Assembly (NCBI GenBank): GCA_951804945.1
Contig: OX638157.1
Location: forward strand, 30,938,001-31,002,000
Length of the DNA: 64,000 nucleotides
Direction of reading: 5' to 3'
Source of the DNA: Podarcis cretensis
Lineage: Eukaryota
Shown here piece by piece: positions 1 to 64,000 of this stretch (its first letter is position 1; every line of letters starts with the position of its first letter). The position numbers and the translations under genes are program-made. Below the pieces are notes generated by a model, which worked only from the letters and a program-made list of their open reading frames with translations, was not told where the DNA came from and ran no database searches.

Positions 1-1584
1 TTTCTGCCATATGATCTGTTTTGAGTTTGGAATATTTGCTGGAAGGAGTGATGGCTCTATGACTTCTGAGTCATATTTATTAAATGCAAAATGTTTTCAC
101 AGAACTCCTCTTAGAACCATAATAAAACAATGAGGACCAAGTAGCCAACCATCTCCTATAATAGGGTGCGCTGCCATGTAGAATGTGTGTGGGAAAGCAG
201 AACCATGTGTGCATGATTTTTTTAAAAAATCTTCTCAGTATAATGAAGAGCCAGAGTAGCAAATTCAGGGTTTGTTTAATGACAAGGAGTAAGACTTTAA
301 CACCAGTGTTGGATTAACATCCAGGCTAAGCATGTTATAGGACAGCGTCCTGGACAAACTGAGGTCACAATGTTCTTGGAATGTGAGGTGGGCCTCAATA
401 TGAAGTGTGAGGACACTCTTAGGTTAGTCGATGCTAGTAGTGAAGAAATGTCAACTAAACTCAATCAGCTTGTGTAACAGTAGGGCCATAGTCCATGTGC
501 TTTTAACTGACCAATTATTACAAACTGGTCTGTCCTGGTGCTCAGGTTAGTGATCTGCGTGTCTTTTAAGACAACATGGAAGCTAAATAAGCAAAACATC
601 CATGCATATTCAATTTAGAAGGGAGGAGTGTGATTTTTCTACCTATAGACAAATGACATTATTTTCTCTTTCATATACCGTATAGGCTTTGTTTTCATGC
701 ACTCTATAATTTGAGTTGTCGCATTTCTAAAGTGGCTAGGCTGGCTTCTTTTTGTAGTACAAACACACTGGCCCAAATTGGTAATACTGTAAAAACACCA
801 AATTAGGAGACTACAAATTTGGGGGCTTTGCAGTCCAGTTTGAGCTAGAAGATGTTGTTTTGCATGATATAATCCCAGTTCTTTCCATCTGTGGAACAAT
901 TGCTGGTGAGCGCCTTCCTGCTTTTTGTTTTATACTCCATTTTTATCTACAGGCTGTTTCACAAAACCTTACTGGGACCAACCCTGGCTGAGCCAATGTA
1001 AAGAAAGTATTTGTATCCCATGTCAAAGCCTTTGAAAGATTCTCTCAGGTTAGGACATGGCGGCTGTTTTATGCTCAGAAGTAATATCTTGTCAGCAACA
1101 CAAGGAGGAGACTCTTCATGTATATTACAGCAGGGGCAGCCAACATGAAGCTGTTGGACTGTAATTGCCAGGAGCCTCAGGCAGCATGGCCAATAGTCTG
1201 GGACAATGGGAGTTGCAGTCGAACACCACCGGGGGGACACCATGTTGGCTGACCCAGGATTATTATCAGTACTGTACACTGTTGGATAATATAGGTTTAT
1301 GTGACTAGGAACGAGCCCTGTATCTATGTATCTGTCTCTATGACAGCAGCACCAAAATACAGTGAAGCAAGATGTCTAGCGTTGCTTCCTGTGCAGAACC
1401 TTGTGAACCGTAGATACTATACAGGTTCATATAGTTGACAGTAAGAGAAAGGGGTGGATTTCCTCCACCCAATAAAATAGGCAAAGTCAGCTTGATCTGC
1501 CACACTTGCTATTAATAGCATTATGCTATTGCTACCGAGGCAAAAGTCACTGCTTGAGCCTCAACAGCAGAAGTCCGTCTATGT

Positions 1585-2033
1585 CAGGGGTCAGCAAACT
1601 TTTTCAGCAGGGGGCTGGTCCACTGTCCCTCAGACCTTGTGGGGGGCTGGACTATATTTTGAAAAAATAAATAAATGATGCAAGAGCACCACAAGCCCCA
1701 GTGGCTGCTTAACCGTGTCTTGCGAGCAGCAGGGGCTGGTGGCGGCAGCGGAGGGACGATGAGCAGCACACAAAAGGGCTCCAGAGAGGGGCTGCTTAAA
1801 ATGGTGGCCGCTCGAGTGCTGCTGGCACCAACAAAGCCCAGCCCCCTTCCTTCTCTAGGCAGGGTGGGGAGAAGCCAGGAGGAGGGAGGGAGGAGGCGCT
1901 GCCCCCACCTCCATGTGAGGGAAAGAGTACGTGCACTGGCGATCCACGCAGCGATTCCCGGACTGTCCGCAGGCCAGATCCAGAATGCAATGGGGCCTGA
2001 TCTGGCCCACAGGCCTTAGTTTGCTGACCCATG
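1585..2033. mobile_element. Non-autonomous hAT (Charlie-like) MITE
   Basis: TIRs CAGGGGTCAGCAAACT / AGTTTGCTGACCCATG. The 8-bp flanks GTCTATGT (1577-1584) and GTCTACAT (2034-2041) fit an ancestral TSD GTCTACGT. Confidence 0.8.
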
Positions 2034-4596
2034 GTCTACATGATTAGACAAGCTGAACGGCTATCAAAAATGTGTATTTTCATGCTAAGGCTTGAAGGAC
2101 GACCTTATTCTTTGTCCCCATGACCATTATCGTTTTTTTGAGAGATTCCTGTTTTTCAGAAAAGTGCCTTGTTCAATGATGGTGGTGGTGGTGATGATGA
2201 TTTATTATTTATACCCCACCCACTCTATTCTCTATCATGTAGATGCTGATTTCACATTTGTAGCAAAATTTTTCTACATTAGATGCTTGATATAGGTTGA
2301 TTGGCATCTAGGGCAGAGACATCGGTGATAGAGATCAGTATCCATTAAATTAAATCCAATCACCTATGTGACTTCCTTCTAATTGTAGGCTTACTATTAT
2401 CTGCAAATATCATGTTGGTTAAAGAACACAACAAATGGCATTTTGTGGACCTTGATTGTGGCAAAACGGACGCAAGGGGCCAACAGCATAAGAGCAACAC
2501 TTTTCAGAGAGACACTGATATATTACCTCTCTCTGAAATCAAGCGATCTACAGTGCCAGCTACAATAGGACCCCCGCTCCTTGTTCCGCATGCCTCAGCC
2601 TGTGCGATGCTCTAATTAATTTTGTTTTGTTTCAAGAAAGAGCTCTCCAAGTTCAAGCTGGTGCCAAGGGCAAGTTCAGAGACACAGCCAAGGAAGATAG
2701 AAAGGAACCGGCACGTAAAAGTGATGTTCTCCAGAAGGCACAAAATATGTAAAGGTCTAAATCTAAAACATTCAGTTATGTATGCCTTGAGCTTATTGCT
2801 CAACCTGCACTTCCCCGTTTCTCCCTTCCCTGGTGCCTCAAGGGGAATAAAAATTGATGAAACTACTTCCGAGAGCTGTTGGCTGTGTTTGGTGCTAGTT
2901 GGTGCACGTTCATCTCTCCCTGCCCTCCCCTCTCATTCACATTTATTAGTTCAGTGCCAAATTCACTTGGCTCACACAATGAAAGAAATGTTATCTTTCT
3001 TTAGACACTTCCCATTTAGGCTACACTCTTCAAAGGCACCTCTCTAAGCTGGTGCATTGAACTTTGCTGGACACACCAGCAGGCACTTTATTTCATTTTA
3101 CTAATTGTAGTGGAATCTGAGGAATACTAGATGATGATTTGTGGGGTGAAAAGCTTCCTTGTGGATAGCTCCACAGCAGTGCCACAAGGAGCGATTTAAC
3201 TCACCTTCCATCTGGTGACCATAAATGTGTGCAATATCCAGTTCCTCATCAGGAGAAACCTGATTCTTCAGTTGGAATAGGGACACTGTATATATAATCT
3301 TAGAGGCATTTTCTTCTGGAAGAAAGAGAGGGAAAACTAATGAACAGTTAAATCATTTAAGAATAATATTTCTCATGCATAGCATGTCCAAAGTCATTCT
3401 CATTTTTATCTTGCTTATCTTCACATTGGCCAACAGAGAGACTGCTGTCATTTCCAGGAGGGGAGAATGAGTACGTGTTTGGGTCCTGTTTGCAGGTTTC
3501 CCACAGGCCTTTGTGTCTTTGTAGGCCACTGTGAGAACAGGGTGGTAGGCTACAGCCTTTAGTCAACCAAACTAGAGCAGTCAAAAATGTGGAAGGTGGA
3601 AAGTACATTAACCTAAACCTTGACTTCCAGGCTTTGATGCAGCTCCTCTACACAGAGACTATGTATGTACAAGAAGTTTTGTTTGAAGGCTCTGCTAATG
3701 TGATCTGGAATACTCTGAGGTGCAGGGTTCCTAACAGTCTAGCAAGAAACTAGACACATGTCTAACTTACATGTACAAACAATCTGTGCAGGAGAACTGG
3801 ATCAATGTAGGATGGTCAAGAGTAGGGCCACAAAGCACAGTGCCCACTAGCCCTCCACATACTGACTGTGCCCTGTTTGGGCTTAAGACCCATTTCGCAC
3901 AAGCAGTATTACACATGGGGTTGCATGCCAGCTTCTGCATTTGTGGTTACCGTGGCAGGTGTGGTGGGAGATCAGCCTTCTGACCAACCTAAGCACCAGC
4001 GAGATGGGTGATCATCATCCAAGACATCCTGTGATCTCTGCCTATTTCTCAACTTCTAAGTTGAAAGGAGGGCTCTATTATTTGGTCACCTTTTCTGAGG
4101 TGTTTGATGCACCTAACACAGAGTGGTCAAACTGGAGAGTGCCCTGATGCCTTTTCCCCTGCAGGTTAGGTTGGCGTGGTGCTGCTATATAGGGCCAAAG
4201 AAGACTTTGGTGGCCACAGTGTTTGGCTAGCAAGAGCAGCCAAAAATTGTAGACTCCTGTTTGCATGGTTCTGGATTAAGCCACATACCATATCTCATGC
4301 TATCATATAGATATTGAGCAGAGCATCAAAAGACATTGTAACCTCAATCACAACCACCCACAACTACTATTACTACAAATTTATAAAGCAGCAGCAATGT
4401 GTTTTATAACATTGTTATTCTGATTGAATCCTATACTGCCACACATTATACGCTTAATAAAATTATAGGGTGAGGAAGATTACAAAACCAGTGCTTAACT
4501 TATTGATGTGTTAAAGAGAGCATGTATTGTATAACAACCTAGACTATTATTAATAATAATAGTAGTAATAAGCAGGTGCTAAGTAAAAGAAAGCAC

Positions 4597-4670
4597 ACAT
4601 TTACTCAGAAGTAAATTAATGGAACTCAAAGGGATGTATTCTCAGGTAAGTGGGTATAGGATTGCAGTTT
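4597..4670. repeat. Short palindromic interspersed repeat (AATCCTAT...GTAAG...CTTAC...ATAGGATT family), degraded
   Basis: Matches copies at 24122, 26443, 39933-40175 and 59861. Self-complementary unit of about 80 bp. Confidence 0.55.
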
Positions 4671-5554
4671 AAGGCAACACACTGGTGGTGTAAGCCCCAT
4701 TGGCCACAGTATTACTTCTGAGCAGAATGGTTTAGGATTGTTTTTAATCTGGTGTCCAAAACATAAGAACAACTTTTGGCATTTGTTTGGTTTGTTTTTC
4801 AACTTTTAGTTGAAGACCAGCTCATATAAAAATTATTGATAATGAATTGAAGATCATGGTACAAACAGAAATTCTAATGGAAATGCCAGCAATCCTGACA
4901 CGAATGGCGCCAGTATAAATACTTCCAAACTGACAGCTACAAGCCCAGAGGCAAAATAAAAGCAAGTCTCTATCTTTCTATCTTTTTTTAAAAAAAGCCC
5001 TGTTTCTTGGCCTTCTGTTACTGGTGATGTCTCACCTAAAGTGTATCCAGTGACTCATCTTCCAATTACTGTTGCTGTCATTCTGGTCCAAATTAAGAGA
5101 CGCTTTAGAAGATTAAAATAACCCAGTTGTGAGGCCTTATGAAAGCTTTGCTCTAAGCAACCTCTCTTCTCTCTGTTTATGCTCAAGAGGCTTTTGGATT
5201 CACGTGTAAAATACATCCCAGGAACAGCACATGGCCTTTGCCTTTGAAAATAAGACAATGAGAGAGTTGCTTTAAACAGGAAAAGCCTTTCTTTCAAAAT
5301 GACCATTCACTCAATATCATCTTAAGCTATTTTCAAGGGTACGTCAAATATGTTGAGATGGACATGGATTGCTGTTACTGCAGAGTGTTTGGATTCAAGA
5401 TATTGTTGAGGAAAAGGTTTCACCTGAATTAACTTCAGGCAATCTGATGCTTTGAAGGAAAAAGAGAAATCTAGCAAAGGTTCCTCACTGTGCTACATAT
5501 TCACGAGAGCTTTGTGCATATTCACAATGTATCCTGAAACCTGAGAAGCAGGTA

Positions 5555-5796
5555 CAGTGGTACCTCAGGTTAAGAACTTAATTCGTTCTAGAGGTCTGTT
5601 CTTAACCTGAAACTGTTCTTAACCTGATGCGCCACTTTAGCTAATGGGGCCTCCCGCTGCTGCCACGCTGCCAGAGCACGATTTCTGTTCTCATTCTGAA
5701 GCAAAGTTCTTAACCCGAGGTACTATTTCTGGGTTAGCGGAGTCTGTAACCTGAAGTGTCTGTAACCTGAATCATCTCTAACCTGAGGTACCACTG
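5555..5796 (+). mobile_element. Tc1/mariner (Tigger/pogo-like) MITE
   Basis: TIRs CAGTGGTACCTCAGGTTA / TAACCTGAGGTACCACTG with TA on both sides. Internal TAACCTGA repeats. Second copy inverted at 62395. Confidence 0.88.
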
Positions 5797-8489
5797 TATG
5801 CACTTTGATGAGGTACAATTAGCTCCAGCTCAGATGTTTATAAGACAAAAGCTTTTTCTACAGTCAGAACACATTGATTCCACTGCTCTGCTCCTCACTG
5901 CTATGCATTTCTCATCTCTGAGCATGGGTTCTGTGTGCATACAGCCTCTATGCGTACATCTTGTACATGCATGATCAGGGACCCTGCTTCTTTGAAGGGT
6001 TCCAGATCATGCATACAGAACCTATGCACATACGGCTAAATGCAGGGATGAGAGATCTGTGGAACTCAGGATATCAACAAGATTGTGAAAGTTGTGTGAT
6101 GCAGTTATGGCTGTAGCTATGAGGTGCTTTCCTATATATTTACTTTCCTTAGTCTGATCTGATCAGAAAAATGTGTTGATGGAAGAAATGTTGGTGTCCT
6201 CCCAAGCAAGGCTCAGAAAAGAACTGTGGGGCTTTGGAAAAGCCAACCTCAAAGCAGAAGTGAGTTTTACATGCCCCTGAATTCTTCTGCAGCTGGGATT
6301 GAAATCTAAGGTCGGAAAGAATTGCTGGCTCCTTCCACTATGCAATGCAGGGGAGCAACGTTACCCACCATTTTTTGTCCCTGAATCTATTCATTTAATG
6401 CAAAGATTTCATTTAAATATAGGCAGATTTAAGAGACTGATAGATTTCTCCAGGCCTTGGGTTCACTCAGAAAAACTCTCCACAATTTTCTGAATTTTGT
6501 GTGTGGAAGATCTTGCATAATTTCCAATGCACAGAGCTGTATTTCCCCCAGAAAGGCAATTCATCCTCCCGATACAACCTCCAGAATGTAGGTCTAGCTG
6601 ACATCTGGCAAGTCAAGTTCCGCCAAACACACAACAGTATGTTATTTGCCTCCAGATAAAGTCAGGCCAGCCTTAGTTGAACATTTAATAAACAATTTCC
6701 TAGTGGAAACCACACATAACTTTACAAGGCTAGGGCTGCATCAATAAATCCATCATTCTGTTTTTAGATAAACATTAACAGAGATTAGAGAGCCAGGTCA
6801 CCCTCTGAACTTCCATTCTTGTGTGAGTGTGCTGTCAACAATCAAGCTGTATAAACAAAGGTCTGTGTGTGCCTGTGCAGCAAAACGTCTCCTCTCTCTG
6901 TTGCCTCAGCTTCACTTTAGCAAGGGCGGAGCAGAACTGGAAATGTCTGTCTCCTGCAAGACAAAATCTGGAGGGGAGCCAAATTCCACTGGTCCTACAG
7001 CTTCAGGGAGGAAAGAGTTGTAAACCAGCAATTAGTAATCCTGCTACTAAGAGGAAAGATTGCTGGGAAGTATAAATAGGGTCACTGTTTATACACAAGT
7101 TAAACTAGGAAGTGATCTGATTATATTGCTGCCAAAACGGCATGAGGGGGGAAAGAGCTCAGCTTGTGAGAATCACTGGGCTAATTCACATGACTCTTTC
7201 AGCAGGGCAAAATGTTGTTTGACTCGGCCTGCGAGCTGTTCTACACATGGTGTCGACTGAAGGCTAAGGGAAGTTTTCTGGCTAGCAATACTTCAGACTG
7301 CAAGTGGGTTGTGTGTGTCCTATTCTTGAATTTTCCCTTCTTGAATGTGACAAAGCCAATACGCTGGGAAGAAAGGTCCAGCTTAGTATACAATACAAAT
7401 GGAACAATTTAAGCAGGGCTTTCAGAAATGTGGCACACTCACACCCCAATCTACAGTGGCACGCCTCACATAATGTGTAGAATGGCTTGGTTGGTAAGGT
7501 GGTTCGCCAAGTTTAGTTGCTGGAAGTGATTTATCTGATAGCTTTGTTATATATACATGAGGTTATTATTGGTTGCTCTATCATAGTCTACTCAAGGGTG
7601 GGAAGGAGGTAGATTAGGATCGATTGGTAGATCTCTGAGTGATCTGCAAAAGATTAACAATGGCAGCAACAAAATGATTTCCCCCACCTAAATTAGGCTG
7701 CTGAAATGATGACGATGAGCCAGGAGTAGCTTTTGGGTGAAAGGACTGGGCTTGCTTCAGTTCTGGTACTGGGGGGGGGGGGGGCGGGTAGGCAATTGCT
7801 AGGCTCAAAATTGTTCTTTTATTCTAACAATATGTCTTTTGCAGTTGGTACTGACTGATACTGTAGATCTAGGGGTTCTAGTAAAAATGAATTAGATTTG
7901 ACAAGCATACGGTCTGCCTACCATTGTTTTACTCAGAATTGTGGTGGGCATGGCCCTTTTGGTTCTTGGGCAGATGTCTTTTGCAGCACTCATTATTAAA
8001 TCCCTTTCACTGTGTGCTCAAATTATAGCTTGGTCAGCACAGATACAGCACACTGGTGGATCAAAGGTGGCATTTGGGAATGCATTGAAATAACCAGATA
8101 AAAGTTGAACAAAATGGGGGACAGAATGGATCGGCAAGGGACTTCCTAACACTAATGCCACAGGGCATAAAATGCTGCATTTATTATATGAATAGCATTT
8201 TCATTCAGTTTTTTTTTAAAATAAAAAAGATTAAGTCCAGTCTTAAGATTCAGTATGGAAACCAAATAAGTGATTGATCAATGTAATGAAATTGTACAAA
8301 GTAAGTGTTTTAATCTCAGAGTAGATACTCATTGTGTGAATTGTAAGTTAGACATGGCCCCTAGGAAGGTGGTTTCCACCTTTGAAGCGAATAGCAAAGA
8401 AACAGTAAATGGTCAAAAGAGGTGTTCACCTAGAAGTTTGAGCTTATTAGGTAATTTAACCACTAATACTAACTGCTCATCCATTCACC

Positions 8490-8718
8490 ACTGGTTTTAA
8501 AACAGGTTTAAAACAAACACAACAGCCAAGAAAATTAACAGAAAAATTACAGTCACCCGAATGACAACAAAAAAAGTACAGATAAAATCAGTCAACAGTA
8601 AGAACAAAGTATTAGGAAAATAAGTTTTCAGAAAGTTGCAGTATGGATCCCTAGGACAGGGAGTTCCAAAGGAGGCTACGATGGAGGAAGCCCTCTCTTG
8701 CATTTCTGCTAGCCACAC
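8490..8718 (-). mobile_element. Old L2 LINE 3' fragment
   Basis: GGGAGTTCCAAAGGAGGCTACGATGGAGGAAGCCCTCT resembles the reverse strand of the L2 ORF2 end seen at 37440-37500. Confidence 0.45.
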
Positions 8719-8719
8719 C

Positions 8720-9010
8720 CAAGGATGGAGGATAAATAAGTTCGTTTTTTCACCTTGAAGTAAACTGAACTAATTATCTGCTCATGAATTAGATCAGAAT
8801 GCACCTATTAATTGGATCACAAACTTCTCTGAATTTTGCAATGCAGTTTGGGTCTTCCCTCACAATCTTATTTTTCCATGTCTATTTTAGGAGTTAGTGC
8901 ATTGGAAATCATTCAGAAATGTGCACTTCAGGAGCAGAATGCACAGAATATGTATACAATTTAAATGTGAATTTTTATGCATTTTTAAAACAAAGATCTG
9001 CCAAGAATGG
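8720..9010 (-). mobile_element. Non-autonomous hAT-Ac-like element, partial and inverted
   Basis: Reverse-complement similarity to 46925-47337 (CTTCTCTGAATTTTGCAATGCAGTTT). Confidence 0.5.
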
Positions 9011-10367
9011 GATTGACGGGATCTATTATTGAGACATACACAGATGACGTGGAATGGGAATAGGATGATCCAGTCATCCCTCAGATGAGGGGTGGGCATG
9101 CAAAAGCGCCTCCTTCGGTGACCTCAGTGTGTGGAAGGGATTGGTGGATTCTGTCCCTGCCTAAGCTTCTGTAAAAAGAGTTGTGCTTCCAAGGTGTTAG
9201 AATCTGGGCAGAAACAAGCATATAGAATCAGGATTCCAATCAATTGTTCCAACATGATCACCTCATCAATCTGGTCTACTCTTTTTGTCACAAGCTAAAA
9301 AAATGCTTTCCCCTATTGTTTTATTTATATCTTAATTTTATCAATTGATTCGTATGATTAATTGACTAAGTTTTTTTCAGCCGGGTGACTACTAACTAAT
9401 GACTGGGCTGAGGTTCACAAGCAAGCATAGTATACACAACAAGACTGATTGGACCTGACAGGCACCAAGTTCAGAGCTGTAGGGAAGAATGACAGCATAA
9501 AATGAAGAGGAAATCATTTGTGACATGCCCTTTACTTAACTTATTGGCGTGTCATTTCCAGCCTAAAGTATATCACGGATCTGAAGCATTATTTTAAAAG
9601 ACGTCCCTCCCCTTCCTTTGCTTAGAGAAAGAGGTATTGTTAATTATAGCTTAATTTCACTTATGTTAGGGCCAAGGAAATTCTGTTACTGATTCACATT
9701 CACAGAATGAATGCAGATCAGGCATTAAAGTTCACATAGTCTCTTGTACAACAACAAGTGAAACCTGCAACAAAATGTTGTAGGGCATCCTCACCCGCAA
9801 TTAGGTGTTCTGTGCAGGATTCCAGATATTCCAGATATTCCTTCCTTCCAAGCAGGGTATTTTTCTTCCCACCCCACTTTTGTCCTAGCTGACAATCCAT
9901 ATTTTATGGTGGCTCAACATGCTCAGTCTTCATACGGCTGGATATATTTTTGGAGCAGGGAGATGTCCCCATAGATTTTTTTAAACAAAGTTTTTTTGTA
10001 CTTCTGCAAACCTCAGTCTCCACCTTGACTCTAATCCTGTCAACACTCAACACCTGAGTTTGCTACTATCTTCGATTGCTCATCTTAAGTAGCGCCTTAA
10101 TTAGTTGATTTTGGACCTGTGAATGTATACTTGATTTCAATATGTTCCGTAGGAATTAGAGGATCAGGCGTAGCAATCCTTTGGCTTGTCATGTAAACTA
10201 CAAGTTTCGATCTGGATCTATATCCACATTGCTCTGGGGCAGGTGTGTTCTTAGAGCATGAATATAGGTTGAAATCCTCTCATCTTCCTAAGCTTGTCCA
10301 TGCAGATTAAGAGTTTTATTTGCTCTAATCATACACACAACAATATGTGTTCACACTTAGTCATACA

Positions 10368-10370
<3 letters not shown>

Positions 10371-10399
<29 letters not shown>
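10371..10399. repeat. (TG)n microsatellite
   Basis: Perfect dinucleotide run. Confidence 0.95.
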
Positions 10400-10402
<3 letters not shown>

Positions 10403-12438
10403 GGCAGCATGTTCAAAAATAGTATAAATATTATGGAATGCAAACTATTGTACTTTGGGAACACCCATCACCTCTGGCATTGGCAAGAAATGCGTTACAT
10501 AAACAGTTATGCAATTAAAAAAATATATATTAATTTAGGGGCAACAGAAAGGCACATGTTGAAAAAGTACCTTCCAGAGTTGGAAAAATCTGCAGTTCTA
10601 GAACTTTGGAACACACTGTTAGATTGGTCTCTGTGTGTGCAAGTGTGTGTAGGGAATGGCATGCACAAGCAGAAATAGTGCACAATTCACTTCTAAGTAA
10701 AGTCACTCCTCTGTGCCTCTACAGGGCATTTACAGAGCAGGAATTACACTGGCTGGATGACAGTAGGAACTTGACTAAGTCTGCTGTGCCAGCAGATCTT
10801 GGAGGTGATCTGACATTGGGCTTATTATGCAAGCATGTCAGGAAGAAGGATGCCAGCATATAATTATGCTGGCACTGCCTCAACTCTGGTGCAACTTCAC
10901 TGATACAGAAGCCCTAAATGGTGATAATGGGATCATGGTGGGGAGGAGCAGCCCTTTCCGAACATGGCTTTATTGATATCTTAAACCATGGCTTGCCAAT
11001 TTGTTTGGGGGGGGGGAGGCAATGGGCATATTTGGAATTTGAAGAAAATGTCCATGGTGCCAATCACACAATGGCTGGTGTGGAGCGTGCATGTCAATGG
11101 TTGCTGTTGCGGTGTGGCGTAACCCAAAATGGCTACTACATCTAATAGAGCAGAGAAAGAGATAGGCTCACAAAATGGTGTGGGCATGCCTCTCCTGACC
11201 CTGCTCTGGACAACAATGCTTGCTCAAAGGCAGAAAGTCTTTGCACCTTTACTCTGTTCAGAGTGGAAGGAAGGCTATCAAATCCTGACATCCAATGAAA
11301 CAGGGCTACAGGAGTGGGGGCTGTGTTCAATACAGGAGAGACCAAGCAAGCGAAAACAGGAGCTGAGCAGGAACATTGTGCATTGTGGGTTTTTGAGGGC
11401 ATATCTACTGCGATGTATGCGCATGGCAGGCCTGCAGATTTGATGGTGGACCTGCTATTATATTAAGCATAGCCAGGCAGGATGCAGGGTTAAGATTGCA
11501 GCCAGTGTCATTTAGAAGAGAATCAAATGTTGAGTCTAATGGCAAAAAACTGTGATCAATGGAAATCTCCCTCTCCCCCGCCCCGCCCCACCTTAGCTCT
11601 GTCAAAACAAATAAATTTCTGGAAGTGGAATGTGCATACTGAAAGCTACCCTTGCGTTGGCTGTCTCATATACTGATTAGCTACATGAGAATTTGCTAAA
11701 GTAATTACCTCCTAGTAGTTGGCAATTACCATGGCAACCTCACCATCACAAGATAAATTCAGCCGTTAATGAAAGCACTACCACCAATGTGTCAACGCTG
11801 AAACATACATTATATGCCTTAAAAAGGAAAAAAGAAGAAACTTTGAACAAAAGCCTTTCCTGACTAAATTGGAGAAACAGGTAGGCAGCATATTCATGCA
11901 AACTGTAGGACTGCCCCGAATCAGACAAGAGAATGGATGGCTTTCATCCCCCCCCCTTCACTTTTCTGAACCCAGAATCTCTGACAGGTTAACCAAAAGT
12001 ATCTTATTTCAACTCACACAATTGTACCTAATACTTACCAAAAGTGGTTTTAACCAAGGGACAAGGCAAATTTGCAGTGATTTAAGGCAATTTATTTGTT
12101 CCATCTGAATATCGTGCAAAAATGTAGGTCTTTCAAATACTGCCTTTCAAATCTTAAGCTCAATTCTGCACATTTCCACTTCGTTTTGCGGTAGTCTTTT
12201 AAAAAACTCCTCATGAAAACCAGTGCAAATTCTTCCTTATATACATGCATAGCCCCTTGGGCTTGCCAATCGGTTCGAAACTATGCAACAGGGTGAGCTC
12301 TTTTTTTTTTTTTTGCACGTAAATCTGCTGAATACACAGAGTTTTGAAAAGCAATTTATTCAAATGGGATGCATTTTTTAATGTTATTTTCACTAATGTG
12401 CATGTTAAGACAAATTTTACCCTAGTATGTGCATTTTT

Positions 12439-14537
12439 TTTTTTAATAATTTTTATTGCATTTTTCACAAAAAAGAACAAAAAAGCAAATTTTCACAAAC
12501 ATTACAAAAAGAAAAATTTTCACAAACATTACAAAAGAAAAGAAAACATAGACAAAAAAAAAAGAAGAGAAAAAAGGAGATTTTAACATATAAAAACAAA
12601 AAAAAATCCCTCACTTTCCAATTATAACCTTCAAAACCTTATTTTCCTTACTTCCACCCGCCTCCCGATCTTGTATTCTATTTAATAATTAGTTCAGCAA
12701 GCTCAATCTTTGTTCATTTTGATTCTTGATCCCTCCCTTTGTGCTCTTATTTAACTCAGTCACTAGAACCCCTTCTTTCCTTTTCAATGTCCTCAACATT
12801 CAAAGATTTTACAGTGTTTTTGTAGATAGACTTTAAACTTCTTCCAGTCCTCTTCCACCTGCTCTTCTCCTTGATCTCGAATTCTGCCGGTCATTTCAGC
12901 CAGTTCCATATAGTCTATTACTTGCATCTGCCATTCTTCCAGAGTGGGTAGATCTTGTGTCTTCCAATACTTTGCGATGAGTATTCTTGCTGCTGCTGTA
13001 GCGTACATAAAGAAAGTTCTATCCTTCTTTGGCACCAATTGGCCGACCATGCCCAGAAGAAAGGCCTCTGGTTTCTTCAAGAAGGTATACTTAAATACCT
13101 TTTTCAGTTCATTATAAATCATCTCCCAGAAAGCCTTGATCCTTGGGCACGTCCACCAAAGGTGAAAGAATGTCCCTTCAGTTTCTTTGCATTTCCAACA
13201 TTTATTATCGGGCAAATGGTAGATTTTTGCAAGTTTGACTGGGGTCATGTACCACCTATATATCATTTTCATAATATTCTCTCTTAAGGCATTACATGCC
13301 GTGAATTTCATACCGGTGGTCCACAACTGTTCCCAGTCAACAAACATAATGTTATGACCAACGTCTTGTGCCCATTTTATCATAGCAGATTTTACCGTTT
13401 CATCCTCAGTATTCCACTTCAACAGCAAGTTATACATTCTCGACAATATCTTAGCATTGGGTTCTAACAATTCTGTTTCCAACTTTGATTTTTCCACCTG
13501 GAAACCAATTTTCCTGTCCAAATGATAGGCCTCTCTTATTTGAAAATAATGTAACCAGTCTCGCACCTTATCCTTAAGTTTCTCATAACTTTGCAATTTT
13601 ATTTTATCTCCCTCCTGCTCCAGAATTTCCCAATATTTTGGCCAGTTAGATTCCATATTAAGCTTTTTTAAGGCCTTTGCTTCCATAGGTGAGAGCCACC
13701 TAGGGGTTTTATTTTCCAATAAATCTTTGTATTTCATCCAGACATTAAACAATGCTTTCCTGACAATATGGTTTTTAAATGTCTTGTACACTTTAGCCTT
13801 ACCGTACCACAAGTATGCATGCCACCCAAAAACGTTATCATATCCTTCCAAATCCAAAATATCCGTGTTTTCAAGAAGTAGCCAATCCTTCAACCAGCAA
13901 AAAGCTGCTGCTTCATAATATAACTTGAAGTCCGGCAGGGCAAACCCCCCTCTTTCCTTTGCATCAGTAAGAATTTTGTATTTTATTCTGGGCTTTTTGC
14001 CCTGCCAGACAAATCTAGAAATTTCTTTTTGCCACTTCTCAAAACAGTCCATTTTGTCAATGATTTGTAGCGTCTGAAACAAAAACAACATTCTTGGCAA
14101 TACATTCATTTTGATAACAGCAATTCTACCCAGTAAGGAAAGTTTCAAGTTTGTCCAAATTTCAAGATCTTTTTTCACTTCTGACCAACACTTCTCATAA
14201 TTATCTTTAAATAAATTTACATTCTTCGAAGTCAAGTTCACCCCTAGATATTTCACTTTTTTCACCAATATTAAACCTGTTTCTTCCTGAAACCTTTCCT
14301 TCTCTACTGCTGTCAAATTTTTCTCTAAAACCATAGTTTTTGATTTATTCAATTTAAAACCTGCCACCCGACCAAATTCTTGTATTATTTCCAGTGCTCT
14401 TTTAGAACTAGGGATTGGCTCCTGTAGCGTCAGTACTAGGTCATCTGCATAGGCTTTAAGTTTATAGTGTTTAACTCCGACCTGTATACCCTGAATCTGT
14501 TGGTCCCTTCTAATCATATTCAGCAAGACCTCTAGGA
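12439..14537 (-). mobile_element. 5'-truncated L1-clade LINE, young insertion
   Basis: 17-bp TSD CTAGTATGTGCATTTTT at 12422-12438 and 14538-14554. Poly(A) tail with AATAAA (minus strand, ~12452-12457). 3'UTR ~12445-12792. Target TTTT/GA fits the L1 endonuclease. Confidence 0.93.
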
Positions 14538-14637
14538 CTAGTATGTGCATTTTTGAACACATTGCTTGGTTGGAGAACAGCACTGCAAAATTTGGAGAAA
14601 TACGAATTTCAATAGATGGTTTTGTTTCTGTTCTCAT
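12793..14637 (-). CDS. L1 ORF2p C-terminal part (RT with YADD, thumb and CCHC domain); first ~31 codons come from flanking DNA
   Basis: 614-aa ORF with AYADDL, GFKLNKSKT, KYLGVNL, LSLLGRIAVIKMNVLP, GGFALPDFKLYY and CWKC-x8-H-x4-C. No endonuclease or RT N-terminal motifs. Confidence 0.9.
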   Translation of the reverse strand: MRTETKPSIEIRISPNFAVLFSNQAMCSKMHILVLEVLLNMIRRDQQIQGIQVGVKHYKLKAYADDLVLTLQEPIPSSKRALEIIQEFGRVAGFKLNKSKTMVLEKNLTAVEKERFQEETGLILVKKVKYLGVNLTSKNVNLFKDNYEKCWSEVKKDLEIWTNLKLSLLGRIAVIKMNVLPRMLFLFQTLQIIDKMDCFEKWQKEISRFVWQGKKPRIKYKILTDAKERGGFALPDFKLYYEAAAFCWLKDWLLLENTDILDLEGYDNVFGWHAYLWYGKAKVYKTFKNHIVRKALFNVWMKYKDLLENKTPRWLSPMEAKALKKLNMESNWPKYWEILEQEGDKIKLQSYEKLKDKVRDWLHYFQIREAYHLDRKIGFQVEKSKLETELLEPNAKILSRMYNLLLKWNTEDETVKSAMIKWAQDVGHNIMFVDWEQLWTTGMKFTACNALRENIMKMIYRWYMTPVKLAKIYHLPDNKCWKCKETEGTFFHLWWTCPRIKAFWEMIYNELKKVFKYTFLKKPEAFLLGMVGQLVPKKDRTFFMYATAAARILIAKYWKTQDLPTLEEWQMQVIDYMELAEMTGRIRDQGEEQVEEDWKKFKVYLQKHCKIFEC

Positions 14638-15580
14638 TTTGCATCAGAAAGTGAAAATGAGGTAGGTTTGCCTTTAAATGTGACCTGAATCAAATTTCTC
14701 CCCAGCCCCTATCAGAACAATCCTGTGAGCTAAGTTAGGCAGAGAGAAAGTGATTGTGAGGCCCAAGCTTTTTGGCTAAATGTGAATTTTTTGTGGTTTC
14801 CCTGCCTTGCCTCTCCTTGCCTCTCCTTACTGCTTGATGCACCAGCTCCTGGCAGCCTTGGAAAAAGCCCAATTTGCCCCGGGATTCAGGCCTTGGCCAA
14901 ATCCGGTGCACAACTTTAATAGATCCATGATAGATATGGATTGTGACTAATGTGCTGTGTAAACTACTTCCCAAACGAAAGGTGGGAGTGTACTGAAGCC
15001 AGAGTAAATGGTTGTGTGTACACAGCCTCTGTATTCTTTCCAAAGGTCTTACTTTCCAGATATGATGAAGTCTTTAATGTTTTCCAAAGAAACATGTTTC
15101 TTCAGGTTGATACAGTGAGCAAATTATGATGTCGCCCGCAGTGTTTCTTTTCCAATGTAGCTGCCTATGGGCAAATGTTGGCGGGGTGCACATAAGAGGA
15201 GTAAATAAATAAATATTTACACTCCTCTTACTGTTTGCAGGAATAAGGTGTGGAGTATGTACCTAGCTTTGCCATGACTCCATTGTTTACAGTGAACTCC
15301 ATTGTTTACAATGGAGAACTGATGGAGGCCAAAGGTACAGCCTTGTTTCGCTGGGGGGGGGGCGGATTTGGAGAAACTGTGAAGTCACAAAACATGCATT
15401 TTGTGGTATAATACTATGACATGCCCCTCACTTCTCCACATGCTTTCCAGGAACCCAAGATTACTGCCACCAGGTTTAGTTTCCCCTGGATAAGAGAGAG
15501 CTGGAAGCCTATCCTGTCTTTGCAATTTTTCTTTCATTTACAAATATACAGTCAGAGCCTACTGGAGGTAAGTAGATCCC

Positions 15581-15615
<35 letters not shown>
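15581..15615. repeat. (AAT)n microsatellite
   Basis: Perfect trinucleotide run. Confidence 0.95.
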
Positions 15616-16715
15616 GTTAATAAAATAGGCAGCAAACCAACAGGTTGTGTTTGTGGTTCTCAAAACAACAGCATAGATCTTTAGGGGGGCACCCTCAAGT
15701 CCATTTGCTTCCAGTCAAGCTAAACTCCTCTTTCTCCCCACAGTCTCATTTCATGCCTCTTTATGTTCACCTTATATGATCGATAATATTCTAAAGATTA
15801 TGGTCATCTAGAAACATTGGCCAAAACTGGCTAGAGGTAAAAGTAGACAGCATCAAGGATGTGACTCTTGTGTTTGTATAGTGGCATACATTTCAACCAC
15901 ACAAAACTCAGGGGTTTCTCTGCATATCTTCCTCTACCACCATCCTCCGTCCAAGCAAGGAAGAAGCATTATCACAGTTCAAGGACATATTCCAGCCAGG
16001 CAAGAATACTTCAGGGTGTACAACAAGTCCACTGATGAGTGTGACCTGGAAGGAGACATGTGGGGCACATTTGGCCCCCAGGCCTCAGATTCTCCACCCT
16101 ATAGTCCCTTTTAACATATCTGTGTGCGCATGTAAGTGATATAATTCCTTTTTAAAGCAACGCAATAACAAAGGCCCCAAAACATAAAACTACCTCATCA
16201 CAATGTTATTGAAATTAAACCATTTGTTGTTGAAGATTCAGAAATATCAATCTTTTCCACCCTTACTAAATACAACTCATGCATGGGAAATCAATTATTC
16301 AGCCACATGGCTAAATTAATCACAGAAGCGAGCAGTCAAAAGCAGTGTTTGCTATAGCGTACGATATAATGTTACACAATTACCCAGGTGTACCACAGTG
16401 GCTTTTCACTCAACACCTCTGCGTATTACCCAGACACTGCCAGACACAGGATGCTAAACTAGATGAACGGGTTGATATGGCACCTCCATTGTTAACTGGA
16501 TGTTTGGAAATTAAAACTCTTCATAGAAGTGCACGCCTTAAAAACCTAACATGAACCGCACATCTTAAAAGCTAGTACCATTCAGTGTTAGTTGTTTGTA
16601 AGTATTTTAACAAAAGAATGCCCTCAGAATGCATGAAACTACTGTTTAGTCACTTGAACACAACTGAAAAGCAAAGTATAGGGAAGCATAATGATTAAAT
16701 CTGTTGAAGCAATTA

Positions 16716-16905
16716 GAAAGGTCTGCAGCTTGGTGGTAGAGTGTGTGCTCCACACACAAAAGGTCCCGTATCCAGACTTTGACATTTCTAGCTGAGAGTT
16801 GGAAATCTCTCTCTCTGAAACCCTGGAGAACTGCTACCATTCAGTGTAGGCAAAACTAAGTTAGATAGATTGTTAATCTGACTTGGTTGAAGGAAGGTCT
16901 TCTAG
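16716..16905 (+). mobile_element. tRNA-derived SINE with CR1-like tail (squamate family), diverged
   Basis: A-box-like AGCTTGGTGGTAGAG and body CTGAAACCCTGGAGAACTGCTACCATTCAGTGTAG, shared with copies at 19965, 25970, 32951 and 56430. Confidence 0.65.
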
Positions 16906-19371
16906 ATACTGACAAATGTGCACACAAGCCTTTGGAATGGAATGATGCTAAATAAATTTATGAAATTGTGCTTTTGCAAATAAACAATTTGATCCCCAAT
17001 GGAGCCATGTGACTGGAAAAGAGAACTTCATGGGGGGGGGGGAGATGCAAAAAAGGGAACAAAGAACAAAACATCCACAGACATTTGCTTGCTTTCCTCT
17101 TCAGTTTCCAGAGTTTACAGCTATACAAGAACTTACTTGGGATGTAGGATGTGGGAAGGGATGTAATTTAAAGCTATTATACTTAGTGAAACAGTGCTTA
17201 GTGAGAACTGCAGGATTTAAAAATACTACTGTTTTTGTTGATGCTGTTGTCGTCATCAACATTGGCTTTGTTCACGTAATTTATCTAACGCATATCAATA
17301 CTTCTAAATGAAATGTTTGCATTTCTATGAAAATCTTTGCCCAGGCATTCAAAGATGAAAGCAGTGAGACTTACTGCAACTAAATAAAGTTCTCCCCGCC
17401 CTTTCCCCCCTTATTGCATGGGGACAATCTATACAGGCTTCCATGCCACAGTAGTCAGTATTGTGCGTGGGCATGAATAGCCACAGCTTGAATTTGCAGG
17501 ATGCCAAAGGCTGTGAAAAAATATACCTTTCCCAAAGGAATTTAAACAAGTGTGACTGAATGAAAAGCTTAAGAATTTGCCTTTCACAAGACTTCCTGTC
17601 CAGTGTCCAAAAGGTTTCCTGCCTGCTTTGCATTCAGACATATAAATCCAGTCTAGCTGAATTCAAGGTATATAAAATGCAGGCAGTTCTCCTGTTATGG
17701 GTAGGATCTCTTGGCGGATATAAACTGTCACAATCAATCAAAGTCTAGTGAAAAGGCTGCATTCCAGGTGGCATGCATAAGTTTGGTTGGAATCCCAATC
17801 TTTCTAGTACTGGGACTTTATACGTGAGAATCACTTCTTGCATTAAAAGCAATTGTGCATGGGAAGAACAATGCGACTACTTGAAAGGCATAGGATTCTG
17901 CAGATGAAGTAAATGCAAATGTGAAGGGACAGATCTATAGCAAGTGTCTATAAATTTCCTTCCATGGAATGAATGGTAACATGGTGACTAAAATGATTGA
18001 AGCATGCACTAAATGATTTAGACATCATCGTTGTCTTACGATATTCTGTTTCATGTTTATTTTCTAGGGAAAAGGGGGAAAAAACTTGGAAAAAGGCCAA
18101 GGGATAATTCAGCAAGTTACTTAACTAATGAGCACAATGGCATGGTCAAGAACGTACAAATTTCATTGATTTTGGTGAGAGAAAATAAGCTTGTACTTAT
18201 TTGCTTTACTTAAGTAGAAATCTAGCATGTGAAGGAAATGACTAGACTACAACCCTTGACTCTAATATGCTAGCTTTCTATGATCACATCATGGCAATCC
18301 ACCGTATAAAAGTTGACCTAAGCCATAAGTCCTTTTGCACATGTTTGGCATGTATGGTTCCAACACATGGCAGAGGAGTTTGCTGCCCTTGCCCTGACTT
18401 CTGTAGCCCTATTCAGGCATCTCTAACAGCGCTCTAACAGCGCTTAAATGAACCCACAAGGACAGGAAAGATGTGTGAATGTGCTAGCTCAGACCCTTAC
18501 CCAACTTAAAGGATGATGGTCTGCAGCGGGGAAGCTTCATGTAGTTGTGGAGGTACTTGCACATTTTGGAACCCTGCTTTTTCATGCAAAATAAGTGCAT
18601 GGCCCTGCCTACCCCACAATCCAATATCATTGCTGTTTTCTAAAGTCATTTCACCATATTTGACTAAAGGATTAAGAACAGCCCCACTGGATGTCTATGG
18701 GAGGCCCCAAGAAGCAGAACAACACCACTCTTTCTCATTTGCAGATATCCAGAAAAAACCCTCAGTCCTGTTTCTCTCACTTTCTGCTATTTGCACATGC
18801 TAGAAGACTTGTATGTGGGAACTGCCATTAATTTGCTGGTGACACACAAATCCTGTACATAGTAATTACTTTTCTGAGCCTTCTGTGGTTGTTGTTTTTT
18901 TTTTTTAAAAAAAAGCTAAAATGCTTGGGCAATTTTTCAGTTTATTTACTTACTTATTTAGTTGCAGCATTTATGTTGGCAGCCCAATAACATCATTCTC
19001 TGAGTGACTCACAAATACAACAGAGACATGGACTGAGGACAAATGCAATCCAGAAGACAGAATGTTGGACCTGGAGATGAATTGAATGCTTGCCCAGCCA
19101 GGAAATCACAAAGCAGCATTCGGCATGTCACTCTTTCACCTTGCCATTAAGAATTTCCACTTTGTGGGTTTGTTTAGTTTAGAACAGGGATGGGAAGACT
19201 GTGACCCTCCAAATGCTATCAGCCTCAGACAGCATGCTCAGTGTCCAACAATATCTGTGGTATGTGGCAGGGCAAGGGAGACAAATTCCCTACCCTTAGG
19301 TTAGACTAACTGTTTATTCTTTTTGTGAGAGTGAGACTGATACAGAAGGAAACTTTTAAGCTTTTAAATCT

Positions 19372-19395
19372 AATCAATCAATCAATCAATCAATT
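19372..19395. repeat. (AATC)n microsatellite
   Basis: Tetranucleotide run. Confidence 0.85.
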
Positions 19396-19526
19396 AAGGA
19401 ATTTTCACACCAAGCACACTTCCAAGCAATAAAATACGATATACTTGCATATTATCAGGCCCCATTGAGAACTTAAAATTTTCCATTGATTCTCCTTTAA
19501 TGAACTGATTCTATTTGAGCAGTGCT

Positions 19527-19714
19527 GTTGTTGTTTTTGTTTAGTTGTTTAGTCGTGTCGGACTCTTTGTGACCCCATGGACCAGAGCACGCTAGGCACT
19601 CCTGTCTTCCACTGCCTCCCGCAGCTTGGTCAAGCTCATGTTGGTAGCTTCGAGAACACTGTCCAACCATCTCGTCCCCTGTCGTCCCCTTCTCTTTGTG
19701 CTCTCAAACTTCCC
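19527..19714 (-). mobile_element. RTE-BovB LINE 3' fragment
   Basis: Encodes LGKFESTKRRGRQGTRWLDSVLEATNMSLTKLREAVEDRSA, then the BovB 3'UTR and (CAA)n tail. Candidate TSD CAGTGCT at 19520-19526 and 19715-19721. Confidence 0.9.
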
Positions 19715-19964
19715 CAGTGCTAGGTGAGTCTTTTTAGCTTGGATGGTCTTAGTGCTGAGCTGAAACATTTTTACCTCCAGCAGCTGCAAACAGCTCCCCA
19801 TATCCCACAAGTTTTGCATCCAGTCAGGGGGGAAGGGGAACATGCTCCCTTTACAAGATGCACCTTTATGTTGGGATGCACACTGCAGAGGAATGTCAAC
19901 CTGATTTAGGAATGTATTTGGATTGACATCTGGATACACATCCAAATGCAGGTGCCATTGCAGA

Positions 19965-20148
19965 CACAGGAAGGCAAGAAGCTGCCTTATACCAGATGAA
20001 TCCGTTGGTCCACTGAGCTCGGTGTTGTCTACACTGATTGACAGTAACTCTCTAGTGTTTCCAGTCCTACTGGCAACTGCTGGAGATTGAAATTGGGACC
20101 ATCTGCATGCAAAACAAATGCTGTACCACTGAGCTACTGCTCTTCCCC
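19965..20148 (-). mobile_element. tRNA-derived SINE with CR1-like tail
   Basis: Reverse strand gives GTAGCTCAGTGGTACAGCA...GGTCCCAATTTCAATCTCC head and GGTATAAGGCAGCTTC tail. Confidence 0.75.
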
Positions 20149-20292
20149 TGCATTGAACCACCATCATATCACATATTTGGATTTGCATCCATAGAGAACA
20201 TTGGCCCCAGGGCCGTCTTTAGCATATGCTCCACCGCAGTGCAAAGATACGCCTAGCGCCCCCAAATTTAGTTTAGCTGCCCCCAGATGAGA

Positions 20293-20444
20293 GTAGGATT
20301 GCCATATGTCTGGAATTTCCCAGACATAGGCTGCATCCGGTTCTCGAATGGCAGCCCATGTCAGTAGTGTAGAAATCTCGATTTTCTTTTGAGATTTCAC
20401 AAAAAAGCTCAACACTTTTCACTTTTTGAAATATGGCAGCCCTA
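20293..20444. mobile_element. Short hAT-like MITE
   Basis: Imperfect TIRs TAGGATTGCCATAT / ATATGGCAGCCCTA. Confidence 0.5.
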
Positions 20445-22129
20445 GATGGGAGTCCAGTAGCATCTGAAGGACCACAAGTTTCCCATTCTTGACCTATATT
20501 ATTGCAAGCACCAGAAACAATTGCTGCACATGGGTATGGAAAGATGTGCAAAAGAGTGAAAGGTGAAAGTGGGCTTGTGAGTATTTTTGTAGCCCCTGAA
20601 ATGATTACCTTTAGAGAAAATCAAATGTCACATAAATGTAGAACCCAGATTTTACTCTCAGTAGCCAATTGCTATATTCATAGTTCCCTGCCATTATCTT
20701 CTGGCACCTTTTGAAATTACGAAAGCTACTGGCATCCTTTCTTATTATGAGGAAAGGTTTACATCCACTTTTCCCTTCTACTGCGAGAAAAAGAAAGAAT
20801 GAACTGAAATTATAATGTACTCTCATGCAATTTGGCTCTTAAAACTGTTCACTTTATCCTATGGGGGCATCATGCTAAGTACTTTCAAAAATCGAACGGG
20901 ATATGTTATAGCTCAGAGCCCAACATTTAATGATTATTCATTCAACCAAAGAAACACTTTCCTAAAAATCCTGTCTGAGGTAGTTTGTAACCAAGACTCT
21001 GGTCATCTGGAAAATCGCTAATGGAGAAATGGACAGGTATAGGGAGAATCTGTTTTCTTACCCTTCCTTGCATTACTTAATTTCAAGGGATTTTATTCCA
21101 CAGCCTTTTCTTTCCAGCTTGTTAATGCTTTGCATTTTGGAATGTGATCTTGATGGTTATTTATGCTCTATCTCTCTCTCCCCCCCCCCCCAGTTATGCA
21201 TTAAGCATCTGGAATCCATATGGAATCTTTACTTTTTTAATTTAGTGGAGGCATCTTCAGATAAGAACAGGGAAGGGAATTGGGCTGACTGCAGGACCAG
21301 GAAGCGTCAATTGGCAGTCCTGGAAAAAGGACAAGAAACTCATTTTGCTTGTCCTCAGGGACCTAAGAATCTAGTCTCCTCAGCCACCTGGGTTTTTAAG
21401 CATTATTCTTGGCCTAGGCCCTCAGTTTTAGAATGGTAAGGGACTTAAAGTTGCTCCTCTTCCATCCTTGGAGTCTGAAGTCTATCTGCTATTACAAGAG
21501 AACACAAAGCTTGGGGGCAGGATATTATAAGCTTTCAAAACAACAACAACACCTCAATTGAGGCATCTAATCATAAGCCTGCATTTTTATCAAAGCTTAT
21601 ATTTTTGATCAGGGCCTGTATATTAAGATGAGCTTAAAGATTTTCAAATGTTTCATGCCAGGCAGAAGAGCAGCTGCCTAAGAACCTTGGCAATGTTTAT
21701 TCTCCTGGACAAGGGGGCCCCCTGATTTATAGCAGAAAACAATTCTCAAAGTCGTAAAAAGGGAATTACAGGCTGAGAGCGAGGACACTGACCTTGCATG
21801 TTGCAAAGTACAATTAAGCTGTAAGAGTGGTTAAATTAAGAGTTGGTAAATAGTAAAATAAAACCATGTGCCTCCCATTAAACTTGAGCCATATTTTCCT
21901 AAAGTTGAAAGGTCAAGAGCAGTGAAAAAGGCAACTGGCTTGGCTGGAGAAGATAGGTTTCTTCCTATCTTATTCTGAGGCTGGAAACTGTTCCTTCCTT
22001 TTTTACTTTGAGAAGGTTTATTCTTTTAAAAGGTTATTTATGTTATGTATTAAATATATTGGCTTAAATGTAATTATGCAAAGGATTTAGAAACTAAGAA
22101 ATGTTAAATCCTTATGCTAGATTCTTATT

Positions 22130-22252
22130 TCATATAGTTGAAAGAGATCACAGGGGCCATCAGCCCAGCCCCCCTGCCAAGCAGGAAACATCATTAGAGC
22201 ACACATATGGTTGTCAGGCCTTTGTTTAGAGACCTCCAAAAGAAGGAGATCT
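22130..22252 (-). mobile_element. CR1 LINE 3' fragment
   Basis: AGTTGAAAGAGATCACAGGGGCCATC...CCCCTGCCAAGCAGGA...ACCTCCAAAAGAAGGAGA resembles the reverse of the CR1 tail at 37740-37896. Confidence 0.6.
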
Positions 22253-22388
22253 TTCAATGATGATGTGAACTCAAGATCCTTGACATCTGTTTAAGATAAA
22301 AAATTAAGATTAACCATTTGTTTTGGAGGGCAATAGGGCAAGGAGGGCAAGAGGTGAGCTGGTAATTAAGGTTCCTTGTTGAGACACA

Positions 22389-22745
22389 TGTAAGATATAT
22401 TACTACTTATTTGTCATTTATAGATAGAAGAATATATAGCTTTTTGTTTCCCATAAAAGGGCAAAAGGAAATGGGTGTATCTTTTGTGATTGGTTCTAGC
22501 AAACAGCCAATAGGAATTTCAACCAGGCTGATTGGACAGAGGCAGCCACAGGAGGAGCAAGGGGGCTGGATTAAGGAAATATAAGTGCTGGCCAGATTGG
22601 CAGGAGGCCAGTCCAGAGCTTGGTAACCATATACCACTGTGCCTCTCATTTATTTGTCTGACAAATAAATTATTATTTTAATTTCTCTATTGCTGCGTTG
22701 AATATTTCATTCCAGCTAAGCGTTAACCACAAGCAGGGTGCTACA
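22389..22745 (+). mobile_element. Candidate solo LTR (Gypsy/ERV-like)
   Basis: Ends TGTAAG...GCTACA. CCAAT/ATTGG boxes, then TATA-like AATATAA (~22578), then AATAAA (~22663), in LTR order. No clear TSD. Confidence 0.5.
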
Positions 22746-24121
22746 CAATAAAGATACCACTCCTCCACAAAAAGGTTAATGACACAAGGAAATAACAGGG
22801 GTATCCTGGAAGATTATAGACAGCGGCTATGAGAGTTGAATTCATTTAAAGTAGGCTAGGTGTTCCCTTACCATCTCTTTTCCTATCTTGGGCTGCAGTT
22901 CCCTCCTTGCATCAGTTATTCTGTTATCATCAGGTTGTGCACTGCCTTTCTTTTGGGTGAAGACAGAGGCAAAGTAGGTGTCGAGTAGTTCCGCCTTTTC
23001 TCTTCTCATCCAATAGCATTTCTCTATCTTCTCAATATTAGGCTGAGAGACTATGAATGGCCCAAGGTCATTCAGAGAGCATCATGCTGGAGTAGGAATT
23101 TGAACCCTGGCTTCCTAGTTCCTAATCCAACAGCCTCACCACTACACTGGATCTTTAATAACACATACACAGAATAATTGTATTTTCTGAAGTATATCAT
23201 GGACATGTTTGTACAGCAGAAGGAGGGCATTTTAGTCAATATGGTACATTTTTGTTTTCTTGCAACTTCCAAAGTCAATTCTACATACAAGTTACCCATT
23301 CAGATCCCTGTTTAAGTACCTTTTTCAGTGAGAGTGAATAAGAGAAGAGCTATACTCTCAGACTGTTATGGTTTCTTCCTTTCACAAATTTAAATGAATT
23401 TCAGATTCCAGCTCAGTATCAAGCAAGTGTATGAGTGTGTTCCACATCTTCCTGAAACTGGCAAAATAAATTTGCTGTTGAAACTGATGAGAAAAAAAAA
23501 TGGGCCTGACAGACTGAATCTGGGCATCCTTTCCTGGCTTTCCCCTTGCCAAATCATGATCACTGAAAAAGCAATTCCTTCCCTCCTTGAATAAATGCCA
23601 TAGAGCTGTTCCAACAAGAACAGCCACATAGACCACAGAAGAGGAGGAGTGCTTATGTTCAATAGCTTAGAACTTGTGTGCCTTAGAAAACAATGCATGC
23701 TGAAGAAAATTAGCTGATAGAACAAATAACAATACTTCATGGAACTGGGGACATGGATATTCATCATGTGATAATTATAATATCCATTGATGGCTGGCAT
23801 GTGTGAATGTGCAATTACAAATAAAACAGCACCGACAGAATATTCACATCATCTCAGTTGTTTCCAGTGGGTCAGTTCATATATTTAGCTTCCAGTTCTC
23901 TATTTACAGTGATTAAATGTAGACAGTTCAAGTGATGTACATGCATGTGTGTAATACTCCTAGTCTACATCTGTTTGTGAGGAGCTTTCTACATTCTGCA
24001 AAAGAGGGTGGAAGAAAGAGTGAAAGTGAAATGATATGTATTTACCCTTGGAGATGTACAGATCACCTCCCGTAGGGAGGTGGTGTCCTGCCTGTATATG
24101 GAGCATGTGCTATTGGCCTTA

Positions 24122-24208
24122 GAATGCAATCTTAACTCCATTTACCTTGGAGTAAGCCCCAACGAATTCATTGGGACTTCCAAGGAGACATGGTGACACT
24201 TGCAATGG
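24122..24208. repeat. Short palindromic interspersed repeat
   Basis: TGCAATCTT...GGAGTAAGCCCC...GGGACTT...TTGCA; same family as 39933-40175. Confidence 0.55.
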
Positions 24209-25969
24209 AAGTTACATTTTAACTGACTTTTAAACTTTTGATAGTGTGTATTGGCTTTCTCTCCTGAATCATTTGGAGTAGTTCTACGAAATACTCACTG
24301 TGAGTGTTCCTGGCCTGTGAAAACAAGAGGTTTGGATAATAATGATCACAGAATGGATGGTACAGCTTTCTAGTTGGGGGTTGGACAATAGGACCTTCTG
24401 TTTCCTTTCAGCACTATCAATCTATAACTCTCTAACACCATCAATATGTTGTTACATCCTTAAGTATTTATGTTTTCAGAACAGGGGAAAAACATATTAT
24501 GCTTTCAAAGTTGCAGGTTTGCTGTCTGTATAGCAGTAGACATCCCTTGAGAATCTACCCGTTGTGAATATTTGCCATTGTGAATTCAACAAGGGGTGAT
24601 GAAACTCTCAATTCACATGCTTGAGTAGCTGACTAATAAAGAAAACGGAGGAAATTACACAACTTGTGTTCTCACGCAAAAGCAGGGCATCAGAAGTACT
24701 TCAGTCTTGAAAACAATACAGTGGTTGTTCCCACTATACCAAGGACAGAGGAAGAAGCAATGTGTTCAAGCTTCAGGAAAGTGTACGTAGCTGAAGCAGG
24801 AGAAAATGACTTCCTAACCATATGAACAGTTCAGGAACGAAACAGCCTCTCTTGGCAGGTTGTGAAATCTCCATTCTGTGAGGTTTTCAGGGCATGTACT
24901 AAATAGATATGGATTGTGGATAATTTGGATTTAGGATATTGTGAGTGTGGGCAGAGTGGCAGAAGGAAGAGATGGATCAATTCACCTATGGAAGCTCTTT
25001 ATAATTTGGAATAATTCCTTAGGCTACAGCCTGGAATTCTGGCAACTGGATTCTTAGATAAATGAGTATGGGCTTCTAGACATTCATTCATCTGATACAG
25101 TTCTCTTCAGAATACAGATTGGTCTCAGAATAAAAAAATACAAGCGTATTTTGTAGTTTTACTGTTGTGGCTTTGGAAATAATTTTGTACTATTTTATAC
25201 CAATCTCATACATTTTTGGGTTCTATTTGGGCAGATTGGATTGGGTTGTGTTTCCTTGTTGTACTGCCTTTGTCACCTTGGGTGGACTTGGTGCAGAAAG
25301 ACAACTTATAAATACTGAAAATAAATAAATGAAAATAACAGGGGATCAGATTCTGCCTAGCCTTTTCCCTGTCATGCTTACATTCTGTATTCCAGAATAT
25401 TTTATTGATGAAGGGAAACACTCCAACATGTGATCCCTGATACAGAACTGGATTCAGAAGGGGCATACTCCCAGGAGAGTCCCCCCGCCTCGCGATGCTG
25501 GAGATAAGTTATAGGAAACAAAATATGAAAGCTAACGCTGTTTTAGCTGGGGAGATCTCATAATGGTGCTCTTTAGTAAGCCAAGAGAAAAATAGAAATG
25601 TGCAGATGCCGGCATTTTACAAAGCTATTCTATCCTTTCTCTTCTCTTTCATGAATGGTGACACTGAAGCTCGTACCAATACTGTGTTGACGTGTTCAAT
25701 TTGTCAGGTGTCGAGGCTGCCTTGATGGAAATGGTGGAAGACAAGCTGAGCTACCTCAGGCATAGAAAACAGCCCCTCTCTAATTTTATTGGCTTTGAGG
25801 AGAGGAGTTTCTGGGTAAGTGATCTTTTTGTCAAATGTGTGCAATACAAGAAACAAGCATCTAAGATAGCTGAAGGACACAGGAGATGTTGCTGCCCACA
25901 AAGGTAGGAAAGGAAGGAAGAAAATTAACTCAAATGCCACTAGTGTTTTTTAAAACAGCAAGAAGCAAA

Positions 25970-26165
25970 AGGGGGAAATACCACAGCTCAGGTAGAGCAC
26001 CTGCCCTGCAAGTACAAGGTCCCAGGTTCAGTCCCCAGCATCTCCAGATAGGACTAGGAAAAGCACCTGCAGGAAACCTTGGAATCTCACTTCCTGTCAC
26101 AGTAGACAATATTGGGCTAGCTGGACCAATGCCCTCACTTGTTTTAATGAAGCTTCCTATGCTTT
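25970..26165 (+). mobile_element. tRNA-derived SINE with CR1-like tail
   Basis: AGCTCAGGTAGAGCA (A box), GGTTCAGTCCC (B box), GTAGACAATATTGGGCTAGCTGGACCAATG...AGCTTCCTATG tail. Confidence 0.75.
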
Positions 26166-26179
26166 GAAAACCCATTGAA

Positions 26180-26368
26180 GATCACAGAAACCTGCAAATA
26201 AAATGGGAAAGTGGTAAAGGGTGGCTCCAAAAGTGAAAAGTACAGTAGTAGTATAGGCAAACAATCCTGACAGATGGATGTTTTTCAGTTCTCACTTTGC
26301 TTTGGAAAGTGGAATTTAGGGAGGTTTACCTTTAAGTGCAAACCAAATCAAGTTCTTCTCAATGTCTA
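26180..26368 (+). mobile_element. hAT-Ac-like element, right-end fragment
   Basis: GTTCTCACTTTGCTTTGGAAAGTGGAATT...AGTGCAAACCAAAT matches 47255-47320. Confidence 0.5.
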
Positions 26369-27479
26369 ATAATAAGGGAAGAATTAAAAGGTGTAGTCTT
26401 TAAAGTTTTGAGGATGCCTGGGTTCAACAATGACACCTTTAGGCAATAATCCTATGCAAAACTGACCTGGGAGTGAGTCCCATTGAACTCATTAGGGGCT
26501 CCTTGTGAGCAGACATGCACAGGACTATACTGTTAATGTAATTTGAATATACTGATATAAAGTTTTAGAAAGCTATCCTTCTGAAATCTTTAGTTTTCTT
26601 ACCATCATCAGGACCGATATGTCATTTTCTTCTCTTTCTTCTTCCCCAAAGAAATCAAAGAAACCCTTGGCTGAGAAACTTGGTGAGGATATTAGGGTAG
26701 ATATTGCAAAGGGAATAGAAACTTTTAAGAGGCTGTTAATTTTATGATGGCAACATAGCCTGTTAAATCTGAGGTAATACTTGACTCTTTGTTTTAGTCT
26801 TTTTCGTGTTTGTGAAATACTGTAATTTGAGGTAATTTTGTGACTGAGCATATTGTTGCCTTAAGGTAACAGAAGCTAGCTCTGCTTCCTTTATAGGGCT
26901 CATGATTATGGACTTCCTGAGGAGAATTTTCTCTTATATGATAATAAATGTACCTTTGGATTTGTTCATTTTCTAGTGAATTTTTTTTTTATGGCCATAG
27001 GACCTGTGGCATTTGATAAGGTGAACTTCCTGTTATATGAAGATAAATTTGATTTTGTATTTGTGCATTTGATAATGAAAAAAGAGAAGAAAAGTCTACA
27101 GAACCTGCAATATTTGATTTTAATGAGCCTCTAAGGGAATATGGAGTGGCTATTGAGAATGGCTTTCTGTCTCCACACAATTTTTAGTCTGGTGGTATAG
27201 AAATGCTAACACCAAGAGGATATTTTGATTGTCAAATCAGACCCTGCTCAGGGGGATATAGTGGCTTTGATTCTGGTGAATCTATGGCTGGTTCTTTTCT
27301 ACACCTGCCTTGCCACTGAAATGCTCTGATTTGGAGCCTTATGCAGGCAAGGAGTGGTAGCTTCCTAACCACTTGGACTTTGGGCAGGTACAACAGGGGC
27401 ATTTACAGCAGAAGAAGTCATCAGAGGTACATCTCTGCTTAATCCTAACTCCCTGATCAGGGATTGCAGATCAGGGTTA

Positions 27480-27720
27480 GGATTTAGCACCTTACAACAT
27501 CAACAATACTGAGTCTCTTGAACCATATCTATAAAGCCATTCAACACCAGTGAAGGCACATTACATCATCAAGAGGGGTTGCTGTTGCAGCTTGCAAGAA
27601 CTGCAATTTCTGAATGACTATCTTCTGAAAAACTCTGACCCTCTGACCAGCAGGGGAAGGTCCAAACAGACTGGCACTGCAGTGGTCCAGCCTTGAAGTT
27701 ACCAGTGCCTGAACTGGTAA
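27480..27720 (-). mobile_element. Old L2 LINE ORF2 fragment
   Basis: Translates to VQALVTSRLDHCSASLFG...IQKLQFLQAATA...LHW, homologous to the L2 ORF at 45988. Confidence 0.7.
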
Positions 27721-29684
27721 AAGAAACAAAGCAAAATACTTTGTGAAGGCACATTACACACGGTGAATGATGTGAATCTTTGGTTTCCCCCCTTAGTCAT
27801 GTTGCTCTCTCCCCACACCCCTTTCCACAAGCAAGGCATTTTCTTTCATCTGGGTATGATGTAGGAGAAGAAAGAACTGGACCTGCTCTAAACCCCTTAT
27901 TTGTAGCACAGAGACTAATGAACTGCAAAGGTTTTTTGTTCCTAGTAACGCTTGTAATAGTTGCCATTCAACTGCATTTTTAAAATCCAAATAAGAAACA
28001 GAAAGTATGCAACTTGACTATGGGTTTTGTGGTTTCCCTGTAGGAAATACTTTTTCACCCAGCATGAAATTATGCTATAAATTTAATTGCATAGGATGCA
28101 GCACAGACCAATAACTAAATAACATTCCGTGTTTAACCATCAATATGTTTGTCAAGCATGCAAAGCAATGAATAAATGGATGTTGCCAAATTTGTGTCAA
28201 TAACCCCCACCCCCATTTCTCATGACCTACACAACCTGGTCCCATCCTAGTTGCAGGCTGTCATAGGGGACAACAATCTTCACTGGCTTCCCCTCTCCTG
28301 CAGGTTCATGCCCCCTCCACTTCTGGCACCACCAAGAAAAGGAAATCTGCACAGATGGGGCATTGCCTGCCTGCCTCCTTCTAATAAATAAAACAATAAT
28401 AAATATAATTATTAATTTATAACCCATTCTTCCTTCACACTGAAGCACAGATCAGCTTATAACACAATATACAATTTAAATACATATTTACAGAGAAAGA
28501 GAGAGTAACACATCCACTGTGAAAACAGAAACACTAAGCCCCAGCATCAATAATCAACAGGTTCATTTCTTAAGGCCTGGAGAAACTGATACATCAGCTA
28601 AAATGAAGGATTACCGAATGATATGAGGTCATCTTGAGATAACACTATGTAGGTGTATCTTTCCATTCCAGATGCTGGCTTTTTATGGGAAGAGGATTCA
28701 ACAAGATTTCCAAGAGAGAGCATCTGTTTGCAAAGTTTTGAGGCTGGCAAAGTTGTACAAATCAGTTCCATGGACTAATTCTGATCCATGTTCATCAGGA
28801 AAATCAACAAGTGTGTCTTCCAGTTTCATATTATATTTTTGTAAAAGAATATTTTCAAAAACTTTGTGTGACTTGGTGTCCAGCGTCCTGCCCATTTAAT
28901 TTAAATGGGTCTACTATGAGTATTACTTAGTTAGAAACCATCCATATAAATTTAATGACAACTTCAATAGCCATATCCAGACATTTCCAACTAACGTGCA
29001 ACTCTAGGGCAAAAGGCATATTTTTCCATCAACATCTACCTAGAGACATGTAAACCAGTACAAATTTATTGCAATGTTCCAGTTCAGTTTATTTGTTGAT
29101 ATTATTCATTCCACTACTTTGGAGAAAAATAAAGCCAAAAGCTCTTCAAAAACGACGTTCATTCTGAAGAAACAGTAACATTATATATGACAGACTTACA
29201 TTATATGCTTCTTGGCAACGGGTTCCCTCAGATATCCCAGACAAAAGTCACTTTCTTGTTTCAAATTGGTATGCAAAACATGAACTCTGCCCTGCTCAAC
29301 AACACATCCGGCATGTATCAGATTAATCTTCGGCACAGTCTGTACATACAAAATAAACATCTATCAAACAAGAATATCCAGTCATTCCTGAAGGTATTGA
29401 GGCAGATAGAGAAGCTAAAATTCATCTACAGCACTTTCTGATGCTGCTGTTTATTCTTATCATGTTATTTGATGGTAAATCTCTCTTAGAGTGGAGAATG
29501 CATTGTGAAGTTTAATTCATATATATCATCAATGTGTCTCCAGGGCTCCAATTGTCAGGAAAAATGGCTCCTACCTCCTACCTCTCTTCTGCCCTACAGG
29601 GTATTGCTGCTCTTTCCAATAAAGCAACATTAATTTGGGGGATTCTCCTTTCATTTTTTTTTCAATGAAGCTTTACATTATTAC

Positions 29685-29686
<2 letters not shown>

Positions 29687-29716
<30 letters not shown>
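29687..29716. repeat. (CA)n microsatellite
   Basis: Perfect run. Confidence 0.95.
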
Positions 29717-29717
<1 letters not shown>

Positions 29718-30262
29718 ACTCTATTCTTGATTCCATTTACATCTATTGGGAAAATTAAGCAATTTTATTTTATTTTTACTGTGATCTAAATATGCCACTG
29801 GGAAACCCTAATTTCCACATTTTATCCCACCCTTCTTACGGAGTGACATATCGAATGCCCCCAGCTTTATCCTCACAACAGCCCTGTGTATTAGGTTAGG
29901 GTGAAAGAGTCATCCAGTGCTCTGATCTAGAGGCAGGATGGGCTATAAATATTCTGAAATTAATAAATAAGAATAGTCCAAGATTTTCCAATATGGTCAG
30001 CTAGTCTGCTCCAGAAACACATCAAGCAAATCAAGCACCAGTTCCATGTTTGACAATGGTACAAGATAAGCTTTAAATTTATCTTGGGTGCTATGCATGT
30101 TAATAGATTTTATAATGCCTGGACCATATTTCCAAAATCTAAGGCAATAGGTGACATGGCACATAATCTAGGCAGAGTTGGATTTGTCCCATTTCCACTA
30201 ATATCAAAAGAAAATTTTAACATAACTGGGGAGCATAAGTAAAATCAGTTTCTTCTGACTTA

Positions 30263-31846
30263 TAGTCATGGGAAAAAGAAAGTGCACCCTCTTTGAATTC
30301 TGTAGTTTTACATATGAAGACATTATAACAATAATCTGTTCCCTAGCAGGTAAATAAAACCTCAGATGAACAACAACACATGACATATTACTCTGTGTCA
30401 TGATTCATTTAACAGAAATAAAGCCAAAATGGAAAACCCATTTGTGGAAAAACTAAGTACACCTTATGATTCAAAAGCTTGTAGAACCACCTTTAGAAGC
30501 AATAGCATGAAGTAATTGTTTTCTGTAGGACTTTATCCATCTCTCACATTGTTGTGGTGGAATTTTGGCCCACTCTTCTTTACAACGTTGCTTCAGTTCA
30601 TTGAGGTTTGCTGGCATTTGTTTATGCACAGCTTTCTTAAGGTCCCACACAGCATTTCAATTGGGTTGGGGTCTGGATATTGACTGGTTCTGTTCTTTTT
30701 CAGCCATTCTGTTGTAGATTCACTGGTGTGCTTGGGATCCTTGTCCTGTTGCATGACCCAATTTCAGCCAAGCTACAGCTGTCGGGCAGATGGCCACACA
30801 TTTGACTGCAGAAGACTTTATTACAGAGGAGTTCATGGTCGATTCAATGACGCCAGGTTCCCAGATCCTGTGGCTGCAAAACAAACCCAAATCATCACCC
30901 TTCCACCACTGTGCTTGACAGTTGGTGTTAGGTGCTTGTGCTGATATGCTGCGTTTGATTTTTGCTAAATGTGGTACTGTGCATTATTACCAGACACCTC
31001 CACTTTGTCTCATCTGTCCAAAGGACATTGTTCCAGAAGTCTTGGGGTTTGTTCAGATGCTACTGCAAACCAAATCTGTGCTGCCATGTTCTCTTTAGAG
31101 AGACAAAGCTTTCTCCTGACAAACAAACCATACTTGTTCAGTCTTTTTCTAATTGCACTGTCATCAACTTTAACATTAAACATGCTAACAGAGGCTTGTA
31201 GAGCCTGAGACGTAAGTCTTGGTGTTTTTGTTTTTGTTTGCAGTTTCTCTGAGAATTGAATGGTCTGACCTTGGGGTGAATTTGCTGGGACGTCCACTCC
31301 TGAGAAGATTGGCAATTGTCTTGAATGTTTTCCACTTTTGAATAATCTTTCTCACTGTAGAATGATGGACATAAAATTGGTTGGAAATGGCCTTAAAACC
31401 CTTCCCAGTTTCATGAACAGCAGAACTTGCTTCTCTAAGAGCATTGTGTTATCTTTCCTCTTTGGCATTGTGTTAAAGCACATCTGAATGCTCCAGACCA
31501 GAACCCCCCCCCCAAAAAAAAACCTTGGCTTTTATAGAGGTGGGCACACTTGCAGATGATCAATTGAGCAAGGGAATTTGATTAGCAGGCCTTGTCTACT
31601 ACTTAGCTTCTTGATTCCTATGGAAACAATAAGGGTGTACTTAGTTTTTCACACATGATTTCTGCATCTTCATTTTATTTCTGTTAAAGAAATCATGACA
31701 TGGTATAATATGTCATGTGTTGTTGTTCATCTGAGGTTGTATTTACCTAATTTTAAGACCTGCTAAGGAACAAATGATTGCTATTATGTCCTGACATGCA
31801 GAACCGCAAAATTCAAAGAGGGTGCACTTTCTTTTTCCCATGACTA
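30263..31846 (-). mobile_element. Full-length Tc1 (DD34E-type) transposon with ~210-bp IR/DR terminal repeats
   Basis: Perfect outer TIR TAGTCATGGGAAAAAGAAAGTGCACCCTCTTTGAATT at both ends with TA TSDs (30261-30262, 31847-31848). Inner repeat AAAAACTAAGTACACC. Length ~1.58 kb. Confidence 0.93.
30471..31468 (-). pseudogene. Decayed Tc1 transposase
   Basis: Start MPKRK, HTH segment PRLTSQALQASV...SAIRKRLNKYGL, catalytic motifs LWTDETK, QQDKDPKH and SQYPDPNPIEML, end GGSTSF*. Multiple frameshifts and stops. Confidence 0.88.
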
Positions 31847-32648
31847 TACACCCATGATTTTTTGGGGGGGACGGGGGAATCAGTTTGTCATTTTAAACCC
31901 CTTCCTGTTTTTAATCTATAGGTTAATTAGGCCGTTAAACCTCTTGTCAACAGCAGTGATAATATAAACAACCGTGATCAAATCAGATGAGTATATCTCA
32001 TATGAATCTCAAATAGATGTTCCTTTAAAAACTGATTCAATTGGCTGCTGAGGAAGAGAGAAAGATTATGAAAGCATTATACACTTAAGAAATGCAGAAT
32101 CAGAAGAAAATATCAGAGCATTGGTAAAAAACAACAGCAGCACTTCTGCTTTTAAGATAGTTTTTGGTCACGCTCTTTTTTGCGTTACATCCTTCCACTG
32201 TAAGGAGTGACCCAAAAGTAGGCCAGTTCCTTTCAAAGTTCCTGCCCTGCTATCTCAAATGCCTTTCACTAGAAATGTCACACAGCTCAAACTAGGCAGG
32301 GTACATGCGAAGAATTCATTGTAACATTTCACTGCAGCCCATCCCAATGTCAGTATTTTAATCCTTTTTTGAACCAGTTGCCAATCAGAGTGTTAATCAC
32401 GGGCGTGAGCGAGATCTTGCAGAAAACACATATTTCTAGGAAATGAGTTGAGTACACATAATTCTGTGGGATCAAATCTTATATGAGCAATAGTTATAAA
32501 AATATAGCCAGAGTAGCCTGTGCAGATCATTCCTTACTCAGCCTTTATTTAAAAGGAGAACAACCTTTATCTAAAAAGATTCCTGATTAAATTTTAAAAG
32601 TACAATTCTGGTGCAAGTCATGTGAAATGTTGACACTGTGAGGTTTTT

Positions 32649-32685
32649 TGTATGTATGTATGTATGTATGTATGTATGTATGTAT
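32649..32685. repeat. (TATG)n microsatellite
   Basis: Perfect tetranucleotide run. Confidence 0.95.
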
Positions 32686-32950
32686 TGTGGCATTTGTATA
32701 CCATCCCATCATGTAAAGTTCTCTGGACAGTTTCCAATATAAAATAAATGCATAAAACCAGAAAATCAAAACCTACATAGATACAGGAAAAAACAAAACT
32801 CACCACACCCACAAAGTTCAACACAGATTTGAAAATTCAGTAGCTACTTAGGAAATGTTGAACCATTCAGAAAATAAATCCATTACCTTTGCTAGTAAAA
32901 GGAGGAATAAATAGGTAACGTTCAGACTGAGTGCTAAATAAAAATGAAAG

Positions 32951-33165
32951 GGGGGAGGGCCATAGTTTAGTGGTAGAGGACCACTTCAAAAAATCCCCAG
33001 ATTTAACCTGTGGCATCTCCAGTTAAAAGGATCTGGTGGCAGGTGATTTGAAAGATGTCTGCCTTAAGACCTTGAAGAGCTGCTGCCCTATGAGAGAAAC
33101 AGACAATATAGCGGGCTAAGCAGACTGTGCAAATAGCTTGACCTGGTATATTGCAGCCTTCTTTG
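32951..33165 (+). mobile_element. tRNA-derived SINE with CR1-like tail
   Basis: GGGCCATAGTTTAGTGGTAGAG head, GGCATCTCCAG...GAAGAGCTGCTGCC...AGACAATA body, degraded tail. Confidence 0.65.
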
Positions 33166-33774
33166 ATCTATAGAAAAGAGTGTTTTAAAATGCTTGCTGA
33201 AAAGTATGGGTTGGTAGATGTGGTGTAAATATGGTGCTGTTTTGTGGAGTGTTTATTATTAGTGCGTTAGTGCCATCTGCTGTTACATGACCTATCAAGG
33301 CTGCATTATTAAGAGGCACACTGTTGAATTCAGTTCGTCTCCAGCACTTAAGTGTTTAGGACTTGGGAATTCAGTAAAGAAACCCAACAACAACCCAGGG
33401 TTAAGAAAGCAGTGGGCAATTAGCAAAAAGGCCAATCAATTGCAATGTAGGGAAGGGGGAGCAATGTAGGGAAGGAAGACCCAAGTATAACCTGACCACT
33501 ATTCATTGTGCTCACTGGGATTGCAACCCGTAGCACATTATTGGTGAGGGTGCCCCAACAGGAGCTGTTTATTTAGGATAAAAGCCTATGCTATAGTTCA
33601 GGGATGAGGATTCTTAGCCTGGGGTGGGAGAAGGACAGAACACAATCCTCCAGCCCTCAGTGTTTAGCCCTTGAAACCCTTCGCAGACCAAACCCTTCAA
33701 CAGCCCTGCTCAAATGTTTACCCTGGTTGGAATGCCCTTGTGATGTGACAATGCCTCTTGATCACCTAGATGGA

Positions 33775-33813
<39 letters not shown>
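33775..33813. repeat. (GT)n(GA)n compound microsatellite
   Basis: Direct read. Confidence 0.9.
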
Positions 33814-33819
<6 letters not shown>

Positions 33820-34007
33820 TGATTTCCACATGGCTGGAATGTAGTCTGCTGTCACAACCATTGCTCCACCCAGTTCTGCCCTGCCCCTTCCTACCACTCA
33901 TCTGTGGTGCCTAGAACACCCACCACCACCCATGAGGGAGTGGGGTCATCCACCTGAAAAACTTTTCCCTCATGCAGTAGGCCCTTCTCTTGGTTTTAGT
34001 GTATCTA

Positions 34008-34342
34008 AAAGGTAAAGGGACTCCTGACCATTAGGTCCAGTCGTGGCCGACTCTGGGGTTGCGGCGCTCATCTTGCTTTACTGGCTGAGGGAGCCGGCGT
34101 ACAGCTTCCGGGTCATGTGGCCTGCATGACTAAGCCGCTTCTAGCGAACCAGAGTAGCACATGGAAACGCTGTTTACCTTCTCATTGGAGCAGTACCTAT
34201 TTATCTACTTGCACTTTGATGTGCTTTTGAACTGCTAGGTTGGCAGGAGCAGGGACCGAGCAACAGGAGCTCACCCCGTCACGGCAATTCGAACCACCGA
34301 CCTTCTGATCGGCAAGTCCTAGGCTCCCGCCACTTGCATCCC
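34008..34342 (-). mobile_element. Sauria SINE (lacertid POM-type)
   Basis: Reverse complement of the 39345 and 41803 copies, with ACCTTT tail. 13-bp TSD TTTAGTGTATCTA at 33995-34007 and 34343-34355. Confidence 0.92.
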
Positions 34343-37169
34343 TTTAGTGTATCTATGTGGGGTTTATTATCTGTTCGGTTGGTTGCAAGTCACTTTCAGT
34401 TGCCCTGAGCAAGATAAAGCAACTAACAAAGTTAAACAACAACATCATAGGGGATCATTCCATCAGGCAAGCCGAAGTGTTTGCCCTCATGGAATGATCA
34501 TCTTGGTGCAATGTTGAACTCCTCCCAATATTTTGAACAGTAGTCTCAAGCCTTTCTCCATAGAAGCCAGCTCCTGGGGGCCAAGGCACTTTGGGGGCTC
34601 CCAATGTGAATGCTCAGAGGGCATTTGGCTCCGCCCCTGGCTCCTCATGATGTTGCATGTGCAAAGTCAGGACATTGCGTTGGGCTCCCCATCATCTTGA
34701 GAAGCTGGCAGCTCTGCCTTCCTCTGTTCTAATACATCCATGTGCTCTTAAGAGTCTGTCCACAAAATGTTAAGATTCCACTTTTATAAACCTTTATCCA
34801 ATTCTGGAAGATATTGGTTACAGTTGTGAATATAGACTATGGAGTATAGTCCACATTTGGATTTGATAGGAAGTTCTCCTAAGCCAGCAACTCATAATTG
34901 GTCCAGAAACTGGCATTTCTGATCTCCGTCTGTAGTAAAAAAAGAATTACTGGTGAATAGCATGGTGGTGTAACCTTGCCATTCATGGGTTCATTGTCTG
35001 ATCTTTACATCAAAGGTGACCAGGGTTTAATATTGTCACATGCAATTTTGTCTCAAAAGAACTATGTGTGTGATTAATCCAGGAGCAAACCTGTCAATTC
35101 AGTTCCGTGTGAAGGAAAGCTGCTTAGCTACTCAAGCCTTAAAATGGAGCTCCACTTGGCAGATTGCCCAGCAACAAATGGAATGGGGAATGGTGGTCAG
35201 GCATGGGGGAGTCAGTGCATGCTATTGAATGTAAATCCCAAATTCAGTAAATGTGCTTCCCCAAGTAGGATATCATCACTGAAATTAGGCACATCTGGGC
35301 ATGCCTTTGAATAAGTTTAGAAGGCAAAGTATCAGAGAACCGATCACCAAAGATCTGTTATCTTGCACGACAATGCACATGACATTTTAAGAGGCAGACA
35401 AATCACCTACAAAACCTGATTTCTTGTCTATTGCTCAGACATGCTGGAAAGAGGGCTACATATGGCATGTTGGAGCTTTTTGGATCAATTTTGATTCCAC
35501 AGCAAAAGCTTGAAAGACTTTTGAATGTGGAGACTCTCAAGTCAGCAGAGGAGCTGCTGATTAGGAAAGACAAACACACACACAATCTGGTGCATGTGAG
35601 GTTTGGCCACAAAAATGTACCACATAAATCAGTCAAGAGAGCTTGAATAATTCCTGGGGCAATCGGCACAGCTTTAGGCAAATTACTTTTGGCCTGACTT
35701 TCAAAGGCACCAAAGGATCTGTATTAACTTCTTCACCTATAGCTTTTTCATCTTTGGGATGTTTACCAAAACTGGAAGTCTAGCACTTCTAAAAATATTA
35801 TTTTCTTAATGTATCCATAGAATTGAAAGTGAGGATTGTCTAATCAGATCCCACCAGAAATATAAGGGCAGATGTCCCCCTGTCACACAGAATAAAAAAT
35901 AAGGTGTGGATCACAGAGCAGGCTAGTGAGACTGAGCTTGGTGGACATGGAATCCTGACTTACTGCTGAGTAGGAGGAAATGGGAAATGGGAAATGTAAA
36001 ACAGTGGGTGGGAATGGGAATGGAATGGAGTATCCTGGAAAGGGGCATAGCTGCCTGGCTGGAATCGTGAAGGGCAGCACTCCACACTACAACTTTTTGT
36101 TGTTCCCACCGGCATTGAAGTGACCACATGGTTTTCATTGAACCGGCTGAATGTGCCTTTTGGTGCAGATGCCATTCTGGGAAATGACTGGTTGCCCATG
36201 ACGAGAGCAGAGCTGATGCTGTTTATGTGTGCACATTTAAAATACAGCAGCACAAAAAGAAAAGATTTCCAAATGGTTCAAGCGAAAGGCTTTCCTGCAG
36301 GAGCAGAGCGCTTAACCAGCCGCCACAGCTTTGACAACCACCTCCTGGCTAAAATACTTTTGCTCCGCTTTAGAGGATTAGATTTCTTACTGCAGAGAGA
36401 GTTTAGATAGTGTGGTTTACAGTCTAAGGGAAGAGTAAAAAAACACACACCTAATGTTGTGCTGAAGACAACAAAGAAAGCATTTTCCCTTTTAAGATAA
36501 TTATCATCCGTGTTTATAGTGATTAAGCTACAAAGATTAATAATCAACAACACACAAAAATTGCCTGAAGGCAACACCTGAGAGCTTAACATCAGTAAAG
36601 GCTTCTTAAGTTATTGCTCTCCCTCTCTCTCATCAGTGGAAAAGGTTTCATACACTGCAGCATTTTCATCTTGAGTTCATCTGAAACGGAAGAAAGCCGG
36701 GCTTTCCTACCCATAGCATGGGAATGCTGGGAGACTTTGATCCATTGTTTGTATATCAGCTCTTTGATAATGAGTTACAGTGTACTGTGGTTTTTAAAGC
36801 ATGGTCAGATGGTTCTTTTATACTTAGAGCTGTGCCAGCGTTTCCATGATCACCGTGTCACATGTGCCTAGCGTTGCTTGTATTAATTTGTTCCAACCTA
36901 AAACATGATTACTTCCGCCTTCCCTCCCCCACACTCCTGGAATGAAAACACAAGGCACTGCAAATGGGTTCAGTTGTGGGCCACAGCCTTGTTGACGTAT
37001 GTGTTTGATTTGCAGTCAACTAGCCAAAGGCAATCTCTCCCCTAACTCAGCTCTGGTGCATTTGCTACCACGAAGAGAGTTAGGAAACGGCATCTCCTCA
37101 TGCTCACCTTGAATAGGCAACCCTCCTTGGACAAACCCTCAGATCCCTGGTGTAGCAGGTGTCTGCTCT

Positions 37170-37254
37170 TTGCAATCTTCAAAGATCTCAACAGCTGTCA
37201 CATAGAGGAAGGAAATAGCTTGTTTTCTCCTGCTCTGGAGGGCAGGACATGAAC

Positions 37255-37289
<35 letters not shown>

Positions 37290-37896
37290 TAATTTATTAT
37301 TTATTCCCCAGCCACTCTGGGCGGCTTCCAACAGAATATTAAAATACAATGGTCTATTAAACATTAAAAGCTTCCCCAAACAGGGCTGCCTTCAGCTGTT
37401 TTCTAAAAGTCTGGTACTTGTTTTTCTCTTTGACATCTGGTGGGAGGGCGTTCCACAGGGTGGGAGCCACTACCGAGAAGGCCCTCTGCCTGGCCCCCTG
37501 TAACTTGGCTTCTCGCAACGAGGGAACCACCAGAAGGCCCTCGGTGCTGGACCTCAGTGTCCAGGCAGAACGATGGGGTTGGACTGGTTTACTGGACTGA
37601 GGCTTCAAGTTATAAGAAAGCTGATTCCAACTATACGATATATGATATCTTTATTGTCATTGTCCATGCAGAACAATGAAATTGAAAACACCAGGAATAA
37701 CTTTTTTTGACAGTAAGAGCTGTTTGACAGTGGAACGGACTCCCTCAGAAGGTGGTGGACTCTCCATTTTTGGAAGTTTTTAATCAGAAGTTGGATGGCC
37801 ATCTGTCATGTATGTTTCAGTTGAGATTCCTGCATTGCAAGGGTTTGGACTAGATGATCGTTGGGGTGCCTTCCAACTCTACAATTCTATGATTCT
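37170..37896 (+). mobile_element. CR1 LINE 3' end, interrupted by an L2 insertion
   Basis: TTGTTTTCTCCTGCTCTGGAGGGCAGGAC...[L2]...GGCTTCAAGTT...GACAGTAAGAGCTGTT...CTTCCAACTCTACAATTCTATGATTCT, ending in the canonical CR1 ATTCTATG tail. Confidence 0.82.
37254..37582 (-). mobile_element. L2 LINE 3' fragment with (TAA)n tail
   Basis: Encodes RSSTEGLLVVPSLREAKLQGARQRAFSVVAPTLWNALP; close to the 45988-46599 copy. Confidence 0.88.
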
Positions 37897-39344
37897 TTGA
37901 AGGCATGTGCTTTGCTACTAAGCAATAGTCCTTCCCCACTGAAAGGCTGACTTGTGTAATCCTCCTTTCATCATTCAAATACCTCTGGGTACTCACAAAT
38001 GTCTATCTCTCCACCTCCATCTGACTCCATTGAGATCATAATGGTGCCCTATTCAAGTGGGAAAACACTCTAAGCCCAATAGCTCTCTTCTTTTTTAGGG
38101 CAGAGAAAGCCCATGTTCCCTGAACACTGTTGCCTCAATGGACGTTGGGAAAGAGGAGCCTGGGTGATGAGGCATCAAGCTAGGTGACTGGGAAGTGTCT
38201 TCAGAGTCTATTTCCTCCAGCGTTGGAGCTATTGAGTGCCTGCCTTTTCCCAGTGTTTCCTGATTGCACAAGTCTGCAATAGATCTTTAGGGTACAAAGT
38301 ACCATTCTGACATTTGTCCTGAGTACTACTTGTATGTTTTCCATCACTCAACAACATCATTCAACAGGGATATCGTCAGCCATTTGTGACTGCAAGGCAG
38401 AATAGAGCAGAGCTTTGTTCAGACATATCTGATACTTGTAAGGGCTGGTCCTGTTGAAAAACTGATCATTTTGGCTGAGTTACAAAACTTTTTCAGTGGC
38501 GTGCAAACCTTGCAGAAGCAATAATTGATTTTTTTTATTTTCAAAAAATGTTTTCACTAGCCATTTCAAATGGAGTAAAGGACTTGTCATCTTTTGGCTC
38601 ATCACCCAAACTACAAACTGCAGCTACAAAAACAACATGAATAAGAAGCACTCATACTCGATTTAGCTCTTCAGCGGATCAATATGATTGAAGAGATTAG
38701 GATGGTACTGGCATATCAGAGCTCCATTAATGTCAGACCACCAGGTTGGACATTCAGGGACTGCTAATAGATAGCACATATGCTGAGTTGCATGAACTTG
38801 ACAAATTTAGCATTAGCCATCTTTGCACAGGATACTAAACTATTATGAGTTGCTAAAGTTCAAGCCATAGGTGAGAATGCAAGGTTGTATAACTAACCAT
38901 GGTTTGTTGAAAAACAGGATACCATGTGTAAAAGTGAAACTAAACTTTGTTGAAGACTTACTTACAGAAGTTACATTTGAAAATGTCTCATAGATAGAAA
39001 CAGTTTGTTGAAATGAATTTGTAAAAAGATTTTGCATTGGGAATAACTAGTTTGAATGCAGAGCCTAAATTTGGGATAGGAAAGCCTTCTGTGTACTATC
39101 ATCATGAGTTCCAAATTGTTTTGTCCATTGATAAATAGCTATCAATTTGTAACATATATTTTAAGAGGATGGGAGTAGAAAATTTTTGTAAGCCTGGTCT
39201 ACTTTCAACCTCGAGAGAGAAAACTATCTGGACCTATTGCTGCCTGAGTATGTTGATATCTCTTTGGGGTCAGGGAGCGCTTTTCTTGGTAGGAGCACAA
39301 TTATGGATAGGATTGTTGGATAGGAGTGGATTATGAAGTATATT

Positions 39345-39696
39345 GGGACGTGGGTGGCACTATGGTCTAAACCACAGAGCCTAGGGCTTGCCGATCAGAA
39401 GGTCAGCGGTTCGAATCCCCACGACAGGGTGAGCTCCCGTTGCTCGGTTCCTGCTCCTGCCAACCTAGCAGTTTGAAAGCACATCAAAGTGCAAGTAGAT
39501 AAATAGGTACCGCTCCAGCGGGAAGGTAAACGGCATTTCCATGCGCTGCTCTGGTTTGCCAGAAGCAGCTTAGTCATGCTGGCCACATGACCTGGAAGTT
39601 GTATGCCAGCTCCCTCGGCCAGTAAAGCAAGATGAGCGCTGCAACCCCAGAGTCGTCCGCAACTGGACCTAACGGTCAGGGGTCCCTTTACCTTTA
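39345..39696 (+). mobile_element. Sauria SINE, full length
   Basis: A box TGGCACTATGG, B box GGTTCGAATCC, 3' GGTCCCTTTACCTTTA. Confidence 0.93.
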
Positions 39697-39932
39697 AGGC
39701 AATTAATCATACCGCACAGATACACTTGACCCAATAAAAAGCAAGTAACTTTTTCCCTTGAAATATTTCAGAAGAAGTTGGGTAGGCATCTTACAGCAGG
39801 TGACTTTTAGCAATCATCACATCCTTATGTATCTGGTTTTTCTGACGTTCAATCCACATTGACCTTGGGGGACAAGGTGGGTGAAAGGCTAAATAAATAA
39901 GTGCATATCTTTAAGAATATGAAATCAAGACT

Positions 39933-40175
39933 TGCAAGGTTATAGTTCTATGCATATATATGTATATATTAAGAAGTCTCACCATGGGTCTCACTAAGTG
40001 CATCTAGATTTACAGCCCTAGGCTGTTGTCCTATACTTGCTTACTTGGGAGTAAGTGCAATTGAAGTCAGAATTTCTTACCTTTGAGCAAACATGCATAG
40101 GATTGACCTATAAAAACTATTTTAAGGCTCCAATCCTATACCTGAGAGCAAGTCTCCTTGAACTCAATGGGACTG
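39933..40175. repeat. Tandem cluster of about three short palindromic repeats
   Basis: Repeated CCTATAC...GTAAGT...CTTAC...ATAGGATTG units. Confidence 0.55.
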
Positions 40176-41159
40176 CGCTCAGTCATTTACCCTACTGCAT
40201 CCCATGCTTTATTTGATGGTTAAAAATAAGGTTTCTTTTCTAAAGAGATACACACTGAGCAAATTCTGCTTTGACTACTGCTGAACTCTGAGGTCAAGAG
40301 GAAAATCGATCTCAGGTAAAAGTTAAGCCCATTGAAAGAAATCACTGGATTCTCCTTCTCCACTAATAATAAAAATGCACTTTTCTGTTGACATAGGACT
40401 ATTACTGTCATTAGGGTAGTTTCTTTAATTTTCTTTCCCCTTCACCTTTAATTTAAAATAAGGGTCTGGCAACCCTGGTTCATTCTGTATGTCACACTGT
40501 CTGCTTCTCTTCCACTTTCTGATTATTTTGACCTCTAGATAATAAAGAAGCCCTTTCAATTGCTTCTGTTTCAGAACTGTCATCAGGCGGTAGCTGCGCT
40601 TCCTGCCAAACGAGTGAGCAAGGTGAAATCACAGAGCTACAGCTATGAAAAATGGCATGTTTGGCTTTCACAGGAGTGGAAGGCTGCATGTAACCTTTCT
40701 TTCAAACATCCCTCTGTCACCATGCGATCCCACCAGCCCTGGGCTCATTCTAGCTTGTTCACAAATCAAAGGTAACTGACAGAAGCCAATGGGGGTCACG
40801 TAAATCACCTGCTAACGGGAAGAGAGAGGAACAGGGAGAGAGGATGTGTTGTACATCCCAGCAGATAGTGATCCTGGAGAACCCCACAGGTGTGCGGACG
40901 GAAGGTCAGAGAAAAGCTTTGGTTGCTCCTTATGAGCAAAGCATATTTTGCAAATTACTTAAAAGTGATTCACACCATCAAAACATACTTTATACATCAA
41001 TCTTTAATCATCTCCATTCTATCTTGTTCTAGGAGTGTAACAATCCCTGACTGCATTAGGATAGGCCAGTTATTTGTAAACTCAACCAGCAAAGAAATAT
41101 TTGGTCAATTATTGTCCAGCATTGGCCTAGTAGTCAAAGCATCTACAGAGTACATTTGT

Positions 41160-42302
41160 ATCAAGTCCACTTACCACTTAGGGGGCAGGCGGTGTTGCAG
41201 CCTGGCGCAGCCGCCATAGTTCACTTCTGGTGCTGGCACTGAACGTTGGACCTAACAACGTGTATCAATGGCCAGGGCATCGGATTCAGGCCTGTCTGCA
41301 AATTGCCCAGTCGTGGGTGGCCCTGGAGACAGGCTCTCCTCAGAAGCAGGCCCAATGGAGCATTCAGGCTTCCCTTGGGTCCACTCCTTGGGCTTAAAAG
41401 CCAGAAAGCCCTGAGCCCTGCCTATGTTTTCAGCTTTAATTATGCTTGCTTGGCCTTGCTGTGGACTTCATTGGTCACCGTATTTGGGGCTGGGTAGAAA
41501 TTTATCTACCCAGAAAATTTGTTCCACTCCGGTGTTTTTGTCTACCTCACAGTGGTCATCACAACTCTGGTGGTTTAGGCATTGGGTAAGCCTTAAGTCT
41601 TGGCTGGAGGGGAGGTTGTGTCTCTGCCTGTCCCTCTGAGAAAAGGATATCCTACTAAAGAGATATGTGAGGAGTTGCTTTTGTCCTAGATGGGGGCTAG
41701 AGCCACAGCACTCATCAAGACAGCCATCCCGTGGGGTACTCCTACTTGATATAAGTCATAGGACTCTCCCGCTGTTGCATGGACCCTGGGTATACTTCCG
41801 GAGGGATGCGGGTGGGTTAAACCACAGAGCCTAGGACTTGCCGATCAGAAGGTCGGTGGTTCGAATCGCCGTGACGGGGTGAGCTCCCGTTGCTCAGTCC
41901 CTGCTCCTGCCAACCTAGCAGTTCGAAAGCACATCAAAGTGCAAGTAGATAAATAGGTACCACTCTGGCGGGAAGGTAAACGGCATTTCTGTGCGCTGCT
42001 CTGGTTCGCCAGAAGCGGCTTAGTCATGCTGGCCACATGACCCGGAAGCTGTACACCGGCTCCCTCGACCAATAAAGCGAGATGAGCGCTGCAACCCCAG
42101 AGTCCGTCACGACTGGACCTAATGGTCAAGGGTCCCTTTACCTTTTATACTTCCGGAAGGCGGGCTTGAAGTCAATGGCTGTATCCAATGCCTATTCCAA
42201 ACCTCTAATTGTGGCCTTATTTGATCCAAAAAGCACTGTTTTCTGCCTGGTTTATTGCTGTGAAAAATGGGGTGGTGGGTGGCGCAGTGCCTTAGCATAC
42301 AA
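41160..42302 (+). mobile_element. Structured ~0.8-kb element, copy C (DIRS/Ngaro-like, diverged), interrupted by a Sauria SINE
   Basis: Shares GTGTTGCAG, CCTTGCT, GGTAG.AATTT, TCACAACT, TAGGCATTGG...CCAATGCCTA and TTGTGGCC in the same order as copies A and B. Boundaries approximate. Confidence 0.6.
41803..42145 (+). mobile_element. Sauria SINE
   Basis: Near-identical to 39345 but with a small A-box deletion. 12-bp TSD TATACTTCCGGA at 41791-41802 and 42146-42157. Confidence 0.93.
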
Positions 42303-45300
42303 TGAGCCAAACTTAAACTGATTACAAAAATCCAAGTTACCCGTGAAACATTTGCAGCTGAAATAAAACAAAAATTGTCCTCAAAATTCTCTTCTGTGGA
42401 TGATTTTGATGCTGAATATTCTCAAAGTATTTCTCTCTGGAGGAAAATCACCTGGGAGCACCCTGTACTTTAATTAAAGTTTCATGATGTAAATTATTCA
42501 GTGATAACAACAGCAAATGTTGGAATAGTTTCCTAATATTCATAGAGTTTTATTGCTGTCTGTGTTTCAGCCAAATGATGTTTGGTTTTGATATCGGATA
42601 TGTAATTTGCAATGTTTGATCATTGACCTGCAATGGTAATAAACATCTGGCAGTGTTGACAGCTGACATGGAATTGCATAGCATACTGTGTGTGTTTTTT
42701 TCATTTTTTACCACCATGCAACATCATCCATATCAGCAGCTGCCAAAAAACTTCTGCAACAGAGATCCTGTACATTACATGTTCCTAGGTAAACCCGCAG
42801 TTCACAAGGCAGAGCATTGACCTTACTATCACCTATTTTGAACTGAGAGTGTTCCCTCTCACGTATCCCTTTGGCTGTTTGTGAACTATAGATAGAGGAA
42901 GATCAGTCATGATGGAACAATATATCCTTCAGCTGCCCTTCTCAATGAAGGAGACCCATTAAGTCTACAAATTACAAAGGATAAATCAGTTATAACCCAG
43001 AAGGCTGTTTACACTTTGGCATGCAATGGAGTCATTTTGTCTTATTTCTGATGCTCAGTTGAGATGCCATGGCTTACACATGCACAAGAGGGAGTTATCA
43101 GGAGGTTTGGGGCAACAACAAGGATTGTAGCATTGCAGTTTTGAAAAGAAATAAAACCAGAGTGGGAAGAACTCCAAAAGAACTCAATGAGGACTGACCA
43201 AGGAGCTGATTGGCTGTGGGGAGGGAAAATGGAAAATATGGCAGATAAGGAAATGGAATCAAGTCTTCTGTAGGGTCAGGCTGACCAACTGTAGCAATGG
43301 ACAGAAACACACCACACTGACAATTTGTTGCAAACCCCATTTTTTTGTACTATACAGTATGAGCACTGGCATGTATTTTTTTTGTTAACAGCATTTGAGA
43401 ATTGCCCCATATTCCTGTTTTTCAGGTGCAGAAATCAATCTGAGTTAGGGAGAGAAAGGGACTTAGGCATAGCTGAAGTATATCTTAGATTTTGACCTTT
43501 AGTGTTTTTGGTTCTACCCCAACTGCACGGACTGCCTCCCAATGTTGTCAATGAGCTCACTGTCTCCCACTGTCCCTGCTTCTTGTTTATACATGATCCA
43601 TCAAAGATTTGCCTTGCTAGCAGTGTCTTTCTTTTTGGTCAGCCTAGCTTCCCCTGCATTTCCTGTCTTGAAAGAATTTTGGCAGGTTTACACATGACAC
43701 TACATTGCCCTGGAAAGTGGAAAGTCTGTAATTAGACACTGTGTAATCAGCTGCCTCCCACTGGCAACCAGTCTGCCTTAAATCTGCCATCACAATTAAT
43801 CAAGAAATCCCCTCCGGGGAAGTCACTGCCTCCACAAACCACTAACCTGTCAATTATGGGATTTACGTTAACACTTGCTACTACCAGCTCTATGAAAATA
43901 ACATCCTGTGACATATAAGTGGCCAGAAGAATACCATCCTTATAAGGAGCATGTTTCATGTCAGTGCCTGAGAGGTAAAAACTGAATCCTTACTCCTGTG
44001 TCACGTTAGCAGCAAAACTCCCACTCACCCTTAGCAGGAATGACACCATTGTTATTTGCAAATGTAGGTATTCATTCAAATTATTAATAGTGTGACTGAC
44101 AGATATAAACATTGCAGCAACTGGTTTATTTTATTTCTAATACCTAACAGTCAAATTCATAACCCAGTTGAGATGAAGGGTTTACTTCTACTCAAGGCAA
44201 CTGGAAAAAGCTAGATTCTTATTACTGGGCTGTTAATCAGCTTAGACTTCACTATTTCTTTGCTGTAATTCAGTTGTACACCAGCAGCTAGAGAAAATGT
44301 GGAATAATAACCAGTCACCTACCTAACAGGATCACAAATCCTTAAAACGATTTGGTATCAGATTGATACCAGCTTGCTTTGGTAGAGAAGACCCCCAATA
44401 GTCACCTGTTGCAGGATGGAAAGATGCCAGTGCATCATCAATTTTTAAAAATTACAGAATTTACTCTCTGCTGTCTTTAAGATTTCAGTTTATTGGTAAT
44501 CTGATTGTTACAGGGGGGAGGAGTGCAAATGCTACAGTTAATGATTGTATACAAGAAGAAAATCAACAACAATTTAACAAGAAGTTAGGATCATGTGGCA
44601 TCACTAAGGCAAAAGTACAATGAGTGGGAAATGAAGGAAATTTGGGTTGTCGGAGCTAAATCATAAAGTAGGGGTAAAAGGCTGAAATGTTTTTGAGAAA
44701 CCTGCATTGTATGCTCAAGAAGTCCACTAGAAGGATGCTTGAAGATCAAATAAACTATTCTATCATCAAGCAGCTTTGATTAAGATACAACTAGCAGATA
44801 GTTTGTTTAGTTCCCAAACTTGATATACAAGAAAGAAAATTTTACTTCACCAATGCAATTCTGTAACTCCTAAGAAAATTTCCTGAAATGCCCATTCAGG
44901 ATTTCTGAAGATCTCCACTGGAATTTTAATGAAGTCAATGGGTTAGATCAAATGTACTTTCTGCTCATGGGAAGACTTTTGGAAATCCTATCCCTTTTAC
45001 AGCCCTGCATCAAATCTTTCTTGAACATGTTTTTGGAGCATATCACCACCAACTATTTTCCTCTTACTTGTATTTCTTTGGATCCAAAACATTGTCTTTC
45101 TAACATGGAAGACGTTGAACTCAAACAGGCCATCTCCTGCCTGCAATCCTGGGTACTTATTTCCATTTATGGATTGCTTCCCATTAAATATCTCAAAGCA
45201 ATATTGAAACTTTATAATGTCAGGAAGACGTTCCACAGTTGACAGTTCGCCCTCAACAAAAGCATACCCAGCCCTTTCTTTTAATCTCTGGTTTTAAGGC

Positions 45301-45699
45301 TGTCAGATTCTTAACTGCCAAAACAACACAGGTTAACGAAACAAAAAAACACCTTAAAAAAATAAACAGAAGGATGAATTAAATATATTATTTTCTGCCA
45401 AAAACTAGTAGTGTCAAAACATCAAGCTGTCTCCTGAAAGATAATATTTTGGGCATCTGTTTCACACACGTCCTGCTCTCCAAGCTAGGCCCCAAGGCAG
45501 GCAGAGCCCCAACTTGGCAGGAAGCGGAGTAGCTGTCCAGGCTGCACTGTGGGAATGTTTTGTGCTTGTATGTTAGGAGTGGAGGGTAAAATGAGCAGAG
45601 GGCTGTAAAGAACACTTCTGCAGCCCATCTGATTAATTTGTGTAATATTAAACACACACCCACACCCACACCCACACACCCACCCACACACATCATTGA

Positions 45700-45987
45700 C
45701 TAGAGATGAATGAATCGTTCAGTTTCAGTTTTGCTCAGTTTTTTATTTTTCAATCTTCAGTTAACCCCATTTCTCTCTATTTATCTTTTCGTACACGCAC
45801 ACACACACACAAGAAAATATCACAATGTACGCATTTTTGCAGGCAATTTGCCACAATAAAATGCATATTTGAATGTCATTGTCACTAACAGACATGCTTT
45901 TATGATAGAGAACTACACTGCAAAAGTTGGAGAAGTGTGGATTCAATAGGTTCAAATTAAAATGGGAACCTAATGAACTTGAATGTC
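45700..45987 (+). mobile_element. hAT-Ac-like non-autonomous element, cut off at the L2 insertion
   Basis: Starts TAGAGATG; collinear with 46925-47235. Confidence 0.55.
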
Positions 45988-46599
45988 TGGACTGTCTCGC
46001 CAGAGTGGTGCATGCTCTAGTTATCTCCCGCTTGGACTACTGCAATGCGCTCTACGTGGGGCTACCTTTGAAGGTGACCCAGAAACTGCAATTAATCCAG
46101 AATGCGGCAGCTAGACTGGTGACTGGGAGTGGCCGCCGGGACCACATAACACCGGTCCTGAGAGATCTGCATTGGCTCCCAGTACGTTTCCGAGCACAAT
46201 TCAAAGTGTTGGTGCTGACCTTTAAAGCCCTAAATAGCCTAGGCCCTGTATACCTGAAGGAGCATCTCCACCCCCATCGTTCAGCCCGGACACTGAGATC
46301 CAGCACCGAGGGCCTTCTGGTGGTTCCCTCATTGCGAGAAGTGAGGTTACAGGGAACCAGGCAGAGGGCCTTCTCGGTAGTGGCGCCCACCCTATGGAAC
46401 GCCCTCCCTTCAGATGTGAAAGAAATAAGTAGCTATCTTCTTTTTAAAAGACATCTGAAGGCAGCCCTGTTTAGGGAAGTTTTTAATATTTAATGCTGTA
46501 TTGTTTTTAACACTTGATTGGAAGCCGCCCAGAGTGGCTGGGGAAACTCAGCCAGATGGGCAGGTTATAAATAATAAATTATTATTATTATTATTATTA
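45988..46599 (+). mobile_element. L2 LINE 3' fragment (ORF2 C-terminus, 3'UTR, (TTA)n tail)
   Basis: Open frame VHALVISRLDYCNALYVGLP...LQLIQNAAARLVTG...HITPVLRDLHWLPVRFRAQFKVL...RAFSVVAPTLWNALP. Confidence 0.92.
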
Positions 46600-46924
46600 G
46601 TGTTCATTACTGGCTTTTGTTGCTTTTTTGTAATTATTGGTATGTTTTACATATATTTTATTTTTCTATGTTTTTAGTGATTCTTGTTCTTATCTGTAAG
46701 CCTCCTTAAAAAATCTGATCAGAGAGGCCTCATGGCTCTTAGTCTCAGTGTGTCTGACTTAAAGTTTTAATTTGTGATATGGACTTGAGGAATTATGATT
46801 GAAAGCTACCTGGTAAATGCCATTGCTGCAGATATTTGAAATTTGGGTTCCTCACTTCCAAAAGCAGCAATCAAGCTAAGTCACTGAAATAAAACATAAA
46901 ATTATTTCATGCACCTCTCTATCT

Positions 46925-47337
46925 CTACTACGGATGGGCGGATCTGTCAATTTTGGGTTTTCTCCATTTCTCATTTTTTCCAGTCATAATTTCAGGTCTC
47001 CACATTTCCACACTGGTTAGCAATTTTTTGAAAGAAGCCCTTTTGGAAACCCACCACCATTTTAGTGTGAAATGCACATGTTTGTAGGCAATTTTGTCAA
47101 CAAGCAGTTTTCTCTAATAGAACACATCTTTGTATGTTCGTTTCACTAATACATACATTAATATGCACACTTTATCCCAGCACATGTCACTTGGCTGGAA
47201 AACAGCATGGCAAAATTCAGATAAGTGCAAATTTCAAAGAATGGCTGCATTTTGGTTCTCAGATTGCTTTGGAAAGTGTGAACTGGGTTGATTCGCCTTT
47301 CAGTGCAAACCAAATAAAATCCCTCCCTCATCACTAA
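46925..47337 (+). mobile_element. Non-autonomous hAT-Ac-like element, near complete
   Basis: Ends TACGGATGGGCGGA / TCCCTCATCACTA (degenerate TAGGGATG TIR). Four related fragments elsewhere in the window. Confidence 0.6.
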
Positions 47338-47673
47338 TCTCTCTACATCCCATGTGACTGAAACATCTTCTCTTTGAAAGCTGCACATTATAAATGCTTA
47401 GCCTACTTTAGAAAAAAAAGAGACCTGTGGAACAACTGTCTTTGGTTAGATTCATGGATACTTATATCTATCCTGTTAGCTACTTCAAATGTTCCTATGT
47501 TATATATTTGTTTCGGTGGATATGTACACCTTGCCATGAATGGCAGAAAAATAAGATACTTTAGCTTTTTACTGCCTCTAAAAAGGATCACAGTCTGTCC
47601 TCCAGGTTAATTTGTTAAAATAGATGCTAACTTCTAGAATATCCTCTGGGAAAAGCTAAAAGATAGGACTTTT

Positions 47674-47689
47674 GTGCCATCTAGTGGAA
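47674..47689 (-). promoter_or_regulatory. Candidate CTCF binding site
   Basis: GTGCCATCTAGTGGAA is the reverse of TTCCACTAGATGGCAC, matching the CTCF core CCAC/GYAGRKGGCRS. Confidence 0.6.
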
Positions 47690-47847
47690 CAATGAACTAA
47701 TGAATCACATTCTGAGCATTCATGACTATAACTACAGTGAAATAAATACCATACAGTGTGTTTTGTTCTTAAGTAATCAGTGCTATATCCCCCTAACAAA
47801 GAAAAATCTATATAATAAACTTCAGACACTATAACAATTTGGGTTTA

Positions 47848-48272
47848 CTGTACTTTTCTGTGTATAAGACTGGTTTTTTTTATTTAATAATCATGCTAAA
47901 AAGTGGGAGTCTTATACGTGGGTAATGCATAGGGTGGATGTTTGACTGGTTGCTGCCGTGGCTGGCAGCAGCTATTGGGCATGCTATTGGTTGCTGCGTC
48001 AAGGGCTGGTGTTGATTGGTTGACGCTGCAGCAATTGGGCGGGCGATTGGCAGCTTCTGCCAGCAAAGGGACAGATGAGAGGTGGATTTTTCGCCGTGTG
48101 TATTTGAGCGGTTTTCTGCAATCCCTCCTAAAAAAGCTCAACAACTCTGGGCTATCCCTCCCCCAAAAAGCTCAACAATTCTGAGCCACCTCCCTCCATT
48201 TCCTTAAATTTTAGTCCTGAAAAATAGGGGGCGTCTTATACATGGGGGCGTGTTATACACGGAAAAGTACGG
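47848..48272. mobile_element. Tc1/mariner (Tc2/pogo-like) MITE
   Basis: TIRs CTGTACTTTTCTGTGTATAAGAC / GTGTTATACACGGAAAAGTACGG with TA flanks. Subterminal GTCTTATAC repeats. Confidence 0.8.
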
Positions 48273-49245
48273 TAGTTGTCTCAGTGCAATTGGATTGGTC
48301 TTCAGAAAAACTGAAGTGCAAAAATCCAATGATCTTCAGATTCATAGAAAAGGGTTGTGGGTTTTTCCAGGAAGTTGCAATATTAAAGTAGTCAAAATAC
48401 CAAATCACCAGAACTGTGGTGTTAACTTTGAATTAATTTATTACTATCATTTCTGCAGGAAAAAGAAACAAAGACCTTGATGTGCCCCCCCCATTTTTTA
48501 TTATTGTTTTTCATGTAAATTCAAGAACAGCATAGCTACAGTTACTTGTCCAGTAGTACATTCTTATTAAGTTTCATATGCAGCACACAGTACCTAAGCA
48601 ATATGTTTATTTATGTATTATCAGTTCAAGTATCCACAGAGATTCTTGTGTTGAGGGTGGAATAAAAGTATATTTTGTCTTGTTTATAAAGGAAAAGAAA
48701 GGAACCCAAGTCACACCAAAATGTCTATCCTTCAAGTGCCTTTAATTACCCTTCTGTGGTGAGTTAGGTGTTCCCATAGAACTACATTACAAATATTACT
48801 TAACCAGATTTCAGTGGGGATTTCTATAGATTATTTCCGATATTAGGCTATTGTTAATTGGGCAGCTCATAACGGGGGGGGGGGGAATACTGATGTTTCA
48901 GAGTATTATTATGATTGTTCAGTGTAGCATCATGTTGAAAGAACTCACTGAAATGAACCGACTTGGCTTGATTTGAACCAAAGTTCAGCAGAGTTTCACC
49001 CTAGAAAGTTTCAACACTGTCATGCTTTGCTGGAGCCCTGAAAGCGAAATTAAAATGATTAGGGCACGGCAAGGCAAGGCAGCTCCCAGTTTGCCCAGCT
49101 GACGGAGTTAAGGAAGGCATGTCAGCCAAGGACCAGAATCAATTAGGGTTTCAGAAGGCTGGCAGGGCTGCACTGGCCCCAGCCCTTGCAAGAACTGTAC
49201 GCCATCTTTAAAGCACCCGTAAGCCATCTTTAAAGCACCCATCTT

Positions 49246-50503
49246 TAAAGCTATGGTTTTCCCAGTAGAGATGTATGGAAGTGAGAGCTGGACCATAAAG
49301 AAGGCTGATAGCCGAAGAATTCATGCTTTTGAATTATGGTGCTGGAGGAGACTCTTGAGAGTCCCATGGACTGCAAGAAGATCAAACCTCTCCATTCTGA
49401 AGGAAACCAGCCCTGAGTGCTCACTGGAAGGACAGATCCTGAATCTGAGACTCCAATACTTTGTCGACCTTATGAGAAGAGAAGACTCCCTGGAAAAGAC
49501 CCTGATGTTGGGAAAGATGGAGGGCACAAGGAGAAGGGGACAAAGCGTGTTCTCCCTAACAGAGAGCACGTGTTGCAGTTGGGGGAACAGGCCACCCTAC
49601 CATGACTAGGCAAATTTGGTCAGCAACCCTAGCCTTTAAGGGGTTAATTGGGTTGCTGGGGAATTTTGATTGTTGCCAATTCGGAGGAGGGGTCAGAGGC
49701 TTTAAATATAGGGGCCAGACGTGGGGACGTCCTCTTGGCCGTTTTGCACCGGATCACCCGCCCCCCCTCCCTTTTATAGGGTGGTTCTTTGGTTACTTGA
49801 CCTTGCTATGCCTGTCATGGGGTTGTCCGCCTTTGAGCGGGGGCCTGGTAGGAATTTTGCCACTTGGCTGATTGGCTGGTGCCATTTGGTTTTTGCCTAC
49901 TACGTAGCAAATCGTCACAACTTGTAAGGTTGGCGGTTAGGCATTGGTTAATTGGTGCTTGGAGGGGTAAGTGCCTATCCCTCCAAATGATGTGGAAAGG
50001 GAATTCCGTTAAAGGAATCCAGGGGCTTGCCATTCTTTTCGTCCTTGTCCGTGGAGCCAGACTTGGGCCGTGCAAGCCCCACCGGAACATGAGGGTGAGA
50101 GGTGAGGGTCTGTTTCCCAGCTTCATTTCTCACCCAATACTTGTTTCCCGCGCTGGCTTCCGGTGGTGTCCGGAAGGGCCAGCTCTGTCCTTGAGGGCCA
50201 GGACAGATAGTCATAACCAATGCCTAAGCAACCACTCACATTTTTTGTATTTGAATAAAGTTGTGGCCAAAAATTATGCCAAAAACCTTAAACAAAAATT
50301 GATGTGTGAAGTGTGAATTATTTTGGGGGGTGGCACTGTGGGACTCAACACGCAACAGAGGACGAGATGGTTGGATAGTGTTCTCGAAGCTACCAGCATG
50401 AGTTTGACTAAACTGGGAGGCAGTGGAAGACAGGAGTGGCTGGTGTGCTCTGGTCCATGGGGTCACGAAGAGTCGGACATGACTAAAGACTAAACAACAA
50501 CAA
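49246..50503 (+). mobile_element. RTE-BovB LINE 3' fragment interrupted by a 0.8-kb insertion
   Basis: Encodes MVFPVEMYGSESWTIKKADSRRIHAFELWCWRRLLRVPW...LEKTLMLGKMEGTRRRG. Resumes at 50356 with QRTRWLDSVLEA and ends in a (CAA)n tail. Confidence 0.92.
49544..50355 (+). mobile_element. Structured ~0.8-kb element, copy A (probable DIRS/Ngaro-like terminal-repeat unit)
   Basis: Boundaries are fixed by the interrupted BovB. Short inverted ends GCGTGTT / AACACGC, TATA-like TAAATATA, AATAAAGTTGTGGCC. Homologous to 57944-58701. The family assignment is inference. Confidence 0.7.
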
Positions 50504-50869
50504 ACTACTTTTCAGTCGCATGTTCCTGCAGAAGAAGCTGCAGAGGAGTCACCCTCAGCCTCTGAGGATGATGGGAGCTGATTAGAGATTTTTATGATCA
50601 CATGGGAATCTTCTTGATCTGAGTCCTTCTCAATCCAGCCAAAGATCCTGAGACAAGAGGGCTGCCAGAGGCAGTCCTGTGACCAGTGACATAAGCATGC
50701 TGAGAACAGTTCCTTGGAACATGCCTGGAGCTCCTTTCCCTAACCAATCACCCTACAGTCCTCATACATCTGAGGCCAGGAGAAAGTGCTAATACATCAA
50801 AGAGCATGACTTCCAGATGGGCTCAATCTTCAGAAAATATCACATTGTGTTGGTTTGCTGACTTTCTGC

Positions 50870-51316
50870 ACTACTGTGGCACCCCCTCTGTACAAAGAGC
50901 ATGATAACCCGCTGAACCAGAATTATTCATGTAGCTGCTTCCCCAGCAATCTGAGACTGTGTCTGCAGGAAGCTAACTTCTGCTCTCTCTTCATGTCTCT
51001 CCTGGTTCTTGTCGCAGCAAGATGGGGAGACACCCTGGTTTCTTCACCATCCAGATTCCTCTCTGCTTCTTGGCCTTCCTCATCTCCTGCTTCTGATTCT
51101 GATTCTGGACAGCTCTCTGCCATAGACTCTCCCTGCTACCTAAACCCTGTTACCTCTTCAGCTTCTGACACCTTCTCTTCTCAGTCTTCTCTCTCTTTTC
51201 CCTCTGATCACTCATTACTGTCCCACCACCAATCCCCAGGCTCTGAGCTTTCTTCTCTTGGGGTTTCCTCAGCCGGTTTTTCCCACCATGCCTCTGCGTT
51301 CAACCAGTCCTTGACA
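50870..51316 (-). mobile_element. LTR-like repeat (Gypsy-type), purine-rich
   Basis: Minus strand begins TGTCAAGGACTGG and has a GA-rich body. Left boundary uncertain. A more degraded similar tract lies at ~50520-50860 (+). Confidence 0.45.
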
Positions 51317-51451
51317 CTAGGCAAAAAATGAAGCTAAAGAATAATAATCAAAATTAAGTAGAGCCTGTTTCTGGATGTTTGCTTTCCAATGTTTGGCATT
51401 TCTACACAATTGTCCATTGCTTTTCCGTTCTCTCAAAAAGAAGGATGTGTC

Positions 51452-51467
51452 TTCCACTAGATGGCAC
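51452..51467 (+). promoter_or_regulatory. Candidate CTCF binding site
   Basis: TTCCACTAGATGGCAC, a strong CTCF core match. Confidence 0.6.
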
Positions 51468-52099
51468 TTGTGTTTACCTTTTGGAGCGTCAGCACTGCAT
51501 GCTGGCACTTTTTGTTCATCCTGCCATTCAGACTTTAACTAATGTGTTTCCCCAATGTCACTCCAATGAACAGTAGCTGGAAAGGGTGTGACAAATGTGA
51601 TTGTAATACAGGAGTACAGTACTGTCAACATCCTAGATCACTTGCCTGACAATATGGAAGAAGAAACCTCACACCAATAAGCCATACCGCAATCAACTAA
51701 ACACAACCAACCAAGCTCGGGAGCCCCTAACCTCTTGCAACATCAATGAAAATAAATAAATACACAAAGGACCTACTCATGTGATGCTGACACAACACCT
51801 CCTACACTAAGAATAGGCAATAGAATAAAAAAACCCATATCCCCATCTCTCTCCCCCAACTGCAATATGTCTACACCAAAAATGTCTCCCACCAGATGTA
51901 AACAAACTGTGAAAAAGACTATAAACTGAAAGCGGAGACAATAAATGTACCATTTCCTGTTTATCTGTTTGCTTTGTAACACAAATCCACCCAATAAAAA
52001 GTAATAATAATTTAAAAAATGTTGAAGAAGAAACACCATTGAATTAATCCTTTTTTCTTGCACTGGCAAGTGTAGGAGAGATGTGTGCTTCATATACTT

Positions 52100-52440
52100 T
52101 TATTTTATTTTGTATTTATTGCATTTATATCCTCTGCCCTTCTTCCTGAGCAGCAAACAAGCAAACATTTTAAAAAGTAAAACAAAGCAAAAGCATTTTT
52201 TAAAAAACACTTAGAAGTCTAAAAAAACAACTTCAGTTAAAAACATTATTTCATTCAGTGATCTTAGGGTTGACAAGATGAGTATTCTCCAGTCATCAAA
52301 TGCCTGGGTAAACAGGAATGCTTCCAAACCTCTCTTGAAAGTTAGTAATGATGCGGACAGGTGTACCTCACCTAGGGATGGCATTCCACAATCAGGGAAC
52401 CACCACGGAAAAGGCCCTGTCATGGGGCAGCCCTTGGTGT
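52100..52440 (-). mobile_element. L2 LINE 3' fragment
   Basis: Reverse strand resembles RAFSVVVP.LWNA...LLTFKRGLEAFLFTQAF. Confidence 0.7.
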
Positions 52441-52878
52441 CAGCACCACCAACAAGGCTTCAGCTGTTGATCATCACATTTAAGATGTAATCACTGGCCA
52501 GTTTTTGCTTGAATGATGTACAAGATGCAGTCAAGAATCATGACAGAATCGGGTAGTGGTGGCACCACACAAAATTTAGGGGGCTGCATGAAAGTATCAT
52601 TTGACCCACTAGTTGTTCATGGTTTTCAGAAATTCTGGGCCAATGTTTAGAAACAACGTCTTTAGCTGAACACTTTGAAGCCAAAATCTGGGACGCCATC
52701 TTAACGCATGCCATATTCCAGTTTTATATCATGAGCGCAAAGAGACCATTTTCACCCTGGGGGCATGGCACTCAAAAATGGGCATTTGGGGGGCACCATG
52801 AAAGAATACGACCCCCCCCAGTGCATTTTTCACTGCAAAATCACAGCAACCCAAATGGCCACCGTTCTCTGGCAGGGA

Positions 52879-52896
52879 AATAATAATAATAATAAT

Positions 52897-52953
<57 letters not shown>

Positions 52954-53340
52954 ACCCTCCCCAGCCAAAGCCGGGCTCAGAACGGCTAACATCAAATGTA
53001 TAACACATTAACATAAAATCAGACAATCAATTAAAATACATCCTCAAATCAGATCAGGATCAGAATAAAATCGAATCAGATGGCAACCCGCAGATTAGGG
53101 TTGGGGACCTTAAATGCTCACCAGGCCCAACTGTTTGCGCTGAACTTATATGGGCCTGGGAGAAAAATTGGGAGGCCACTTTCATGCAAGTTCTTATGAA
53201 AGGGGAGAGGGAGTCAGACTGAACCCCGACCAAAGGCCTGGCAGAACAGCTCTGTCTTGCAGACCCTGCGGAAAGATGTCAAGTCCCACAGGGCCCTGGT
53301 CTCTTGTGACAGAGCGTTCCACCAGATTGGAGCCACAGCC
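52879..53340 (-). mobile_element. L2 LINE 3' fragment whose tail is an (AAT)n(AT)n microsatellite (52879-52950)
   Basis: CAGAACAGCTCTGTCTTGCAG...AGAGCGTTCCACCAG is the reverse of the L2 ORF2 end. CCCACCCTCCCCAGCC...GGGCTCAGAACGGCT is the 3' stem-loop region. Confidence 0.7.
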
Positions 53341-53461
53341 TTTGCAGTTGCATAGCTGCGCCATAATACTAGGATGATGAGAGGTGGTATTCGTTTTACT
53401 GCTTATGCTGGTCATTGGGATGGTGCTATTCTAAATAAAAGGAGGTTCACTTGAAGTAAGT

Positions 53462-53463
<2 letters not shown>

Positions 53464-53507
<44 letters not shown>
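53464..53507. repeat. (GT)n microsatellite
   Basis: Perfect run. Confidence 0.95.
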
Positions 53508-53508
<1 letters not shown>

Positions 53509-54874
53509 CATTTCTCCAAAAAGAGACAGTCTACCTTCCTGGTCACTCAGCATTTGTTCCAACTATTCTCCTCCTTTCTAGCTTACAATGTGGGCCTATG
53601 AAGCTTGTGCCAAGGAGAAGTGGGATATTGAACACCAATGGTTCTTAGTCACCGGACTTGAATACTCCTCTCCTCTGCCATTCTGAAGAGCCCATCCTGC
53701 CTCTGTGACCACAGAGCCAAAGGCAGAATCAGTCATAAAGGAAAATGTACTGGCACGAGTATCCCTCCCCTGCTTTGCTGGACAACAATGAGCCAGAATA
53801 ATTAAGTTTCTTGTGGATTTCACCCTAAACCATAATTTGGCTCTGGATCATTCAAAGTTGGTTTTCTATCCAGAATTAAATTTCAGGACTCTAATGAAAT
53901 TCCAGCTAAAGTGAGTTTCACTTGGTCTCACATGTGGCTCCAAGTAACTCCTGCAGTTCTAATTATGAAAGGAAGGGAGAGCTATGGGCTGTATCATAAC
54001 TATTCACTAGCTAATTTTTAAAAAGCAGTAGATGCATTATTTAAAAATGATCTTACAGTATACAGTCTCTTCTTTTATATGAACATTAAAATCCTTGCCA
54101 ATGTTTATGTAATGCTCCAAGGCCGTTTCTTCCAGAGAGTATAAACAAACATCTGGAACAGCTGCACACCCCATGTGTTTATTTATTGTACATGAAGAAG
54201 GTTAAGAACTGCCAATTAATTTTTGTCTTGAAACTTTGCATAGACTAATTTCCTTGGGATTAAAGCCATAATTCAGCCAGGGATGAAGATGTTTGGCTGA
54301 GCTGTAACAGTTGAGAAACCCAACTGATATCTCTAATTTGTTTATTTTAAAGTACTCACACTGATTCGAATCAGGATAGTCTAGTGCAGATGTGGGGAAC
54401 CTTTCACCCTCCAGATGTTGCTGAACATCAGCCCCAGTAAGCACCAACATCATTTAGGATGCATGGCAAAAAGCTGGCATAAGATTAATTGGTGTAAGTA
54501 GCATTGTGCAAGAGGAAAGCAGAAGAGTGTTTTTACCAGTATTGTGAAATGGAAGCATTGCAAATGTGAATCCATCCTCAGCCTTCCTCAAATGTACACA
54601 TCCACTCTAACTCTTCTTGCCCACCTTACCATTCCTGAACAAACTACATACTTGATTCTGAAAAATGCAGGGTTAAGCATTGAGGAGAAATGTGAGGCAG
54701 AGCACACAGTCAAGCTTAGCCTCATACATTTTCTGCAACCACATGTAAAGCCCTTAACATCAAAGATCTATGCTAGTTGACCCTATACACAACAGCTTTT
54801 CTTGGTAGACTGACCCTATGCAATCTAGAAAGGTACACAAAAGTGATAACGGTTTCCACATATTACAATAAGAA

Positions 54875-54990
54875 TACAGATGTTGTTAGACTTCGGGCTC
54901 CCATCATCCTTGACCATTGCCCATTATGGCTGGTGCTGATGGGAGCTGGAGTCTAACAACCTCCGAGGGTCACAGATTTCCCATTCCTTC
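54875..54990. mobile_element. Short hAT-like palindromic MITE fragment
   Basis: GTTGTTAGACTTCGGGCTCCCATCA...TGATGGGAGCTGGAGTCTAACAAC inverted arms. Related pieces at ~1190-1260, 19185-19280, 20445-20490 and 54385-54450. Confidence 0.6.
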
Positions 54991-55825
54991 TAGAGTGCTA
55001 TATGAACCAGCTTACAGTGTGCATGGAAAGAGTTGTTGCACACCAGTTTAGAAGAACAGAATGCATGCTGACCCACTGAATACTCACCCACCCCCCTCCA
55101 GATACTGGATGTTTTCTGTTCTAGCTAAGGTCTATTAACATAATCAGCAGCTCCTTTATGAATTTCTTTATTTTGTCCCTTTTTTGTAAACTAATACTCT
55201 TGCTTTGCAGCAGCAAGAAACCAATTTTTGTAGCATAACTACAGAGCAGCAGTACGCCATGCATAATGCACAGCAGCTGTTATCATTTTGTATATGAAGA
55301 TTTTCCAAGACCTCAGTGCTTATGAAATACAAACTGCACTCTGTTCAATTATTTGCCATGATTTGTATGTGAAAGAGCAGCTTCAACCCCTCGGGGCTTT
55401 TGTTTGAGCATCTGCAATGAGTTTTTAATGTTGCCTCTTCCTTGTTTTCTGTAATAGAATGCTTCTGGGTGCTCCCTGCGCTCCCTACTCCAACCCAAAG
55501 GAATCAAACACCACAACATTTACCAGTTACCTGCCAGAAAAGCAATGATTAAAAAAACCTATTCATATGCACATTACTTCACTTTTACTATCTTGAGAAT
55601 ATATGTGAAATGGAGGCCCCTATATAGGTCTGTGAAAAGAATACGATGTGCCCCTTGGCTGGGGATAGCATCAGAACACCCTCTCTATTAGAGACTGCTT
55701 CCAAGATGGCACCTTGGGATGAAACTTCAGTAGGGTGGGACCATGAACCATGCCCGGAAGTACTATTTCTAAGATCTGCCCAGTTTCTCTTTTACAGAAG
55801 ACTCCAAACTCCTCTGCAGGAGCAG

Positions 55826-55867
55826 CAGTGGTTGCTAAACAGTGGTTGCTAAGCAGTGGTTGCTAAA
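55826..55867. repeat. 14-bp tandem repeat x3 (CAGTGGTTGCTAAR)
   Basis: Direct read. Confidence 0.9.
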
Positions 55868-56429
55868 TCAATTGAAGATGAGTTGAAAATTGCCTCCCCA
55901 ATTCAACCAATCCATTGGTGTTCCCAGGTGGCAAAATGGGACCACCATCTCAGTGGTTTTCAGCATGGCAGCAAGAAATGTTACAAATAGTTTAGGGGAA
56001 AGAATTTAAACTGGGTAAAAACAATGTCACCTACTGTTACAGTGGTGGATCTTCCTTATTTGCCTGCTTGCCACCACATGTTTTCTCTTCCCAGAATCCC
56101 CCTTGAATTATGCAAGCACATGCTGGCATGGGAAGCAGTGAAGCCCCAAAAGAGGAAAACTCGGTTTTACAGCTCCTCAATGACCTTTTCCAAGTTAGCT
56201 TAAGTACCGTGAATTCCTTGAAATGTGGACCACCACTGGAATGTAAGTCCTCTTAGACCTTTATGTGGAACTTCTCCATGTTGACATTGATTTGAAGTAC
56301 AGTCCACTGTATTTTGGCAGGTCTGGAATGGATACTTTTGAGTTAATAACGTTTAAACTTTTATCCTGAAACCCCAAGCAGCTTCACAGCAGGGCCGTTG
56401 ATGATGTTACCCTACAGCCCACATAAATT

Positions 56430-56622
56430 GGGGGGGCATAGCTCAGTGTTGGAGCATCTGGTTTGCATGCCAAAGGTTCTAGTTTCAATCCTCAACATCC
56501 CTAGGTAGGGCTGCGAGAGATCAGTTTCTGAATTCCTGAAGAGTTGTTGCCAGTCAATATATAGACAATACTAGACAGACCAATGGTCTTACTCAGTATA
56601 ATGCAGTTTGCTACGATCCTAA
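56430..56622 (+). mobile_element. tRNA-derived SINE with CR1-like tail
   Basis: GGGGCATAGCTCAGTGTTGGAGCA head and GACCAATGGTCTTACTCAGTATAATGCAG tail. Confidence 0.72.
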
Positions 56623-57199
56623 ATCCAATAGACAATGAAAATCCTATGTGGAAGAGAGTATCATATGCATGTCTTTTTAAATAAGAGAGTGCCTATAGAT
56701 GGGTGTACTCTTATTTAACCTGAGAATATTCTTTGGTGTCTCTGTGGTAAGCCTAATCTCCCATCAAGCTAAACCAAGCCTGTTTAATGTATGGGGCTTC
56801 AGTGAGAATCATTCAAATAAAAGCCAAGTACTTCAGCTTAACTGGGCTATGGATCAGGCTGTCACATGGTAGCAGTTGTACAGCAGTATAAAGCTTGCAC
56901 TTTCAAAGAAATGGCACTCAAATTATATGAGCTCTGGATTTATTTCATCCTGATTAAGTGTTAAATATACTCTCCTGGCTCCAATTTAAACCTCATTTGA
57001 TCAAATTGGCTCATTTCCTAGCACTTGATAGGAAAAGCTGTAATACGATTATGTTGATTGGTCTTAAATTAAGATGAATGAAGAATCTTTTAAAAATTAT
57101 GTAGGGTTTGATAAGGCTAGAAATAGCATCTACCTGAAGAGAAGGCACCTTGCATACTTTCTGCATTTAAAGAAATGTGAAATAGAATTCACTTGATTT

Positions 57200-57745
57200 T
57201 TTTATTAAGAACTTCTATTCCACCCAATTAACTCGAGGCAGTATACAACATAACGCAAATAAGGGCAACAACAATCTAATATTCATTAAAAACTCTAAAA
57301 GCTAAGATCAGAGTGTTGTAAAATGCCAGCCATTTCAAAAGAGCACCTAAGGCAATAAAAGAGGCCACTCCAATTCAAAATAATTCCTAGCCTTCTGAGG
57401 GCCTGCTGAAATAAAAAGAATTTCACAGTTTTCTGAAAAAGTCGGGAGGGAGTTAGCCTGAGAAGGGAATTCCTCTGAAAGGGTGCCACCACTGATCAGG
57501 TTCCCTGCTTCTCTCCACTATCCAAACAGTAGATAGAGAAGATAGGTGGTCTATATGGGGGAAGATGCTTCCAGAGATATACTGGAGACAGGCTACTGAG
57601 ACTTTCAAATACTGTATTAAAACAACCATTTTGAATTGTTCCTTGAAATGACCTGGGAACCACTGGGCATCTTTGCCTGCATTTTGAGCCAATGGGAGTT
57701 TTCTGGATAGTTTCCAATGGCAGCGTGTATTACAGTTTGGGGAAT
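57200..57745 (-). mobile_element. Old L2 LINE fragment
   Basis: Reverse strand resembles QW.P...EQFKMVVL...LQYI...KTVKFFLFQQAL, a degraded L2 ORF2 end. Confidence 0.55.
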
Positions 57746-57761
57746 ACTAAAGCCAGGCCAT

Positions 57762-57929
57762 GAGGGACGCGGGTGGCACTGTGGGTTAAACCACAGAGTC
57801 TAGGGCTTGCCGATCAGAAGGTTGGCGGTTCGAATCCCTGCTATGGTGTGAGCTCCCGTTGCTCGGTCCCTGCTCCTGCCAACCTAGCAGTTCGAAAGCA
57901 CGTTAATGGTCAGGGGTCCCTTTACCTTT
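57762..57929 (+). mobile_element. Sauria SINE with a large internal deletion
   Basis: Intact A and B boxes. GTTCGAAAGCACGT is fused to TAATGGTCAGGGGTCCCTTTACCTTT. 14-bp TSD TAAAGCCAGGCCAT at 57748-57761 and 57930-57943. Confidence 0.92.
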
Positions 57930-57943
57930 TAAAGCCAGGCCAT

Positions 57944-58701
57944 ATTGTGTCTTCCCTCAAAGAGGACACGTGTTGCGGTGCGACCTGACAACCAACACCC
58001 TGTGTTGTGGATGGGTATGATTGGATAGCCACAACACCATATTGGTAGGTCCCTCGATGCAGGGTTTAATCAGGCCAATGGGATCGAGGGACCTATATAT
58101 GCCTATGCATGTGTCCCCAAGCTTCCTCTTTGGGCCAGTGCATTGGAACACCCGCCCACCTCTCCCTATATTTAGGGCTTGCGCTTGACCTTGCTATGCT
58201 GTCATGTGTCATCTGTCATTGGAACAGGGGCACGGCAGGAATTTCCCCCACTTGGCTGATTGGCTGTTGCCATTTGGGTTTCATCTGCTGCATAGCAAAT
58301 CGTCACAACTTGTAAGGTTGTGGATAGGCTCTGGTTCAGGTGATAGGGATGGGAGAACGCTCTTGCCACCCCTATGAGAAGGGTATTCCGTTAAAGGAAT
58401 CCAGGGACTCAATGGTTTGGTCAACCCTGAGAGGGGTTGTGCCCATGCCTGAGTCCAGGGGGACATCTGAGTGGTGGACTAGCCTGACCATGGCTTTCCG
58501 TTGTTCCAGGTGTTCACCCTAGGCTGACCTATGCTGGTGTCCTGGGTCAGCGCTACCTGCCACGGTGCAGGGAACTAGTCGAACCAGAGACTATGCAACC
58601 ACTCACTTGATGTAATCAATAAATTCTGCCCAAAACCAAACCAAAATTTGAGTCTTGTCTGAATTTATTTAAGGGGGAGGTTAAAAGGTCTGAACATGCA
58701 A
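57944..58701 (+). mobile_element. Structured ~0.76-kb element, copy B (probable DIRS/Ngaro-like)
   Basis: Shares CTTGACCTTGCTATGC, CCACTTGGCTGATTGGCTG, TAGCAAATCGTCACAACTTGTAAGGTTG, ATTCCGTTAAAGGAATCCAGGG and GCAACCACTCAC with copy A. Ends GAACATGCAA. Confidence 0.7.
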
Positions 58702-59023
58702 CCATTTTGCAGTTGCAATTTGTGAATTGGCACACACAGCTAAGACACTCTTAGCATCCCCAGAGCCCACCTGTCAACTGTAGATAACAACAAATTGAGG
58801 GTGGTGTTTGCTCCATGGGGTGTTGTTTTTTGAGAGCAAAGTGAGGGCAAAAACACCCTACCAGTATTTTCCCCCACCCCAGAATTCAAAGCTGAAGCCT
58901 AGCAGTCCTGCACCCCCCATAGTCACAGTCATACATTTCCCATCATTCAGAGATTCCCTCGATTCTTTCTTGTCAGTCTCCTCTGATAGGCACTTAAGAG
59001 TTCTCCTATAAACTGCAGTCACA

Positions 59024-59135
59024 CAAGAAAAGCCTCCTGGATCAGGCCAATGGGTTATTTAGTCCAACAACCTGTTCTCACAATGCTCCCCAATGCCTGT
59101 GGGGACCCTCAAGCAAGAACCGAGCACAAGAGCAA
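59024..59135 (-). mobile_element. CR1-type 3' fragment
   Basis: AAGAAAAGCCTCCTGGATCAGGCCAATGG...TAGTCCAACAACCTGTTCTCAC, recalled as the reverse of a reptile CR1 tail. Confidence 0.55.
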
Positions 59136-59860
59136 ATAACATGTTGAGGGTGCTTCTACCATCATTCACCACCCCCTTCAGTCTCCTCTCACCATTGCCC
59201 ATTAGCACATCCAGTATTTTTGCAAACCGGCTGCGAATGTCTGTTGTTACAAGCTGGCAACCCAAACTATTTGCATTCCCCAACTGCTAGATTTCCTCAC
59301 CTCTTACACCTTTGAGCACAGTCTATTAAAAAGCCAGTTTCTATTTTGGTTGAAATGAGACTCAAGTTTAAAATCTTTATAGCTTAACTACAGCTGTTAG
59401 CTCTGAAACATAATTAGCGATACTTAGAAGAGATAATTTGGGAGCTGCTCAGGTGGAAGCAATGCAAATGTGTCTAGCTGTCACCTCCAACCTGCAAAGC
59501 ACAGGGAATGGTAGGCAAAAGGGAAGGAAAAGCCACTTTAAAATAAAAATGCACTACTGTTTAAAATAAACAGAGGGCACTGCTTGCTCAGCCAATTGCT
59601 GAGTCTTGCTCGCCCCTGGTTTGGGGAGATATTTTTGTGGGAGTGGAGGGGTGCTTTAGGCATCTAATCTAAAGGGTCATATGGTAAAGATAGGAGGATG
59701 ACCTGCCTGACTCCTCACAAAACACCTTTGCACCTATGGCCAAGGTCATTGCTATATAATGCCACAAATGATCATAAAGTCTCCATGTTATCACTTCAAA
59801 ATAACACTTCTGGAATTGTACAGTGGCAGACTTGTGTGATGGATTTATCTAAAACACAAG

Positions 59861-59952
59861 GCTGACATTGCAATTCTATGCAGGTCTATTGAGAAGGGTT
59901 ATTAAGTTCAATGGGGCTTACCCCCAGGTACATGTGCATTGGACTGCAACCA
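59861..59952. repeat. Short palindromic interspersed repeat
   Basis: TTGCAATTCTATGCA...TTCAATGGGGCTTACCCCCAGGTA...GGACTGCAA. Confidence 0.55.
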
Positions 59953-62394
59953 TAGACTAGGTTCTTGGCCAATAGTTTCTTTTTGATGTTTCTTGGAGCT
60001 CCTCCAGATTGTGTTTGTTTGTTTTTGGGTGGTGTATTCTGCAACATGTCATTGATGTAGTAATGGTGCCTTAGTGGTGGATTCACACTGCACATCATTC
60101 CGCTTTGTTAGTTCTGCAATCCTTCCCGAATGAGACTGCATTCTTGTCATCTGGAGGAGCACTCCTGCGCTAGCAACAAAGGCAGAACATTTGAGGCATG
60201 GAAGCTACAGGATATGCACTGACCAGAAACAGAGCAATATGACCTCCTCAAAACTGATGCAATCACAAATATTTATTGAAAGTGGGATCCCAGTTAACAC
60301 CTGCAGATTTTTATTTTTTAATGATGATGATAATGAGCTTCAGACGAAATAGCTACTTCCAGGGAATATTTTAAATTTGAATGATGATGTAGCTAATTCA
60401 CCATTTCCAACATGCTTGCTCAGTTCATAATACCTAGGATTTAATTCTCATCTCTCCCGCATCATTTTATGGGATCTCAACTTCACTATTCCAGGAAGCT
60501 TCATTTATATTTTAAAAATTCTTTAGGGAAATGGATAAAGGGTTTTTATTTGGAGTAATGTTTCTTTTTGTTTATTGAGACATTCTAGAAATACACCTTG
60601 AGGATGTCAGGTAAACACAGTGTCTAAACTTGGCTGGTTCTGTTCTGGGGAGGAATCTGGCCAAAGTAGGTTATAAAAGTATTTGATTTGCTTATTGTCC
60701 ACACTGCCAGTGGTATGGAAAACCTCCATGTCATGAGTGCAGTCCAGAAAGTGAGCAATTTTGTGGCAGTTACCAGAAACACTGAGGCAATTGCAACCAC
60801 TTTGGACTTGGCAGTCACAATTGCCAAATCAAAATCATCCCTGAGTTAACCAATATAAATGGAAAGCCCAACTACAGCCGCCTCCCTCACTTGGCCATTT
60901 CTGCTTCTGGCTCAAAGGACTGGGCCTGAAACAAACTGTCTATTAAAAATTAAAATTTTTATATTATAATTGAATTCTCATGTTTTCACAGGACTTTGGT
61001 ATGGACACTGAGAGCCTTTGGCTGACATGAGAAACAAGCAAGGATCTCAGTTGGTTATTTGGGTCAAAAGCTGTATAACTGGGAGGGCAGATGTTAGAAA
61101 AATCATAAAATAATAATGGCTTGTCTGTGCTTTTCGTTTTTCTTTTTCTTTTTTGCAATGCTGTGGTTTATTTCAAAGTCAGAAATGTAGCACCACCAGA
61201 CTCCTATAGCAGAGAAGAATAAAATACCCTGCTTAACTGTGTCTTCCACCTTTGCATGAGGAATTCCCCCATTCTCTTCATTTCCAAATTCATTGTGAGC
61301 AGAAGTTGGAAAATCTTTCTCACAGGGATGTATCACGCTATGGGCCCTTCTTATTGAGCCTTCAGCATTATTTGAGCTTGTGATGTCATTGGGATGGTTT
61401 CAATGCCATTTTCACCTGCAAAAGCTATGGAGTGCTTGGGGTAGCATATTGTTTTGGTTGCAATAATTTTAGCCATTTCATGCTAAAATCCTGTGACTTT
61501 TCATACCACAACTGTTCTGGGGTTTGGGGGATATTTTTGTCCCGCTTTTGTTGCACTACAGAACAAGGGTACACCAGTCACCACTAACTGCAACTAAGCC
61601 TGTAATTAAGCACATATAATTGATGCAGACTCATGCAACTTTCCTATTTACCCCTGTCTCCACATCCCTCACTGTCCTCTCTTAGTTTCCCATTTTAAAT
61701 TTTGATTCAGAAGCATTTCAGGGCAGGGGGCCTATCCCCTCATGCTCTGCAAAGTGCTATGCACATGGATGGTGCTAAACAAGCATACTGATTATTGCTG
61801 TCAGCCCTAATAAACATTCTCTTTTGGTCTCATTTCAATAGTTTCTAACCCTGTGGAGGACATTTCTATATTTTATGAGCCCATCTATATTTTATGCTTT
61901 GGTCCTTTGGATCCATCCCTTCCTGTATTATGAATCAATTTATGAGCCGCTTTTATATTCCGTAACATTTATGAACAGTTGTTGATAGCTTTCCAGTTGC
62001 TGACAAATGGTTAGGACTTATATTATAAAAAAGGGTTAACAACAGAATTCCTCCTTTGTGCAATCCCACATAATTGCACCTACCCCCTCCCTGCCCTGAC
62101 ACCAGCAGGAGTTATGTATGCATCATTATAGCCAAGATTGCTCCCTAAATTCTTCCTTGCTCACTGTTAGACAACTGACACCTGCATGTGCATACTTGAG
62201 ATCTTTTTCGTAGCAAATCAGAAATCTAATGTTCAGCAGAACAATATCCAGCTGGAATAATTAGCTTGCATCCCATGAACTCACAATGGCTTCTGAGCTG
62301 TGTGCCTGTGTTGCAGTCCCATATGGATGCAGGGTGCATACATGTATCTGAGTACATAGGCGGCAGCAGTCATTTGGGTATTTCTCACTCAATG

Positions 62395-62620
62395 TAGTGG
62401 TACCTCGGGTTACAGACGCTTCAGGTTACAGACTCCGCTAACTCAGAAATAGTACCTCGGGTTAAGAACTTTGCCTCAGGATGAGAACAGAAATCGTACG
62501 GCGGTGGTGCGGCGGCAGCGGGAGGCCCCATTAGCAAACGTGGTACCTCAGGTTAAGAACAGTTTCAGGTTAAGAACGGACCTCCAGAATGAATCAAGTT
62601 CTTAACCTGAGGTACCACTG
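62395..62620 (-). mobile_element. Tc1/mariner (Tigger/pogo-like) MITE
   Basis: Inverted copy of 5555-5796 with more CpGs retained. Right TIR TAACCTGAGGTACCACTG followed by TA. Confidence 0.88.
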
Positions 62621-62851
62621 TAGTTGTCTGACTGAGAGGACGGTGAAACCAATAGGCTGGCAAAGTCTTTGCCTAAGTAGTGCAATAGTCACATGCATTT
62701 AAGTCCTCCTCAGGTATTTATTTATTTTTTTGCATATAAATGAAACATGTGAGTGATGATGAATGGGCTAAGGTCCTCATGCCACCAGTTTGAGGCCAAA
62801 TGTCCAAAGTAGGGAGTCCATGAATGATGACCTTCTTCTGTGCAGTGGGAT

Positions 62852-62980
62852 GAAGGTTACCAGATTTTTTTCAATGAATCCTGGGACACTTTTCAACTAC
62901 TAAATAGATGGATTTTGTCAGGGGACTGGTTTGTAAATCTAGGGACTGTCCCTGGGAAACGGGGATGTCTCGTAACTTTA
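62852..62980. mobile_element. Short hAT (Tip100-like) MITE
   Basis: Imperfect TIRs AAGGTTACCAGAT / GTCTCGTAACTT with internal GGGAC repeats. Confidence 0.5.
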
Positions 62981-64000
62981 CGTGGGACAGCACTGACCCA
63001 TGTGGTTTACTGTTGTGCTACAGGCCATCTGGGCCACCCTTATGAATCTACCATATTTGAACCTTTAATTGAAGCTGACTAAAAACTCAGATACTGTATT
63101 AAGGCATCTTTAGGTATAAATGGTAACTCATCTATATGCATCTGGTTCATGTTGGGTGTGTGTGAGAGAGAGACTAGGCTACAAATAGGTTATCTCCAGA
63201 TGAGAAATCTGAGCTTCAGAGAAGTTTGCACTCAATAATGTGAGGCAGCAGTTCCCTCTCCAGCTTCTGAGGCCTGCATTCTTGTTTCCCATGGAACCAT
63301 TTACAGTACATTTTCTTCAGCATAAAAGGTTTAATTGGCTCAAAAGTCCTAAATGGAACCATTAATTGTTGTTGTGGATAGTTGTCATGGTTACAGATAA
63401 CGACAGCGCAATTAAATCCAACTGACTTCATAATACATTCTGGCTGCCAGACAGAAGTTCTAACTATTCAGTTTGGCTTGGAGTTAAAATTTGGTTCTCC
63501 AGCCCTCTTATAGTGGCCCCTGTGCCAATGATTCTACACTCTTGATATTTTATACTATTCATTTTATGGTTGTATACTTCTCACAGACACACCATAATTA
63601 AAATTCCCAGATTTAAAGGATTCTAAATCAACTCCATTCCAAGGAACTATAAATAGACAGTTTTGTGGGAACAGAAATAACTCTAGATCAAGACCAATTT
63701 CCTTTCAGCAGCAAAAACACAAACACAAAAACAAACTTTTCAAAAGGGCTATACTTTAGGAGAAGCAATATAACTACATTTTTTATTTCTAGCTCTTTAG
63801 TTCTCAATTGTATGAAAAATTCACATATTCAGTTTCCTCTAAAACTATACAGAGGTTTTTATGGTATATAATGGAATTCATTTTATATAAAGGCAAAAGG
63901 AACTGATCTAGCAATAAACCAGGGGCAGTTGTTTATATTATTTTACATATTTATGATCTTTATGTATTAAAAACTGATTAGATCAGCCTTCCACGAGCTA

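What the first reader, a model, noticed from the sequence alone, without database searches (positions are those of the whole stretch)
49544..58701. Large covarying secondary structure shared by three diverged non-coding mobile elements
Copies A (49544-50355), B (57944-58701) and C (~41160-42302) are only patchily alignable, yet they keep the same helices with compensatory changes. (1) 5' hairpin: GTGTTCTC/GAGAGCAC in A (49547/49562) vs GTGTCTTC/GAGGACAC in B (57947/57962), same spacing. (2) A ~105-nt domain closed by TTGCTATG/CGTAGCAA (A), TTGCTATGC/GCATAGCAA (B) and TTGCTGTG/CACAGTGG (C), with inner GGTAGG/CCTACT, GGCAGG/TCTGCT and GGTAGA/TCTACC. (3) A long-range helix enclosing ~250 nt: TTAGGCATTGGTTA/TAACCAATGCCTAA (A 49937/50214, perfect 14 bp), ATAGGCTCTGGTTC/GAACCAGAGACTAT (B 58324/58581, 4 compensated pairs) and TAGGCATTGG/CCAATGCCTA (C 41576/42185). 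(4) Inside it, hairpins with fixed loops: ATTCC-GTTAAA-GGAAT (A 50003, B 58385) and a TGGTGT loop on different stems (A 50152-50183, B 58523-58551). G-T pairs on the + strand suggest selection on an RNA transcribed between the TATA-like box and AATAAA. Inference: a functional cis RNA (replication or packaging signal, IRES-like element or ribozyme) of a probably tyrosine-recombinase retroelement family. I do not recognise it as a described RNA family.
Basis: partly seen in the sequence, partly recalled or inferred. Interest (0 to 1): 0.8.

Follow-up and report, generated by a model that had tools for sequence, protein, structure and literature searches.

The report
Conserved RNA fold in retroelement repeats
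Three diverged, gene-less copies of a mobile element in what looks like a lizard or snake genome keep the same roughly 430-base, two-domain RNA fold through matching changes on both sides of its stems, so the fold is probably a working signal of a poorly understood class of retroelements, though its job is unknown.

Summary
Every helix string is at its stated coordinate. A and B are homologous end to end. C is a distant relative with a SINE inside it.

A and B fold independently into the same architecture: a closed domain 1, a linker hairpin, and a domain 2 closed by a 14-bp long-range helix around six hairpins. On a sequence-only alignment the consensus fold has z = -7.6 against column shuffles. 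Where both sides of a pair changed, 76% still pair, against 42% in slid controls. C supports only the domain-1 stems and the long-range helix.

Rfam has no match. The + strand is modestly favoured.

A interrupts a BovB tail with no target duplication beyond one shared CAA. A and C both begin after and end with CAA; B has CAT and CAA. That is the signature of tyrosine-recombinase (DIRS-order) retroelements, not of integrase LTRs.

Best reading: LTR-like, ORF-less units of a Ngaro/PAT-type family whose transcribed part carries a selected cis-acting RNA structure. Function is untested. Only three copies could be aligned.

The parts
49544..50355 (+). Copy A: an ORF-less, LTR-like unit inserted in a BovB tail. 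It is preceded by CAA (49541-49543) and ends with CAA (50353-50355).
   Evidence: Reads and contigs of other BovB copies skip 49542-50354. A second BovB copy at 19531-19716 reads straight across the site. Ends are shown.
49547..49569 (+). 5' terminal hairpin of A: GTGTTCTC / GAGAGCAC, 8 bp including one G.T pair. It is followed by the conserved motif GTGTTGC at 49570-49576.
49701..49779 (+). Promoter-like part of A: TTTAAATA (49701-49708), a GC box CCCGCCC (49757-49763) and TTTTATAG (49772-49779). Domain 1 starts about 25 nt after the last box.
   Evidence: One search gives the motif coordinates. The promoter role is an inference.
49798..49917 (+). Domain 1 of A. Stems: TGAC/GTCA, TTGCTATG/CGTAGCAA, a variable hairpin, TGGTAGG/CCTACTA, GCCA/TGGT and TGGC/GCCA. 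The end loop contains ATTGG, the reverse of a CCAAT box.
49918..49932 (+). Linker hairpin CAACTT-GTA-AGGTTG. It is identical in A and B, so it carries no covariation information.
49935..50229 (+). Domain 2 of A, closed by the arms 49937-49950 and 50214-50227. It encloses hairpins at 49959-49986, 50000-50020 (loop GTTAAA), 50022-50080, 50084-50147, 50152-50183 (loop TGGTGT) and 50184-50207.
50254..50259 (+). AATAAA of A, followed by a GT-rich stretch and a roughly 95-nt U5-like end.
   Evidence: RNA depth falls after about 50224-50267.
57944..58701 (+). Copy B. It is preceded by CAT (57941-57943) and ends with CAA (58699-58701).
57947..57969 (+). 5' terminal hairpin of B: GTGTCTTC / GAGGACAC. 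It is followed by GTGTTGC at 57970-57976.
58186..58305 (+). Domain 1 of B. Stems: TGAC/GTCA, TTGCTATGC/GCATAGCAA, GGCAGG/TCTGCT, CCCA/TGGG and TGGC/GCCA.
58321..58600 (+). Domain 2 of B, closed by the arms 58324-58337 and 58581-58594. It encloses hairpins at 58341-58377, 58382-58402, 58405-58456, 58457-58520, 58521-58554 and 58556-58571.
58618..58623 (+). AATAAA of B.
41165..42302 (+). Copy C, a distant and decayed relative. It is preceded by CAA (41162-41164) and ends with CAA (42300-42302). GTGTTGC lies at 41192-41198, 27 nt from the start; the same spacing is 26 nt in A and B.
41451..41558 (+). Domain 1 of C. A covariance model built from A and B alone finds it at 26.2 bits (E 3e-4). A sequence-only model gives 18.3 bits.
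41576..42194 (+). Long-range helix of C: TAGGCATTGG (41576-41585) with CCAATGCCTA (42185-42194). The arms are about 250 nt apart once the SINE is removed.
41806..42145 (+). tRNA-derived SINE inserted into domain 2 of C. It is flanked by a 15-bp target duplication at 41791-41805 and 42146-42160.

Best explanation
A, B and C are ORF-less, LTR-like units of one large family. Each has a variable promoter part, a transcribed middle, a poly(A) signal and a short end.

The family most likely belongs to the tyrosine-recombinase retroelements (DIRS order). The best fit is a Ngaro/PAT-type element with split direct repeats. On that reading these units are the 'solo' products of repeat-repeat recombination, or non-autonomous derivatives.

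The roughly 430 nt between the second TATA-like box and AATAAA fold on the + strand into two self-closed domains:
- Domain 1 is about 120 nt and conserved in sequence (81% between A and B).
- Domain 2 is about 290 nt and only 58% identical between A and B. It keeps a long-range closing helix and six hairpins through compensatory substitutions.

Shown here: the fold is conserved beyond chance between lineages, and the insertion has no integrase-type duplication.

Inferred: selection acted on the element's sense RNA in the active lineages. I think the most likely role is as a cis signal for replication, meaning recognition of the template by the reverse transcriptase or Gag, or help with strand transfer between repeats. 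A role in export or polyadenylation control is the next option. Because each domain is closed by its own local helix, each would fold both in a solo unit and in a full-length element.
For: - Strings and coordinates are verified.
- Homology is established.
- The two independent minimum-energy folds share one architecture, with z = -4.6 and -3.45.
- The consensus fold has z = -7.6 on the sequence-only alignment and -5.5 on the MAFFT default alignment.
- A structure derived from one copy and read in the other keeps 76% and 75% of pairs changed on both sides, against 42% and 50% in slid controls.
- Domain 2 has 19 pairs changed on both sides, against 0-3 in slid controls.
- The long-range helix has 4 compensated pairs at positions anchored by conserved flanks, roughly p 6e-5 to 3e-4.
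- A model built from A and B finds C's domain 1 and gains about 8 bits from structure.
- Family-majority letters in public reads turn A's wobbles or mismatches into Watson-Crick pairs at 49978, 50059 and 50101. One contig carries 50104 G>A together with its partner 50124 C>T.
- The + strand is favoured: G.U against A.C is 24:11, the fold is about 20 kcal/mol more stable, and RNA reads are mostly first-mate-minus.
- Insertion signature: the BovB empty site has one CAA/CGA, and the insertion is flanked by CAA on both sides. This matches the 3-bp-junction integration without target duplication described for DIRS1-like elements (PMC3266345).
- The segment identity pattern is 52% for the U3-like part, 81% for domain 1 and 58% for domain 2.
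Against: - Only two copies carry the statistics. C adds little.
- The consensus structures were derived from the same sequences that were tested.
- Many one-sided changes break pairs: 19-26 per comparison. This is expected from decay after insertion, but it is also what a weaker constraint would give.
- The minus strand folds with a similar z-score of -6.1.
- No recombinase, RT or split direct repeats lie in the units or next to them, so the family assignment rests on the insertion signature and on unchecked notes from the same genome.
- B's left trinucleotide is CAT, not CAA.
- One helix of A's minimum-energy fold (49992-49995 with 50148-50151) is contradicted by the family-majority letters.
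- Transcript ends were not seen.
Confidence: 0.55

Rival explanations
1. These are ordinary solo LTRs of an integrase-type LTR retrotransposon or endogenous retrovirus, and the long R region is structured as in many retroviruses.
For: The U3-R-U5-like layout has TATA-like boxes, a GC box, AATAAA and a GT-rich downstream stretch. Structured R/U5 regions are well known in retroviruses (PMC2645353, PMC3694450, PMC2664473).
Against: There are no TG...CA ends. A's insertion site is an uninterrupted BovB sequence with at most 3 bp shared, not a 4-6 bp duplication. None of the three copies has a target duplication.
Confidence: 0.1
2. The helices are a DNA-level or mutational by-product, not a selected RNA fold. 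They could be palindromic factor-binding sites (the CCAAT/ATTGG, GC-box region), or quasi-palindromes corrected by templated mutation.
For: Domain 1 contains ATTGG motifs and is conserved mainly in sequence. Its covariation is weak. The minus strand folds with a similar z-score. Short hairpins can be homogenised by intra-strand template switching (general knowledge).
Against: Four compensated pairs lie in arms about 250 nt apart. Domain 2 has 19 compensated pairs at only 58% sequence identity. There is an excess of G.U over A.C on the + strand.
Confidence: 0.12
3. The units are complete non-autonomous replicons, possibly small circles mobilised in trans by a recombinase element. The structured RNA would be their whole genome, loosely like retrozymes.
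For: The units are about 0.8 kb with no ORF and no internal repeats. Summed contig depth over the core regions is high. In a circle-junction fold, the 3' GCAA can pair with the TTGC that follows the 5' hairpin.
Against: A transcript running from TATA to poly(A) would lack both ends of the unit. No hammerhead or other ribozyme was found. Complementarity between the two ends is not above shuffled controls, z -0.9, +0.65 and -0.96. No joints indicating circles were reported.
Confidence: 0.07
4. The copies are pseudogenes or duplicates of a host non-coding RNA gene, not a mobile element.
For: The three copies have the same orientation and near-equal start-to-start spacing of 8384 and 8400 bp.
Against: A splits a BovB tail cleanly. 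The intervals between copies share no colinear similarity. Rfam finds nothing. The family is highly repeated.
Confidence: 0.03

Closest known systems
DIRS-order tyrosine-recombinase retrotransposons: Ngaro/PAT with split direct repeats, DIRS1-like with inverted repeats plus an internal complementary region (PMC3266345, PMC9210276, PMC7192593)
   Same: Insertion without target duplication. The same trinucleotide sits at both ends and occurs once in the empty site. The terminal parts carry a promoter and a poly(A) signal. According to the scan's unchecked notes, the family is abundant in this genome.
   Different: The units contain no gag, RT/RNase H or recombinase ORF, no split direct repeats and no inverted terminal repeats. 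My two literature searches and the three papers I read from them turned up no large conserved RNA fold in this order. The only related mention is a small 3' hairpin proposed as a primer in DIRS-1 (PMC7192593).
Structured R/U5 leaders of retroviral LTRs: HIV-1 TAR and poly(A) hairpins (PMC2645353), foamy virus LTR structure controlling poly(A) use (PMC3694450). The long stem-loops of HTLV/BLV Rex-responsive and HERV-K Rec-responsive elements are cited from my own knowledge.
   Same: A multi-hairpin fold lies inside a terminal repeat between the start site and the poly(A) signal. It is conserved by structure more than by sequence, and a long-range helix ends about 25 nt before AAUAAA.
   Different: There is no sequence or Rfam similarity. 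The element does not have integrase-type ends or duplications. No regulatory protein partner is known.
The long leader hairpin of plant pararetroviruses such as CaMV 35S RNA (my own knowledge)
   Same: Several hundred nucleotides are closed by a long-range helix, with structure conserved despite sequence divergence.
   Different: The host kingdom and element class differ. The pararetrovirus leader precedes ORFs and serves ribosome shunting, whereas no ORF follows here.
Hammerhead-bearing repeats of Penelope-like elements and retrozymes (my own knowledge)
   Same: Both are non-coding repeat units of retroelements that carry a functional RNA.
   Different: No hammerhead or other ribozyme model matches A or B, even at E up to 5.

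Membership tests
Any Rfam 15 RNA family | Covariance-model match at or near the gathering score | tested here: not met
   The whole window gives 0 hits at gathering thresholds. A gives only three hits at E 0.9-2, far below gathering, and B gives none.
Integrase-type LTR (solo LTR of an ERV, Gypsy, Copia or BEL element) | A 4-6 bp target-site duplication flanking the LTR | tested here: not met
   The empty BovB site reads GGGGAC-G/A-ACAGAGG, and the insert adds at most a shared CAA. B and C have no duplication of 4 bp or more that is consistent with the aligned ends.
Integrase-type LTR (solo LTR of an ERV, Gypsy, Copia or BEL element) | TG...CA terminal dinucleotides | tested here: not met
   The aligned ends are AGCG.../ATTG.../GTCC... 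at the start and ...GCAA/...GCAA/...ACAA at the end.
DIRS-order tyrosine-recombinase retroelements | Integration without target duplication through a 3-bp junction sequence that is identical in the target, so the element begins and ends with the same trinucleotide (PMC3266345) | tested here: met
   A is flanked CAA|...|CAA, with a single CAA/CGA in other BovB copies. C is flanked CAA|...|CAA. B is flanked CAT|...|CAA, a 2 of 3 match.
DIRS-order tyrosine-recombinase retroelements | Encodes a tyrosine recombinase plus RT/RNase H, or is demonstrably derived from an element that does | not testable with these tools
   The window has no such ORF in or beside the units. No Repbase or Dfam library was on hand and no other part of this genome could be read. 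The scan's notes on Ngaro elements in this genome are unchecked.
Ngaro/PAT-type (split direct repeats) | The A1 ... B1-A2-B2 repeat arrangement | tested here: not met
   A, B and C have no internal direct repeats of that kind. The units could be A+B solo products, but that is an inference.
DIRS1-like (inverted repeats plus internal complementary region) | Inverted terminal repeats, and an internal region complementary to both ends | tested here: inconclusive
   In A and B the 5' end pairs with the segment after its hairpin loop, and the 3' GCAA can pair with the adjacent TTGC. Complementarity between the ends is not above shuffled controls.
Hammerhead-bearing retrozyme or Penelope-like repeat | A hammerhead ribozyme motif | tested here: not met
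   No hammerhead match in A or B at E up to 5.
LINE-dependent retroposon (SINE-like) | A 3' poly(A) or LINE-tail end, and a variable-length target duplication | tested here: not met
   About 95 nt follow AATAAA, with no A-tail and no duplication.

The most novel reading that the evidence does not exclude
This would be the first conserved cis-acting RNA domain of tyrosine-recombinase retroelements. On this reading, a two-domain structured RNA in the terminal repeats is what the element's RT or Gag recognises, or what guides priming and the repeat-to-repeat strand transfers. The primer and template-recognition step of this whole order are still unknown (PMC7192593). It would also explain how ORF-less units are mobilised in trans.
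Probability: 0.2. Interest if true: 0.8.

Novelty: new member of a known kind. Interest (0 to 1): 0.55.

Why it matters
Retroelements that use a tyrosine recombinase are the least understood retrotransposon order. How reverse transcription is primed, and how the template RNA is chosen, are not known.

A large fold kept by compensatory change across diverged lineages would be a concrete candidate for that signal. The family appears to be large. Summed contig depth over the conserved parts is about 15,000-93,000, against 1-3.6 million over the flanking BovB tail. The claim can therefore be settled cheaply by a genome-wide covariation test.

If the test fails, these are ordinary decaying repeats whose stems happen to match.

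Tried and rejected
- **More copies.** Exact-pattern scans of the two invariant blocks found nothing in metagenome contigs (2 scans) or viral contigs. A protein-database detour using the spurious 150-aa ORF over A gave one hit, P0001, on a 621-bp ENA contig. The covariation tests therefore rest on A, B and partly C.
- **Fourth copy.** A structure-only model hit at 23930-24083 (17.3 bits, E 0.03) has no sequence-model support and no domain 2 or poly(A) part downstream. I treat it as chance.
- **Tandem duplication.** The equal 8.4-kb spacing of C, A and B suggested this, but the intervals share no colinear similarity.
- **Coding.** A and B each have a 68-aa ORF ending at the same TAA. All differences in its conserved end are non-synonymous and lie in stems, and Pfam finds nothing.
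- **End-to-end panhandle or circle-junction splint.** Its energy is not better than dinucleotide shuffles.
- **Ribozyme, snRNA or telomerase RNA.** No Rfam support.
- **A tRNA primer site in the TGGTGT loop.** This was only a recollection and was not tested. The window has no tRNA gene.
- **MAFFT alignment with C.** The SINE in C causes misalignment. I removed the SINE in scripts that read from the data files.

Full report
**What is there.** The window looks like a squamate genome, judging from BovB LINE tails and tRNA-derived SINEs. That is my reading of the flanks.

Every string in the finding is at its stated coordinate.
- A (49544-50355) and B (57944-58701) are homologous from end to end (nhmmer E 6e-53; alignment).
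- C matches A at E 4e-9. It aligns from end to end once a SINE is removed. The SINE occupies about 41806-42145 and carries a 15-bp target duplication.
- No other copy was found in the window.

**The fold.** A and B were folded separately as + strand RNA. Both give the same architecture.
- Domain 1 is closed by TGAC/GTCA and TTGCTATG/CGTAGCAA. Inside it are a variable hairpin and a three-stem arm that ends in a loop with ATTGG.
- An invariant linker hairpin, CAACTT-GTA-AGGTTG, follows.
- Domain 2 is closed by the 14-bp long-range helix. It contains six hairpins in the same order in both copies. Two of them have fixed loops, GTTAAA and TGGTGT.

**Statistics.**
- Dinucleotide-shuffle z-scores are -4.6 for A and -3.45 for B.
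- On a purely sequence-based alignment (64% identity), the RNAalifold consensus energy is -106.5 kcal/mol, against -64.4 +/- 5.5 for column shuffles. That is z = -7.6. MAFFT's default alignment gives z = -5.5.
- To avoid circularity I took the minimum-energy structure of one copy alone and read it in the other. Among pairs changed on both sides, 19 of 25 (A read in B) and 21 of 28 (B read in A) still pair. With the 3' partner slid by 1-3 columns the figures are 37 of 88 and 55 of 111.
- The tool's own count gives 19 pairs changed on both sides in domain 2, against 0-3 when slid.
- Domain 1 is 81% identical and mostly invariant, so its covariation alone is weak: 4 pairs, and 39 of 500 shuffles reach that.
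- The long-range helix is anchored by conserved blocks on both outer sides. All four substitutions in its 5' arm are matched by complementary substitutions in the 3' arm. I estimate roughly p 6e-5 to 3e-4. B has one G/A mismatch there.

**C.** C carries the A-type long-range arms. It also has compensated changes in P1b (A-T to G-C) and P1d (G-C to A-T). Its inner domain 2 does not fit, with 5 of 10 pairs kept.

A covariance model built only from A and B finds C's domain 1 at the right place, at 26.2 bits. A sequence-only model gives 18.3 bits.

**Strand.** The minus strand also folds well (z = -6.1), as mirrored helices must. Three things favour the + strand modestly.
- It is about 20 kcal/mol more stable in both copies.
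- Changed pairs give G.U against A.C at 24:11, p 0.04.
- Family RNA reads are mostly first-mate-minus, which means sense RNA in the usual stranded libraries.

**Public reads.**
- Summed contig depth is low over the promoter-like 5' part (about 300-2,700). It is high over domain 1 and its linker (15,000-93,000) and over the stretch after the 3' arm (60,000-70,000).
- So many subfamilies share the core while the 5' part is lineage-specific. The A/B identity per segment agrees: 52%, 81%, 58% and 59%.
- Family-majority letters turn A's G.T or C/A positions into Watson-Crick pairs at 49978, 50059 and 50101.
- One contig carries 50104 G>A together with its partner 50124 C>T.
- The majority letters contradict one helix of A's minimum-energy fold (49992-49995 with 50148-50151), which I drop.
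- RNA depth is low (5-25) and comes mostly from 90-95% relatives. No start or end pile-ups were seen.

**What kind of element.**
- Hundreds of reads and contigs from other BovB copies run straight across A's site as GGGGAC-G-ACAGAGG. So does the BovB copy at 19531-19716.
- A is therefore a clean insertion with at most CAA shared. It has no 4-6 bp duplication and no TG...CA ends.
- With CAA as the anchor, A and C both begin after and end with CAA, while B has CAT and CAA. GTGTTGC sits 26, 26 and 27 nt from the start in A, B and C.
- Integration through a 3-bp junction that is identical in the target, without duplication, is the described behaviour of DIRS1-like elements (PMC3266345).
- The units have no ORFs with Pfam matches and no internal split or inverted repeats.
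- The best reading is that they are solo (A+B) products or non-autonomous derivatives of a Ngaro/PAT-type element.
- The scan's unchecked notes report such elements, and similar no-TSD repeats and covarying folds, elsewhere in this genome. I could not verify them.

**How it likely works (inference).**
- A GC box and a TATA-like box sit about 25-45 nt before domain 1. AATAAA lies about 25 nt after domain 2 and is followed by a GT-rich stretch.
- The fold therefore fills the R-like transcribed part of the repeat. Each domain closes on itself, so each can fold in solo and in full-length contexts.
- By analogy with retroviral R/U5 leaders (PMC2645353, PMC3694450), the most likely role is a cis signal for reverse transcription, strand transfer or packaging.
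- The unknown primer and template choice of DIRS-1 (PMC7192593) leaves room for such a signal.
- Export or poly(A) control is the next most likely role.

**Known families and limits.**
- Rfam has no match.
- Two literature searches and the three papers read from them found no described RNA structure for this order beyond the small 3' hairpin noted for DIRS-1.
No Repbase or Dfam comparison was possible.
- No family consensus was built on purpose. The consensus lines printed by DNA alignment were not used.

Noticed in passing
window 41160, 49544, 57944: The three copies lie in the same orientation with start-to-start spacings of 8384 and 8400 bp. The intervals between them share no colinear similarity, so this is probably coincidence, but it is unexplained.
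   Followed up: partly
window 49253-49543 and 50356-50505; 19531-19716 (-): These are BovB-type LINE tails. The one around A is split by the insertion. BovB reads are very abundant in both RNA runs, in both directions.
   Followed up: partly
window 34006-34326 (-), 39345-39695 (+), 41806-42145 (+), 57764-57931 (+): Four copies of a tRNA-derived SINE, about 90% alike. One is inside C with a 15-bp target duplication. One is truncated and sits 12 bp upstream of B.
   Followed up: partly
window 12793-14637 (-): A 614-aa ORF with a partial reverse-transcriptase match (RVT_1, E 9e-7, just under the Pfam cut-off). It is probably a LINE remnant.
   Followed up: no
window 23930-24083 (+): A structure-only hit of the domain-1 model (17.3 bits, E 0.03). 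Its stems are fully different and it keeps the GUA loop. It has no sequence-model support and no downstream element features, so it is likely chance.
   Followed up: partly
window 50343-50355 with 49544-49584; 58686-58701 with 57944-57990: If the 3' end is joined to the 5' end, as in a circle or an internal repeat junction, the terminal GCAA pairs with the TTGC just after the 5' hairpin, so the two ends would sit side by side. In A the junction reads AACACGC-AAA-GCGTGTT. The energy is not above shuffled controls.
   Followed up: partly
window 49721-49927 and 58109-58315: A and B each have a 68-aa ORF ending at the same TAA (...ANRHNL). The differences are all non-synonymous and lie in stems, so this is not a conserved coding frame.
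   Followed up: yes
window 49611-49668, 58046-58095, 41290-41334: Each copy has its own inverted repeat just upstream of the TATA-like box. The one in B is a perfect 13 bp. The sequences are unrelated between copies.
   Followed up: no
P0001 (ENA, 621-bp contig): A 131-aa predicted 'protein' is 42% identical to the spurious ORF over A's domain 2. It is presumably another copy of the family in a public assembly. Its DNA could not be fetched.
   Followed up: no
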